This document shows positions 1-64,000 of a stretch of DNA of 64,000 nucleotides, one piece after another. Origin of the DNA: Naegleria gruberi. Its lineage: Eukaryota. Position 1 is the first letter of the stretch. Each line of letters begins with the position of its first letter. Where the stretch lies: NCBI GenBank assembly GCA_000004985.1, contig GG738886.1. One strand, written 5' to 3'. The position numbers and the translations under genes are program-made. Under the pieces are notes generated by a model. That model was not told where the DNA came from and did not search any database. It was given only the letters and a program-made list of their open reading frames with translations.

Positions 1-1012
1 TATGTTTATTCAATGATTCCTTTTGATAGTCATCATAGAAGTCCATTACTTTACAAGCCTTGTGAGCAAAATAAACAAGTCCAAGTCTGGTTCCTGAAGT
101 AATAGGAGCAACTTGATGTTTATATTTGTTGCCTTTGAACAATAGCAAATCACCAGGTTTAACAAATACCTTACAATTTTGCTCTGGAAACTCCAAATAC
201 CCTTCTTTCTCATCATAATCTCCCAAGTAAAATAAAACACTAGGTGTAGCATCACGGGTGTCCTTGTGAGCATTCTTGATTCTATGTTTCTCTATCTGTG
301 GTTCTAAATAGTTAAAAGCAGTGGATGGATAAATACAATTATTCAAAATATGATATGGGTGTGGTAACGATGTCAAATAATTAATTGTTCTTGGAGAGAG
401 TATTTCCAATGCAGCAGTAATTGTTTCATCTAGCATTGGATTTACAATTCCAATTAAATATTCTCCCAACTGTGTCTTTAGATCTGATGTAATATAATTC
501 ATAGGCATGTTATTCTCCAAAACTCCACTGTATCCATGATTTTTCTTTCTTGCCTCTTGGATTTTTAATAAATTTTCATTAAATTCCTGAATAATATCCT
601 TTTTCAACACTCCCGGTAAGAAAGCAAGATCTATTTGACCATCTTTCGAAATAATAAAATGTGGACTTGTTATTTTAGTAAACCACTTTTCCGTGTTAAA
701 TATTAAATTACTATTACTATAATCAACATTAAATTTCCGTTTTAATTTCTTTAATAATCCTTTAAGTCTGGTTTTTTTATAAAGACCACCCTTTTCACCT
801 TTTTTCACAGTCAATGATTCCTGCAAATTCACCGACACGGGTCCTAAGGAATGCGTATCAGTTAAAAGGCTAGTAGATGGCTTTTGTCTTTTGTTATCAT
901 TTTTGTTGTTGTTATTGTTGTTCCTTCTTTTCGTTATTGTTGTTATTGATGTTGTTGTTCTTGATGTTTGTTGATGACATTTTTTATTGTTATTTCTTGT
1001 TGACCGTTCTTG
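1..1012 (-). CDS. TET/JBP-family 2OG-Fe(II) dioxygenase (NgTet1-like), 3' end beyond window, no in-frame ATG
   Basis: Uninterrupted minus-strand frame from 1012 down to 1. The translation ...TDTHSLGPVSVN...TEKWFTKITSPHFIISKDGQIDLAFLPGVL...HGYSGVLENNMPMNYITSDL...SPRTINYL...LNNCIYPSTAFNYL...AHKDTRDATPSVLFYLG...EGYLEF..NCKVFVKPGDLLLFKGNKYKHQVAPITSGTRLGLVYFAHK closely matches, from memory, Naegleria gruberi Tet1 (HxD...H...R..LVYFAHK catalytic signature). The ORF track missed it because the frame lacks a start codon. Confidence 0.85.
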
Positions 1013-3812
1013 TCAACGCAGCAAACGCTGCTGTTGTTCTTCTGACTTCAGACACAGCTTTCAATTTTCCTCTTGTTCTTTGCTGTTCTTCATCTACATG
1101 TTCAGCAGCAGTCTTGTTAGTTGGGATGGTGTTTACCTTGTTTGTGGAAATGTGGTATTCTTCTAAATCTGCTGGTACAACAACAGTTCCTTGACAACAT
1201 TGGTGTGGTTGGAAAAGTCTTGTATCTGCTTCTCTCTCGCATAGCTGTTGAAGAATAACTTCATCATTATTCAATTTTACAGTATAATCTTCCTTCAATT
1301 CTTCCAATCTCTTTTTCGTTAACGACCGTGGATGTGGTAAAAGGAAGGTGTTTGGTAGTATTGTTGTTAACAAGAGTATTCTAAGTTTTCGTAGTATCAC
1401 TTGAGCAAGTAATTTCCCCTCCAATCCTAATGAAATGATGGTTCTCTCTTCAACAGGCTGAATACTAAAAACCTTCTTCAATAAATCTTTGTTTTCATCA
1501 ATACCAAAATCCATTCCACTTGGAAGAACAACACCATTGGAACTAAACATTTGTGAATAATCTTTGGTGTTCGAAAATAAGGAATCATGGTAGGTGTGAA
1601 GATGACCACCACCTTTGCTAGAGCCGAAGTTAATCGTGTCCAATTCTTCAATATGACTACTCTCGAAAGCCTGTGTTTCGAAGAGTTTAACATGACCAAC
1701 TCGTTCTTTCAATGGGATGATATGTTTCACCAAAATGTGTGCATACCATGACTTTCCAGGAAATCCTTGTACAGTAGTGATATATAATTTCCAGAATTTT
1801 GAAAGAGAATCGGAAAGAACATCCATTGGCTTATCATAATCAATGTTGTGAAATACCTGTTTCAAACTATGCCATAAATCCTTTGTTTTCTCAGATTCAA
1901 AGAATGGAGCCATTACATTAATGTTTTCTAAAAGAGTATTACAAGTATTGCCATGCAAAAATATTCTCACTTCGTTCCAATCCTCATCCTCCACCTTATT
2001 AATATATTCTAAACCCTTAATTTTTGTAACGGCAGTCCAAAATTTCTCCTTTTCTTTCATTCCACTCAAAGTAATTCTTAGTATATTTTCGCATAATCTT
2101 TCCTTTGCATGAAGTACACAAATAATAATATTACTCGCTGGTAATCCCAATATACATCCAAGCTCTGTTAGTGTTCGTGGTCTGTGATGTTTGGTGCAAA
2201 TTGGGAATGTGATATTACAAAATGGACACCAACTATCCTGTTTAACTCCAGGACAAACTTCACCGAGAGCTTTCAAGTCCATCGTAAGGAAAACATCTAC
2301 ACTGCAATGATACGATCCAATAGTAATACCATTCTTTCTTATAATCTCAATCTCCTTTTTAAAATGCTCAGCTACATGTTTGATTTCTCCTTCATCTCCC
2401 TTCCAAATGGCCAGTGGTGCACATACAGCTCTGGACTGACCGGTTCCAAAACATTTACTGTTAATAACAGTAATATATATCGTTGTCAATTTAGAATTTG
2501 CTGCATAATCCAAATTCAATGCAACAATTAAATCTTTTGTTTCCTTTTTGTCTTGTTCACATAAAGGCCGTCCCTTATCTTTCATCCAACCAATCCACTT
2601 CTTATGTTGCAGAGCGTAACAACATAGTGTTGGGAAAATTGAATGGTATATTAATTTACCCTCTCCTTCTAATGTCAACACTTTCAAATTGAAAAAGTCT
2701 GAACAAAGCAAATCAGTTGATGACTGAGCATGTTGAAGAATACTTGATGAAGAGAGATCATTAACATTTCCTTCATTTCTAAACATGTCAACTGTTTTGT
2801 TGGAAACCTGTTGTCTATTCTTCACCACCACTTGCTTAAGGATTGTTGTATTAATTGTTGAGCTATATGTAGGTTTTCTTTTCTTCTTTTTGGGTGTTTC
2901 TTTTCCAGATTGTTGTACCTTTTCTATTTTTCTTTTTTGAGATTCTTCCCATTGTTTTCCCTTGATTTTTGAAATTTCTACTCTCTCATTCTCAAACACC
3001 TTGTCAGTGGAAGTGGTTTTTTTGGTTTGATGGGATGTTTCTTGTTTCGAAATAAATCCCTCTTCATGTAATCTCTTTTTATCCAATAGATCATTCCTTA
3101 GAAGGATTCCAAGAAATGAATAAATGTTAGTAAACCCCTCCATCTTTGCTAATAAATCATGACCACCTAATCTCATCAATAATCTTTCACCTTTTTTGTT
3201 TTTGGAAGTTATTTTCGAATAATCACTTTTCTTGTACTTGAATGAATTTGTTAAAATGTTGTCCTTCATCATGGTCAACCCAAAATGGTCCTTAATATCC
3301 ATATAATACCTCAAACCATCTGGTTCCATGTATGTCTTATCGCTGGTAGATCCTTTTCCAATGATGTTTTCAATTGGTTTGGAATTTTTAGAATAATATT
3401 GATTTATTATTCTTGTGTTCCATTGGTCAACCATATTTGGAGAGACAATATTTTCTTGGCCTGAATTTGAGGTAGATGATATTGGAATGGTTTGAGATGG
3501 AGGAGGGTAAGAAAACATTGTTTGTGCAACAGTATGTGAAGTAGTTGATGGTTGTGAGTGGAATGAATTTTGATGAAACATGGGCGGAAATTGTGTTGAG
3601 TATGGAAAGATTGTTTGGGGAGGAAATGTTGGCGTATTGTAGTTAAAATAGGGATTGTGAAAGGGATTTATAAATGATTGGTCTTGTGATGGTTGTGGCT
3701 GTGATTCGATAATTGGTGTTTGTGACGAATATGTTGTGCTAATGTTATCCAGGTCCAATACAGAAGTCCAACCACTCTCCGATTGACAATCATCATGATG
3801 GCAATATGTCAT
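990..3812 (-). CDS. 940-aa protein with RAG1/Transib-like RNase-H/zinc signature (candidate transposase-derived), low-complexity N-terminus
   Basis: ATG at 3812, TAA at 990-992. The segment ...LIVALNLDYAANS...CFGTGQS...SYHCSVDVFLTMDLKALGEVCPGVKQDSWCPFCNITFPICTKHH resembles the RAG1 region around D708 (FRGTGYDEKLVREVEG...CTLCD; zinc ligands C727/C730): acidic residues on predicted strands, a D.K...EV motif, and C..C 17-20 residues after the Asp followed by HH. The family assignment is an inference. Confidence 0.5.
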   Translation of the reverse strand: MTYCHHDDCQSESGWTSVLDLDNISTTYSSQTPIIESQPQPSQDQSFINPFHNPYFNYNTPTFPPQTIFPYSTQFPPMFHQNSFHSQPSTTSHTVAQTMFSYPPPSQTIPISSTSNSGQENIVSPNMVDQWNTRIINQYYSKNSKPIENIIGKGSTSDKTYMEPDGLRYYMDIKDHFGLTMMKDNILTNSFKYKKSDYSKITSKNKKGERLLMRLGGHDLLAKMEGFTNIYSFLGILLRNDLLDKKRLHEEGFISKQETSHQTKKTTSTDKVFENERVEISKIKGKQWEESQKRKIEKVQQSGKETPKKKKRKPTYSSTINTTILKQVVVKNRQQVSNKTVDMFRNEGNVNDLSSSSILQHAQSSTDLLCSDFFNLKVLTLEGEGKLIYHSIFPTLCCYALQHKKWIGWMKDKGRPLCEQDKKETKDLIVALNLDYAANSKLTTIYITVINSKCFGTGQSRAVCAPLAIWKGDEGEIKHVAEHFKKEIEIIRKNGITIGSYHCSVDVFLTMDLKALGEVCPGVKQDSWCPFCNITFPICTKHHRPRTLTELGCILGLPASNIIICVLHAKERLCENILRITLSGMKEKEKFWTAVTKIKGLEYINKVEDEDWNEVRIFLHGNTCNTLLENINVMAPFFESEKTKDLWHSLKQVFHNIDYDKPMDVLSDSLSKFWKLYITTVQGFPGKSWYAHILVKHIIPLKERVGHVKLFETQAFESSHIEELDTINFGSSKGGGHLHTYHDSLFSNTKDYSQMFSSNGVVLPSGMDFGIDENKDLLKKVFSIQPVEERTIISLGLEGKLLAQVILRKLRILLLTTILPNTFLLPHPRSLTKKRLEELKEDYTVKLNNDEVILQQLCEREADTRLFQPHQCCQGTVVVPADLEEYHISTNKVNTIPTNKTAAEHVDEEQQRTRGKLKAVSEVRRTTAAFAALTRTVNKK

Positions 3813-3880
3813 TATGATATTTCTTTTTGAAATATTTGAAAAAACCGTTACAGAAATAATTTAATTAAATGTAAATTTTA

Positions 3881-4567
3881 TTAGAAGAAATGGAATTCAT
3901 CTTCATCATCGTACTTTATCTTCGTATCATAAGCAAAATGCATCGTGACTTCACCAGATTCAGTATCAAAAATAAAGGAAATGTTCTTCACTTGTAAAAG
4001 ATATTGGGTAACAATGTAGTTGTCCTCTATCTGGGTGGCACTAGTAATGACTTGTTGACCCCAGTTATCAAATATATCCAATACAGGAAGATGAGATGTA
4101 AATCTATATCCAATACAAGGAACCTTATACTTAATGCCATGTCTTGTAACTGTTCTATCAGAGTGGAAAAAGGTAGCACCTAACATGCTTTGAAACATGA
4201 CTTGAAATACACCAAGTTCAACAGAGCCACATCCAACGTAACTTCTTTTATCAATACCTCCCAACTTCAGCAATCTATTGATTTTCACTCGAGCACAATT
4301 AGCCAATACTTGGAATGATCTGGCAGCAAAATCTTTCTCACTTTCGCATAAATCGTCATATGTGGTGGAAAGAGGTTGGATTCTTGGTAACCCGTGTTCC
4401 ATGATGATGTCTTTGAAGTCATATGAAGAAGTTTCCTCCTTTCGTTGTTGTTGGATTTGGAGGTCTACATGGTTGTTTGTTGGTGAAGTAATTGGCACAT
4501 CAAACATATCGATATCACCTTCATCCAAGATGGTCTCAGTGATATATACTTGTTGTTGTGTATTCAT
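3881..4567 (-). CDS. hypothetical protein (228 aa)
   Basis: ATG-initiated intact ORF with a compact intergenic fit. It contains VGCGSVELGVFQVMF, which weakly recalls the hG[GS]...h[DE]h[DE]h nucleotidyltransferase motif with the acidic residues replaced. Confidence 0.5.
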   Translation of the reverse strand: MNTQQQVYITETILDEGDIDMFDVPITSPTNNHVDLQIQQQRKEETSSYDFKDIIMEHGLPRIQPLSTTYDDLCESEKDFAARSFQVLANCARVKINRLLKLGGIDKRSYVGCGSVELGVFQVMFQSMLGATFFHSDRTVTRHGIKYKVPCIGYRFTSHLPVLDIFDNWGQQVITSATQIEDNYIVTQYLLQVKNISFIFDTESGEVTMHFAYDTKIKYDDEDEFHFF

Positions 4568-5083
4568 TGTGTTTGTTGGTTTTTTTGTTGTTGTTGTTGG
4601 TAGGAGAGAGTGATAGGGTCGTTCATTTTATAGTCTTTTTTTTTGTAAGAAAAATCATCATTTTCTACCAGGCTTAGCTTGGCCAGGGCATTTTTAGCTT
4701 TGATGTAAATTTCTAGTGATTCATAATTTTGAACATTGAAAAGAGTTTATTATGTTGATAATTGCTCTGAATCCACTTACCTCTGAGGTGACATCTTACA
4801 TTGGAGCAAATTCTGCTGCGCTAGTTGAAAGAAGATGGAAGAAGCAGTTGCTACTGAAATAATGGAAAGAAATATTATTAAGGAATTGTTAATAATAGAT
4901 GAGGTTAACATCAACCATTCGAATACATAACATGAATTGCAAATAGAAGACAAATGGCTTCTAGGAGCACATAGAGAGAGCACTCCATAACATTTTAGGT
5001 TTTGAAAATTAAAGTTCAACATTGTTCGATTCTAATTAAAAAGTTGCAAACAATTTTACCTTTCAAATTATTCATAAAAAAAA

Positions 5084-5994
5084 ATGGGCAATAAACAATC
5101 TAACCATCATCATCACCAACAACAACAACAGTCTTCTTCCACGAGCACCTTCACACCAACAACTATTCCGGTTTCTAATGAAGAGGCCTACAGAAGAGAA
5201 ATGGAAATTTGTAGACAATACGAAATTGAAAGTAAGATGAGAGAAATGCATGAAGCCAAGTTTCATCAATATTCGGAAAATAAGGAGCCAGCATTGCAAA
5301 ATCTTCAATTGGTATTAATAATTGATCACTCTGGATCAATGGGTTCTTTTGGTAGGTTTTTTTTGTGAAATAATTTTTATTCTAATTGGAAACTGAACAA
5401 GATGAGGATGCAACAGGTCAAAATCGTTCCAAGGGCTTGGTTGATTCTAATCATTGGACACGTTATGATAATGTTATTCAAGCAGCTAAATATCTTTCTG
5501 AAAGTATATTTCAATATGATAAGGATGGAAAGGTACCACTTATTTTCTTTGATTCAAATGTTAGAGAAGTGATTGTTGACAGTATTCCAAGATTAGTTGC
5601 TGCATTTGAAAAAAATCAACCAAATTCAAGTACCAATTTATTAGGAGCTCTTGAATTAGCATTTAAAAATCATGTTAATGATCATGAAAATGTATTATTT
5701 ATTGTTTTCACAGATGGTAGTCCTAACGGAGGTCAAGAACCAAAAATCAAACAATTAATTCAAGACAAGTTGACCAAACCAGATCCTAATGGAAACAGAT
5801 TGAATATTTTATTTATTCGTCATGGTGATGATATCTCTGCAATTAATTTTTTGAAACATTTGGATGATTGTGAGGCAATTGGAAATAATGTTGACACCAA
5901 GTCAGATAATGCTATTTATGCTCTTGGACCAAAGAATTTAATTCTCAATTCTATATTTGAACATATGGATGCTGAATTTTTACAATATGTTTAA
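5084..5994 (+). CDS. N-myristoylation-motif vWA (copine-like, MIDAS DxSxS) protein, 2 exons
   Basis: The N-terminus MGNKQS is a myristoylation consensus. Exon 1 (5084..5351) ends ...LVLIIDHSGSMGSFG at a GTAGGT donor. A 50-nt intron (5352..5401) ends ..caag. Exon 2 (5402..5994) continues in frame as a vWA fold (TRYDNV...IVFTDGSPNGG). Confidence 0.7.
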
Positions 5995-6384
5995 AATAAA
6001 TTGATTACTTTCATGTTTTAACTAAGAATCTGAAAATTGAATAGCAACAATAAAAAATGATATAAACAGTTTCGAATAGATTTCCAATATTAGTGATCGA
6101 CCTTTACAATGATAAAAATACACAGGTCGTACCTTAACCTAGTCGTACCACTTGTCTCTTTGTAAACTCTCATCCAATATTCTGCTTCTTACTGATTTAC
6201 TAAACAAGACACAATACCACATTAATCCCATAATTGAAAATGGAACTCTATTTTCTCTGCTCCTCAAATTCATTTCCATTTCTTCAATTATTATTTATAA
6301 TTCAAGAAAAAAAAGTTTTTATATTCACTACTAACCCACAGAGAAAGGTTTTAAATTTCCAATTGTTTTTTATTGAGTGTGTTG

Positions 6385-6810
6385 ATGTCGAGATATGCTT
6401 TAAAGCCACCTGAAGGTGATTTTTCCTATAATAATAATATTAATCATCATCAACAAGTTCCTACACAAGGTGTTGCTGTAGCCTATGATCAACAACAATT
6501 TCCTTCCAATACAACCATGATGATGATGGCACACCAATATAATAATAATAATAATTACATGATGAATGCTTCTAATAATAATAGCATGGTAATTCAACCT
6601 CCTCCTCCATCTCAAGCCTATGTTCCTCAACAAGAACCCTACATTCCATCACATTATATTGTTGATGGTGTTTATGGTACTGGTGCTGGAGGCTCGGGTG
6701 GTGCTAATACTGCTACAATTATTCAATACTCCTATGATAATGGTAATAATAATGCTAAAGCTCATGATTGGAATACTAATCCTAATGGTGGTTGTTGTAC
6801 CATTTTGTAA
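6385..6810 (+). CDS. low-complexity Q/N-rich protein with C-terminal CaaX (CTIL) prenylation motif
   Basis: ATG at 6385. Asn/Gln/Met-rich. The ORF ends ...GGCCTIL followed by stop. Confidence 0.45.
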   Translation: MSRYALKPPEGDFSYNNNINHHQQVPTQGVAVAYDQQQFPSNTTMMMMAHQYNNNNNYMMNASNNNSMVIQPPPPSQAYVPQQEPYIPSHYIVDGVYGTGAGGSGGANTATIIQYSYDNGNNNAKAHDWNTNPNGGCCTIL

Positions 6811-6855
6811 TTAAGAATTTAAATAATTAGTATTTAATTATTTAATAGAAAAAAA

Positions 6856-7941
6856 ATGAATCATCATGATGATCATCGGAATGGCAATTATTCAACATTT
6901 TCAGGAGAATATGAAGTGAAAAAGGTTGTTAGGGAGAATCATAAACAAGATATTACTTTTATGAAAAGACATCCTGTATTGGAGTGTTTATTCTTTACTG
7001 CTAGTTCTCAAGGAAGACAAATTAATTTATATAATAATGATCACGATGGACATTTGGATTTGGTTTCTTATTATTTACATGATGATGATATTGGAGGTGT
7101 TTGTTGGTTAAATCATAATTTGGTTGGATTTTATGATATGAAAGGGAAGATTTATCATGCCTCTATAACTTATTCGAGAGTGGAAAGAATTTATGAGCCA
7201 TTAATTGATAGTAACATTACAGAAAATTCAGATTATATTAACTATATGTGCTCATCATTTCAATATTATCCCAATAGTCCAAATTATTACTTATTCACAA
7301 TATTAAATGAAAGTAAGAATGTACAGGTTTGGGATATCAATACTGATAGTTGTATTTGTAATATGAAAACAGATGATAATGCTCTATTTCACTTTGGTAT
7401 GCCTATTGCCTATAACAAGTTCATTATTATACAATCCAACGGAAGAGTTTTACTATTAAGTATTGAACAAGCTAATGTTACTATTGAACCAATTCTACTT
7501 TCCAATGATAATGAATTATATGATGCTATATTAGATAATGATGTGAAAGAAATTCATTTAATCCAACAAACTAACAAGGAAACAAATTTACTTATTCAAA
7601 CATCTTCATCCTTCATTCTATGCAATATTACATCTGAATATTCCAAGCTCACTCTCAAAACGATATCACATTTAGACTATTCATGTGAATGGGAGATTGA
7701 TATTGCTAAATTGGAAAATAACAAATTTACAATATTAATACCAAGTATCAAAGATATCAAACTAATTGAATTTAATACGAGACGCTTTGAGGAAAAACAC
7801 AAACTCAAACATAACAAGAAAGGTACAACTAATATCACTCATTCTCTTAATTTCAAGAATGGTTCCATAATAATTGCCATTAATAATTCCGATTCCAGCA
7901 TATTGAGGTTTGAAAGAATTGAAAATAATTCGGAACCATAA
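6856..7941 (+). CDS. hypothetical protein (361 aa)
   Basis: ATG-initiated long ORF in an A-rich start context. Confidence 0.55.
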   Translation: MNHHDDHRNGNYSTFSGEYEVKKVVRENHKQDITFMKRHPVLECLFFTASSQGRQINLYNNDHDGHLDLVSYYLHDDDIGGVCWLNHNLVGFYDMKGKIYHASITYSRVERIYEPLIDSNITENSDYINYMCSSFQYYPNSPNYYLFTILNESKNVQVWDINTDSCICNMKTDDNALFHFGMPIAYNKFIIIQSNGRVLLLSIEQANVTIEPILLSNDNELYDAILDNDVKEIHLIQQTNKETNLLIQTSSSFILCNITSEYSKLTLKTISHLDYSCEWEIDIAKLENNKFTILIPSIKDIKLIEFNTRRFEEKHKLKHNKKGTTNITHSLNFKNGSIIIAINNSDSSILRFERIENNSEP

Positions 7942-8187
7942 ATGAAGAAATAAATCTATCTTTACAAAGAGCTTTTTACATATTTTGACGAGAAGTAATG
8001 TACTGAAATACTGAGAATGATTGGCTTAGGATAACAGCATTCATTTATGAACAAGTCAGTTAGATATTATTTATCTTTGATTTCTTCCTTTTCAATTATT
8101 ATTTTAAGGTTTTTAATCTTCTGATTTCTTCTTCAAGTTCCATGATTCTCCTATTTTCTGCTTCAAGTTTCTTCGTTAATTCCTTAT

Positions 8188-8590
8188 TTAATTTTCGAGG
8201 TCATTATTTTCTTCAATTATTTGTGGAATATCTTTGAGGGGAGTAATTTCATTGTAACTTTCCATTTCCTTTTCAATTGATTCTATTGTTATTTTATCAG
8301 AGCCTTTAAGATAGAGAACAACTTTTGATATAATGGTCATGTGAGTGAAACAGTTCAATCTCTTTGAGGAATCTTTTTGAATCATGGTTATCAAACATTT
8401 AGTAAGAATATTATTCACTCCAAAAGATGGATCCACATATCGAACAATGGTTTTCTGAATTGCATGGTGTAATTTCTTCTCTCTTAATAAATCTGATAAA
8501 ACTGAATAGAAATAAAGTCCATAATAGTTAAAGTAGGAATAATTTCCATCATATTTACAAATAATATAAATATGATGGAAATTATTCCTA
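8188..8590 (-). CDS. hypothetical small protein, 5' end unresolved
   Basis: The frame is open from about 8590 to the stop at 8188 (...NYYGLYFYSVLSDLLREKKLHHAIQKTIVRYVDPSFGV...) with no ATG near its start, so an upstream exon or intron probably exists. Confidence 0.3.
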
Positions 8591-8714
8591 CCGGTACAGG
8601 TATCTATTTATTACATTCCTGAATATTTGAATCTTCCAAAAAGTTTCTATCAAGTTTCAATGAACAATTTGTCAATAATTTCAATAAAATACAGCCCAAT
8701 GAGAATATATCACA

Positions 8715-9338
8715 CTATGTTGAAATATTTCCAATATTATGTGCGAGCTTGTCACCATCCTTTAGTGATGCTTCTTCATAACTTTCGAATGAGACCTCAG
8801 GAGACATGTAATGATATTTTCCAACTGTCAAAGTTATGGAATTTCCACTTTTGACAACTTTTGCAATATCAAAATCAATAATTTTGTAATGATCTTTCAC
8901 CTTAACTATATTCTTTGGATCTAAATCTCTATGCAACACATTTTTATCTTCAAGTGATTTCACAGAAAACAATATTTTTGTATATAAATTCATTTTGATA
9001 AACATTCATATTTCTATCAATAATCTTGTACTGTCTCTTCTCCCATTTCCATAATTGAGTACATAACCATCTATGAGATTACAGTCATAACATTTGATTT
9101 TACCTTCAATATCATCTCTTTTAAGAAATTTAATTCTCTCCTGCGCAGAAATTTCATCTATTTTGTCAAATTTAACTTTAAATGCAACAAATTCATTCAA
9201 TATCTTACTGAAAGCTTTGAATGCAACCCCTTCTCCTCCGTGTCCCAGAAATAATTTCATATTGATTGTTAAAATACTTGTTGGAATAGTTTTGAAATTC
9301 TTTGAATATTTGAATGACTTTGGCAAGATCACCTCCAA
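8715..9338 (-). pseudogene. protein kinase-like gene interrupted by in-frame TGA with degenerate catalytic motifs
   Basis: Glycine loop LGHGGEGVAFKA and VAFK lysine sit in 9006..9338. HRDLDPKN (catalytic Lys replaced by Asp), DFD and SPE sit in 8715..9005. The two ORFs are in the same frame separated only by TGA, and no GT..AG intron is placeable around it. Confidence 0.5.
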
Positions 9339-9556
9339 TTTTGTTTCTACAAGAACTTGCTTACGGTTTTTCTACATTTTGATTTTTTAATCCAACAAGA
9401 AATAAACAATAACACTAACCCAATCCATTTGTATTGATGCCATTTTTTTGATGTTTTTAATCTAGTCTAAGAAAGGCGATTGGTTGACCATTCCTGTAAT
9501 TAACTTAATCAGATGTTTTACAATAAACTATTGACTTTGAACAAAGAGATTATTAT

Positions 9557-11635
9557 TTATTCATCATCCTCAATATCTTCGATTTCTTCTTCTGTTTCTG
9601 TTGTCTTTTCAAGAGTTATCTTTTTCTTCTTTGGTTCAATATCACAACCAATAGATTTCAGTACAATTGAAACTTGATCGTATTTGATATGTCTAGAAAT
9701 TGTAATATTTCCCTTAAAACCAATGACAACAATGTTGTCATGAGAATCTTCATCTTCGTCTTTAATCTTAACTAAAACACCACCTGGTTCCATTTGTGAA
9801 ATTTTTTCAGCTTCTTCCTTTTGACCATTTTCTTCGAAAATCTTTGGTGAAACTTGAGGTTCAACTAAGAATTTGATAAAGTTTTCACGATTCAATTCAA
9901 TTTTTCTGTGTGAGTTAGTATTATCCCAGAGTAATGTTGCAGCTTCTTGTGTCATTCTATAACGACATCTCAAAAATTGAGCCTTATTTCTAGCAAAAAC
10001 TCTAATACCACAGTTGATAATGTTAAATTGTTGGCCATCATTCATGTTATGTTCAACAAATTTACGAACGGATGGAGAAATATACATAACTTTTCTGACA
10101 CTGTCAAGTTCTGTGGCACTGTCAGTAGTTCTAAGACAAAATTGTTCATTCTTGAAGTTATCTCTATTAACACCATAAAAATCAAGAATTTTTTCAAGTT
10201 TTTCTGGTTCCATAGATTGAATAGTATCCTTTTGAATACCTCTTCCCTTGAATTGTTTGATTGTTTCTTCAGTATTTTCATTATATTCAGAAATTGGTTC
10301 ATCCAAATCGGCAACCTTCTTAAAGTGAGCAATATAGAAACCACCAGTATTATTTTGATTTGGTAAAATTCTCATAGTGTAATGCATATTCATATCCTTA
10401 ACATCATCTTTAGCAAATTCACTTTCAGTAATTCTGTTATCAGAGTTATATTTACGGGCATATTCGAAAGATGGTAATAATTCTCCTTTCTTTGAAGTAA
10501 CAACCCAATTTGTCATACCTGGCTTGTACTTTAATGATGGGTATCTAGAAGATAAATCTTGTAAAACAAGCTTTCCCTTTGTTCTTCTAATAATTTCAGC
10601 AACTACAGCTTCATCTTCAATAGGATTTAATGTACATGTACTATATACAATTTCACCTCCAACATTTAACATATCAAAAGCTCTCAAAACACAATCAACT
10701 TGTAATTTGTGAAGACCATGACCCATATTTGCCTTCCATTGTCTCCAAACTTGTGGTGATTTTCTGATGGTACCATCTCCACTACACATGATATCACAGA
10801 GAACCTTATCAAATTTGAGTTTTGGTTCAGTAGTAAATTGTGGATACTTTGTAGCATCATGATTTGTAATCATCAAATGTGGGAATAAAAAGTTCAATCT
10901 TTGAAGTTGGTGAACTAATAAATAAGCTCTTTTAACATCATTATCATTGGCAATAACAAATCCCGAAATGTTCTTTGAATCTCCTCCACTACTTTGATAG
11001 AGTAATTCCACAAGTTGTGATGTTTTAGAACCTGGAGCAGCACACATATCAAGAACCTTATCAGATGGTTTCCAATTTGTAAACATCAATGGTGGTAACA
11101 TACTGACAACTTCTTGTCTACAGAAATTACCCTTTTCAGTTTCTCTCATTAAAAAATTTCTAAATTCAGAAAATTCTGGCTGTTTTCTTAATAAATTCTT
11201 TGTAACATGGTCATGCATTTGCCACACAAGATCATCAGGAATAAATGGAACAGGTTTTAAAGAGGCATATTCTGGTTCTGTTTCAACCTTTGATGGTTCA
11301 TGAAGATATTGAGAAACTGCACTGTCATCAATTCTGATTTTAGAAATAGCTTCAGCAAAATTCCTAATCTTTTGTTTTAATTTTTCTTGACTAGATTTTG
11401 GAATTGATTGATTAATTCTGAAAGAAATTGGTAAAGTTTTTCTAAAAGCATCCACCATATCCTTTAATTCCTCTTGTGAGTCAACAACTCTTTGTTGATC
11501 GAAATAATATTGTTCAAAAATTTTGTTTGTTTTTAAATCACCCTTTCTGGTCTTTTCCGGAACCCAAACATTCTTTGATTCTGTTGTTGTTGAAGATGAT
11601 GATGTTTCAGTAGTGGTAGTCGGTTGTTGGCTCAT
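9557..11635 (-). CDS. NSUN2: tRNA (cytosine-5)-methyltransferase, NOL1/NOP2/Sun family (NSUN2/Trm4-like)
   Basis: Contains DMCAAPGSKT (SAM-binding motif), DKVLCDIMCSGDGTIRK (motif IV Cys) and IVYSTCTLNPIEDEAVV (motif VI Cys), 692 aa. Confidence 0.85.
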   Translation of the reverse strand: MSQQPTTTTETSSSSTTTESKNVWVPEKTRKGDLKTNKIFEQYYFDQQRVVDSQEELKDMVDAFRKTLPISFRINQSIPKSSQEKLKQKIRNFAEAISKIRIDDSAVSQYLHEPSKVETEPEYASLKPVPFIPDDLVWQMHDHVTKNLLRKQPEFSEFRNFLMRETEKGNFCRQEVVSMLPPLMFTNWKPSDKVLDMCAAPGSKTSQLVELLYQSSGGDSKNISGFVIANDNDVKRAYLLVHQLQRLNFLFPHLMITNHDATKYPQFTTEPKLKFDKVLCDIMCSGDGTIRKSPQVWRQWKANMGHGLHKLQVDCVLRAFDMLNVGGEIVYSTCTLNPIEDEAVVAEIIRRTKGKLVLQDLSSRYPSLKYKPGMTNWVVTSKKGELLPSFEYARKYNSDNRITESEFAKDDVKDMNMHYTMRILPNQNNTGGFYIAHFKKVADLDEPISEYNENTEETIKQFKGRGIQKDTIQSMEPEKLEKILDFYGVNRDNFKNEQFCLRTTDSATELDSVRKVMYISPSVRKFVEHNMNDGQQFNIINCGIRVFARNKAQFLRCRYRMTQEAATLLWDNTNSHRKIELNRENFIKFLVEPQVSPKIFEENGQKEEAEKISQMEPGGVLVKIKDEDEDSHDNIVVIGFKGNITISRHIKYDQVSIVLKSIGCDIEPKKKKITLEKTTETEEEIEDIEDDE

Positions 11636-11759
11636 TTTTTTTCTTCAAGTATCATTTTGAAATTGCACCATCTTCATCACACCTCTTCGGAACGAATAAT
11701 AACAATAATAAATAAATAAAATTCATCATCAAATAATAATCATGATGAAGAATTTAAAA

Positions 11760-12110
11760 AGAGAATGCCATGCAACCCTCGCCAGTAGTCTGAATTGTGT
11801 TACAGCCCAGTGAGCTGTGTTGTACATCTAACTAAACTTTTGCGGTGTCATCCCAGCCGTTTCAATTGAGAGTTTCCTCCCAAGCCCATTTCTGGTTCTG
11901 GGATATTAGCATTATTGATTTACCAACCTCACTTCTCGTGAGTAAACAACACCTCAGACCTTCCCAGGAGTTATGGTTAATGTGAGTGTTCTTACTTGTT
12001 TAAAGTAATCTCGTATGTATTCTCCTCAATACGTCCAAGCTCAAGATGCAAGCAGACCCCGAAGATTAAATGTAATTTGCATCCTTGTGAAAGATTGGAT
12101 ATTTTTTAGG
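11760..12110. other. GC-elevated ORF-free island (candidate ncRNA gene or regulatory element)
   Basis: About 45% GC against roughly 30% around it, with no ORF in any frame. It contains gctcaagatgcaagcagacc, which matches 17 of 20 positions with a motif in the 21850-22500 island. Confidence 0.25.
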
Positions 12111-12188
12111 AGGTAAGATTTATGGTTTCAAAAAAGAGTTTTCTATATTTTACATAATTCAATTTCACTCAACTATTATTCAAGTTAA

Positions 12189-13101
12189 TTACCAGACATT
12201 CTCACCAGATAGATCGAGTGTGATTGGCTTGTCAAAAACTTCGAGGAAATCTGATAATTGGAAACAATGTTCACATTCGTTTGATATTTCTTTAAGGAGA
12301 GATTCTCTTGGAATAATCTGAGGAAAATCTTGATTAAGACTGTCAAGGAAAAGTGACATTTGTCTGATACCAAGACCCATTACCTTCTTACCAAGAGTCA
12401 CTAATTGTGTGACCATTTCCTGTATTTTAAAAATCCAAATTAATCCTGCTTTTTCTTCTTCCTTTGAGAGTGGATTTCCATTTGTAAAATCATCGTCATC
12501 GGTTTCAGCTGGATGGCCTGTTGGTATATCTCTACAGGTCCATCTAGGGAAACTCAGTGAACCTGAATCATCAGTGTACAGTAATATTTTGACAGATAAT
12601 ATTTTGTAATCAAATTCCTTCAAAAATTCATCATCCTTCTTTGCTCTGTGTAGAACCCTCAGAAAATCCAAGGTGCAATCCTTTGTTCCTTCCAAGAAAT
12701 GTACATAATATTCCTGTCCTTCAAATAATATTCCGTAAAAATCGTCTTCCTTACGTCCAGTTTTATGAAATAAAGCCATATGATATTCTATCATTAATTA
12801 ATCATCCCTATTATCCAGGTTCCCAAAACTTACGTTCGGTAAGACTTCCATTTGTTGTATCTTCTTGATGTTTCTTTGCTACATACAACAATCTGGAATG
12901 TGTCTTTTGGTCCTGTAAATTATTGTGTCTTGCCATAATAACATCCAACAATGAGGATCTTGCTGTTTGAGCAACCTCACTCATCGTTTCCTTTTGGTTG
13001 GCACTTGTTGAAATATTATTTGCGTTGTTTTTTGTTGGCACTGGAGTGGCCTTTCCTATCGATGGGCTTATATTGATGAGACTACTGTTATTGCTGTTCA
13101 T
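12189..13101 (-). CDS. hypothetical protein, 2 exons (about 288 aa)
   Basis: Exon 1 (13101..12834) ends at a GTAAGT donor. A 46-nt intron (12788..12833) ends ..gatag. Exon 2 (12787..12189) continues in frame. Confidence 0.55.
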
Positions 13102-13703
13102 TTCCAGAAAGTGTGGGTGATAAAGTGGTCTCTTTTTTTTTAAAGTTTTATTTGAATTTGTTTTCTGTAGTAAAATTGGGCGGGAATTGTCTAAACTTCA
13201 ATATTAAATACAATAGTCAATAGGAAAGAAAAATTCTTATTGGAAAGTATTAACCAAATAACAGTCCATAGATTAGAGGATGTCATCTCATTATTTGGAC
13301 TTTTCATTTGTTAAGGCAAGAAAACCGTTAAATTGGCAAGTAAAATTCCCAATATTTAACAGTCAACTCAATATTATTATGAATTTACCTTGTTGTGTGC
13401 ATTAGAAATAAAGAATATTCCTTTTTTGTATTTTTGATGGGATGTCGGATTTTTAATAGTGTTGAATTGCCGTTTTTCTGATGATGAATTCAGCCTTTGA
13501 GTATTTTGTAAACGAGCTGTCAATGGTCAATCAGATTTTATTAATAATTTATTGGGAAGCAACCAATAGAATTGATGAAAGTTGGACGTTACAATGGTTT
13601 CATCTTGTCAGACAGCGCGTCAACAATTTTTTTGTTGACTGACAGTATAAATAGTTGAGAAGAAAAACTCAACACAAACATTCTCAAAAAAAACAATCCA
13701 ACA

Positions 13704-14669
13704 ATGAAGATTCTCTTCTCTCTTTTGCTTGTCCTTGTACTTGCCTCACTTGTCAGCTGCCAAACTTACCTCCCATATAATAATGCCACAACATTCTCCT
13801 CCTTCACCAAATATTTTGTTAAAGTTAATGGTGGTTTCAAGGCAGGAATTACATACACTCAAAAATCAAGTAGTATTTGCTTCATGTATGTCTACCACAG
13901 TAGTACTTCATTGAGTACTTCTAATGAATGTTATACAGCAACAATCAATTCTAATACTACAAGATATTTTGAATTGATACCTTTTACTGATGTTTCCAGT
14001 GATACTTTTACTATTTCATATAGTGGATTGGGTATTTGTGAAGGAACTATCAAGATTACTCAATTAAGTCAAGCAGCAGGTGATGTTTCATCAAAGAAAG
14101 CTGTCATTCCATTCGGTTATGCTTTTGAACAAAATTATGATATCATCTTGTATCGTTCAAGTGCATTCGCAATTCCTGCTGGTTACAAAGCTGTTGGTAC
14201 AATTTATGGAATGAGTGGATCATGTGATCTCAAATTCAGTCATTCTGATACAAACTTTTTAACTTTGGGAATGACCAAGGGACAAACTCAATCATTTGAA
14301 CTTATTCCACCAGAAAAGGCAACTTCAACTTCCACTATTTCAATTTCAGCCTCAAGTATTTCCGTTATTTGCCAAGTTCAATATAGTGTTGAACTGAAAA
14401 GTAGAACAGCAACTGATAAGGCCAATGTTGGCGAAGATTCCTCAACATCAGGTTCAGCAAATACAGGTGCTATTGTAGGTGCTGTCTTGGGTACATTGTT
14501 TGGATTGTGTTGTATCGTAACCATTGTTATTATTGCCATAGTTGCATGTATATTTGGTACAGCATGTTGTGCTGCTGGTGTTGCTGGAGGTGCAGCTGCT
14601 GCAGGAGGAGCTGCAGTGGTTGCTACAACAGCCAATCAAAATAATAAGGCTGAAGCTCAATATGTTTAG
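13704..14669 (+). CDS. type-I membrane surface protein (signal peptide, Cys-rich stalk, C-terminal TM)
   Basis: MKILFSLLLVLVLASLVSC looks like a signal peptide. A hydrophobic, Gly/Ala/Cys-rich transmembrane stretch lies near the C-terminus. Confidence 0.6.
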   Translation: MKILFSLLLVLVLASLVSCQTYLPYNNATTFSSFTKYFVKVNGGFKAGITYTQKSSSICFMYVYHSSTSLSTSNECYTATINSNTTRYFELIPFTDVSSDTFTISYSGLGICEGTIKITQLSQAAGDVSSKKAVIPFGYAFEQNYDIILYRSSAFAIPAGYKAVGTIYGMSGSCDLKFSHSDTNFLTLGMTKGQTQSFELIPPEKATSTSTISISASSISVICQVQYSVELKSRTATDKANVGEDSSTSGSANTGAIVGAVLGTLFGLCCIVTIVIIAIVACIFGTACCAAGVAGGAAAAGGAAVVATTANQNNKAEAQYV

Positions 14670-14696
14670 TTTGTTCCAATAAAAAAATTATGAATT

Positions 14697-16864
14697 TTAG
14701 TTCACGTTATTTTTGAATGCCAAATAGGATTTGATGATTAATTTTCCTGGAGAGGTTGATAATCTTTCCAGTAATGTTAGTGTGGTAGCTGTTCCATTGT
14801 GTGGTCTTGGCATGTTGGTGTTTGCTTGTTTGAATTGAGAGTTTAGTAAATTGGTCAGGAATGGTGAAATGGCTGAAATACTATCAGTTTCGAATCTGAT
14901 ATGCCATGAAAATTTGGAAAGTCTTTCATTGAAATCTTTCAAATCAATCAAATTACCATTATCATGTGCCATTTCAGCAAAAGTATCCATAAAAAACTTG
15001 CACAATATTTCGTATTTTTCTAAAATAGTCAAAAGGCCAGTTGAGTGGACTGAGTTTTCAAATGTTTGTTTGATTCTTTCCATGCATTCATGATCGTTGT
15101 GGCATGTCTTGACTAATTCAAAAATATTACTTTCTTGATCGTTGGATTGTTTCTCATTCTCCTTCAGATATAAAATGGAGGAATATTGAGGAGAAGGAAC
15201 TCGAACAAAACCATTTCCATCGTAAACTAAACACTCTTTCACTTTGAAAGGATTACATGTATTAACGTAGGCTTTCACTTCACTAATATTTGAGAATATC
15301 AATGGACTATACTTGGAAAATACAGGACTGTATCTGGTTCTCTCAATAAATATATCTAAATGAGAAAGTTTAGACTTTTCCACATTAAACGATGTTAAAA
15401 GTAAAAACTCCATATTCTCATCCTTTGATATTTCAAATGTTAAGCTTCCAGATTTGTCAAGATTAATATTCTTCTCTGTAATAAATCCAATAACAAGCTC
15501 TTCGATTGATCTATTGAAGATAATTTCAGATCCATTAGATGTAGTTTGAGAGCATACTTTCATTTCTCTATTTACAATATCATAATATACACTAGCAATA
15601 ATGCTATTATCATAAATTTCACAACATTTTGCTTTTTTCCAATTCATATTCTTGTAGGATTGGGCATGACTGTAGGGTAAAATTCTGAGAGGTGGCTTGC
15701 AAAGTATTTCATATGGGGAATCTAAATTTTTTCTGTACAAAACTAAACCATAAAATACTTCTTGAACAAGTGAAGAGTAAGTTGGTGATTCATCAACAGC
15801 TCTCAAATAAATATATTCATTTTCTTCTGTAGTATTCCAAAGGGTATTTTCAATAGAGAAAAATAATCTTAAATTTTCCAATAAAGTCTTGGAATTTGAA
15901 ATATTATTGGCATAGGCCAGAATACTGGATTTGTATAATTTAGTTTCCTCTTCAGTTACTAGATTATCTTTCTTTGTAATTTCATTGAAAACATCTTTCA
16001 ATTCTTGATATTTTGGATAATATTCCTTTTCAAAAAATTTCCAAGATGATTCCTTATGAAAAGATTGCATTATTAAATAGTAAGTGTTGTTAGCAGCTCC
16101 ATAATCTACAATTTTCAAATTAGATGCTATCTGAATACCAAAAATTAAATCTCTAAAGGTATGGGCAATATATTTCCGTTCCTGATAATTTGGAATCTCA
16201 TTTTCATTTTCTAATCGACCCCACTTTCTTCTCGCCATTTGAAAATGTTTACCAGCTTCGCCGACAACAGATAAAATCAATTTTCTGAAATAAATCTTGG
16301 TGTCAGTATGAAGATTTGGAAAATCGCATCTCCACACAAATTGTTCAGGTAAAAAGATGCACATTAAAGATTGCAACCAATTATCATTCAACTTGTTTTG
16401 GAAAACTGAATACTTGTACAAATTAATGTTCAATTCTATATCAGTTCCTTCTACTGAAATATATAAACATTGATATCCTTCAATAAATCCATCAAAAAGT
16501 GATTCAACTTTTGTTTCAATTAATTCCTTCCTTCCAGATTGATACCATTGAGTAGACAAACAATCATCTCTTTCAACTCTATAATATTCATCCATTTCTT
16601 CGTAGAGTTCATTAGAGACGATAATGAAAAAATCATAATCAGCATTTGGCTTTGCAGTTCCATACACTCTTGAGCCTAATAATTAATTCAATCATCATCA
16701 AACTAAAATTTCAGAATTTAATTACCTGTCTGATAAACATTCATCTGAGTTTTACTTTTAAATTTATCCAATTTCATACACTCAAGAATTGTATTAATAT
16801 TACATGAGACTAATGATTCCGAAGATTGACTCGCTGATGATGAGTTCGCTTGATGTTGAGACAT
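14697..16864 (-). CDS. hypothetical protein, 2 exons (about 702 aa)
   Basis: Exon 1 (16864..16726, ATG; MSQHQANSSSASQ...NVYQTG) ends at ACAG|GTAATT. A 50-nt intron (16676..16725) ends ..attag. Exon 2 (16675..14697) continues in frame with the 656-aa ORF. Confidence 0.6.
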
Positions 16865-16964
16865 TTTTTTAGAGTGCATTTTAAAATTACATAAAGTTCA
16901 CAGTTTCAAGTTTACTTGGTTCAATAATTATTATTGAATTATTGAAATTTGCATTGTTGGGTTA

Positions 16965-18132
16965 TTAACATATAATACATGAATCCTTTTCCTTTGTTGG
17001 TGGAACTGTTTGTTCTTTTGGATAATTTGGAGAGTCAAGATTGTGTTTAGCAACCAAATATTTCTCCCACTGAATGGTGAGGAGATTCTTGTAAATGTCA
17101 GTGGATGGTTCCTCTGTAACAATTCTAAACTCTTGAGGTCCATTCATGATAATTTCTCTGTTTGCACCACTCCAACTGAATAGACACTATTTTGATTAGA
17201 GAAAGAATAAAAGATTCATTACTTACAGGGCCAGCTCCATTGTGAAATGGATTAATTTCAATAATTGTTACACCCTTAGTTGGTGAAACAAAGAAATCAA
17301 CGACGAATGAAGGATGGGGAATTCTCTCAATGCAAAACCCATTGAAGAACTCATTAATTTTCTTTAAAATTTCTTCTTTTTGAGCAATTAAATCATCAAA
17401 CTTGAAATCACAAAAGTATTGAGAAATGGCGTTCAATTTCTTTTCGTGTACGAAACATCTAAATTCAAATTGAGGCAATTCAATCATTTCTTCGTTCCAC
17501 TCTCTTAAAATTATCTTACTTTCGTACAATTTCTCACCAAATCCAGTGTTCTTTTGCAAATCCTCATAAATTCTCTGTGATCTTCCCAATAATTCCATTG
17601 CAGATTTTCCACTATTAATTTTCATCGACTTGTTCATTGCTTTAAGGAAAGCAACACAAATATTATTTGGTGTCCTGTCAGAAACTCTTTCCACTTCCTT
17701 ATTTAATTGATTTTGATAACTTTCATCATTATGACACTTCCATGGTACATCTTTTGGACTTCTTGTATTCAATTTAACAAAAGCTCCATCATTAAACTCT
17801 GTATGAGCTGCCAAACATTCATCAATTCTTTTTTCAACATTTTCCAATAAAACAACTTCTTCACTAGTTAAACTTGTTGTTTTTTCATAGGTTTTTGCAT
17901 TCACTTTAAACAAGGATATTAAAGCCAAGGCTTCTTGATAGGATAAATCAACACTTCTAGTTTTGAAGGTAAAAGGTTCCAGCTCTGCAGTACACCATGA
18001 TTCAATTCCGAAACAATTTTGATAATGCTTTCTTCTGTATTGTTCAATTTGATGATCGGCAACTCCTAATTCTCTGATTTGATCATCAGATAGTAAAAAA
18101 GGGCTGGAATAGAAAGAAGGTTGTTGTGACAT
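16965..18132 (-). CDS. CDC123: Cdc123 (D123) family ATP-grasp protein, 2 exons
   Basis: Contains FVKLNTRSPKD, EFRCFV and VTIIEINPFHNGAGP. A GTAAGTAAT donor follows GP (exon 1 18132..17227). A 40-nt intron (17187..17226) precedes exon 2 (17186..16965), which begins CLFSW and matches the human CDC123 LFTWEEL region. Confidence 0.75.
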
Positions 18133-18232
18133 TTTTTTGTTGGATAAAGTTCGTTTGAACTTGGTACTTTTACAAATTACAAGATAAGGTTATTGTATTA
18201 TATAATCATAGAAAAATCCAAAATGAACACCA

Positions 18233-18315
18233 GCCCGCGTAGCAGAGTGGTCAAATGCGTAAGACTTAAGATCTTATCCCGAATGGGTTCGTGGGTTCGA
18301 ACCCCACCGCTGGCA
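18233..18315 (+). tRNA. tRNA-Leu(UAA)-like, long variable arm, one C.U mismatch in acceptor stem
   Basis: GCCCGCG-T-AGCAGAGTGGTCAAATGCG-TAAGACTTAAGATCTTA-variable arm-GTGGGTTCGAACCCCAC-CGCTGGC-A followed by TTTCCTTTT. The architecture parallels eukaryotic tRNA-Leu. Confidence 0.6.
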
Positions 18316-18446
18316 TTTCCTTTTACCTTTGACAGAAAGAAATGGAACTTGAGACTTAATGTATCTTATATGATGTCTATTGACCAGAATTAATATTTTA
18401 AAGTTCCATTCTAACAATTTACAAATTAATTTCCAAAGATAAAAAA

Positions 18447-19595
18447 ATGGGTCAATCACAACCTCAGAAAATTGCACCACCACCACCTGTTTGCTCCTCA
18501 TCTACATCATCATCTTCAATGCCTTTCATTAATTCGGATCGTGTTGAACAACTTAAAAAATCATCTCTCATCAACAAGTTGGCAAATCCTAAAATGTTTC
18601 CAAACAAGATTTTTCATGATTTAATCGAATCAAAAAGTGATCTGAAGAGTGTTGAGAAATATGCAGTTTATAATTATGAAAATTGTTCAATTTTTGAAAA
18701 GGAATTGCCAGATGAATTATTTATTTGTATTTTGGGATTTTTAATGAATCATGAACTTTTCAAATTACAACGAGTTTCCAAAAATTTCAAATATTATTGG
18801 ACTCAAAATAGTTTTTTATGGAGAGGAAGATTGTTGGATGATTACAATAAGATTTTCATGTATTTTAAACCAATTATGCAATCACCAAACAATAGTATTG
18901 TATATTATCATCACTTTATACAAACAATTTTAAGTTCGTACAAAGAAAAATCAGATGTACCCAACTCTATGATTTGTAAACAAGTTTTAATGGGAATGGA
19001 TCAATGTGGTAAATCTGAACTAGCTAAATTATTTTCAGATTCAACAAGATTATTTGATTCAAAATATTCTCGAACCATTGGAGTTGAGTTTTATTCAAAA
19101 GGTTATGAGTATAATAATAATTTACATTGCAAAATTCAATTATGGGATACTGGTGGACATGCAAGGTTTCAATCAATTGCATCAGCCTATAAAAGAGGTT
19201 CCAAGACTATCATTTATTGCTTTGATTTGAGTGATGAAGAGTCTTTTGATCGAATGAAGGAACTTATTGACAATAATAGTGAAAAACCTCAAAATACTCC
19301 TTGGAATGATTATTTACAATGTGAAAGGTTAAGTATGATAATTATTGGATTGAAGAGAGATTTAGTAAGAAAGGTGAAAATGAGTCGAATTGAAAATCTC
19401 CTCCAACAGTTTGTACCCATTATTGATGGTATTTCATTGAAAGATTTGAAAGTTCAATATTTTGAGCTAAGTTGTAAAACTGATGCCAGATGTTACATTC
19501 AATTCCCTCTATTATTTGGATTATTGATGAGTGAGGAAGTAATGATTGAGGATGCATCTATTGACAAGAAGGTAATGGCGGAAATAAAAACTTGA
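18447..19595 (+). CDS. F-box + Rab-like small GTPase (catalytic Gln to His)
   Basis: F-box LPDELFICILGFLMNHELFKLQRVSKNF. P-loop GMDQCGKSEL, switch I YSRTIGVEF, WDTGGHARF in place of WDTAGQE, and GLKRD in place of NKxD. Confidence 0.65.
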   Translation: MGQSQPQKIAPPPPVCSSSTSSSSMPFINSDRVEQLKKSSLINKLANPKMFPNKIFHDLIESKSDLKSVEKYAVYNYENCSIFEKELPDELFICILGFLMNHELFKLQRVSKNFKYYWTQNSFLWRGRLLDDYNKIFMYFKPIMQSPNNSIVYYHHFIQTILSSYKEKSDVPNSMICKQVLMGMDQCGKSELAKLFSDSTRLFDSKYSRTIGVEFYSKGYEYNNNLHCKIQLWDTGGHARFQSIASAYKRGSKTIIYCFDLSDEESFDRMKELIDNNSEKPQNTPWNDYLQCERLSMIIIGLKRDLVRKVKMSRIENLLQQFVPIIDGISLKDLKVQYFELSCKTDARCYIQFPLLFGLLMSEEVMIEDASIDKKVMAEIKT

Positions 19596-19604
19596 TGAGC
19601 ACCA

Positions 19605-19687
19605 GCCCGCGTAGCAGAGTGGTCAAATGCGTAAGACTTAAGATCTTATCCCGAATGGGTTCGTGGGTTCGAACCCCACCGCTGGCA
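19605..19687 (+). tRNA. second identical copy of tRNA-Leu(UAA)-like gene
   Basis: Identical 83-nt sequence plus about 8 nt upstream and about 37 nt downstream flank shared with the copy at 18233. Confidence 0.6.
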
Positions 19688-19796
19688 TTTCCTTTTTCTT
19701 TGCCAGAAAGAAATGGAACTTGATCGAATATATTGCTAAATAATTGCTTTTATATTCAATTTTTGAAATGCAAGTGTGAAAATCCATTCCAAAAAA

Positions 19797-20531
19797 ATGT
19801 TTCTAACTTCCTTCGCTAGTATGATCAGTTTTACCTTGTTCTTTCTGGTCATCGTCAAATCGTTGGGATGGATTTTGAAAAAGCAATTCCCAAATCTTCG
19901 GAAATATGAAACATCCATTAGAAAAATCATTTCTTTTAACAACACTCTATATGGCATACTTTCTGGAGTCTATTGCATATCATTTGTGTTATTCCATCAA
20001 AAACCACAGTCAAGTGATCTATTAATTTATATCTATTACTTGTCCAAAATTTATGAGTTTCTTGATATTGTGTTGGTGATTATTCTGAATCATGCCAAGA
20101 AGAGTGATGAAGGATTGAGTGGTCACTTTGCCATTCATCACATCACTACTCTCAGCTTGGTATGGGCTTGTTTCTATGCTCCTTCTTCAATGATTATGCA
20201 AGAAGACAGACTGTTGAACAAGAAGACTCTGTTGGGAGAAATTCATGTGGCTCCAATTGTAACTAATACTTTCCATCACTTTCTAATGTATATCCATTTG
20301 GGAGGTTATATTAAAATGTTTGGGAGATTGTTGCCTTGGAGTGGTGGACTTCAATTGGTTGTTGGTGTATTGGCAGTAGGATCTCAAGTATTTGAAAAGA
20401 TTTTCCTTTATGGGAAGTGGAATATTCAAGCTGAAGTTTATGTTTGTGTAATGTATGTCATTTACTTTTGTTGTCACATTCGAGATGTGAGAGCCAGTAG
20501 TGCCCCACCTAAAGAAAATGATTCCAAATAA
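19797..20531 (+). CDS. multi-pass membrane protein (ELO/TLC-like His-box HFAIHH)
   Basis: First ATG at 19797. Several hydrophobic helices. The family call is uncertain. Confidence 0.45.
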   Translation: MFLTSFASMISFTLFFLVIVKSLGWILKKQFPNLRKYETSIRKIISFNNTLYGILSGVYCISFVLFHQKPQSSDLLIYIYYLSKIYEFLDIVLVIILNHAKKSDEGLSGHFAIHHITTLSLVWACFYAPSSMIMQEDRLLNKKTLLGEIHVAPIVTNTFHHFLMYIHLGGYIKMFGRLLPWSGGLQLVVGVLAVGSQVFEKIFLYGKWNIQAEVYVCVMYVIYFCCHIRDVRASSAPPKENDSK

Positions 20532-20619
20532 ATATAAATAAATTAGGCAAGATCACATTATTCAACTAATTGTTGGTTAGTCCACTGGCCAATTTTAAAT
20601 TGAGATTAAAGTGAAATTA

Positions 20620-21819
20620 TCAAAATTCGAACATAATATCATTGTATGATTTTGTGGCAAGCTTAGAGAATTTCAATGGAGGTAATACAAATGTTGGAAG
20701 TTTCATTTCAAAAAATGAAATGTCATTGAACCCAATGTCCTTTTTTGCATTGTAAAGTAAATATCTCCTAATTCCTCCAAATAGCAAAATCCTATTTCCT
20801 GATCTGATTTGATAATGAGATTGAGGATTAATTCGTAAGAGGTTTTCTTTTTCTTCCTCTGAGCAATCAAGAGTAAAATGTCCAATCCTACAATTATAAA
20901 GACAATCAAATATACCAATCCTTTCTGAGTAAATCAATTTACCTCTATAGTATCCACAAAAACTGATTAAATACCGACCAGCTATGAGAACACTTGAATT
21001 AAAGGAAGCTTTTACATCTAACGAGGATTCAAAACCTCTTGTTACACTCTTACATTGATCACTGAAATCAAATCTAATAATTTTTGATGAAGTAAAGCTT
21101 GAACCAAACAATGACCCACCATATGATATCACACTTCCACTTCCTTCCTCAACATTATAACTCAATAACTGACAACCATGAGTAGAGGGTGAAACTACAC
21201 CACCCATTCCTTCTTGTACAATTCCTGGGTTTGCTTGAAAGCAAGAAATTGATGATCTACTTTCCAACATTTCACTTGTTAAATTCAGTTTAAACATTGA
21301 TTGGTGGAATATCAAAAAATCACTCTCTTTCAAAATAGAACTCTCTACTTTTTCTAAATCTTTCACAAATGTAATCTTTCCATCCTCATGAACTTTCATT
21401 AATTTGAAGCCCTTAAAATCATACAATGAATAACAAAGAAAATATGGACTATTTTCAATAACAATCAAATCATCAACCATTTCATGATCCTGAAAAACAA
21501 ATTCAGATTCAATAATATATTCTTTCCTCCACAAGTCGAATAGAGCAACTCCATAATATGAAATCTGCCTCCATACACGAAACGACACCAGCAAAAATCT
21601 TTCATCACTTGCATTATTCGGCAATTTGATAAATTTTGATGATATTATTTCACACAACGTATTACAGGTATCTGAGGTTGGCCGTTCTTTCAAAAGTTGG
21701 ATGACTATTTTTTCTTCTATTGGAAGGGAATTCTTGGGAAATTGGATAGAACAGAGAATATTACCGAGAAATTTATCTTCATCATGATCCCTGGGAGACA
21801 GGAAGTGTCTTGTTTCCAT
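20620..21819 (-). CDS. hypothetical protein, possible kelch/beta-propeller (ILLFGG)
   Basis: ATG at 21819, 400 aa. Confidence 0.5.
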   Translation of the reverse strand: METRHFLSPRDHDEDKFLGNILCSIQFPKNSLPIEEKIVIQLLKERPTSDTCNTLCEIISSKFIKLPNNASDERFLLVSFRVWRQISYYGVALFDLWRKEYIIESEFVFQDHEMVDDLIVIENSPYFLCYSLYDFKGFKLMKVHEDGKITFVKDLEKVESSILKESDFLIFHQSMFKLNLTSEMLESRSSISCFQANPGIVQEGMGGVVSPSTHGCQLLSYNVEEGSGSVISYGGSLFGSSFTSSKIIRFDFSDQCKSVTRGFESSLDVKASFNSSVLIAGRYLISFCGYYRGKLIYSERIGIFDCLYNCRIGHFTLDCSEEEKENLLRINPQSHYQIRSGNRILLFGGIRRYLLYNAKKDIGFNDISFFEMKLPTFVLPPLKFSKLATKSYNDIMFEF

Positions 21820-21849
21820 TTTTTTAGTTATTGCGTCCCTCAAAAAAAT

Positions 21850-22500
21850 ACCTCAACGTCTAGTACGTTTGTGCGGTTTTCTAGATTGACCAAGATGCAA
21901 GTAGCACAGCGCTAAACTATCGCCGTAACTTTCGGCATCGAGGTTTAGATGGATTCAAACTATGTATTGTTTATTCTTGTCTGTAGAATAACATATAGCT
22001 ATCTTCTGTCAAAGATTTAAAGCAGGTTTCTTTAGTTTAGCACGGGCAAAACAATGTAAAGATACCGAGGCGTGGAGAGTAATGATTTAATTATGAACAG
22101 AAAGGAAATTTTATAAGAATATAATCAAAGAGAATAGATATTGTAGAACGTTACGTAAGAATTTTATTGCAGCGTAAGAGATGGTATTGGATCACCTTCT
22201 CGATATCCTTGACAGATATTTCAGATGCTTCCCCATTTAATTTTCTATTATTTCGCGATGTTTACTTTCCCTATGGTTTCCATTAGTCACGGTCTAACTC
22301 TTGATTAGTTTCCAACTATGCAACTTAAAGGCTAGGCGATAACTCCACTCCTAAAAGTCCCCGTCCAATGACGAAGCTGTGAATGAACTTTGTTCCTACG
22401 ATACACACTCCAAAAGTACACCATCACAAGAGTGCTTGGTCGAGAATCTGAATAGATTCGAAAAATTGTAGTGTATAATAATCGGTATTATAAATTTTTT
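21850..22500. other. GC-elevated ORF-free island (candidate ncRNA or regulatory element)
   Basis: No ORF longer than about 40 aa. It contains gaccaagatgcaagtagcac, related to the motif at 12035. Confidence 0.25.
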
Positions 22501-22585
22501 TAGTTATTGCTCCGAAAGAGATTTGTTTCAATATAAAATTTCATCAGCACTGAGTACGAGCTTAAACTTAATCTCAAACATTTTG

Positions 22586-22979
22586 TTTTATTTACAATTT
22601 ACTGAATTATTTACAAGTTGTAATTTACATCTTTTTCGATTTGGTAATCTTCTTAGCTGTGGTGGTTGATTGTATTGAATTTTTCAAAGATCTTTTCACC
22701 GAAATTTGTTTACCATTTAAATTAGCATGATGATAATCAATATTATTACGATGTCTAGTTCCACTCATAATATTTGAAGTATCAATATCAAATAATGATA
22801 ATTTTAGATAAATCAATTGGTTTAGATCTTGTCCTTTCTGTTTTTATTGGAATTCTATCTTTGGATGATGAAGAATTTGATGAAGTATTTCTAGCTGACA
22901 TTTTGCTCTTAGTTTTTGTTATTTAGTTATTTTGTTTTGTTGTGTAAATTTCATCATCGATACCAGTTATCTATTTCCA
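22586..22979 (-). repeat. dispersed repeat copy 1 (inverted B segment 22586..22897 + A segment 22898..22979) with frameshifted small basic ORF
   Basis: The minus strand is about 90% identical to 61569..61905. A 2-nt deletion splits the ORF into MSARNTSSNSSSSKDRIPIKTERTRSKPIDLSKIIII* and ...LFDIDTSNIMSGTRHRNNIDYHHANLNGKQISVKRSLKNS...KKITKSKKM*. Confidence 0.7.
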
Positions 22980-23226
22980 TGATGATTCCACTAATTTTAT
23001 GATTCGGATTTTTGGATTTTCCACTCATCACAAGAATTTGAATTAATAAAGAAATTTTCATCTGGATATTGTTGTTTCTCCTCTTTGCGCACTCAGAGGT
23101 AATTAGATTTTGGTCAATAGAGGTGCATTCATCGTGATATGGCATTCTTAAAATATACAATTAAGGTTTCAATTGGATACAACCAACAGTGTGCACAGGT
23201 CATTAGAATTGTAACAATTAAAAAAA

Positions 23227-23544
23227 ATGGGAAACTTCTTTTCGTCGAATAATCTTTCGCGAGTGAAAGAACTTCCAGATGAAATTTTATTTACAGAAAT
23301 TTTATCCTATTTGCCTTTGAGAGATTTACCGAATCTTTTGGTTATTTCTAAAGATTTCAATCGGAAAGTGTTGTCATCACACAGTTTATTATATCAGTTT
23401 AGTTTGTATACAAATCCATTCATTTCACTTTCGAATAAAACTGATTTAAAAGATAGAAAAATGACCTATTCCGAAATGAAGAAGGAAATAATTGAATATG
23501 ATTCAATGATTCATAGAATTAAATATTCAAAAACCGTAGAATAA
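23227..23544 (+). CDS. small F-box protein with N-myristoylation motif (MGNFFS)
   Basis: F-box LPDEILFTEILSYLPLRDLPNLLVISKDFNRKVL. Confidence 0.55.
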   Translation: MGNFFSSNNLSRVKELPDEILFTEILSYLPLRDLPNLLVISKDFNRKVLSSHSLLYQFSLYTNPFISLSNKTDLKDRKMTYSEMKKEIIEYDSMIHRIKYSKTVE

Positions 23545-24019
23545 TTTTTTGAATATTTAAATTGTAAATAATTAAGAATATTAACTTAAATGTGTTACTG
23601 ATAAGAGTTTATGTACCACATTTAATACTAATTAGTTCTTTATTCAAATTACTTTATTCGAAACAAGGCTATTCCAGTAAATTCCATGTACGATTCGCCT
23701 AAACGTATGTTAAAAATCTACCAATTCTTTTGAAAGATGTGATGGTTTCATTTGACTTTTGTTGACATTTCGAATAAAAAGCAATTATCTCTAAAATTAT
23801 TCATCATTAATTCAATTTTCATGTGCACAAACCTGAACATTTAATCTAATCTCACCATTTAATAAAATTTTGATGGCCACGAAAAGTCTTTCGCTCAAAA
23901 AAGGAAACCTTCAAAAAAGGAAACTGGTTAAATAATTTCCAAAAAAGAATCTGAGCTCGTTTCATTTGTGATGTTCGTAGACTTTAAGGGTCTCTTTCAA
24001 GAAGAATCACAACAAGAAA

Positions 24020-25813
24020 ATGGGTCAAAACATTCATGCTCCACGTGTTTTCATTTCCTCTAACGAAAAGCAAGGAGACGAATATGTAATTAGTGGAAAC
24101 CTTTCGAATAACAGTTCAACACCAACTAATCTCCACAGTCATAATGTATTTGATGATGCACATTCTAATGGATTATCTCCACCTCATCCTTCTGGTCAAG
24201 CTCCTTTAATTATTGTTGGAGGTTCTTCAAGTGGCAGTAGTAGTGGAGGTGATGAAATAGTTTCGTCTCCTTTCCATTCACCTCGTTCTCCAAAATTTGT
24301 TAGAAATCATGACGATGTAATATTTGACAATCTTTCTGATTCTTCCTATTCTACTTCTCCACAAAATTCACCGAAACTAACCTCAAGAACCAAGAGAATG
24401 AGCTCTGGTCCAAACTACTCACCAAAACTTGAAAATTTTAGAAAGACTCAACAGCAACAAACTAAACAACCAACTGTTTGGTTTTCTTCTGTTTCTAATG
24501 AATCTGATTGGATGGACCATTCGAATAGATTTGCTCATACCAAAAAGCAAAAAATGGTTCTCATGTTAAGTTATGGAGTAAATACTCATTCTGAAGATTT
24601 ATTTCAATATTGGTTTCAGAGATTTTTACCAAAAAGTGAAGAAACACAAACCAAAAGCAAGATTATGCAATTGTGTGCTTTATATTTGAGAAGATTGTGT
24701 TTTGCATATGTAAATAGAAGTTGTTCATCTCAATTAATTCAAGAATGTTCTACATCAACTTGTTCTAATGAAGGTGTTGATCAGATGGTGGACTATTCGA
24801 AAACATTGAAAAGGTTTGATTCATGGTCATTATCACCACTCACTAGAGAAGAAACATTTTCACATGATGATTTCATCAATGAACTCATTGACATGTTAGT
24901 TAACAATGATGAATCATTTATTTTACAATCACTTGGTCATTGGAATGCAAATATTCTCACAAATATGGAATTGTTATGGAAGAGTGAGGCTATTCAACGT
25001 GCAGCCTCTAAATTAGTTGAACAGCAGGTTTACATGGATGAGAAAGTTTATGCAGAGTACTTTTTAAATTCCATTCCTCACTTATTAGATTCTAGTTACA
25101 ATTTAACAGTTTCAGATTTATCGAATGCACAGAGACGTAAATTCAAAATTAATGAAATTAAGATTGTCGATCAGGGAAATTATGATTGTCTCTATTCAGT
25201 ATTGGATATTTCAAGTATGGGAGGAGAAAAGACGAAGTGGTTGAGATCATTCAATAACGTTGATGGATTTTTAATGATTTTTTCACTAGATGAGATAGCT
25301 CAAGACAAATCAGTCCTTCAGAAATCTTTGCATTCCTTCAGAGAAATGACTAGTTACTTCTTTGGAAATAATCAGCAACAAAATGGATGTAAAACTCAAA
25401 TCTATGTATGCTTTTCCAATGTTGCTGAATTCTGCAAATTGGTCAAATCAGAAGAATTACCACTTCAACATTCACTCAAAGGAGATGTCAAGAATCCTTC
25501 CATAGTTTTCAAATATATAGTTTCCCAATTCATGGCCAGTAATGGCAGTTGTTCCAATAATTTAACAGAGAGAAATCCAACAAGTTCTCAAAACATTTCC
25601 TTCTATGCCATTGATAGTTTCTCAGACTATTATTCAATGTACGAATTTACGAGTTATTTACTTGAGGGAAGAAATTATTTCAGTGAACTGATAACAGGTG
25701 CTAAGGAGAAGAGAGAAGTATCGAGGAGAGGTGAATTGTTTTCCATGTGCAAATTGAGTCATGATGATAAATTGAAAAGGAAATTGATAGATATTTCATT
25801 TAACTTTGAGTAA
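24020..25813 (+). CDS. G-alpha-like protein with degenerate GTPase motifs and Ser-rich N-terminal extension
   Basis: The C-terminal 350 aa align to the G-alpha helical and Ras-like domains (LWKSEAIQ vs LWKDSGVQ; LYSVLDISSMGGEKTKWLRSFNNVDGFLMIFSLDE vs [36 protein letters not shown]). The P-loop, DVGGQ and NKxD motifs are not conserved. Confidence 0.6.
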   Translation: MGQNIHAPRVFISSNEKQGDEYVISGNLSNNSSTPTNLHSHNVFDDAHSNGLSPPHPSGQAPLIIVGGSSSGSSSGGDEIVSSPFHSPRSPKFVRNHDDVIFDNLSDSSYSTSPQNSPKLTSRTKRMSSGPNYSPKLENFRKTQQQQTKQPTVWFSSVSNESDWMDHSNRFAHTKKQKMVLMLSYGVNTHSEDLFQYWFQRFLPKSEETQTKSKIMQLCALYLRRLCFAYVNRSCSSQLIQECSTSTCSNEGVDQMVDYSKTLKRFDSWSLSPLTREETFSHDDFINELIDMLVNNDESFILQSLGHWNANILTNMELLWKSEAIQRAASKLVEQQVYMDEKVYAEYFLNSIPHLLDSSYNLTVSDLSNAQRRKFKINEIKIVDQGNYDCLYSVLDISSMGGEKTKWLRSFNNVDGFLMIFSLDEIAQDKSVLQKSLHSFREMTSYFFGNNQQQNGCKTQIYVCFSNVAEFCKLVKSEELPLQHSLKGDVKNPSIVFKYIVSQFMASNGSCSNNLTERNPTSSQNISFYAIDSFSDYYSMYEFTSYLLEGRNYFSELITGAKEKREVSRRGELFSMCKLSHDDKLKRKLIDISFNFE

Positions 25814-26228
25814 AATATTTCAAAAATTGGATTTGATTTTAAAATTTTGAAATATTTCATTCAATTATAGAAATTATATTATTGAATTGATTTAAATAAT
25901 AGAATAATAATATTAAATTGCTTTTTACAAAGGCCTTAATTTTACTTCTCTCCAATAAATTAATCAGCCTTCTAAAAAGCCTTCTTTGAGTTCCAAAAAA
26001 GTACTCTATGAAATTTCCATAACATCTAACTCTCCATCACGATCATATCGATTATCATCTTTTATTCATCACAATTCTTTCATTCATAACCAAATTGCAA
26101 TATTACTAGATAATATTATCTTTTGTACAAACAACACATTTATGCTTGTAGTATTTAATGCCATAACGAGTGATCAATAAAGGGGTCCAAAAAAGAAACT
26201 TTTTTAATAAGAGACCACTCACAAAAAA

Positions 26229-27846
26229 ATGAAGACCTTCCTCTCACGTGTTGCCTCTCAATCAAAGAAAGGTACGTAATTTATTCGGCTCTTTATGTTG
26301 TTAATTATTGTTCTTCTTCTTCTGTTGTTGACTAATTTAAATTGTGCAATGTTGGCGCGGATATTGATATTTTGTATTGAAATTTTACTTTGATACAAAT
26401 AATAATAACAATTACATTATCACTTGTACCAATAATAATAACAATAACACTAATAACAAATAATGCTGCTGCCTAACTTCATCATGATGTTTCTTTCTAC
26501 ATCTAATACAATCACGAAAATATTTAAAAATGTTCTTTAATATTCAACTAAAATGATCTGTGAAATTGATTGGATTTTCTTCATCTTGGTAAATAGTTAA
26601 TTCTATTAACATCAAGAATACCACACAACAAAGATGCCTCAACATTCACGAATATCAAGCTAAGGAACTCTTCAAACAATTCGATGTTCCTCACCAAAGA
26701 GGTATTACCATTGATAACTTGGAAGCCATTCCAGCTACTCTTGCTCAATTGAAGACTGAAACTGGTACCAAGAACTTTATTGTCAAGTCTCAAATTTTGG
26801 CTGGTGGTAGAGGTAAAGGATCATTCATTGAAAATGGATTCCAAGGAGGTGTTAAATTCACAAAGAACGAACAAGTTGCTGCTGATGTTGCTAGCAAAAT
26901 GCTCGGTAATACTCTCGTAACTAAACAAACTGGTGAAAAGGGTATCAAGGTCGACAAGCTCTTCTTTGCTGAATGCTTGGACTTTAACAGAGAATTCTAC
27001 TTTGCCATCCTCTTGGACAGAGCTGCTCAATGCCCAGTTTTCGTCGGAAGTTATGAAGGTGGTATGGATATTGAACAAGTTGCTGAAGAAAAGCCAGAAG
27101 CTATCAAGACTTTGCTCATCAGAGATCTCGAAAATGGTCCAACTCTTGCTGATGCCACTGAATATGCTAAGGAACTCCAATTCAAGAAGCCAGAACAAGC
27201 TGCTCAAATCATGAAGAAGTTGTACACCATGTTCCGTAAGACTGATGCTGCTCAATTGGAAATCAATCCACTCGTTGAACTTGATAACACTGCTGATCTC
27301 TCATGTGTTGACTGTAAATTGAACATTGATGATAATGCTGCTTTCAGACAAGCTAACATCTTTGCTATGCGTGATTGGGCTGCTGAAGATCCAAGAGAAG
27401 TTGAAGCTGCCAAATGTGAATTGAACTATATCGGATTGGATGGTAACATTGGTTGTTTGGTCAATGGTGCTGGTTTGGCTATGGCCACTATGGACATTAT
27501 TCAATTGCACGGTGGTGCTCCAGCTAACTTTTTGGATGTTGGTGGTGGTGCCACTACTAACCAAGTTAAGCAAGCTTTCACTATCATTTTGAAGGATGAA
27601 AGTGTCAAGTGTGTTTTGGTCAACATTTTCGGTGGTATCATGAGATGTGATGTTATTGCTGAAGGTATTGTTCAAGCTGCTCGTGAATTGGGTGTCCGTA
27701 TTCCAATCGTTGTTCGTTTGGCTGGTACTAATGTTGATAAGGGTCTCCAAATCTTGGAAGAAGCTGCCAAGACTGGTACTCTTAAGGTTATTGCTGCTAA
27801 GGATCTCGATGATGCTGCCATCAAGTCAGTTGCTCAATTGAAATAA
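26229..27846 (+). CDS. succinyl-CoA ligase beta subunit, 2 exons
   Basis: Exon 1 (26229..26271) reads MKTFLSRVASQSKK plus a presequence. A 325-nt intron (26272..26596) runs from a GTACGT donor to an ..aaatag acceptor. Exon 2 (26597..27846) reads ...RCLNIHEYQAKELF...LAGGRGKG...GGIMRCDVIA.... Codon usage is C/G-ending and biased. Confidence 0.85.
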
Positions 27847-28292
27847 ATAATTTCTACTAATTTGCTAATTTAAATCACCTTAGATTAATTAGAAAATGCA
27901 AACAGTTCACATTTGTTCAACATCAAACAATATTAAAAAATGTCACAACAAGCAAACAAAGGAAAAGTTGCTCTCGTTATTGTTGGGTAGGTTTAAATTG
28001 ACATTATTCATCATAACCTCCATCAACATTAAATTATCAAACGTGATCATCTGTTATTATTATTATTATCAGATCTGTGGGTTGCATCTCGGCCGTTTCC
28101 TTTTTATTCTCCTTATCAATGGCTATCTGGGGTTGTATGTAGAATTGTATAAAGATAATAATAATAATAATATATTCAATATATATTTAATCTTGATCAT
28201 GATCAATATTAATTTCTTCAGTTACCGTTCATAATGATATCAAATTAGATAAGAATAGTACAGGTTGCACATCTGAAACTATATCCGATTTA

Positions 28293-28758
28293 ATGTTAGC
28301 CTATTGTATATTACTTGTTATTACAGCTTGTGGAAGTATTTGTAATTTATTAACTTCAATTTTAGATCAATGTTGTTGTGGTAATGGTGATAACACCAAT
28401 GGAGATGAACAAAGTAAGAAACCGAAACCATTTAATTCTCTATCACAATGTTGTTTTGCAATACTTGGACTTGCTGTTTGGGGTGTTTTAATTGCCTTGA
28501 CTGTTTACTTGTAAGTTTTCAGAACAAGTTGATGAAGAATTTAAATTGTTTAACATTAATTTATTGAAATATTCAAGATATAAGGATTCTTGTAGAGAAA
28601 TGAGAAAGGAAATGTATTCCTTAATGAATCCATTCATTATTACTCAATATGTTGCATTCCCATTGTTCTGTGTATGTGCAACTTGTTTGGCAATTTGTGT
28701 TCAATGTTGTGCAGTATTTGCTGTTGCTGCATTTGATGAAAGATATAGCAGAGTTTAA
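28293..28758 (+). CDS. small Cys-rich two-TM membrane protein, 2 exons
   Basis: Exon 1 (28293..28510) ends at TT|GTAAGT. A 67-nt intron (28511..28577) precedes exon 2 (28578..28758), which is in frame with the second ORF. Confidence 0.45.
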
Positions 28759-28811
28759 ACATTTCAATGTAGCTTGAAAAAACTCCTGATTATTTATTTA
28801 TCTATGGAATC

Positions 28812-30845
28812 TTATAAAGATTTCTTTTCCAAATCAACTCCACAGTAATATTTACAATAATCGTAGAGGATCTTGGCAAGATAATTGGAGGAGAATGATG
28901 GCATTGGATTTCCCTTCTCTTTGGCTTCTTTTACAGCTTTGAGAATGCCATTATAATTGTCCATACAGAGCTTTTTGGATGAAATTGGATTGGTAAAGAC
29001 GAATTTCTTATTGAGGAAACCACCAAGGTTACAAGTTCTAGCTTCAACATAACGAGTTCTGTACTTGTCAACCATGTTGTAAATTCTGGAACCAACAAAT
29101 GGACACTTGATCAAATCCTTGATTTCTTCATTCTTGACGAAATCACTTGATTTGAATAGGAAGGCGTTTTCAATAAGTTTCTCACCATGGAAATGAGATT
29201 TGCTTGAAAATACAAATTGAACTCCTCTCAATGAGAATAGCGGACCAAAATCAAACTTGGAAGTCATAATTACAGCTGGATACTTTTGAATGGAGCTTGC
29301 AGCATTAATTGGAGTATAGTAATGCCATTGGACATTGTGGAAACAATATTCAAGATGACTATCAAAGTGTGTAGATTTCACAACGTCATTAATTGGATGA
29401 TCAAAATAACCAACAATCTTGGAATTTCTCAATTCTAAATTATCTCTGGAGTGATCTTCATCTGAATTCCATTGCATTACATTTGGCAATTTGGAATAGG
29501 TTAAATACCAATCACCACCATGTTCCCTACACATCCAATTTGAAAAGTTCCAATCACTGTCAATAACATGCTTGATATTCAAATCTTCATTATTGAACTT
29601 GAATTCTCTGTTGGCCTTCTCATTCTTCTCCTTCTTCTTTCTATAGATTTCAACAACATATTTTGGAAGATTTCCATCAACCAAACCATTCTCAAACCAC
29701 TTCCTGACCTTCTTGTTTTGTTTAAATTCAAAGATTGCAAACCAATCACCCAATTCTAATAGGAACATGTTACAAATGAGTTTAATTTCATCAAGCAGAC
29801 CAACAGTGAATCTATTCTCCTCAGAGATGGTTCCTCCAGTGCTATGAACCAACTCTTCCTTAGAGAGAAGTGCATGTTTTGGATCTTTACAATTCACACT
29901 TTGAGCTTGTAAGAATTCTCTCAAGTACACGTGTCTGAATAGTGGAGTATGATCCAATTGACTTGGTAGATACTTTAAATAGAACCATACCTTATCTGGT
30001 GATTCACTTTTAAGCTTTTCAATTTCAACAGATTCGTATGGCATCTTTAAAGCAATCAAAACTTTACAAAACAAATCCAATCGACTGAAAACAGCTTCAC
30101 TCGATTTGAAAACCTTTGATGGAACTTTCTCATTAATTGGATCAAAGAAATGTTCCAAAAACATCAACTTGATCTCAAATTCATTTGCCATCTTTGCTTG
30201 ATCTTCACAATAATCAAGGAATTTGTGTTTCAAATTTTCAATAATTTCATCACTGTTAGTTTTTGGAACTGGTTGATCTTGATAGTAAAAGTTTTGATGA
30301 TAATATGGTACAGAACTGTTGTGAGTGGTATTTAGTGGATTGGCTTGACAGTTATTTGGTGAGATACTCAAGTTATTTGGATTAGGTTGAGCATTGTTTG
30401 GATCTTGTAAACTGGAGAATGAATCAGACGAATCTGAATGGCCAGATTCAGAAGAATCGTATAGATTCGAACCAACAATACTTGTTGGTGTGGTACATTC
30501 AGCTGAATTTAAACTACCAGAACTGTTTCCATACATATTTATGAAATACTCCTTATCAGTGGAGCCAATTGATGAAGTACTATTGTTGACAGGACTTCCA
30601 GGTGAATTTCCAGTACCATGATTAGTGACATTTAGAAATAAATTGCTAGAGGAAGTATCTTTTGATTTGGAACTACCTGATGAGCTAGTAGAAACTGCAC
30701 ATGAACTTAAATTAGTTGAGTTATTCAAAAGATTTGCATATACCACACGTGGGTTGAGTAGAATGGTGACTGGAAGGATGAGTGGTTGTTTGTTTGGAGT
30801 TAGTTGAGTAGTTTCGTTTTTGGTGGATTTTCTGTTGTTGGCCAT
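28812..30845 (-). CDS. START-like lipid-binding domain protein with Ser-rich N-terminus (paralog A)
   Basis: The C-terminal 330 aa are paralogous to 40503..43109 (KWFENGL...EIYRK...HVIDSDW...LTYS...FSLRGVQFVFSSKS...NLGGFLNKKFVFTNPISSKK). Confidence 0.6.
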   Translation of the reverse strand: MANNRKSTKNETTQLTPNKQPLILPVTILLNPRVVYANLLNNSTNLSSCAVSTSSSGSSKSKDTSSSNLFLNVTNHGTGNSPGSPVNNSTSSIGSTDKEYFINMYGNSSGSLNSAECTTPTSIVGSNLYDSSESGHSDSSDSFSSLQDPNNAQPNPNNLSISPNNCQANPLNTTHNSSVPYYHQNFYYQDQPVPKTNSDEIIENLKHKFLDYCEDQAKMANEFEIKLMFLEHFFDPINEKVPSKVFKSSEAVFSRLDLFCKVLIALKMPYESVEIEKLKSESPDKVWFYLKYLPSQLDHTPLFRHVYLREFLQAQSVNCKDPKHALLSKEELVHSTGGTISEENRFTVGLLDEIKLICNMFLLELGDWFAIFEFKQNKKVRKWFENGLVDGNLPKYVVEIYRKKKEKNEKANREFKFNNEDLNIKHVIDSDWNFSNWMCREHGGDWYLTYSKLPNVMQWNSDEDHSRDNLELRNSKIVGYFDHPINDVVKSTHFDSHLEYCFHNVQWHYYTPINAASSIQKYPAVIMTSKFDFGPLFSLRGVQFVFSSKSHFHGEKLIENAFLFKSSDFVKNEEIKDLIKCPFVGSRIYNMVDKYRTRYVEARTCNLGGFLNKKFVFTNPISSKKLCMDNYNGILKAVKEAKEKGNPMPSFSSNYLAKILYDYCKYYCGVDLEKKSL

Positions 30846-32031
30846 TGTTTGTTGTTTTTTTTGTGATATTTTGTTTTGTAGTGAGGTGGTTTAGTTTCGA
30901 ATAATGAATAAGTTGGATAATCTGCCATAGTATCATTTGAGCTTTATTCGAAACAATTAAATATTGTTTATTAAAGAGTTTATTTTCTAAATTGTAAAGT
31001 AATAATACTAAAATAGTAAAAGTTACGGTAACGGATTTGAAAAAATATTTCTTTATTCGAAACCAAAAAACAATCAAATTCCAAAAATTCTACTTTTAGG
31101 AAGGCAGTTAATGAAATTGGAAGAAACAGCCGTTGTTTCTAAAAAGTGTAATATGGTTGTATTATTCTTGGCTTCATACAAAATGAAAGTAATCTTCATT
31201 TCGAATATTATCTCGTGAAATATGAAATGGGTTAATGATCGAGCACTTGTGCTATCCTAACACCTTTTCGAATACAATGAAACTAAATTGGGATTTGTGA
31301 GGATTATATAGACCCCCTCAATTTCTAGTTCATCACCATGTTAAATTATATCACATTGTTGTATTAAGGAAACAATCTTCAGCAACACTTATAAAATGGT
31401 TTTCTGCAAAAATCATAAATTACAACTGATTCCAATAAATTACCCAACATTTCAGACTTAATTCTTTCCTTCTTGTTATATCTTAGTACTCCACGTAAAA
31501 TTTGTTGTAGTGGCTTTATATCACAAGTATTTTCGTATACTTTGACGCCCTCAATTCTTTTTTCAATATCACCTTCGACACATCCATCTAAAATATGTAA
31601 ACAAAACATTCCAAATGAGTATAAATCCGATTCTTGAGAGTAATCAATACCTTCTATCATCTCTGGAGGGATATATGAATCCATTGTACCAGCAACTGTC
31701 TGAATTTCGCTGCCATCACCCAAGTTACTCAATGACATGAAGGCTAATTTCCAAATACCGTTGTCATTGATAATATTTGAAAAATCCAAACACGTGTAAA
31801 CCAAGTTGTGACGATGTAGGAAACAAAATGTCTGTCCTACTCTTTTAATTAATGATATTCTATCATTTGGGATCATTTTGGACAAGTAGTAATTGCTTAA
31901 TGAGTCTCCATTTGGTGTCTCAATAATAAAATCGCCAGATTCACGAATTATTTTACATTGAATTGGTACGTATAAATCATTTCCTAAGTTTGTTCTTCAT
32001 TTTACATTAATGAGATAATTCATAACAAAAC

Positions 32032-35000
32032 TTACAACTGAAAGTATAAAGATTCAAACAAATAATCATCTGGAAAACTAATAAATATTGGAGAGGTATT
32101 TCTTTCAACGTATCTTTCATGTAAAATCAAATATGAAACCACATAAAGTCGTTTGAGATCTATTAAATCAAGGTCAGGTAGTAAGTGAGTTGCTAGTGGA
32201 ATAGTATCAGGGCTCAACAAGGAAATTATTTGGTTGCAATTACAACCAATGACCAACTCTAATGCATAGTGATAACATGGTGCTATCGATTTGTCATTAT
32301 CATCTAATAAAAATAGAACACTTACTGGAATAATATGCATGGGTTTTGATGATTGTTGAAATAAAATCCACGTCCCTGATTTCGTAACCACTCATCAACT
32401 CAGAGTTTCTAGAAATCTTACATACTACTTCAATATTTCCAATTACGACTTCTCCAAATTTTAAATTGACTTCATCTTCATTTATATTTTCCAAAAAGTC
32501 TTCACAAAATTCCCACACTATTTCGACATATTTCTCAATATCAGAAGCATGGGATAGTTCTTTACAACTAAAAACTGTTGCTACAATATTATTATTTCCT
32601 TGAATCAATAAAAGTTCGTGGATGTTTTGAAGATTTCCTTTCACTAACAGGATCATCTTGACATTATGATTTGCTTCAATTTGTTTAGGAGAAAATGACA
32701 CTATCTGAAACAATTTTGACTTCATTTCCTGAATAATAATATCCCAGTTATCTGGTCGGTGTTCTTCTTCTCTTGCAGTGCATCTATGACATAAGTTGCT
32801 AAATTCTTGATCAATACCACAATATTCTAACAATTTTCCAAATGAATAAATATCGCACTTATAAGTATATAAACCTCCTTCTGCTACTTGTGGAGATCTG
32901 AAAAAGGTTGTACCTCCAGATGAATTGTCTTCTCCAAGACATATTTTACCGAATCCAAAATCTACAAGTGTAACTACATTCGATGATATCATAATATTTT
33001 TTGCTGAGATGTCTCGATGAACAATATTAAAAGCGTGAACCTTTTTAAGAGCATCAGCTATTTGAATGAGTATTTTGATTTTCTGAAAACGGCTTGGGTT
33101 TGTTTGATTCCATTCTGCCAAGTTTTGGTCTAATTCGTCTTGAATGATATAGATTGTGTTGTTTTCGTCTCGTAATATTGTTTCCACTTGGGCAAGCTCT
33201 TTAAGTTTATACTTAATATTGAGAAATCTTTACATGTTGGTGATTACAAAAGAATTAAAATACTTACATTAGTATAAAAACTTCTCTGTAAAACGGATAA
33301 TCTTGCTTAGCCCTGGGTATTACCTTTACAACCTTATTTTGGTTGTTCCAAAATATTCTATAAACGGTGCCATAAGCTCCCGATCCAATCGGGTTTGTTA
33401 GCTCGGGTAATTTATCTTTGTAAAATACCTTATTAGCAAAGAAATAGGTTTCAACATAATTTTTCATCAATTCATCTAAGTCTGAAATGTTGAATGGTAT
33501 TTCATTATTGCCAATATCTGTGGCACCAGAGGCTTTCAGAATATTGAAAGCTACCATTCTCTCTTGATATTCTCGATCAATAATAGACTCTGCCAACGTT
33601 TTCATCTTGCTCAACATGATATCCGGAAATAATCTCACTACAGAGTCGATTTGATGATCAATATCATCTTTTCCTACTTTCTTTTTCCTCTCTCCATTCC
33701 CGAAATGAGGCTGTTTAAGCTGGAAAAGGAGGCTGAAAAATCCTCCAATATTTCTTATTTTAGAAGAAATAGTTGATTCCCAAAATCCAAAATTAGTCAA
33801 TTTGGATCTTTCGATAATATCATTCTTTTGATCTACTGGATTAGGGAGTTCATTTTTGGGATTTGCAAAATCATAATGCAAGAAATCTCCAAGCTTAGTA
33901 AGGAAAAGCAATTGAATAGATTGAATATTAACTAATCTCAGAAGTAAACAATTCACTACTCTTGAAACTACTCTTTCATTGTATTCTCCCACATCCAATA
34001 TATCTTCAAAGTAAAGTTTGTCTTTGATATCAGAAGAAATTATATGACTATTCGCAATCTTTTTCTTAAACTTTTCACTATTAACAACCATAAACTTTTC
34101 AATTTGTTGGAAAAGCTTATTCTTGGAAATATTGATATCCTCAATTGATTTCTCTTCTATGATTGTTGTTATAATATTGTTCAAGACCTCCAATATTCTA
34201 GTGGAGTAATATTGTGGGAAATCTTGTAATTTTTGAAGGACTAATAGAAGAAGGTGTTCTTGAAATTCGAAAAATTCGCAATCTGGTATTTGGTTCCTTT
34301 TCATTTTGGATTCTAGAGCATTCTTTGCTGATATTCTAAATGAAGGAATATCTCCAAAATACTCTATTACTTGTGTTTGATGGTATTTTTTATACCTTTC
34401 AACGTTACTTTTGTCTTGTTCTTTGTCTACCATATTGTAAAGAATAATGTTAGGTTCAATGTTTTTTTCTTTAAGAATGGACAATATATTCTAAGAAAAT
34501 TAATGAAATCTGTTGGAGAATACTTACTCGATCTGGATATTGAATGTTTGTAAAATCAACAACACAAATGACGACATCTGAGTTTTCAACAAATTCCAAA
34601 GTGTTTGAATCTATTGCCTCACAATTCTTTTGATTTATGCCAGCAGTATCACATAGATTAATATCAAGTTGTAATAATTCATATCCTGGAAGCTGAATGC
34701 TGAATATCTTTTGTTCAAATTCGTCATTCAAATCCTCACTGAAATCTGAATCGAAATTAGCATCACTAGAAAAGCTTTGTTCGTCTAGCTCAGTAACTCG
34801 TTCAAGTTGTTGGGATAGACGATAATACTCCACCTTGTTACCATTCTCACAAATAATAACTCCACTAGTTGATGGTAAAACATCAGAGTGTAGAACTAGT
34901 CCTCCAAGAATACTGTTGATAACAGTTGATTTACCTACTGATGAGCCTCCCACAAGTGTAATTTTGAAAGTGGAGTCCAACGGTTTTTTAAATGTCAATA

Positions 35001-35592
35001 AATGTTGAATGACATTATTAAAATTATACAACTGATTCGTAATTTCGATCAAGCTTTCTTTAGAGGTTCTCCACTGCGCCATCTCTCCTCTAATTAACTC
35101 ATAATGAACGCTCAATTTGTCCCAAAACTTAGTGACAATAATCTCTCTTAACTTGATATCGGATGCAATGTTCAAAGCCTCTTTGTGTCTTCCTTGCAAT
35201 GATAAACATACAGCATATAAAGGTTCTAAAATTGATTCATTCCCATTATTAGACATAGACTTAATAGTATTAAGCGCATCTATTCAAGTGTAAAATTAGT
35301 ATCTCAAAAACAACCTACTTTTGCTCCATTCAATTTCATCTGTTAGAAAACCAGGATCCAAGTCTATAAAAGATGCAAGATAACGCTTAATGTTACTGGT
35401 GTCAATTGTATTCACTTGTTCTGAGGGATTCAACTTCAAAAAGTCCAAACATCTAGAACAATAAAATCCAGAGCTTGAGCCAACAACGTGACTGCCCAGT
35501 AAATCACAACATTTACACCAACGGCAACAAGGCGTTAAACGTTCATGGCATAGGCTTACTGCAAAGTTAATAATGTCAAGTGTTGATACCAT
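32032..35592 (-). CDS. 5-exon gene: Cys-rich N-terminal domain + AIG1/GIMAP-type GTPase + Ser/Thr protein kinase (about 1133 aa)
   Basis: Exons 35592..35319, 35279..34528, 34490..33268, 33227..32326 and 32282..32032. Introns of 39, 37, 40 and 43 nt use GTAGGT, GTAAGT, GTAAGT and GTAAGT donors with ..AG acceptors, and all phases are consistent. GTPase motifs ITLVGGSSVGKSTVINSILG and DTAG. Kinase motifs GSGAYGTVY, VVKVI, HRDISAKNIM and DFGFGK. Confidence 0.7.
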
Positions 35593-36244
35593 TTTTTTGA
35601 TTTGTTTAATTGAGTGCTATTGGCAATTAGTGATAACCTTGCTTGTTATGAAAGCTTGAAATCACGTTTGGATATTTATGGCAAGCAGGGTAGAATTTAC
35701 AAAATAACCAAACGTGATCACTCTACAGTAATTTTGAAAATAAATTGTAGATGATCACTCTACGGTTGGTATTAAATATTAATATTGAATAATGCACTTT
35801 AAATTGAAAGTCGTAAAATGGAATCCTTTAGACAATTTAATTATCGGAATGCAATGGAATTTTAAAAATTCACAACATTTTTTAAAAAGCACTCGGCAAA
35901 ACAACGCGTCTGCATTTCCATTTATTTTTTTATCAAATTTCAACACCGCTTAATGTTTTGAAGCTTCATAACATTTTCACCACCTCACCTCAGGCTTTAC
36001 AAGACATTATTAAATATTAATAATTTGTACTGTTGGTTTTGATAAGCGATACAATTAATTGGCTAATATTTTTCTTTAAAGGCCACCATTCTAACATGTA
36101 ACATCCCTCCGGAGTCTTTTAGCTACTATATTTTATAAAGATTTGGATAGTGTTACCAGAAACGAACAGTATCTCTCATGGCAATGAATCCAAACTAATC
36201 TTGGACAGTGCCTTGAACAAAGCCCCAACAATTACCACAAAAAA

Positions 36245-37392
36245 ATGTTTCTATCATTCAACAAGCCCTCTGCACTTTCGTCTACTTTCGAATCAAACAA
36301 TGCCAGCTCTATTGTTTTCACAATGACTGACTTTGATGATTTAATTTACTCGGCAATTGATCAATCCTTCTCCTTCTTCTTTATGGCAACTTTTATTTTA
36401 CTAATTTTACTAATTGTTGGATTTTCCATAAAAAGCGATTGGAAAACATTAAAAAAAAGTCAAAAAAATATAATTTTAATGATTTTGACATTGTTGACAA
36501 CTCAAATGATTGGACTGTCAGGGAGAACAAGTTATAATTTTATTGACATTTCAATTTTGACAAGATATGAAAATTATTTAACTGAGAATGGATATACAGA
36601 GAATGATCAACTGTATATTGATGTAATTGTGAATGGAAATGACACTTATTTGACAACTGACATGGTGGGAATACCTTATGCAGATGTAGTTGGATTATTT
36701 CTCTCCAAGTCAATTGAGGCATTTTTCATTTTATTTGGATTAGTGATAATTAACATGGTTTTACATTACATTTCACATTTATTCTTTAATTTAATCAAAT
36801 ATTCACAAGGAGTTTTGAAATCGAATAGAACTAGAGTTATTCGAATGATTTTTGACACTGTCATGTTTATTACTTATTTCTTTTACTTTTTATTATTGAC
36901 TGCCATATTTATATTATTACTCATTGAGAATTTGAAGATAATTCATAACATCCAGTTAATTTTCTTTATCATTTCATTTGTTTTATTTGTTTTCCAATTG
37001 CTTTCTCAAACAATATTTTCATTGGTAAGTAATTTATTCCTACTTTCGTATAAAAATTATTGAAATAGATTGTAGCCATGATAGTTCTTTCAATTATTAA
37101 TCAATCAAGAAAGAAATTCAAAGATCAAACAAATTATTCATGGAAACAACCAATTGTGAAAATTGTAATTTTACAAGCAATTATGATATTTTCATGTTTT
37201 ATTCAAATTATTGCGATTGGATTTGGAGTTGTCATTTCTGCTTGGAATAATTCAGCATTGATTTATGACTTTTTAAATAATTTGGGAGTTTTGATATTTT
37301 CTATATTGGTATTGTGTTTGTATCATCCTTCGTTTGACTTTTTTAAGAATGAGAATGTTCGAATGAGGCTTAATTGTCAAAGTTTAGAATAA
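36245..37392 (+). CDS. multi-pass membrane protein, 2 exons (about 367 aa)
   Basis: Exon 1 (36245..37024) ends at TTG|GTAAGTAAT. A 44-nt intron (37025..37068) precedes exon 2 (37069..37392), in frame. Confidence 0.55.
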
Positions 37393-37406
37393 AATGAGAG
37401 ATTTCC

Positions 37407-39242
37407 TTAATGTAAATGGAATGTTCCACCTCCATATGCATAATTCATTCTCTCACGCAACAGAATATCAAATTCCTCTTGACTATTGATGTGTGAAAAG
37501 TCAGCAATCAATCCATGATATTTAAGAGCTGCCATTCGATACTCTTCATCATGATTCAAATCAATAGCCAAATAAAACGCAGGGGATAATTTCAATGCCT
37601 TCATAACAAACTCTCTATTTTCTATCAGATTCTTTGGAATTTGTTGATAGGAGAATTTGTATTGATTCACTTTCATGGACGAAAGCAAAATTTCTTCATT
37701 GTCTGTAAGAAAGTTTGGAACTTGAGTGAAAACTACCTTTCTTTGCAATATCAAGTCAGCGATCTTCTGTTTGAAATCCAAATCTGAAACAAGTGATTCT
37801 GCTAGACTAATATTTGTGAAATTACCGAGGTCTATAACTTTCAAAACGAAATCCTTATCATTCTTGAAGAATGGAAAATATTCAATGCAATTCTGATTTA
37901 CCATAACACATTCCATAGCAAACTGACTGTCTTTTAACAAATCTTCCTTTGCAAATCTCATTAAAGAAGCATCATTTCGAATAACTTCCAAAATTCCCTT
38001 TCTATCATTTTGTTTGAACAACAATTCGAAATCTTTTCGTTTGTTTGGTTTTTTCACTTCCTCTTCTTCAATAAACTCATCATTCTCTTCATAATTACCC
38101 ACCATAAACATGTCATTTGAATCGTCTTCCAATTGTAAACTTTCTGATTTTTCATTTTCTTTAAAATTCTCAAAACTTTCATCCTTAATTAGTTCAGCAG
38201 GAATGTAAGGAAGAATTTTACAATCATGATTGAGTGCTTTCAATATAAATTGCTTATTATTTCTCAATTCTGATTGTTCAAGTAAGCTTGGATCATGTTG
38301 CAAACAGTTCAATAAGATTTCTTCATCATTGTTTCTAATACTTTCAGATAGATATCTGAAAGCTAAATAATTAATTTTCACTAATTGAAGGCAAAAATCT
38401 CTATCTTGCAATAAATCTATACCTTTAACATGATCCAGGAGGGTTATGTTGACTGGAGCAATTGCCAAAATTATTTCTCTATCTTTCTTCAATTCGTCTT
38501 TCATATTTGAATTCGAATAGACATTCACATTTCTTTTAATTGCTTCTAAAACCACATGTTTATCCTTAAAAAGATAAGAAAGTGAAGTGTTGTAATGCTG
38601 AACTAGATATTCTACAGCTATTTCAGGATATCTTTCGAATACAGATTCTTCCAAAGTTATTGAATCTGATTTGACAGCTGCCATAATAATTTCAGGATCA
38701 TTTTTCAAATCCTCACTAGCATACAGATAAGCCCACCCATCATTCTTCACAGCAGATAAAACAATTCTCTTGTCTGATTGACATTCCTCTGACAGAAACG
38801 CCAAATGTCTTCCTTGAAATTGAACGAGCATGTGAGCAATGTCAAGATCTGATTTAGAAGTTTCTGAGGATTGAAGGAGAGGATCGCAGAACCATTCCTT
38901 GAATGCCAGTTCGAATAATGATTTTCTGTTCAAAATAAATGGTAAATCTCTGACAAGATTCGAATATTTTGGACGAATTGATTTCATTGCTTGAATCACC
39001 AAATAATCATCAAATAAGAATTCAATAGGAAGAAAGTTGACTTGCAACAGTGAATTTGAAACTCTTCTCTCACGTTGTTCTTTAATATATTTCACTTTAG
39101 CTTCAATCCATTTCGAATAACCTTTTCCCAGTTGCGTAAACTTTTCTTTCAACTTTATCCGAAAGGAATTTTGATTATTTGATAGATAAAACGGTTCTTC
39201 CACCAGAATGAGAATGCACTGCTGCTCATGATCTTGTGACAT
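37407..39242 (-). CDS. DUF4116 repeat-containing protein
   Basis: Repeated modules of about 30 aa of the form ...KNDxEIVLAAVKxDGxAL.YASEDLKNDPEII.... Confidence 0.6.
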   Translation of the reverse strand: MSQDHEQQCILILVEEPFYLSNNQNSFRIKLKEKFTQLGKGYSKWIEAKVKYIKEQRERRVSNSLLQVNFLPIEFLFDDYLVIQAMKSIRPKYSNLVRDLPFILNRKSLFELAFKEWFCDPLLQSSETSKSDLDIAHMLVQFQGRHLAFLSEECQSDKRIVLSAVKNDGWAYLYASEDLKNDPEIIMAAVKSDSITLEESVFERYPEIAVEYLVQHYNTSLSYLFKDKHVVLEAIKRNVNVYSNSNMKDELKKDREIILAIAPVNITLLDHVKGIDLLQDRDFCLQLVKINYLAFRYLSESIRNNDEEILLNCLQHDPSLLEQSELRNNKQFILKALNHDCKILPYIPAELIKDESFENFKENEKSESLQLEDDSNDMFMVGNYEENDEFIEEEEVKKPNKRKDFELLFKQNDRKGILEVIRNDASLMRFAKEDLLKDSQFAMECVMVNQNCIEYFPFFKNDKDFVLKVIDLGNFTNISLAESLVSDLDFKQKIADLILQRKVVFTQVPNFLTDNEEILLSSMKVNQYKFSYQQIPKNLIENREFVMKALKLSPAFYLAIDLNHDEEYRMAALKYHGLIADFSHINSQEEFDILLRERMNYAYGGGTFHLH

Positions 39243-39559
39243 TTTTTAAATATATTTAATAATAATATTGAAGGTTACATTAATAATATTATTCATAATT
39301 ATTGATCCAAATTATCCTAAAATCATAATCTTTGATTAGTGACGAGATTAGTTGTTCCAGTTCGAAAGTCTAGACCAATCAAATAAATTTCAATTTCTAG
39401 TGTTGAGAAATTTTCAATTCAAAACCTTATTCGAAACATTAAGGAATAAAATTCGAACCAAACTCTTAAACTCTTGAGAATCATCTAAATCATTTTACTT
39501 TCCATAAATGAAAATGGAGAAATTAAACTATTAATAAAAAACAAAAGTTTTGAAAAAAA

Positions 39560-39946
39560 ATGATTGACCACATTGACCATATCGTGCTCACCACCCACAA
39601 CCTCAACCAATGCATTGATTTCTATACTCGTGTCTTGGGAATGCAATTAGAATCCTTTGGAAATAACAATGAACGTAAAGCTCTCAAATTTGGAAATCAA
39701 AAAATTAATATACACGAATATGGAAAGGAATTTGAACCAAAAGCTCATTTACCAGTTCCTGGTTCGATAGATATTTGTTTTATTGCTTCAATTCCATTGG
39801 AAAAAGTTAGAGAAAAGATTGAAAGTGAAAATTGGGAAATAATTGAGGGTCCAATTTTGAGAACTGGAGCAATTGGTAAAATTACATCAATTTATATAAG
39901 AGATCCAGATTTGAATTTGGTGGAAATTGCTACGTATAATCAATGA
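39560..39946 (+). CDS. VOC/glyoxalase-bleomycin resistance family protein
   Basis: MIDHIDHIVLTTHNLNQCIDFYTRVLG... gives a typical VOC betaalphabetabetabeta N-terminus, 128 aa. Confidence 0.6.
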   Translation: MIDHIDHIVLTTHNLNQCIDFYTRVLGMQLESFGNNNERKALKFGNQKINIHEYGKEFEPKAHLPVPGSIDICFIASIPLEKVREKIESENWEIIEGPILRTGAIGKITSIYIRDPDLNLVEIATYNQ

Positions 39947-40502
39947 GTCAATATTGAGAAATTAGTTTTAAATTTCATTCAGTAAAAATGTCAAGTTGTC
40001 AATTTTTTTTGAAAGTATTTAAAAATATTGAATATTGACACATGTGAACGAAGGAAATATTACATAGTGGAACATTTTCATTACAATATTACCGTGAAAA
40101 TTAACTACTCAATAGTTTAATAAATTTAAATACCAGTTTACAAATTGGCAAGTGGAAACTATCAAAAGTCAAAATTAAACATGTCAAAGATTTGCAATAA
40201 AAGGAGAGGATACAAATTAATTGATTAGTGTCAGGCTTTGGAACCCTTTTTTTCGGATAAGCTTTTCAAATTTGGACGATTCTTGTCTTTGGTCAGAATT
40301 AAAAAACGAAACTTTCGAATAAATTGAAACAAAGAGTAGACAAGGATTTCATATCTTTGTTTTATTCACAGAGTTGCTAGCCATCATCATTAGTAAAATC
40401 ATCATTTTCATCATCATTAGCGAGTAATAATAAATTTAGATCTCGGGAGATAGCAGATTCGAAACCTTTCGAATAGAAAAGTCTATCACAATATTAGGAA
40501 AA

Positions 40503-43109
40503 ATGTTCTCTTCATCCTCTTCGTCATCCTCCAACAATAGGCGTTTACCTCTGGCCATCCTATTCCACACACCACCTAATCCTCTCATCCAACAACAACT
40601 TCCTCCAACACTTTCTCCCAATGTTTCGTCTAATTCTTCCATTCGAATAAACTCACCTCTAACATCCAGCAGTCTATCAAGTACCACTACCAATATCATG
40701 AGCAATATTAGTAGTAGTACCAACAGTTCCATTCATACTTCAACTCCTTCATTTTCTTCATCATCTTCTTTTACTCCAAGTTTAAATTCGCTTAGTTTCT
40801 CCTCATCTAATCCGAATCCGTTGAAACCAAGAAGTAGAAGTAATAGTAATTCAAGTTCTGTTAGTAATGGTGGTTTACATGAGTTTGTTTCGTCTCCGAC
40901 TGCAGAAGAAGTCGAAATTGAAAATGATGAAGAAAAACGAAAGAGGACGAAATCAATGGCAAGTTTGGCGAAACAATTAAAAAAGATTTCGAATCAGCCA
41001 GGTGAAACAATTAATCAACCAATTTCATCAGAAAGTTCTGTCATTGCAAATACGCCACAGAAAGTTGAGAAAGTAGAAGAAACTCCATCCGAAACTATTG
41101 TTGTTGGACTAAAGAGAAGAGTTAGTTCATTTCTATTTAGGAAATCTTTAAATCAAGAAACATTAAGTGCTAATGGAGGAAGTTTTCGTATTCCAGCTGC
41201 TTCATCACCTTCTAGAAAATCATTGAATGTAATTTCTAATACGAATCCAAACGAATCCAACACATATACATCATCTTCTCCTCAATTTGGCAAGGCCACA
41301 GTTTCTAACAACAATCAATCTAATCCTATTCAAAGAACTAATTCAAAAACTAGAAGTTTCTTCACATCTAAAAAGAAGAAACATCAATCAATGGAACATG
41401 AAGTTTCTTCTAATGTTTCTAATAAGAAAAATAGACATTCATCTTCCAGTAATGTAGCAGGAATGTGTGAATCACCAGATACTGGTTCATTATTTTCATT
41501 TGATATAGGAACAGTTGATGCCACAACAAATACTACTAGCAATGATAATGTCAGTAGTACTGATGCAGATTGCATTTCGAATTTTGGTGGAAATAATCAA
41601 AAAAGTTTAGTTTTGGAAGATTTGGAACATGCCACTCCAGAGGAAATGGGAAATATTGATAGTATGAGAGTGAAATTTTTACAATTCATTTCGAATGAAT
41701 TTGTGAGAAATCCAAATACGAAAGGTCTTCCAGAAAATGACTTTCTCGTCAAGTTGTATTTTATGGATTTTATGTATGATGGTATTAGTTTGAAAATTTC
41801 TAGAAAATTGACAAATCTTTTATCAATTTTACATCAAATTGATTCGCTTTGTAAATTTTTATTAACCAAATTTGACAAACATTCCCAATTATGGAGAGAA
41901 ATTATTGAAGATCAAGCAACAAGTTTAAAATATCCATATCTAGAATGTATTGTAACTGACACTATTGAAAATGATGTTCAAAGAATGAGCCAATCTTACT
42001 GGTTGACTCATCAAAGATTATGTAAATTTTTAAAAGAAACCTATGAAGTATATGTGAAGAATAATCATAAACCATTAGAACAACTAGACGAAAATCAATC
42101 TCATTCAACCAATTTGAAGAAACAAATTCAGTTATTGTGTGACATGTTCTTTATTGACTTGGAAGATCAATTTATGCTTTTCCAAGCAAAGAATTACAAG
42201 TACATTAAGAAATGGATTGGTGAGGGTGTGAAAAATAAGACAATTCCAAATCAAGTGATTGAAATTTATAAGAGAGATAGGGAGCATAATGAAAAGATGC
42301 AAAACGAATTCAAGATTCAAGCCGAAGACTTTACAACTAAGCATGTCATTGATAAGGATTGGAAATTTATGAAATATTTCTCTAATGAACTATCTCACCA
42401 TTGGTTCCTTACTTATAGTCAGCTCGGAAAATTGGCTAATTGGAATAGTTTTGCAGATTTTTCATCAGACAATTTGAATTTGAGAATTTCCAAAATGATT
42501 GGATATATTGACCAACCAATTGAGCAAGTTGCAAAATCTTTCAATTATGACAATCATTTACAATATCAATTTAAGAATATGAAATGGTCGTCGTACAATA
42601 CCATTGATGATTCTAATTCACTGCTCAAATATCCATCTGTTCTCATGTCAGGTGTCTATGAATCAGGTTCTATATTCTCATCTAGAAATATGCAATTAGT
42701 ATTCTCATCAAAATCATCGTTTGTAGGCGAAGAATTAACCGAAATGCAAACAATATTCAAATCATGTGAAACTGTAAAGGAGAAATCTAAAAAGGACATT
42801 ATCAAAATCAAAATGCCACTACTAGGAATCAGAATTTTACTGAAAATTGATGAAAATAGAACTAGAGTTACAGAGCTGAGATTTTCCAATTTGGGTGGTT
42901 TCTTAAATTCCAAAATTGTAATTTTTAACCCAATCAGTACAAAGAAATCTTGCTTGGAAACTTATAATTCGCTGCTGAGTGCCATTGCAGCTCATGAAGG
43001 AAAAGGCATGCCCTCCTCACAAGATAATAATCTAATGAGATTGTGGGTTGACTATTGTAATCATTACGCTGGTATTAATGTTGTTGAAAAGTATAAATCA
43101 ATTCGATAG
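40503..43109 (+). CDS. START-like lipid-binding domain protein with Ser-rich N-terminus (paralog B)
   Basis: ATG at 40503. The C-terminal domain is colinear with the 28812..30845 product. Confidence 0.6.
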   Translation: MFSSSSSSSSNNRRLPLAILFHTPPNPLIQQQLPPTLSPNVSSNSSIRINSPLTSSSLSSTTTNIMSNISSSTNSSIHTSTPSFSSSSSFTPSLNSLSFSSSNPNPLKPRSRSNSNSSSVSNGGLHEFVSSPTAEEVEIENDEEKRKRTKSMASLAKQLKKISNQPGETINQPISSESSVIANTPQKVEKVEETPSETIVVGLKRRVSSFLFRKSLNQETLSANGGSFRIPAASSPSRKSLNVISNTNPNESNTYTSSSPQFGKATVSNNNQSNPIQRTNSKTRSFFTSKKKKHQSMEHEVSSNVSNKKNRHSSSSNVAGMCESPDTGSLFSFDIGTVDATTNTTSNDNVSSTDADCISNFGGNNQKSLVLEDLEHATPEEMGNIDSMRVKFLQFISNEFVRNPNTKGLPENDFLVKLYFMDFMYDGISLKISRKLTNLLSILHQIDSLCKFLLTKFDKHSQLWREIIEDQATSLKYPYLECIVTDTIENDVQRMSQSYWLTHQRLCKFLKETYEVYVKNNHKPLEQLDENQSHSTNLKKQIQLLCDMFFIDLEDQFMLFQAKNYKYIKKWIGEGVKNKTIPNQVIEIYKRDREHNEKMQNEFKIQAEDFTTKHVIDKDWKFMKYFSNELSHHWFLTYSQLGKLANWNSFADFSSDNLNLRISKMIGYIDQPIEQVAKSFNYDNHLQYQFKNMKWSSYNTIDDSNSLLKYPSVLMSGVYESGSIFSSRNMQLVFSSKSSFVGEELTEMQTIFKSCETVKEKSKKDIIKIKMPLLGIRILLKIDENRTRVTELRFSNLGGFLNSKIVIFNPISTKKSCLETYNSLLSAIAAHEGKGMPSSQDNNLMRLWVDYCNHYAGINVVEKYKSIR

Positions 43110-43138
43110 TTTTTTGTTGTAAATTGTAACTTATTCAC

Positions 43139-44277
43139 TTATGGTTTATTCTCTTCAAATATTTGATTTAACATTTGATAAACTTGTTCAGTGTTAAATG
43201 CTGAAATTACAAAATGCTTTACAACTCTGTTGTGCACATCCATTTCCATGTACTTTTTCACAATGAACTCAACAATACTGTCAACATTTGATTCGTCGCC
43301 TCCAAATTCTGGAACGTACTGTGAAAACGAAACTCCCCTCTTTATCCTATCTTCTAAAACATCTTTCTTATTGAAAATCAAATAGAGTGGATGTTCAGAC
43401 ACAAGTTTAGAGTCATACCATTTCTCAAATGAAGATAATCCCTCAACAAATCGATTTGTAATATTGTCTTCATAACACAATTCGTCAAATTCACTTAATG
43501 AAATAACGTAGCCAACTACAAGTTTTTGTTGAGAAAATTCAAAAACTTGTGGAATATGCAACCATTTCTTACGCTCAGTACGTTGTCCTCCTATTTTGTT
43601 TTGTTATTAATTGAGTAAATCAGCTATTAAATACGTACCAGTGTCCATGATTGCTTTTTTAGGATTTTTGATATACTTGAAAGATGGTTGACCAGTTGTT
43701 TTAATGGCAGCATAAAAGAAATCATCAAAATTCATTTCAACATTATCTTTTAACAACCTTTCCACATTCTCTTTCTTTGAATAATATTTGATACTTTCTA
43801 AAAATGGTAATGTTGCTCTATTTTCAAATAAAGCTCTTTGTAATCCTGGATCTTGATGCATTTTCAACACAACTCTTTTCACATCATTCCAAACTCTATC
43901 AGGTGCTAATAGATTCTTGTGAGATTGTCCAATAGTTTCTATCATTTCCAAATAGGCCTCTGAATTTTCCCTTCTTTCGAATTCATCTTTATATTTATCA
44001 ATTTCTTCAAAAACCAAATTTAATAATATTGAATAAACATTCAAAATTGACTTTTCATGAGTGTGAGGCAGTTGAATTCCACTTCTTTTCACTATTGAAG
44101 CTAATTATATTATGCAGACGAAACTAAATGGCAAATGTCAAAAGGAATTAACCTACTTTTTCCTGCACCACCTGTTCCTATCAATGCAAGAGCAGTATCT
44201 GTACCTTCCAATGGATCATATGGAGGTGGAACTGTATTCACTGTTCGAAAGTTAAATAATTTACCAAGTTTTTTCAT
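43139..44277 (-). CDS. heterotrimeric G protein alpha subunit, 3 exons (344 aa)
   Basis: Exons 44277..44157, 44100..43639 and 43590..43139. Introns of 56 nt (GTAGGT..tag) and 48 nt (GTACGT..tag). The spliced product gives LIGTGGAGKTSIVKRS (P-loop), IKTTG (switch I), DTGGGQRTERKKWLH (switch II) and FNKKD. Confidence 0.75.
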
Positions 44278-44456
44278 TTTTTTTTCTTTCTAAAATTGTT
44301 CATAAAAGTTCTAGAGCGATCTTTGAAGACACATGTCGAGTCAGTGATGAAATTATCCTAAACCACTTTGAATAGTCGCCAAGAGTTCAATATTTTGTAA
44401 AGTAAAAAGTTATAATTATTTGTAATAAATTTTATGAATTTGCACTTTAAAAAAAT

Positions 44457-45485
44457 ATGTCATCATCAGCTGCATCTTTTCAATCCCTATCTCCAGAACT
44501 AATCTATAGAGTGATTGGCTTTTTAGATTCCTTCTCCGTCTTTCGAATGGAAAGACTAAACTCTAAATTCCACAAGGCACTCACTCGGAATAAACAAGTT
44601 GATCGTTTAATTTATGGAAAATTAATATTGAACGAATTGAAAATATTACCGACATGGTGGAAGCTTCAGTCATCATGTGAAAAAATGATTGATGAATTAT
44701 ATGAAAAGAATCAAGATTGGAAAAATTGGTTGACTGAGGAAAGTTTATTAGATTTACTATTGAATGGGAAGAATGATAGGTTTAGGATAGTTTTGAGGGA
44801 TTTTTATGTGGTTCCATTTAGTCTAGTTCAGGAAAATGTGGAGGGGAGGTATAGTACCGATGTTAGTAGAGATTATTTTAGAGTTGGAGGTGTTGTGGAA
44901 TTTACAAAATGGAAACCATGTGGATTGATTGAGAAATTGTTACAAAATTTCAAGATAACTGAGTATTTTCAAACAAAAATTCATAGCATGCTAATGTTTT
45001 TCTCTATTTGTGATTGGTTTGCTGAGAGGAATGAAATCACTACCATTAGATTGGTTTTGAATGACAATTCCATTTTGAGGAAATTACCTGGAGAGTTTTT
45101 CTTGTGTTTTGTAAAGGATCAAAAAATGGAAAATGTTCAGAATATTAATACTTTCAAAAGTAGCTCACCAATAATTGATTTCAAATTGTTTAGAGAGCAT
45201 TGTACAAAGTATGAAACCTGTAGTATTGATACAATCTTTGAGAAAACTAAAAATCCTCCTTATGGTATGAAACCAAATGCAGCAACTGTAGTGGAATCAC
45301 TCAAATCAGAGCTATACGAATTTGACTCTTACTCTATTGATTGGAGTGCGACTATTGCTGTTAGTACTCAAGATTGGTGCAGTTACTGGTCTAGTGGACG
45401 TGAGTGGTGGGGATGTTATGCCATGACTTCATTCAATTCAAAAGAGTGTGCATTTATTGTTGCAACAGCATCTTGTTCTGATTAA
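44457..45485 (+). CDS. F-box protein
   Basis: LSPELIYRVIGFLDSFSVFRMERLNSKF. Confidence 0.55.
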   Translation: MSSSAASFQSLSPELIYRVIGFLDSFSVFRMERLNSKFHKALTRNKQVDRLIYGKLILNELKILPTWWKLQSSCEKMIDELYEKNQDWKNWLTEESLLDLLLNGKNDRFRIVLRDFYVVPFSLVQENVEGRYSTDVSRDYFRVGGVVEFTKWKPCGLIEKLLQNFKITEYFQTKIHSMLMFFSICDWFAERNEITTIRLVLNDNSILRKLPGEFFLCFVKDQKMENVQNINTFKSSSPIIDFKLFREHCTKYETCSIDTIFEKTKNPPYGMKPNAATVVESLKSELYEFDSYSIDWSATIAVSTQDWCSYWSSGREWWGCYAMTSFNSKECAFIVATASCSD

Positions 45486-45598
45486 TAACAATTATACAAT
45501 CAACTTCATTCTTAGGAGCTCATCGCTCAATTATTCTTTTAAAGACCTTGCCAACAATGATCTGTGGCTAAAATCACGTGACAAATTAGGTCTTTGGC

Positions 45599-46039
45599 TT
45601 AGTCGTTAGGGTACACCATAGTTGATCTGACAGGTTGTAATGGTAATTCAACTTCTCCACATTCACAAGTAGCATCAACCAAGTTATCTTGTTTCTCAGA
45701 GGTTTCAATCAATGTATTCAAAATACGTTTAGCCATTTCTGATGGAATATCTAGTGAAACTAGGTCAGAAATTTCAAGAGTTAGCATTATATAACCGTTT
45801 AGTCTATCCTTCTTGAGCTGTTTAATGTATTTCTTGTCGAAACCTTTGTATTTAAGCCACTTATAGAGTGATTTGTAATTCCACTTGTAGACAGGTTTCT
45901 GTTCAATTTTCTTTAATTTTCTTTCCTTTCTTCTTTCAAAGTAACCTTTCTTTTCTTCTACTTTCATCTTTTCCCGTGGAGAGTTAGTTTCTGTTGCTCT
46001 GGACAGAGGTTGTTTACCTCTAAACAAGATAGAAGACAA
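45599..46039 (-). CDS. small basic protein (possible SAM-like C-terminal domain)
   Basis: ATG-initiated ORF, K/R-rich. Confidence 0.4.
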   Translation of the reverse strand: MSSILFRGKQPLSRATETNSPREKMKVEEKKGYFERRKERKLKKIEQKPVYKWNYKSLYKWLKYKGFDKKYIKQLKKDRLNGYIMLTLEISDLVSLDIPSEMAKRILNTLIETSEKQDNLVDATCECGEVELPLQPVRSTMVYPND

Positions 46040-47103
46040 TGAATGTCTCTTACTTATTACATTAGTTGTAGGTTGTGGTTCTAAAGGTTGTTGTTGTGCT
46101 GATCAATCTTTCGCAGAGTGTCTTGTTCAATACTCTGATTTGACCTACTCTTTTTAGAGAGTGTATGTACAAAGTCCATTTGATGATGTTCTTCTTGATG
46201 ATTAACACAGTCAGCCGAAGTCATCTTATTAATCTTCTTCTTATTACTAGTATTGTTAAGAATAATATTAAAACTTTTTTGTTTTTAAAATTAAATCTTC
46301 TTGTTCAGGTCTTCTACTACAACACAATAAGAAGGCTTGTTTGCCAATGATGATTTTCTTTTTAATGATGAATTAACCGATGATGAGAACGGAGGCTTTT
46401 TTGTTTTTCAATAATTCATATGGAATATCTGAACGCAAAGTTATCGAATCGTCCAGCTTTTCATCGCGCAATAAAAAACCGCTGCGCTATTATAGAGATT
46501 TTTTTGGATAAATACACCTCAATCAAACATGGCGCCAAAATAAAATGTACCATTTCTGTGGAGATGTCAAAGTCAGTATGATGTGTTCATTGAATTTGGT
46601 ATTGTGAAGGTAAAATGGTTGTTTAAGGAATATAAAGAGAAATGCATGAAATTATTTTAAATTTCAATAATGATAAAAACCTTACTTTATTTCTTTGTAT
46701 TGCTTGTCAAGTTTTGTTTTTTGAAATCTGACCTTCACACACAAAGACCTAATTCATTGGAGAATGAAATTGTAAAATGAGTTTTATCATTCAGTAATAA
46801 AATCCTCTAAAATTGTTAAATAGAAATCCAGAACATGAAAGCGGAGAAAGGTGAGTAAGCCAGTGTGAGAGAATTTAACCTGAACCAATTAATTCATGTC
46901 CTAAATGTATTATTATATTCCAGTGTATCTTCAAATCTCTGAATGTAACCTTACATTGGTAATTGCTATCTCTCTTGCCAATCAAAGAGTTGCCTTGATG
47001 GTCAATTTACTTTCATCCAATTTTCACAATTTCAAACATTTTGAAATGGAAAATATGAAATGGAATCAAAAGGAATTGCAATCAAAAAACCAAATTCAAA
47101 AAA

Positions 47104-48390
47104 ATGCTTTCAAACAATGAGTATTATTTTCTTTTACCCGATGAGATGATCACCAACATTATAGATTATTTGGATCCATTCACGATCGTTTCCTGTTCCA
47201 TGCTAATTTCCAAACAATTTTATCGAATTTCTCACCAAGAATTTCAATCCCTTGAAATTTCATCACACCACGACAGAGTAATCCACTATCAATTCATTCA
47301 TAAATGTTCAAGTTTTAGGACACTCACTAGTTTAGATTTGAGAAATTGTAGCATTGAAGTGGAAGATTTTACAAAATGGGTAAAGAGTGGAAATTTGAAG
47401 GGATTGAAATGCTTAGTAGCTCCAAACGATGGACAATTGGTTTTAGAAATTGGTAACATTTACAATGAGTGTATGGAAGAATTGAAGAAGGGATCAGAAG
47501 TGGATTATACCCTTCCCAACTTGAAGAGTATTCAGGTGGAAAATGTTTGTCGATTGGATTTGATTAGTCCTGTGGAATATTCTGAACAAATGACAAAGAC
47601 TCCTGTTGGGGAAATTAAAAGTAGCCGTGGTGAATTATTTGGAAAGAAAAAGGCTTTGAGCACATTAGTGGAGGGGGTTTGTTTGCCAATGGCATTTCCA
47701 CAATTATTCACAGGATCCAGACGTCCTCCAAGACAGTACCTGTTTTTTGGACCTATGAATAGTGGAAAAACGATGATATTAGATGCATTGCATGAATCAA
47801 TGCCTTCCAATTTAATTGAGCCATTCTCAATTAATTACTATGATAAGGAAAGAGCTATCCGAATACTGTTCTCAATTGCAAGGTTGTTTGGGAAATATGT
47901 ATTTTCCATATTGACCTACCATCAAAACCTGTTCCAGGAGGTGGAAACAGAAGGGGAGTTCAATAGGAGAGCTCTAACAGAACTGGTCATACAATTAGAT
48001 ACAAGACCTGAAGAAAATTTAATTATAATTATGTCCTCGAATAGACCAACAACTATTAATACCATCATTAGAAGAAGGCTCTATCCACGAATTTACATCA
48101 AACTCTTAACAGGAGATGATCTCAACATGTTTGTGAAATATCAACTTGAGGGTAGATTTGGAAGTAATAGTTTTACCACAAGTCAAATTGATCAAATTAC
48201 CAAACTTTGTGAAGGATATTCGCCCTTTGAGATTGAGCAAATGGTGAAATCGATCAGAAATGAAAATATCAAGGGGACAAAATTAATTGATTGTTTTAAA
48301 GAGATTATTGAGAAGGCACCACCCCTTAATACAGAGCAAGAAATAATGGAAATTGAAAGCTTTGCAGAAAATTTCGCCAGCGAATATTAG
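47104..48390 (+). CDS. F-box + P-loop NTPase (AAA-like) protein
   Basis: N-terminal F-box LPDEMITNIIDYLDPFTIVSCSMLISKQF. Walker A LFFGPMNSGKTMIL. A sensor-like motif LIIIMSSNRPTTIN. Confidence 0.55.
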   Translation: MLSNNEYYFLLPDEMITNIIDYLDPFTIVSCSMLISKQFYRISHQEFQSLEISSHHDRVIHYQFIHKCSSFRTLTSLDLRNCSIEVEDFTKWVKSGNLKGLKCLVAPNDGQLVLEIGNIYNECMEELKKGSEVDYTLPNLKSIQVENVCRLDLISPVEYSEQMTKTPVGEIKSSRGELFGKKKALSTLVEGVCLPMAFPQLFTGSRRPPRQYLFFGPMNSGKTMILDALHESMPSNLIEPFSINYYDKERAIRILFSIARLFGKYVFSILTYHQNLFQEVETEGEFNRRALTELVIQLDTRPEENLIIIMSSNRPTTINTIIRRRLYPRIYIKLLTGDDLNMFVKYQLEGRFGSNSFTTSQIDQITKLCEGYSPFEIEQMVKSIRNENIKGTKLIDCFKEIIEKAPPLNTEQEIMEIESFAENFASEY

Positions 48391-48726
48391 TAATCTTTGT
48401 TTGGAAGATGGTGATTCCACATACCTTATTGCACAAGAATTTGTGATCGGTTCATTATTTGCTCTGAAATGGATTTTTTAATGAGCTCTATCAATTTGTT
48501 ACTTCTCTGTTATTAGATGGCTTCCTCAATTAACACATATTTCAATAAAGTTGAAGTTATTTATTAGTTAGTCTGTAGTTGAAACTTTTACTGTCTTAAT
48601 TGGTGTTCTCTTTTCTGAATTCTTCCCATTCTCTCAAACTCTTATTCTACAATATTTCTTTTTCTCATCACTTTCATCATCAATTTCTTTATCATTGTCT
48701 TTTCTTTCTCAAGAAAGTTCCCTCTC

Positions 48727-49755
48727 TTAAAAGATCTTTATATTTGCAAAAGAAACAGATATCCAGTTATCCATATGATTTCTTTCTTTTTTTCTAGCAG
48801 CAAGCCCAATTCCGTCGAAGTCAATTGATGTATCAATTAGAATAGAGACTAGATTTTTGGTTTTGGTGGATTTTTCGGTAAGCAAAGTAAGTTGAGGCAT
48901 TAAGAAAAATGGAGATACAGAAGGTTCACAGAATTGGTTGTTCATACCTTTTGGAATTTTGTCATAATATATTTCTCCTAAAGGTCTTACAACACCTTTT
49001 GGTTTGACCACACCATAAATATAAATATTAACATCACAATCACTAGAATCTAAATCAACCAAACACTCAATATTTGAGAATGCAACTGGATGTTTGAAAT
49101 ATATAATAATAGGTTCTAAATTTTCTTCCTTGTAAGCAAAATGATCAGTACCACTGTTACGATAAAAATCTAGAGGTCCAAAACCAGTAATATTAACATT
49201 ATATTGGTTTTGATTATCCGCAAAAGGTCTCTTTTTTCGGTTGCTAACTATTAATTCACTTTGGATACTAACTATTTCATGTTCTTTGTTTTTGTTTCCA
49301 AACAACAGCAAACCTCTTGAAATGTTACTCTGAAACGAAGACCAGTTAGACACATAGCGTTCAGAAAATTTGTTCAAATTTTTGTCGGTATACCAAAGTT
49401 TTTCCTTCAACTCTTTAATTTCTTTCATCATCACATCGAACATGATGTTTAATTTCTCATCATTGTCTCTCTCTTGTTGCGATAGGTTAAACTCTACGTG
49501 TTGATCATCATCCGATGCATTGACTGCTAAATTGATACCTTCATTAGCAATTGAACATCTGATATTATTATTCATCATACATGTTTTATAATATTTGAAA
49601 TGAATAATGGTTGTATTTTCCTCTTTGAATAAATATTTATGATAATTAAATGTACATGAAATAGTTATTATTTGTTCAGAGTATGAAAGAATGAATTCTA
49701 TTGGTTTTCCGGTCCCATCATCACAAGTGAAATAGTAACTTGACTGATTCACCAT
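48727..49755 (-). CDS. hypothetical protein (342 aa)
   Basis: ATG-initiated intact ORF. Confidence 0.5.
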   Translation of the reverse strand: MVNQSSYYFTCDDGTGKPIEFILSYSEQIITISCTFNYHKYLFKEENTTIIHFKYYKTCMMNNNIRCSIANEGINLAVNASDDDQHVEFNLSQQERDNDEKLNIMFDVMMKEIKELKEKLWYTDKNLNKFSERYVSNWSSFQSNISRGLLLFGNKNKEHEIVSIQSELIVSNRKKRPFADNQNQYNVNITGFGPLDFYRNSGTDHFAYKEENLEPIIIYFKHPVAFSNIECLVDLDSSDCDVNIYIYGVVKPKGVVRPLGEIYYDKIPKGMNNQFCEPSVSPFFLMPQLTLLTEKSTKTKNLVSILIDTSIDFDGIGLAARKKERNHMDNWISVSFANIKIF

Positions 49756-49805
49756 TTTTTTTTAAAATAAGACGAAACAATATCAAAATTTTGAAATTCA
49801 AAATT

Positions 49806-49878
49806 TGCCGACACCAGGGATCGAACCAGGGACCTTAAGATCTTCAGTCTTACGCTCTCCCAACTGAGCTATGTCGGC
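49806..49878 (-). tRNA. tRNA-Phe(GAA)
   Basis: The reverse complement GCCGACATAGCTCAGTTGGGAGAGCGTAAGACTGAAGATCTTAAGGTCCCTGGTTCGATCCCTGGTGTCGGCA gives a perfect cloverleaf with anticodon GAA and a downstream T-run. Confidence 0.9.
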
Positions 49879-49938
49879 TTCTTATTTTATCATACAAATT
49901 TTCATACAAGTGAATTATTCCCGAAATTTATCAATTGT

Positions 49939-51042
49939 TTATTCTGAATATTTTTGCTTTGAAAAATCTTTAGAGTGGAACCAAGGAATCATTACGCTCA
50001 CCTGTTTCTGATATAGTGAAAAAAGTGGTTTGGTTTCAGACATTTTTCTCTCTACCCAGGGAACACTGATGAATTGAAATAAGCAAGTAACTAGAATTGG
50101 TCCCCAAATGAAATAAATAAATGACTGGTCAATTTGGGAATTTTGTAAAGAACAAGCAAAGAGGAAAATTGACCACCAAAATCCAACTTCTCCAAAATAA
50201 TTTCCATGTCTAGTGTAGGCCCAAACACCCTCTACAAGTACTTGTCTATTATTTGTTCTGGTTGCCAAGTGTCTATGGAGAGTAACGTCAGCAGCATGTG
50301 AAATCCAAACACAAAATAGTGAAAATAAAGCACTGGAAATGAATGACAATAATTGAACGAATGTCATTGAGTGCTCTGCAATTTGGTTTGAATTGAAAAA
50401 GGTAGCGAAGAGAGGAATCATTGCAAAGAAAACAATAAGTGTTGGGAATAAATGAATTCCAAGGAATGAAATAATCCAATAAGGAATATTCCATCTAGAA
50501 TTATTTTCAATCTTAATTCCAAACCATCCCAGATACGAAAGCGATTTAATTCTCAAAGCTCTATATCGCCAATCTTCTTGTCCCTTTGTTAATATATTTC
50601 CAGCACTATCATCATTATCTGGTCTTGTAAAAAAGTTCTTTGTCAATCTGTATGCCCAAACATTTAAACACATGAACATGATCAGAAATACCCAAGAAAA
50701 TGATCCATTACTAAGTTGACTTGTATCTTGTCCTAAATAATTCATGTAAATTCTACTGATAAATCTATCGGAACAAAAGTAATCAATAAATAAAAGTAAA
50801 ATTGCAAATGGTGGAAATATACTCCAATACGGATCATAAATACTACTATTATTGTAATAGATTGATCCTAAGAATGTTAATATTGTCAAAATGATATCAA
50901 TGTAAAATATCAGCCAAAGCATTGGCTCTGATAAAAGTGCATGATGAGTGGAAATGAAATGCTCAACAATGAGATGAACCATTTTTTTATGCTGCTCATC
51001 CAAATCATGGTTGTTGCATTTCCACGGCTTTCGTGTTGGCAT
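49939..51042 (-). CDS. DUF1295 / steroid 5-alpha-reductase-ICMT superfamily membrane protein
   Basis: Multi-TM with C-terminal motif YTRHGNYFGE. Confidence 0.6.
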   Translation of the reverse strand: MPTRKPWKCNNHDLDEQHKKMVHLIVEHFISTHHALLSEPMLWLIFYIDIILTILTFLGSIYYNNSSIYDPYWSIFPPFAILLLFIDYFCSDRFISRIYMNYLGQDTSQLSNGSFSWVFLIMFMCLNVWAYRLTKNFFTRPDNDDSAGNILTKGQEDWRYRALRIKSLSYLGWFGIKIENNSRWNIPYWIISFLGIHLFPTLIVFFAMIPLFATFFNSNQIAEHSMTFVQLLSFISSALFSLFCVWISHAADVTLHRHLATRTNNRQVLVEGVWAYTRHGNYFGEVGFWWSIFLFACSLQNSQIDQSFIYFIWGPILVTCLFQFISVPWVERKMSETKPLFSLYQKQVSVMIPWFHSKDFSKQKYSE

Positions 51043-51124
51043 AATGATCGCACTTCCTCTTAGTGCGAAGGATTTGGTATTAAATGTTATTACAATTCAT
51101 ATGGAAGAAGGAAATAATGTATTA

Positions 51125-52081
51125 TTATTTGAATATCATGATTGCATGTTGGTCTGAGGAGACAACAAATAGCTCACCAGTGAGATGATTAAGGGCAATA
51201 CCTAAAATTTCTGTTGCACCATCCACCAATAAAGAATGTTTAAACAGCAACCCTTGTTTGTTAAATATTTGGACTGTTTGGTTTTGAGAACTAGACACTA
51301 TCAAGTTTTCAGTTTCTTCATCAATAATTATTGAGCAGGGTAATTTAAACTCACCAAAGCTTTCGTCCTGTATCTCTCTAATTTTAGTAAAATTTTCTGT
51401 ACTAACAACGGTAATAGAGTGTCGAGAATGGCTACCAAACATTAAATAATCCCTCCCAATACAAATTGACCATGGTAAATCAATAGCCAATGAAGGACTA
51501 GAATAAATATTTTTAACAAGTTCTCCATTAATTGAATTCAGTACTCGAATAACATTCTCATCAGTATCACAAACATATATCAAGTTATGAGGATGTTGAT
51601 ATCTTACATCAAGGCCATTTGGCCAATTACAATCTTGGTCATTTTCCCATAATTTTTCTGAGCTATCATTAGCAAGTATGTCCTTAATATCGAACTTGAA
51701 AATTGCAGAAGTAATACAAGCGACAATTAAAAAGTCTGTTTTTTCTGTTCGTTCCACAGTGCAACATCGAGGAAATGCGATTGAGAAATTTGAAAGGTGC
51801 ATCTTTGTTTTTAAATCAAATGTTGTAATTCTACTATTGTAATAATCAGTAACTAAAACACAATCATATAAATATGAAATCTTCACCTCGAAAGGATATC
51901 GAAAATCATGTTTTACAGTTTCAATCAGCCTAAAATTCGTACTAAATTCAACTAATTTTTTCCTCATCATTTTCTTCCGTAATTCGCCAAACAATACATG
52001 ATTTAATCTCTCCGAATTAAAATCCTCTACAATCACGACAACATTTTCTGAACGGTTAGTATCACCACCTTCTTGTATCAT
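51125..52081 (-). CDS. NHL-repeat beta-propeller protein
   Basis: Repeated ...NGLDVRYQHPHNLIYVCDTDENVIRVLN... and ...GELFVVSSDQHAIMIF-type blades. Confidence 0.55.
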   Translation of the reverse strand: MIQEGGDTNRSENVVVIVEDFNSERLNHVLFGELRKKMMRKKLVEFSTNFRLIETVKHDFRYPFEVKISYLYDCVLVTDYYNSRITTFDLKTKMHLSNFSIAFPRCCTVERTEKTDFLIVACITSAIFKFDIKDILANDSSEKLWENDQDCNWPNGLDVRYQHPHNLIYVCDTDENVIRVLNSINGELVKNIYSSPSLAIDLPWSICIGRDYLMFGSHSRHSITVVSTENFTKIREIQDESFGEFKLPCSIIIDEETENLIVSSSQNQTVQIFNKQGLLFKHSLLVDGATEILGIALNHLTGELFVVSSDQHAIMIFK

Positions 52082-52196
52082 CAGAAGACAATTTTTTTAA
52101 TTAATTTAAATTTAAATTAATTTATTAATAATTTGTTTAATATTTTTGGCGCGAAAGAAGTGTTCGACCATCCACAAGAATTTAGAAAAAAAAGAC

Positions 52197-54896
52197 ATGA
52201 TGAACCTACACTTTATTCGGAGGGGACTTTCTCCTCATCAGAACCAACAACATACTTCTGGTAGTGCGAGTAATAGCCAACAATCAAATAATAGCAAACA
52301 AACACCAAATAATAGCATGAGTAATACGAGTAATATGAATTATAGTACAAACCAACATTCTAATTCTTCTTCCTCATCTTGTAGGAAGAGAACTTTGGAG
52401 TATAGTATCGATCTGGATGATTTACCTTCTCCTCCATCCTTATTTTCCTCTGCTTCTTTAATAGCCACAATGAATGCAGTTACCATGATGAATACTAATG
52501 AAACTCTAAAACAATCATCACCCGAAGACGATCAAAAAGCTTCAATAGAGAATGTTATCATGTCCGATGATCCAAATGAAGAACAGCAACAAGAAGAAGA
52601 GGAAATAATCATTTCTCAAACTGATGATGAACCAATCCTTAAAACACAATTCCCACCCTTTTCAATAGTAACAAGTTTGAAAAAAAATGATTCATTAGGG
52701 GATAGTGAGAGTGAGGATGATGGAGAATATGAAGATTCTAATGATGAAGATGAATTGAGGGAGTTTTCAATTAAACAAGTCGAACAATCGACTAAGAAGA
52801 GAAAATTAAATATTGTAAATAAGGAGGATAATAGAAAATCGGAACAGTTAGAGGATAATTCAAAACCAATCATGCTCTTGACTCAATTACCTCCAATGTC
52901 AACATGTGAGGCAAAACAAGAAGACATTACTGTAGTGGTAGAACACCCTATTGATGAAGAAGAGTTTCTAAATAATGCAACAGTCCCTCAGGAGAATGAG
53001 ATGATCAAATCTTTGGAGGATAATATTATTGAGGAACTTGCATTTACTCCAGATCAAGAAAATAACATTGAGAATTTATCCCAAATTCCAAAATTGGAAA
53101 ATAATAGGCAATTAGAGGAAGATTTTGATATTCATGTTGACTTACACGAGTTGGATTATGAATTTTCGAATAATACAGAACCAGCCCAAAAACCAGAAGA
53201 ATCAATTCAAGCTAAGAAGGTTCTTGTTGACATTTCCGTTCAAACTGATAACAGTCTCCTTCCAAAACCTGTACAAATTGTAAATAGCGATCCAAATAAT
53301 ATCTGTTCCATTTGCTTAAGTGCATGGAGCAGTACTGGACTACATCAAGTGTGCTGCCTTTCGTGTGGCCATCTTTTTGGTAAGAATTGCATTGAGAAAT
53401 GGTTGAAAAAAAACTCTACATGTCCAAAATGTAAAAAATCTGCAGATAGAAGTCATATTAGATTACTCTATGTGGACAATATTCATGCCATAGATACACA
53501 AAAAGTTGAAGATTTAGAGAGTAGATTGGAAGCAGAAGTTAAAGCACGAAAAGAGCTGGAGGTAATCAAAAATGGTCTCGAATTGAGAATTAAAATGCTT
53601 TTAGAGCAGAAAGGAGGTGAGAATTTTGCAGAGAACCCTTCATCTTCCCCCCCTAACAACAAGGGTGTTCAACACCGTTCAAGCTCAGAATCAGACACCA
53701 ATAAGAGGAAATCATTGATTCAACGATCGTTAGAACTTGCAGAAAGAAAAAAGAAAGAGTTTGATTTAATGAATTCTGAAGAGGAGGAAGTTACAAGAAA
53801 CATTGTCTGTTACAATGGGAAATCAAAAAATCAACAATCCAGAAAAAAGAACACCTATCTATATGGATCGAATGGAGCTAATAAGCTTCTATTCAATACT
53901 CCACTTGAAAATTCTGGCTTGATAGAAATTAGCAACAATCAAGTATTTATATCTTTTGAAAGAAGGGATAAAATGTGTGGATTTTATGTTGCTGGATTGG
54001 AAAGATTAATGAGTAATCCATCCATAATTAATCAGGCAAGGAAAGTAATGCATAATTCACCAATATCAGATATCAAACCACTCTATCTTCTTTCACCCAA
54101 CAATTCTAAAGGTTACTCTATTGAATATATGCAATCTAACCTTATTTTAACTTCCTCACAAGATAAATCAATGAGAATTACTGATCTACGACAAGGAACA
54201 GCGGACTCTATATGTTTTTTCCCTTATCTATCAACCAATAGAGAAGGTTTATCAACATCTATTACTTGTTGTGAATGGAATAGAACCAATTCAAACTATT
54301 GTTTTGCAGGACTATCATCAGGTTCAATTCTATGTTACGATACTAGAAAACCAAGTGAACCTTTTTTAAATACTGGGGATCATTCATGTTCTCCACATAC
54401 AATGTTTCACATACCCAACAAGGGCCTAGTAGTAGGCTCAAATAATTCCATTACCTACTATGATGAAAATCAATATGGTTATACAAAGGGACATAATTTA
54501 TTTAATAAGGAAGTTTCTTCATTCTACTTTAATACTTCAAATGATACCCTTTTATTCACATGCAGGGAATCATCAAAATCATCTCAATTACATATATTCA
54601 CTCTTGAAAGCAATCAACATGTGAATTGTTTAGAGAGTATCAGTATCAATCACAAAGGACCAAAACTAGGAAGGCCATATGTCTCAGATAATGGTCAAAA
54701 CTTTCTTTCCACAATAGCAGTTCCAAAGCCAGATGATTTTTCTGTAGAAATTTGGAAATCTCAAACAGATCAGGACTATTCATTTAAGGGTGATATCAAA
54801 TTACAATCTAGCACTGAAATTATTCAAAGTTGTGCCCTGTCATTTAATAATCTGTTTGTTGTTACAAAAGACAATCTTAGTGCATACTTGGTTTAA
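52197..54896 (+). CDS. RING finger + coiled coil + C-terminal WD40-like E3 ligase (RFWD3-like architecture)
   Basis: C3HC4 RING CSICLSAWSSTGLHQVCCLSCGHLFGKNCIEKWLKKNSTCPKC, followed by a coiled-coil and a beta-propeller-like C-terminus. Confidence 0.6.
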   Translation: MMNLHFIRRGLSPHQNQQHTSGSASNSQQSNNSKQTPNNSMSNTSNMNYSTNQHSNSSSSSCRKRTLEYSIDLDDLPSPPSLFSSASLIATMNAVTMMNTNETLKQSSPEDDQKASIENVIMSDDPNEEQQQEEEEIIISQTDDEPILKTQFPPFSIVTSLKKNDSLGDSESEDDGEYEDSNDEDELREFSIKQVEQSTKKRKLNIVNKEDNRKSEQLEDNSKPIMLLTQLPPMSTCEAKQEDITVVVEHPIDEEEFLNNATVPQENEMIKSLEDNIIEELAFTPDQENNIENLSQIPKLENNRQLEEDFDIHVDLHELDYEFSNNTEPAQKPEESIQAKKVLVDISVQTDNSLLPKPVQIVNSDPNNICSICLSAWSSTGLHQVCCLSCGHLFGKNCIEKWLKKNSTCPKCKKSADRSHIRLLYVDNIHAIDTQKVEDLESRLEAEVKARKELEVIKNGLELRIKMLLEQKGGENFAENPSSSPPNNKGVQHRSSSESDTNKRKSLIQRSLELAERKKKEFDLMNSEEEEVTRNIVCYNGKSKNQQSRKKNTYLYGSNGANKLLFNTPLENSGLIEISNNQVFISFERRDKMCGFYVAGLERLMSNPSIINQARKVMHNSPISDIKPLYLLSPNNSKGYSIEYMQSNLILTSSQDKSMRITDLRQGTADSICFFPYLSTNREGLSTSITCCEWNRTNSNYCFAGLSSGSILCYDTRKPSEPFLNTGDHSCSPHTMFHIPNKGLVVGSNNSITYYDENQYGYTKGHNLFNKEVSSFYFNTSNDTLLFTCRESSKSSQLHIFTLESNQHVNCLESISINHKGPKLGRPYVSDNGQNFLSTIAVPKPDDFSVEIWKSQTDQDYSFKGDIKLQSSTEIIQSCALSFNNLFVVTKDNLSAYLV

Positions 54897-54941
54897 ATGC
54901 TTGCAATACCGTTTATTAGCATCTTGTCTGGGTTAATAAAA

Positions 54942-56906
54942 TTATTTAATATCCAGGTTTGGAGTTTCAACTCGTGCGTTTGCCAAATTCTCTATACATT
55001 CCAAATGGTAAGATACAAAATTGTAAACTGATGGATCAGTAACTTTCAAACTTTCAATACTTTCTTTAAACTCTTTAAATTCTCCAAGAAGTGGTGTTAA
55101 TTCATCCTTTGATTTTAAAAGTACGGCCTTACACAAAAGTTTTTGTAAAAAAACTCTTGGATCCTGTTTGTACTTTTCAATATAAATATCAATTTTTTCA
55201 AGACATTGATCAGCAAGTCCTAAATCAACCATACAATTAGTTGCACCGAAAAATGCTTCCACAACAATATTCTTGTTGTGAAGGTCAAAATCATATTGGT
55301 CTACTGTAGCATAGGCTTCAATAGCCGATTCATACATGCCACAAGAGTGATAACATACACCTTGATTCATATATAAAATAGGAATATTTGGATGTCTCGA
55401 ATATAGTTCTGTTTGGCTTGAGTAATACAGCCCATTGTTGCCATGCATTTGGCTAGCCTCTACTGAATCAGCAGTTTTTGAGGCCCTAGCATAAACATGG
55501 GCCAATAATAGAGAAATTGGTGTGAATTTGAGATCATTGATCCTCTCCACTTGTTGTTTTGACTCCACTTCTGAAAATTGATTTTTGGAAATATTTGGAT
55601 ATGGAAGCATTGGCATTGTTGAAAGTATCTGAAGTGCCTTCTCTAAATGTGAAATTGCTACCAAGTAATGTTCATTGGCTTGGCTTTCTTGTGTGTATTG
55701 TAAGGTTTGGGCTGTTGCAGTCACACTGTAGGCATACAAGTAGTGAAGATAGATATTTTCTGGTTCTGCATTCACACATTCTTCCAGGATATCCAAAATG
55801 GCTTCTCTGTTTACAGTGTCAAACTTGGCATTTAACTCGGTTGTAGCCTTAATGGCTCTGATAAAATTTCCAAGATGTATTGGCATATCTGTTTCAACAT
55901 CCTCAAACCAATCAAATTCCTCCTCTGAAAATGTTCTATCCAGGTAGGAAAATGCATTCTGATGAGCATTATTTTTCAAAGTATCCATATCAGTAATTTG
56001 CTTGGCATTAGTGTATGCATTCTTAGTAATCTCATAGGCAGAGCTTAACGATTCTGCATAGTTGCACAACTCGTTGAGATCACCTGGACCACCTCTAATT
56101 CTAAAAAAGACAAAAAAGCAGGCAGCAATTAATGATTCCTTTGTAGAAAGATTGATATTTTGAATTTGTGGCACAAAAGCAGAGTTGGACAATTGTGCTT
56201 CATAAATGGAAAATAATAAAAGAGTGTCATCTACTTTGGAACCAGTAGGATACAAGTATCTGAATGGTTCTACACTTGCCTCTGGATTGAATGCTCTTTG
56301 TAACTCTTCGAGAGAGAACCATTCTTGATTAACACCTTTCAAAAGCAATAGTTCAACCTTTTTCATGAGAATGTAACTCTTCATACCAATACTCGAATTG
56401 TAAAATTTAGTGTTGGTTGAATCAGCTCTTGGAACTGTTTGATGGCAATAGGATATTAACTTTAAAATTTCATCAAATAATCCAGAACCTTGAAAAGTTT
56501 GATCGGGATGATTAATTCTATTTTGCATAATAAAACTGGTAATTTGTTTAAATGTATTATCCAAAAATTGATAATTTTCCAATAATTCTGCTTCTTCTTG
56601 AATACTTAATGTGTTATTGTTATTAGAATCAGAAAGATTTTTGGATGAGAAGGAGAATGATCTTTTTGTTATATTGTCATTATGAAGATTAAAAATTGAT
56701 ACTTTTCCTTCCTGACAATGATGATTAATCCATGATGATGATGATAAATTTCTGCTACAATAATTAGAGAAAGATGATGATTGCGCTGGTATTATCTTTT
56801 TGAAAATATTTCTTCTTATCAGTGAAGCTGATGATGAACAAGTAGAAGTAGTAATATTCCGATGTTGATGTAATAATAAATTTCTAACGAGTTGTTGTTT
56901 CTTCAT
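54942..56906 (-). CDS. hypothetical protein with TPR-like C-terminal region
   Basis: ATG-initiated ORF of 654 aa. Confidence 0.5.
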   Translation of the reverse strand: MKKQQLVRNLLLHQHRNITTSTCSSSASLIRRNIFKKIIPAQSSSFSNYCSRNLSSSSWINHHCQEGKVSIFNLHNDNITKRSFSFSSKNLSDSNNNNTLSIQEEAELLENYQFLDNTFKQITSFIMQNRINHPDQTFQGSGLFDEILKLISYCHQTVPRADSTNTKFYNSSIGMKSYILMKKVELLLLKGVNQEWFSLEELQRAFNPEASVEPFRYLYPTGSKVDDTLLLFSIYEAQLSNSAFVPQIQNINLSTKESLIAACFFVFFRIRGGPGDLNELCNYAESLSSAYEITKNAYTNAKQITDMDTLKNNAHQNAFSYLDRTFSEEEFDWFEDVETDMPIHLGNFIRAIKATTELNAKFDTVNREAILDILEECVNAEPENIYLHYLYAYSVTATAQTLQYTQESQANEHYLVAISHLEKALQILSTMPMLPYPNISKNQFSEVESKQQVERINDLKFTPISLLLAHVYARASKTADSVEASQMHGNNGLYYSSQTELYSRHPNIPILYMNQGVCYHSCGMYESAIEAYATVDQYDFDLHNKNIVVEAFFGATNCMVDLGLADQCLEKIDIYIEKYKQDPRVFLQKLLCKAVLLKSKDELTPLLGEFKEFKESIESLKVTDPSVYNFVSYHLECIENLANARVETPNLDIK

Positions 56907-57267
56907 TTTTTTTTCTTTAAAGAAGCCTTTTTTGTAGTTTACATTATTTACTGTAATGATGTTAAATAGTTATTTTTCTTTACAATAAATATTTAACATT
57001 ACAGTAGCTTACTTTGTTAACAACAACGTTTGTGGTTCAACTATGTGTGAAAAACAGCATCTTTGATATTCACACACCGATTCTTTAACAAACCGATGAG
57101 GACGTACTTTCTGCATAGTTTCTACGTGCTCTTTCTTCCTCTTCGTCCTCAATATACAAATTAGTAAATATGGCGCCAAAATGAAAAACACATAAATGCA
57201 AGGTCATGACACCTGTGAACCACACAAGAAATACAAAACAACAATCAAAAAAATAACATTAAACAAA

Positions 57268-58292
57268 ATGGTCAAGGTCCTCGTTCTTTTCTACTCTACT
57301 TATGGTCACATCTGGCAAATGGCTGGTTCGTATCTAGATTCAATGAATATAATTTATTAATCAATATTTTTCAAATAATTGCTCAACTTTTTTGATGTTA
57401 AAATTATAATAATAATAATTATTAATACAAAAACAACTCAATTTGATATTTTTTAACATTGAAATAATTAGAGGCTATTGCTGAAGGTGCTAGACAAGTT
57501 GAAGGTGCTGAAGTTGTTGTCAAGAGAGTCCCAGAAACTCTCCCAACTGAAGTCTTGGAAAAGATGTACGCTGTTGATGCTCAAAAGGCCTTTGCTCACA
57601 TTCCAGTTGTATGTATTGATATAGTTATAATTACATATTTATTAACTTGAAATCATTCAATTTTTTTTGATTGACCATCTTGTTATTGAACTACTCATTA
57701 ACATTATCAAAATAATATGAAAAATAATAGGCTACTACTGAAGAGCTCCCATCCTATGACGCTATCATCCTCGGTTCACCAACTAGATTCGGTACTATGG
57801 CTGGTCAATTGAAATCCTTCTTGGATGCTACTGGTGGTCTCTGGGCTACTGGTGCTTTGGTTGGTAAGGTTGGTTCCTTCTTTACTTCTAGTGCTACACA
57901 ACACGGAGGAAATGAAACAACCATTATTTCATCTATCCCAGGTTCGTATTTTTATACTATATTTGGTAATAACCATTTTAACTTTATTTGAATTATTTCA
58001 TTTATCAACAGTCTTCCTTCACCACGGAATGGTCTATGCTGGTTTGCCTTACTCTTGTGCCACTCAAATGGGTTTGGACGAAATTAAGGGAGGTTCACCA
58101 TACGGTGCTACTACCATTGGTATGTTTTGAATTATGTTGAGTTTTATTAATATTTATTAATCAATTATTTTACTGAAATAATCTGAAACAGCTGGTGGAA
58201 AGGGTGAAAGATTACCATCTGACCAAGAAAAGGAAATGGCTAGATTCCAAGGAAAGCACGTTGCTACTCTTGCTAAGAAGTTGTCCCAATAA
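57268..58292 (+). CDS. WrbA-type NAD(P)H:quinone oxidoreductase (flavodoxin-like), 5 exons (204 aa)
   Basis: Exons 57268..57325, 57472..57608, 57731..57941, 58012..58119 and 58192..58292. Introns have GTTCGT or GTATGT donors and ttag, atag or acag acceptors. Product [44 protein letters not shown]...[31 protein letters not shown]...[31 protein letters not shown]..., with C/G-ending codon bias. Confidence 0.85.
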
Positions 58293-58802
58293 TTTATCAA
58301 TTTTAATTTATTAAAGATTTAATTTTTAATCTCAATATATGATGAATCAAAGATTTTTAATCTCAAAAAATTATTCAACTGAGCTTTAATTTGTTGGAAA
58401 TCAAAGTGCATTCGGCATCATTTCTCTCCGAAGATACACCTCTCTTCATTTCTTGCATGAATATTTTATTAAGAATCAATTGTAATGCCTAAATCCATTC
58501 ATTCAACAATGAATTCTTCATTCATTTATATAAATTATTATCATTTAACTTGTTCTGACTTAGATTACGTTCTAGATTTCCAACAAAGTAGCATCTGCAT
58601 TCTAGATGATAAGCATTACAATTATAGTACATCCACATTTCAAGTATCAGATTACAACTATTTGTTAAAGTAACTTACAAGGAGAAAATCATCTCAATAG
58701 CATTACATGACATTTGGTTGATTTTATATGAATGCATGAATAAACATTCCATTCTTGGACGAACCATTGATTGTGTGAATGTAGCAAAATCAATGATTTA
58801 TT

Positions 58803-60020
58803 TCACACTTGTATGATTGGTGCTGTATTGGTTGTTGTGATAATAGTTGTGGTCTTTAATTGCACAACCTTGGAATCTGATTTTAAATCTTCTTCACTTA
58901 CAAAATCCATATTTGCCTGTTGCAATAAATATTCCTCTCTTGCTCTAACTCTAATGCAGTACCATCTCAATAAAACCAGAACAATACAGCTAATGAATGA
59001 TACACTGAACAGGAAGAGCGTGAGGGTAATATAAATAATGAGCTCATCTGATAGGGCTGCACATGGCCATCCAATGGGTTGAACAGCAATCCTTGTTGCC
59101 CTACCACATGATGCAAAAGCTCTCCATTCTAAATTCAAATGATTTGACATGAGTTCAGTGAATACCTGTCCACCTCCATACCAACTCACAGTTGAGGTAG
59201 TTACCAAAATTTTGTAACTACAATTCGAACCCTTCACACAATAATAATCAACTGGAATGTTTTTAACTGTTTGATGTTCATAGAATGGTGAAAATACTAC
59301 ACTGCTCTGAATGGGTGAGTGACAAATAACTCTTTCTAATGGAAATGATTCCTCAATCTTGATATTAAACGTCACTACATTCATTGAAGATAAAACCAAT
59401 ACAATTTTTTTTCCTAATTTAGGAATGGCTTGTAAGGATATTTCAACCTTACTAGCGTCTTCATTCCCAACCGAGACGAATAATAATTGGGTATCCCTTG
59501 TATCATTGTTACTTTCTATATTCTCCTGGAAAGCCATTGATTCACTTGTTGTGCAGGCAAGACAAAATTGAGTATTCAATTCAGGAATTATGTAAGCAGA
59601 AGGTTGTTCCGAATATGAAGCAGTTGATGATAATTCCTTTCCTACTACCATGCCAATACCACTATTTAAAACCAGTATTATCATACATAAACATAATATA
59701 CAAATTATTTGATAGAGTTGATGAAGTGATATGGAAGATAATGTTTCTATTATTATCATTATTAGAGGATTATTTTTCCTCTCCACTTCCACTACTGTAT
59801 TTGCATTCTTTTGCTTATTAATTGTTTCATAACGATTCTTCTGGTTATAATTAGTATTAGTGGTGATGATGATTGTCTGATGATGATTATTCATTGACAA
59901 TTCCCGTTTTTTGGTAACGTTAGATTTCGAGACTGTTTTTTCTCCTGACATTGAATCATCATCATTGTTGAAACATTCCATCCAACAAGTGGTGTACCTA
60001 CTAGTAGTACAACGGAACAT
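58803..60020 (-). CDS. membrane protein (N-proximal and C-proximal TM segments)
   Basis: ATG at 60020, 405 aa. Confidence 0.5.
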   Translation of the reverse strand: MFRCTTSRYTTCWMECFNNDDDSMSGEKTVSKSNVTKKRELSMNNHHQTIIITTNTNYNQKNRYETINKQKNANTVVEVERKNNPLIMIIIETLSSISLHQLYQIICILCLCMIILVLNSGIGMVVGKELSSTASYSEQPSAYIIPELNTQFCLACTTSESMAFQENIESNNDTRDTQLLFVSVGNEDASKVEISLQAIPKLGKKIVLVLSSMNVVTFNIKIEESFPLERVICHSPIQSSVVFSPFYEHQTVKNIPVDYYCVKGSNCSYKILVTTSTVSWYGGGQVFTELMSNHLNLEWRAFASCGRATRIAVQPIGWPCAALSDELIIYITLTLFLFSVSFISCIVLVLLRWYCIRVRAREEYLLQQANMDFVSEEDLKSDSKVVQLKTTTIITTTNTAPIIQV

Positions 60021-61015
60021 GTTGCTGTTAATTCAGGTAATAAAAAGGAGTTTGGAGTTTGGATGAGTGAATATTCTACGTATACGTTGATAATGAAAAA
60101 AACCCGCCTTGATGATTTACAGTAGAGACTCCACAACTTTTGATCGAAGGCTTTGCGTTGTTGTGTGTCCTGTTGATTTGATGACTGTTTGATCAAAAAA
60201 TGTTGTGATGATGAATTGATGAATAGAAATTTCTTGTACTGGAGATGAAATATTGAAAATGGTGGTTCGGATTCTTTGTGGATCTAATAATAATAATATT
60301 ATCTGTTGTTGAATATGAGAAGAACTATTCGTTTGTTTTTTTCATTATTGAACCATCACGTCTCATCTGTGATTCTCCAGCAAACAATGGTACATGATGG
60401 AAACACTTGATATGTTGTGTGGTGATGCACTGTTACATATTGTTCATAATATTGCAAATTGGAAGGTTATGATAATTAGCAGAGAAATCAATCAAATTTC
60501 GTCTAATCACTTTGGAAATGGATGGATAAAGCGGCCAATAAAATAGTAGATCTTCTATTCATTGACAATGTTTACAGTTAAGGGAACTGTAGATTCATTT
60601 GTTGGAATTGTAATGTCTTGTAAAATTGAATAATTTGAGAATAGTTGGAAGTTTGAAATAACTATTGACAAGACACTTCTTAATTAGGTGAAGAACTTTT
60701 ATTTACCAAGCGAAACGTTGTATTTATTGTTGTTTGCGAGCATTTTCCTTAAATCCAAATTCTCTTTAGTATCCATTGAAAGCAACTCTTTATTCCAATC
60801 TTATTTCTTAGTTCAAAAATTTGAAAATGCACTGAATAGTCTACATCTTTTTACGGAATTAGGAAATAATAAGACATTATATTTTTAGAGGGATAATTTG
60901 TTGAAAAATATTAATTTTCCTATTTGAAAAATAACTATATCAAGTTGTTTACTTAAATGGCTAAAGTCAAGCCTCATTACTCTCTTTTAATAAACCTTAA
61001 CTTAAGATTGTGAAT

Positions 61016-61133
61016 GGCTACGGCCATATCACGATGAATGCACCTCATCCCGTCCGATTTGAGAAGTTAAGCATCGTCGAGCCACATCAGTACTGAGGTT
61101 GGAGACAACTTGGGAACCTGTGGTGCTGTAGTC
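61016..61133 (+). rRNA. 5S rRNA
   Basis: GGCTACGGCCATATCACGATGAATGCACCTCATCCCGTCCGATTTGAGAAGTTAAGCATCGTCGAGCCACATCAGTACTGAGGTTGGAGACAACTTGGGAACCTGTGGTGCTGTAGTC plus TTTT; the termini pair as helix I. Confidence 0.9.
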
Positions 61134-61289
61134 TTTTAATCTTAGATAAATCAACAGGATTCAAATTGTGCGTATTGAGCTTGAGAGGTTATAAATAACA
61201 TTATGAACTATTGTAAATATTGTGTGAATGATTTAGGTTTTATTTACAATGATTTGCCTAGGTTTACAACATTTTGAGTTAAATGGAGA

Positions 61290-61505
61290 TTACCACTTTT
61301 TGAATTGTTTGTTTCTCATTTCTAAAGTATTATGTGATTGAGATTTGGAAGTTTTGCTTGTTTCACTTCCAATAGAATTCAATGTTTTGTAATCAATTAA
61401 ATTTCTTTTTCTTGTTCCACCCACAATATTATCCAGAGAAATTTCGGAAATAAATTGTGAAGTGTTATTGGAGGAATTATACATATTTCTTCTTGTTGAG
61501 ACCAT
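61290..61505 (-). CDS. diverged paralog (B') of the small basic SGTRxRNxIDY protein family
   Basis: DNIVGGTRKRNLIDYKTLNSIGSE compares to SNIISGTRHRNNIDYHHANLNGKQ. The ATG lies inside the shared A segment, and the gene is divergently oriented from the B copy. Confidence 0.45.
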   Translation of the reverse strand: MVSTRRNMYNSSNNTSQFISEISLDNIVGGTRKRNLIDYKTLNSIGSETSKTSKSQSHNTLEMRNKQFKKW

Positions 61506-61905
61506 TTTCTTATTGTTATTTTGTTTTGTTGGGGAAATTTCATCATCCGATCAACAGTTATTTATTTCCAGCTAGAAATGCTTCATCAAATTCTTCAAAT
61601 TCTTCCGAAGATAGAATTCCAACTAAAACACAATGGACAAGATCTAAACCAATTGATTTATCTAAAAGATTACCATTATTTGATATTGATACTTCTAATA
61701 TTATAAGTGGAACTAGACATCGTAATAATATTGATTATCATCATGCAAATTTAAATGGTAAACAAATTTCAGTGAAAAGATCTTCGAAAAATTCAATTGA
61801 AAAGAGAGCTAAACAACAATCGAACACCACAACTAAGAAGATTACCAAATCGAAAAAGATGTAAATTACAACTTGTAAATAATTCAGTAAATTGTAAATA
61901 AAATA
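61502..61905 (+). repeat. dispersed repeat copy 2 (A 61502..61570 + B 61569..61905) with intact small basic ORF frame (no in-frame ATG)
   Basis: About 90% identical to the inverted copy at 22586..22979, with near-identical sequence through the stop codon and 45 nt beyond. A ends ttatttatttccag, which is acceptor-like. Confidence 0.7.
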
Positions 61906-62255
61906 ATTTGTTTTGAAATAGATGAAGTTTCAATTTAGAATTGATCAGAATATGAGAAACCAAAATTTGGATCAAGCAATTCACATGTCTAATGTTCAAT
62001 AAATTTGAGGTTGATCAACCTTTTCAATTTCTTCAACAACCTGTTATTTGAACACAACAAGATTCGTCCAGAACTCTTGCCTTCACTGTTCATACAGTCA
62101 AAGACTGTAGCGGGATAGTCGCCATATTCCTGGCAGGCTTCCCGTCTAAATTAACAATTGAAAGACAAACAACAAAATCTTATTTACTTGAACTCTTTAA
62201 CTTATTCCTTCATTTTTTCAATTTATTTATTATTCATTGTATTAAGGCAATAAAT

Positions 62256-62340
62256 GGCTACGGTATATCGATTCATAGAGTTAAACATTGATTTTGAGTG
62301 ATGAATAGCTGTACCCAAACCATTTTACAAGTATTAAATT
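62256..62340 (+). pseudogene. degenerate 5S rRNA fragment
   Basis: GGCTACGGTATATCGATTCATAGAG...GATTTTGAG keeps the 5S 5' end and the GATTTGAG box at the right spacing, then decays. Confidence 0.35.
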
Positions 62341-62616
62341 TTTCCAATAATCACCTTTTAAATTCAAAACCATTAAGAGTCAAATTGCATTCAATTCACG
62401 AACAACAAGTTAAAATTCATTATTGCATGTACAGCTTAAGCAATACTTACTAAACATGAACCAAATTTGTGTCCAGAAACAAAAATCGGTTCATTGAAAG
62501 AATTTCTTTGCAGAAGAACTACTTTCTAAAAATATATACATCTCAAAACAATATAAAAAGCAAGGAACTGTTTTGAATTCAAGAAAAACAATAAGAAAAA
62601 CAAGACAACAAACACA

Positions 62617-63075
62617 ATGCAATTATTTGTCAAGACACTCACTGGAAGAACTATCACTTTGGAGGTTGAATCTAATGATTCAATTGAAAACGTGAAAAGA
62701 AAAGTACAAGATAAGGAAGGAATTTCACCAGATCAACAAAGACTCATCTTTGCTGGGAAACAATTGGAAGATGGCAGAACTATTAATGATTACAACATTC
62801 AAAAAGATTCAACTCTTCATTTGGTGTTGAGATTAAGAGGAGGAATGCAACTTTTTGTAAAAACTTTAACTGGAAAGACAATCACTATTGAAATGGAATC
62901 GAATGATACTGTTGAGAATATGAAACAAAAGATATTTGATAAGGAAGGTATTCCTTCAGATCAACAACGATTGATTTATGCCGGTAAGCAATTGGAAGAT
63001 GGAAGAACTATTGGTGATTACAATCTTCAAAAGGATTCAACTGTGCATTTAGTATTGAGATTGAGAGGTGGTTAA
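62617..63075 (+). CDS. divergent di-ubiquitin (two non-identical 76-aa repeats, ends GG-stop)
   Basis: [19 protein letters not shown]...LRLRGG followed by [19 protein letters not shown]...LRLRGG. K6, K27, K29, K33, K48 and K63 are retained, but each repeat differs from canonical ubiquitin at many positions. Confidence 0.85.
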
Positions 63076-63300
63076 GTTTGCAAAATATCATAGATTCTTT
63101 CAATTATTGTCAATAAATTATTCATTGAATAGCGTATTCTTGTATGAGTATAATTTATAAATCAATTGATAATAAACAAAAACAAGTCGATTGTAACTTA
63201 TACGTACTCAATTTTACATTTATTTTTCAATGCAGTTCAGAAATTTCAGAGGGAAACAAGGGTTGAACCGATTCAAGTTTCACAATTTAAGATGATTAAT

Positions 63301-63418
63301 GGCTACGGCCATATCACGATGAATGCACCTCATCCCGTCCGATTTGAGAAGTTAAGCATCGTAGAGCCACATCAGTACTGAGGTTGGAGACAACTTGGGA
63401 ACCTGTGGTGCTGTAGTC
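63301..63418 (+). rRNA. 5S rRNA (second copy)
   Basis: Identical to 61016..61133 except one substitution (cgtAgagcc), followed by a T-run. Confidence 0.9.
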
Positions 63419-63490
63419 TTTTTACCTTGGATAAATCAATAGGATCACTTAAATATCGTTAATGGATTAATTTATTAGAACATGGATACC

Positions 63491-64000
63491 TTAAAGCCCC
63501 TCTGACCAACCATTGAGCATGTTATCAACTGCACCAAGAATAAGTTGGGAAGTTGTTGGTTTCAATAACTGAGCGATGTAACCCGGATCACCAGTTGAGG
63601 TGGCTGCTTGATCATTTCCAAGAATATTGAAACATTGGCCGTACTCAAGTTGTGTTTCTTGAACGAGTGGAAGTGAAAAACCTCCCTTCTCTGGTCCCAC
63701 ATAGATTGTTTGATTCAGTGGGAAACAGAAATCACTTCTGAATTGTAAATCTTGAAAGTGAGGAAGCATGACTGCCTGTTTTGGTGTCTTTTTCATTACT
63801 AAGACATTGTATAGATTGAGAATAGAGTATTCATGAAGTCCCCCTCCTATTGTTCCTTGAGCAAGTAATGGTTTACCTCTTAATGTTACAATAATTGGTT
63901 GGAGTGGATTGAGAATTTGTTGACCTCCCTTCACAGATGCCAGTTGACCTAAATTGGAGGAGATTGCATCGGATAGAGGAATGCCACCAACAATCAAGCC
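63491..64000 (-). CDS. hypothetical protein, N-terminus beyond window
   Basis: Open minus-strand frame running off the right edge, with its stop at 63491. Confidence 0.4.
   Translation of the reverse strand, partial: GLIVGGIPLSDAISSNLGQLASVKGGQQILNPLQPIIVTLRGKPLLAQGTIGGGLHEYSILNLYNVLVMKKTPKQAVMLPHFQDLQFRSDFCFPLNQTIYVGPEKGGFSLPLVQETQLEYGQCFNILGNDQAATSTGDPGYIAQLLKPTTSQLILGAVDNMLNGWSEGL

Follow-up and report, generated by a model that had tools for sequence, protein, structure and literature searches.

Our analysis of a Naegleria gruberi contig (GG738886.1, assembly GCA_000004985.1; the whole 64,000-nt stretch analysed is referred to below as the window) points to what is probably a single six-exon gene on the minus strand between positions 35592 and 31379, with five introns of 37-43 nt. 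Its predicted 1,337-aa product would be a multidomain signalling protein in which a putative dynamin-like GTPase gates a protein kinase. The order of its parts is a cysteine cluster, a helical segment, the dynamin-like GTPase domain, a linker of ~300 aa, the kinase, a second linker of ~200 aa, a pseudokinase and a C-terminal -CC. This combination of GTPase, kinase and pseudokinase is unusual, and no relative was found elsewhere in the searches made. The gene model is as follows, all splice junctions being in silico predictions.

Exon 1, 35319..35592, minus strand: start codon ATG at 35592-35590; residues 1-91 and one base of codon 92
Intron 1, 35280..35318, minus strand: 39 nt, GTAGGT...TACTAAT...AATAG, phase 1, in-frame stop inside
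Exon 2, 34528..35279, minus strand: residues 92-342; helical region and GTPase G1-G3
Intron 2, 34491..34527, minus strand: 37 nt, GTAAGT...CATTAAT...CTTAG, phase 0; interrupts the GTPase domain
Exon 3, 33268..34490, minus strand: residues 343-750; GTPase G4, linker of ~300 aa, kinase N-lobe
Intron 3, 33228..33267, minus strand: 40 nt, GTAAGT...GTAAAG, phase 2; interrupts the kinase domain
Exon 4, 32326..33227, minus strand: residues 751-1050; kinase C-lobe and beginning of the second linker
Intron 4, 32283..32325, minus strand: 43 nt preferred, GTAAGT...CGATAG, phase 1
Exon 5, 32036..32282, minus strand: residues 1051-1132 and two bases of codon 1133; part of the second linker
Intron 5 (new), 31995..32035, minus strand: 41 nt, GTAAGT...CATTAAT...TGAAG, phase 2
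Exon 6 (new), 31379..31994, minus strand: residues 1133-1337, a 204-codon ORF with stop TGA at 31381-31379; pseudokinase; ends in -KCC

Gene structure and support for splicing

A previous reading of this DNA from its letters alone (the sequence-only reading) had joined five minus-strand ORF pieces by four short introns. The five pieces are indeed present as described, and removal of 35318-35280, 34527-34491, 33267-33228 and 32325-32283 (39, 37, 40 and 43 nt, respectively) connects them with the frame kept at every junction. The donors are GTAGGT (intron 1) or GTAAGT (introns 2-5), and all acceptors end in AG. Counting both strands, the 64-kb window contains the hexamer GTA[AG]GT just 32 times, and five of these occurrences fall exactly at ORF breaks of this gene, a coincidence far above chance; GTAAGT itself was seen 18 times versus ~44 expected on both strands (128 kb). 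When a neighbour gene was spliced by this rule (intron 5352-5401, 50 nt, GTAGGT..AAG), the product was exactly the public protein EFC41288.1, and the intron class is therefore genuine in the N. gruberi genome.

The coding sequence (4,014 nt) is open across all six exons in DNA of 32% GC, and open frames of 250-408 codons, as in its longer pieces, have a chance probability of 1e-9 to 1e-14 at the local base composition. With codon usage trained on neighbouring genes the proposed frame scored highest in six out of six exons, exon 1 giving the weakest score among them. Junction 2 is bridged by a Pfam MMR_HSR1 match (residues 197-361) as well as by an alignment with mitofusin-2 (196-395), and junction 3 by the Pfam Pkinase match (708-883). 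Intron 4 is the least certain of the four introns originally proposed because no domain bridges its junction, and its acceptor is ambiguous, introns of 22, 43 and 67 nt all being in frame. We prefer 43 nt since the other introns of the window measure 37-50 nt; an intron of 22 nt would fall below every one of them. The GTPase-kinase fusion does not depend on splice prediction alone, because exon 3 is an uninterrupted 408-codon ORF that carries G4 of the GTPase, the linker and the N-lobe of the kinase, which sustains the original proposal of one gene combining the two activities.

The GTPase domain

The motifs G1-G4 of the GTPase are intact (P-loop GGSSVGKS 202-209, switch-I T229, DTAG 302-305 and NMVD 361-364). 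The domain had been assigned to the AIG1/GIMAP type, an assignment that had to be abandoned: the Pfam AIG1 profile (PF04548) scored 16.6 bits against a cut-off of 27, matching at profile positions 2-30 of 212, i.e. 29 residues of the P-loop only. In contrast, Pfam Dynamin_N (same cut-off of 27) scored 47.1 bits with the segment and 43.8 bits with the whole protein, and this match (profile positions 1-140 of 168) takes in G1 to G3 including a long G2-G3 insert. A sequence search of the PDB likewise gave BDLP (E = 1e-4) and mitofusin-2 (E = 0.014) as the best solved structures, ahead of GIMAP4, which matched at E = 0.34 through the P-loop alone. The alignment with BDLP (189-332 versus 63-208) runs almost gap-free from G1 to G3 (144 versus 146 residues), and the G4 motif NMVD pairs with NRWD of mitofusin-2. 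The 73 residues that separate T229 from D302 are a large-GTPase-like spacing. PADLOC matched LeoBC at residues 148-373 (E = 1.5e-5) and also LeoA; Pfam Roc stayed below its cut-off (19.4 bits versus 27) and was confined to the P-loop. These comparisons lend modest support to a placement in the dynamin superfamily, as a putative member of the bacterial-dynamin/mitofusin/LeoA type, for which nucleotide-dependent G-domain dimerisation with stimulated GTP hydrolysis would be predicted.

An alternative assignment is to the Era/Der/TrmE (MMR_HSR1) type, or to some other small TRAFAC GTPase, in which case the region that follows would be an unrelated linker. Pfam MMR_HSR1 reached 42 bits (cut-off 21.9), nearly equal to Dynamin_N; the G3 motif has the DTAG(I) form typical of Era and Der, versus DxPG of dynamins; an NCBIfam Der model matched residues 297-400; and two Leptospira Der GTPases were the sole database matches for the N-terminal 708 aa in a word-index search. 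On the other hand, Dynamin_N is better in both score and E-value and accounts for the insert, BDLP and mitofusin-2 rank above every small GTPase among solved structures, and the PADLOC matches are to LeoA and LeoBC. We regard the small-GTPase assignment as rather unlikely and retain the dynamin-like one.

The segments flanking the G domain gave no sequence match to a stalk, and a clear transmembrane segment was not found in the protein (top Kyte-Doolittle value 1.6, at residues 520-538). AlphaFold2 run without an alignment returned mostly helices at 343-700 (pLDDT 36) and at 92-190 of exon 2 (pLDDT 48), values too low to use, and Foldseek with the exon-2 model retrieved only noise. As the GTPase is not of the AIG1/GIMAP type, the argument for defence from an 'immunity-associated GTPase' loses its basis; a role in defence is possible, LeoA/LeoBC-type dynamin-like proteins being among the weak matches.

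Kinase, pseudokinase and the sixth exon

The protein kinase domain named in the sequence-only reading was readily recognised by Pfam Pkinase (E = 2.4e-34, residues 708-883). Its motifs comprise GSGAYG 711-716, K731, E745, HRDISAKN 820-827, DFG 839-841 and DIYSFG 875-880, while the APE motif reads SPQ. The catalytic residues K731, D822, N827 and D839 are all present, and judged from these intact motifs the first kinase is likely to be active. Its closest solved relatives are Src, EGFR and LRRK2 (E about 2e-12 for the latter).

The gene had been thought to end at 32032. In fact, the TAA at 32034-32032 falls within a fifth GTAAGT donor at 32035, from which a 41-nt intron leads to a sixth exon reaching 31379 and to a pseudokinase that had been missed. 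A 52-nt version of intron 5 (TAG at 31984), checked by hand, reads directly into TGA. Downstream of exon 6 no reading frame stays open. Pfam Pkinase matches exon 6 at residues 1155-1311 (E = 2.9e-11, profile positions 75-232 of 263), beginning at profile position 75 and 22 codons into the exon. In an alignment with Aurora A, HRD is replaced by YTC (1199-1201) and DFG by FMS (1218-1220), leaving the domain without both catalytic aspartates; its N-lobe is unrecognisable. The pseudokinase resembles the gene's own kinase (E = 3e-5).

The gene could instead consist of five exons and end at TAA 32032-32034 with a product of 1,133 aa, exon 6 then being a kinase fragment, either separate or decayed. 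Were intron 5 kept, the in-frame TAA would terminate translation, and the exon 5/6 junction is bridged by no domain match, the Pfam match starting only at residue 1155. Several features oppose this model. The TAA lies within a perfect GTAAGT, a hexamer found only 18 times in 128 kb; the AG acceptor 41 nt downstream reopens the frame into the 204-codon ORF (chance probability 1e-7); this ORF has gene-like codon usage and covers a kinase fold only in its C-terminal two-thirds, lacking an N-lobe and any start codon before the C-lobe; and the 1,133-aa product is also absent from the public protein collection. We consider an end at exon 5 quite improbable. It is very unlikely, too, that both forms are made, with retention of intron 5 yielding 1,133 aa without the pseudokinase, splicing yielding 1,337 aa and the in-donor stop acting as a switch. 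With intron 5 retained, translation would indeed read a single intron base (TTG, then TAA) and add nothing past Leu1133, but such a switch is pure conjecture, and where a genome is rich in AT, a TAA arises in one phase or another of many GTAAGT donors, so that the arrangement may be meaningless. The preferred model is the six-exon gene with its predicted pseudokinase. More generally, whole domains can be missed in Naegleria gene models whose terminal TAA belongs to a GTAAGT donor.

N-terminus, linkers and relatives

The N-terminus had been described as cysteine-rich and 'ZnF-like'. The enrichment stands, with eight cysteines in residues 15-48 (C15, C22, C23, C26, C28, C29, C45 and C48; positions 35449-35550; P about 5e-4 after a scan of the whole protein), including two CxxC pairs (C23/C26 and C45/C48) 18 residues apart and further CC pairs; a zinc-finger family match was not found, Pfam and PDB searches with the N-terminus giving no significant match. 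The cluster could be zinc-binding or lipidated, and the cysteine clusters at both ends of the protein could be lipidated. The linker of ~300 aa is probably helical; a PDB sequence search with it gave nothing significant.

An exhaustive HMMER search with exon-3 residues 343-700 against 1.84 billion representative proteins gave zero matches, self included. Apart from generic kinases, the two Leptospira Der GTPases were all that a word-index homology search with residues 1-708 and 700-1337 retrieved, and no Naegleria protein was among its matches. No related loci were found in the JGI metagenome contigs or viral contigs scanned, and no paralogues within the 64-kb window. Exact look-up of the 1,337-aa product, as of the shorter one, found no entry in the public protein collection. 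On the minus strand the locus is flanked by EFC41368 and EFC41370 (EukProt P006183 and P006185), and it probably has a public model of its own, EFC41369 (XP_002674113.1); we do not claim the gene to be unannotated. Elsewhere in the window, the ORF at 9557-11635 is 100% identical to a N. gruberi protein, and the relatives of a neighbour gene include another Naegleria species. In an encoding-contig look-up two neighbour ORFs were unrecorded and a third was found on short ENA/Logan contigs ending 77 nt before the intergenic region. An accession search in papers gave no result, and literature searches yielded no relevant paper on dynamin-kinase fusions or Naegleria intron statistics.

This isolation could indicate a fusion of recent, lineage-specific origin, either non-functional or in decay and without a selected role. 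The linker has no detectable orthologue among the 1.84 billion representatives, though the neighbour gene does have relatives that include another Naegleria species, and orphan sequence makes up the N-terminus and both linkers. Decay is very improbable in view of six open exons out of six (4,014 nt of coding sequence at 32% GC), splice signals and catalytic motifs of the GTPase and first kinase that are all intact, and codon usage that is gene-like. We prefer to regard the locus as a probably functional gene.

Proposed mechanism and significance

Proteins that combine a GTPase switch with a kinase are rare and very informative, the LRRK2/ROCO family being the main example. By analogy, we infer a GTPase-gated signalling kinase that would be ROCO/LRRK2-like in function while relying on a different class of GTPase; the coupling between the two domains is argued purely from their covalent linkage and from this analogy. 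In the proposed mechanism, dynamin-like G domains would pair or assemble in a GTP-dependent manner, probably at a membrane. Their assembly would draw the kinase domains together and thereby switch them on, with the pseudokinase serving as an internal regulatory partner.

If a kinase is indeed wired to a dynamin-type GTPase, then a 'GTP-gated kinase' has evolved at least twice on unrelated GTPase scaffolds, and the N. gruberi protein would offer a compact system for learning how the assembly of a large GTPase is read out as phosphorylation. With no relatives detectable, its relevance is so far limited to a single species. A bolder reading, which we hold to be distinctly unlikely, is that the protein represents an undescribed class of self-contained signalling machine in which a membrane-remodelling (dynamin/mitofusin/LeoA-type) GTPase directly gates the attached kinase and pseudokinase; in this free-living amoeba, on which giant viruses and intracellular bacteria prey, it might act cell-autonomously to sense membranes that have been damaged or invaded.

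Comparison with known systems

The likeness to AIG1/GIMAP proteins is confined to the P-loop, which in both belongs to one broad TRAFAC class (the sub-threshold 29-residue match). Past G1 there is no match, the G2-G3 distance of ~73 residues differs from the short one of AIG1, and G4 here is NMVD. The resemblance to BDLP of Nostoc, MFN1/2/Fzo1 and LeoA/LeoBC extends further, with Dynamin_N above its cut-off and a G1-to-G3 spacing that equals that of BDLP. These proteins also share with the N. gruberi protein a hydrophobic 'LPxxxLL..i.l.D(T/S)xG' strand ahead of G3, an N-x-x-D G4 (aligned to MFN2) and a long, probably helical region after the G domain. It differs from them in its G3 (DTAG, not DSPG), and a transmembrane/paddle segment was not found. 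Literature searches found no BDLP/mitofusin-family member with a protein kinase, and to our knowledge none is known.

The ROCO proteins (LRRK2, Dictyostelium Roco/GbpC, DAPK1) likewise carry a GTPase and a kinase in one polypeptide with a dimerising linker between them. For the idea of a GTPase gating its own kinase they are the closest functional analogue, LRRK2 being near the kinase in sequence as well. The differences are that the N. gruberi GTPase is not a Ras-like Roc and that a pseudokinase is added; in Pfam searches no COR domain matched at E up to 10, and LRR, ankyrin and WD40 repeats were undetected.

Tandem kinase-pseudokinase proteins are known from the JAK family and from plant resistance proteins such as WTK1/Yr15. 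As in these, each chain of the N. gruberi protein would pair an active kinase domain with a degenerate one, the two being related to each other here; no sequence kinship past the generic kinase fold was found. Its arrangement is distinct, with the kinase preceding the pseudokinase, a 200-aa spacer between them and a GTPase module upstream. As a membrane sensor, the protein would parallel in one chain both the dynamin-like defence GTPases (Mx, GBP and IRG in animals, Eleos/LeoA in bacteria) and the tandem-kinase immune receptors of plants.

Gene structure and splicing

The sequence-only reading had joined five successive open frames by four micro-introns, and this description proved accurate: five long frames are present on the minus strand within 35616-32035, in differing frames, and each of the four introns has a strong donor and restores the frame exactly.

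Introns 1-4 of the predicted gene, numbered from its 5' end
35318, minus strand: intron 1 donor, GTAGGT; AG acceptor 39 nt downstream, frame restored
34527, minus strand: intron 2 donor, GTAAGT; AG acceptor 37 nt downstream, frame restored
33267, minus strand: intron 3 donor, GTAAGT; AG acceptor 40 nt downstream, frame restored
32325, minus strand: intron 4 donor, GTAAGT; AG acceptor 43 nt downstream, frame restored

This pattern is beyond chance because the donor hexamers are rare (just 32 copies of GTA[AG]GT in the window, both strands), open frames of 250-408 codons are improbable (1e-9 to 1e-14 at the local base composition), and the proposed frame has the best codon-usage score for every exon, at levels resembling those of control genes (scored with the codon frequencies of confirmed neighbouring genes). 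GTAAGT itself is under-represented in the whole window (18 copies on both strands vs ~44 expected from base composition), which would fit a tendency to avoid cryptic donors; a large fraction of its copies are predicted intron starts. A window-wide scan for a strong donor, a short gap, AG and two long open frames returned few other such introns, of 40-50 nt and with the same signals. The splice rule was validated by a neighbouring gene, in which removal of the intron at 5352-5401 (50 nt, GTAGGT..AAG) gives a 286-aa protein identical to public EFC41288.1. Independent support exists for junctions 2 and 3, which lie inside the GTPase and kinase domain matches, respectively; no domain match crosses the joins at introns 1, 4 or 5. 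Intron 4 would keep the frame at a length of 22, 43 or 67 nt, and 43 nt is favored because it fits the local intron size range. In all five introns of the gene a TAAT-type motif, a likely branch site, precedes the acceptor AG by 8-19 nt.

The 3' end had been placed at TAA 32034-32032, but this triplet lies within a fifth GTAAGT donor at 32035. The predicted intron 5 (32035-31995, 41 nt, AAG acceptor) extends the open frame by an exon of 204 codons with its stop at TGA 31381-31379, beyond which every frame is closed. Exon 6 codes for a kinase fold that lacks its N-terminal third (E = 2.9e-11 with Pfam Pkinase; residues 1155-1311 against profile positions 75-232 of 263). It would make little sense as a separate gene, having neither an ATG ahead of the kinase-like domain nor an N-lobe of its own. 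An alternative acceptor, TAG 31984, leads to an immediate stop. Given the donor over the TAA, the in-frame exon, its kinase-fold content and the failure of this alternative, we prefer a predicted gene of six exons with a 4,014-nt coding sequence (1,337 aa).

The GTPase module

The proposed GTPase-kinase fusion does not depend on splicing, as exon 3, a single ORF, joins the GTPase G4 motif, a linker and the kinase N-lobe. The AIG1/GIMAP label given earlier to the GTPase could not be sustained: Pfam AIG1 scored 16.6 bits (cut-off 27) over 29 P-loop residues, and GIMAP4 reached just E = 0.34. The spliced product matched Dynamin_N (E = 3.5e-11) and also MMR_HSR1; for the GTPase segment alone, the scores were 47.1 bits for Dynamin_N (cut-off 27; profile positions 1-140 of 168) and 42.3 bits for MMR_HSR1. 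Among solved structures, the top match was the Nostoc bacterial dynamin-like protein (2j68, E = 1e-4), with G1-G3 aligned and nearly equal lengths, followed by mitofusin-2 (E = 0.014), whose alignment spans the exon 2/3 junction and sets G4 NMVD opposite NRWD. The dynamin-like PADLOC models LeoA and LeoBC were matched at E = 1e-6 and 1.5e-5. All GTPase motifs are intact (GGSSVGKS 202-209, T229, DTAG 302-305, NMVD 361-364), and switch I and G3 lie 73 residues apart, as is usual in large GTPases. The G3 DTAG is of the Era/Der form and Der-type models give partial matches, so that a dynamin-like class is the best supported assignment for the predicted domain rather than a certain one.

Kinase, pseudokinase and flanking regions

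The protein kinase domain was borne out (Pfam Pkinase E = 2.4e-34, in two stretches of the spliced product). The first kinase retains all catalytic residues (GSGAYG, K731, E745, HRDISAKN, DFG); the sole altered motif is APE, which reads SPQ. Its nearest solved relatives are Src, EGFR and LRRK2 (~1e-13 to 1e-12). The C-terminal domain aligns with Aurora A across the catalytic and activation segments, where YTC replaces HRD and FMS replaces DFG; it is therefore a predicted pseudokinase, and a remote relative of the first kinase in the gene (E = 3e-5).

No Pfam or PDB match was obtained for three parts of the protein: the N-terminal 190 residues, the linker (400-700) and residues 930-1150. The Cys enrichment of the N-terminus, previously read as zinc-finger-like, is statistically real (8 Cys in 34 residues, two CxxC pairs). 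This cluster (35449-35550, minus strand) is rich in CC/CxCC, and the protein ends in -KCC (31379-31390, minus strand); both could be lipid-attachment sites, instead of or besides zinc ligands. No clear transmembrane segment was found in the predicted protein.

Genomic neighborhood

The window is gene-dense nuclear DNA (29-36% GC) of the amoeboflagellate Naegleria gruberi, with nuclear RNase P RNA, 5S rRNA and tRNA genes. Besides the NSUN2-like ORF, five further ORFs are exact N. gruberi entries in GenBank, UniProt or EukProt.

Neighboring features
9557-11635, minus strand: NSUN2-like methyltransferase gene, 100% identical to an N. gruberi predicted protein
11778-12039, minus strand: gene for nuclear RNase P RNA (Rfam, 66.8 bits); the NSUN2-like gene starts ~140 nt away
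18223-18329 and 19595-19701, plus strand: two tRNA-Leu(UAA) genes in 107-nt direct repeats, 97% identical
18447-19595, plus strand: 382-codon ORF flanked on both sides by these repeats
24020-25813, plus strand: 597-aa protein with a weak, partial G-alpha match (E = 8e-14), publicly labeled 'predicted protein'
28812-30845, minus strand: uninterrupted 677-codon ORF vs 300 aa in public model EFC41368
36245-37600, plus strand: divergent neighbor resembling a multi-pass membrane protein, with a predicted 44-nt intron (37025-37068, GTAAGT..ATAG)
37407-39242, minus strand: 611-aa protein of DUF4116 repeats (E = 2e-53), publicly labeled 'predicted protein'
61016-61134 and 63301-63419, plus strand: two 5S rRNA genes, each inside a 162-nt direct repeat, spaced 2,285 nt apart
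62616-63071, between the 5S rRNA repeats: tandem duplication of a 228-nt unit (77% identity)

The full 677-codon ORF recurs with 100% identity in the ENA/Logan assembly of run ERR1078381; EFC41368 may therefore be truncated, and that metagenome sample contains N. gruberi-identical DNA. The spliced 367-aa model of 36245-37600 is absent from the public collection, so any public model of this gene differs. Upstream of the GTPase-kinase gene, the 650-nt intergenic stretch that separates it from its divergent neighbor holds a 15-nt direct repeat, TGATCACTCTAC(A/G)GT, at 35715 and 35752 and a 17-nt inverted repeat (35661-35677 / 35702-35718); these repeats (35661-35766) may be promoter elements common to this gene and the plus-strand gene at 36245.

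Relatives and public records

Searched against a collection of 5.8 billion clusters, the N-terminal 708 aa matched two Der GTPases and otherwise no similar protein; the C-terminal 638 aa returned only generic kinases (E = 1e-10 or weaker). Residues 343-700, run exhaustively with HMMER against 1.84 billion representatives, gave no matches at E up to 0.001, and no related locus was found in JGI metagenome contigs or viral contigs. As close relatives, including N. lovaniensis, do surface for the NSUN2-like neighbor (64-71% identity), the family-specific parts of the GTPase-kinase protein have either evolved very rapidly or are restricted to N. gruberi. The predicted product itself is absent from the collections searched. 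The minus-strand genes on either side are numbered EFC41368 and EFC41370, so that a single accession number falls between them; the locus therefore probably has a public model, and we do not claim the gene as unannotated.

Possible mechanism and analogies

Overall, the in silico evidence places a large-GTPase module and a kinase, both intact, in a single predicted polypeptide together with a second, dead kinase. No fusion between a dynamin-type GTPase and a protein kinase turned up in the open-access literature, for Naegleria or elsewhere, and we rate the protein as a GTPase-kinase signaling fusion, a new combination of known domains. The architecture is unusual, and it is useful to have the gene model corrected. 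One-off multidomain signaling proteins abound in Naegleria.

Dynamin-superfamily G domains hydrolyze GTP via mutual pairing and assemble on membranes. The joining of a kinase to a module of this kind suggests activation through assembly, which would bring the attached kinases together; the pseudokinase could then be a regulatory partner, a role that it has in other tandem-kinase proteins. The earlier argument for a defense role rested on the AIG1 label and loses its basis with it; such a role could be argued only by loose analogy with dynamin-like defense GTPases. Although this protein has neither a Roc domain nor COR and thus falls outside the ROCO family, the closest working analogy for its putative GTPase-kinase coupling is provided by ROCO/LRRK2 proteins.
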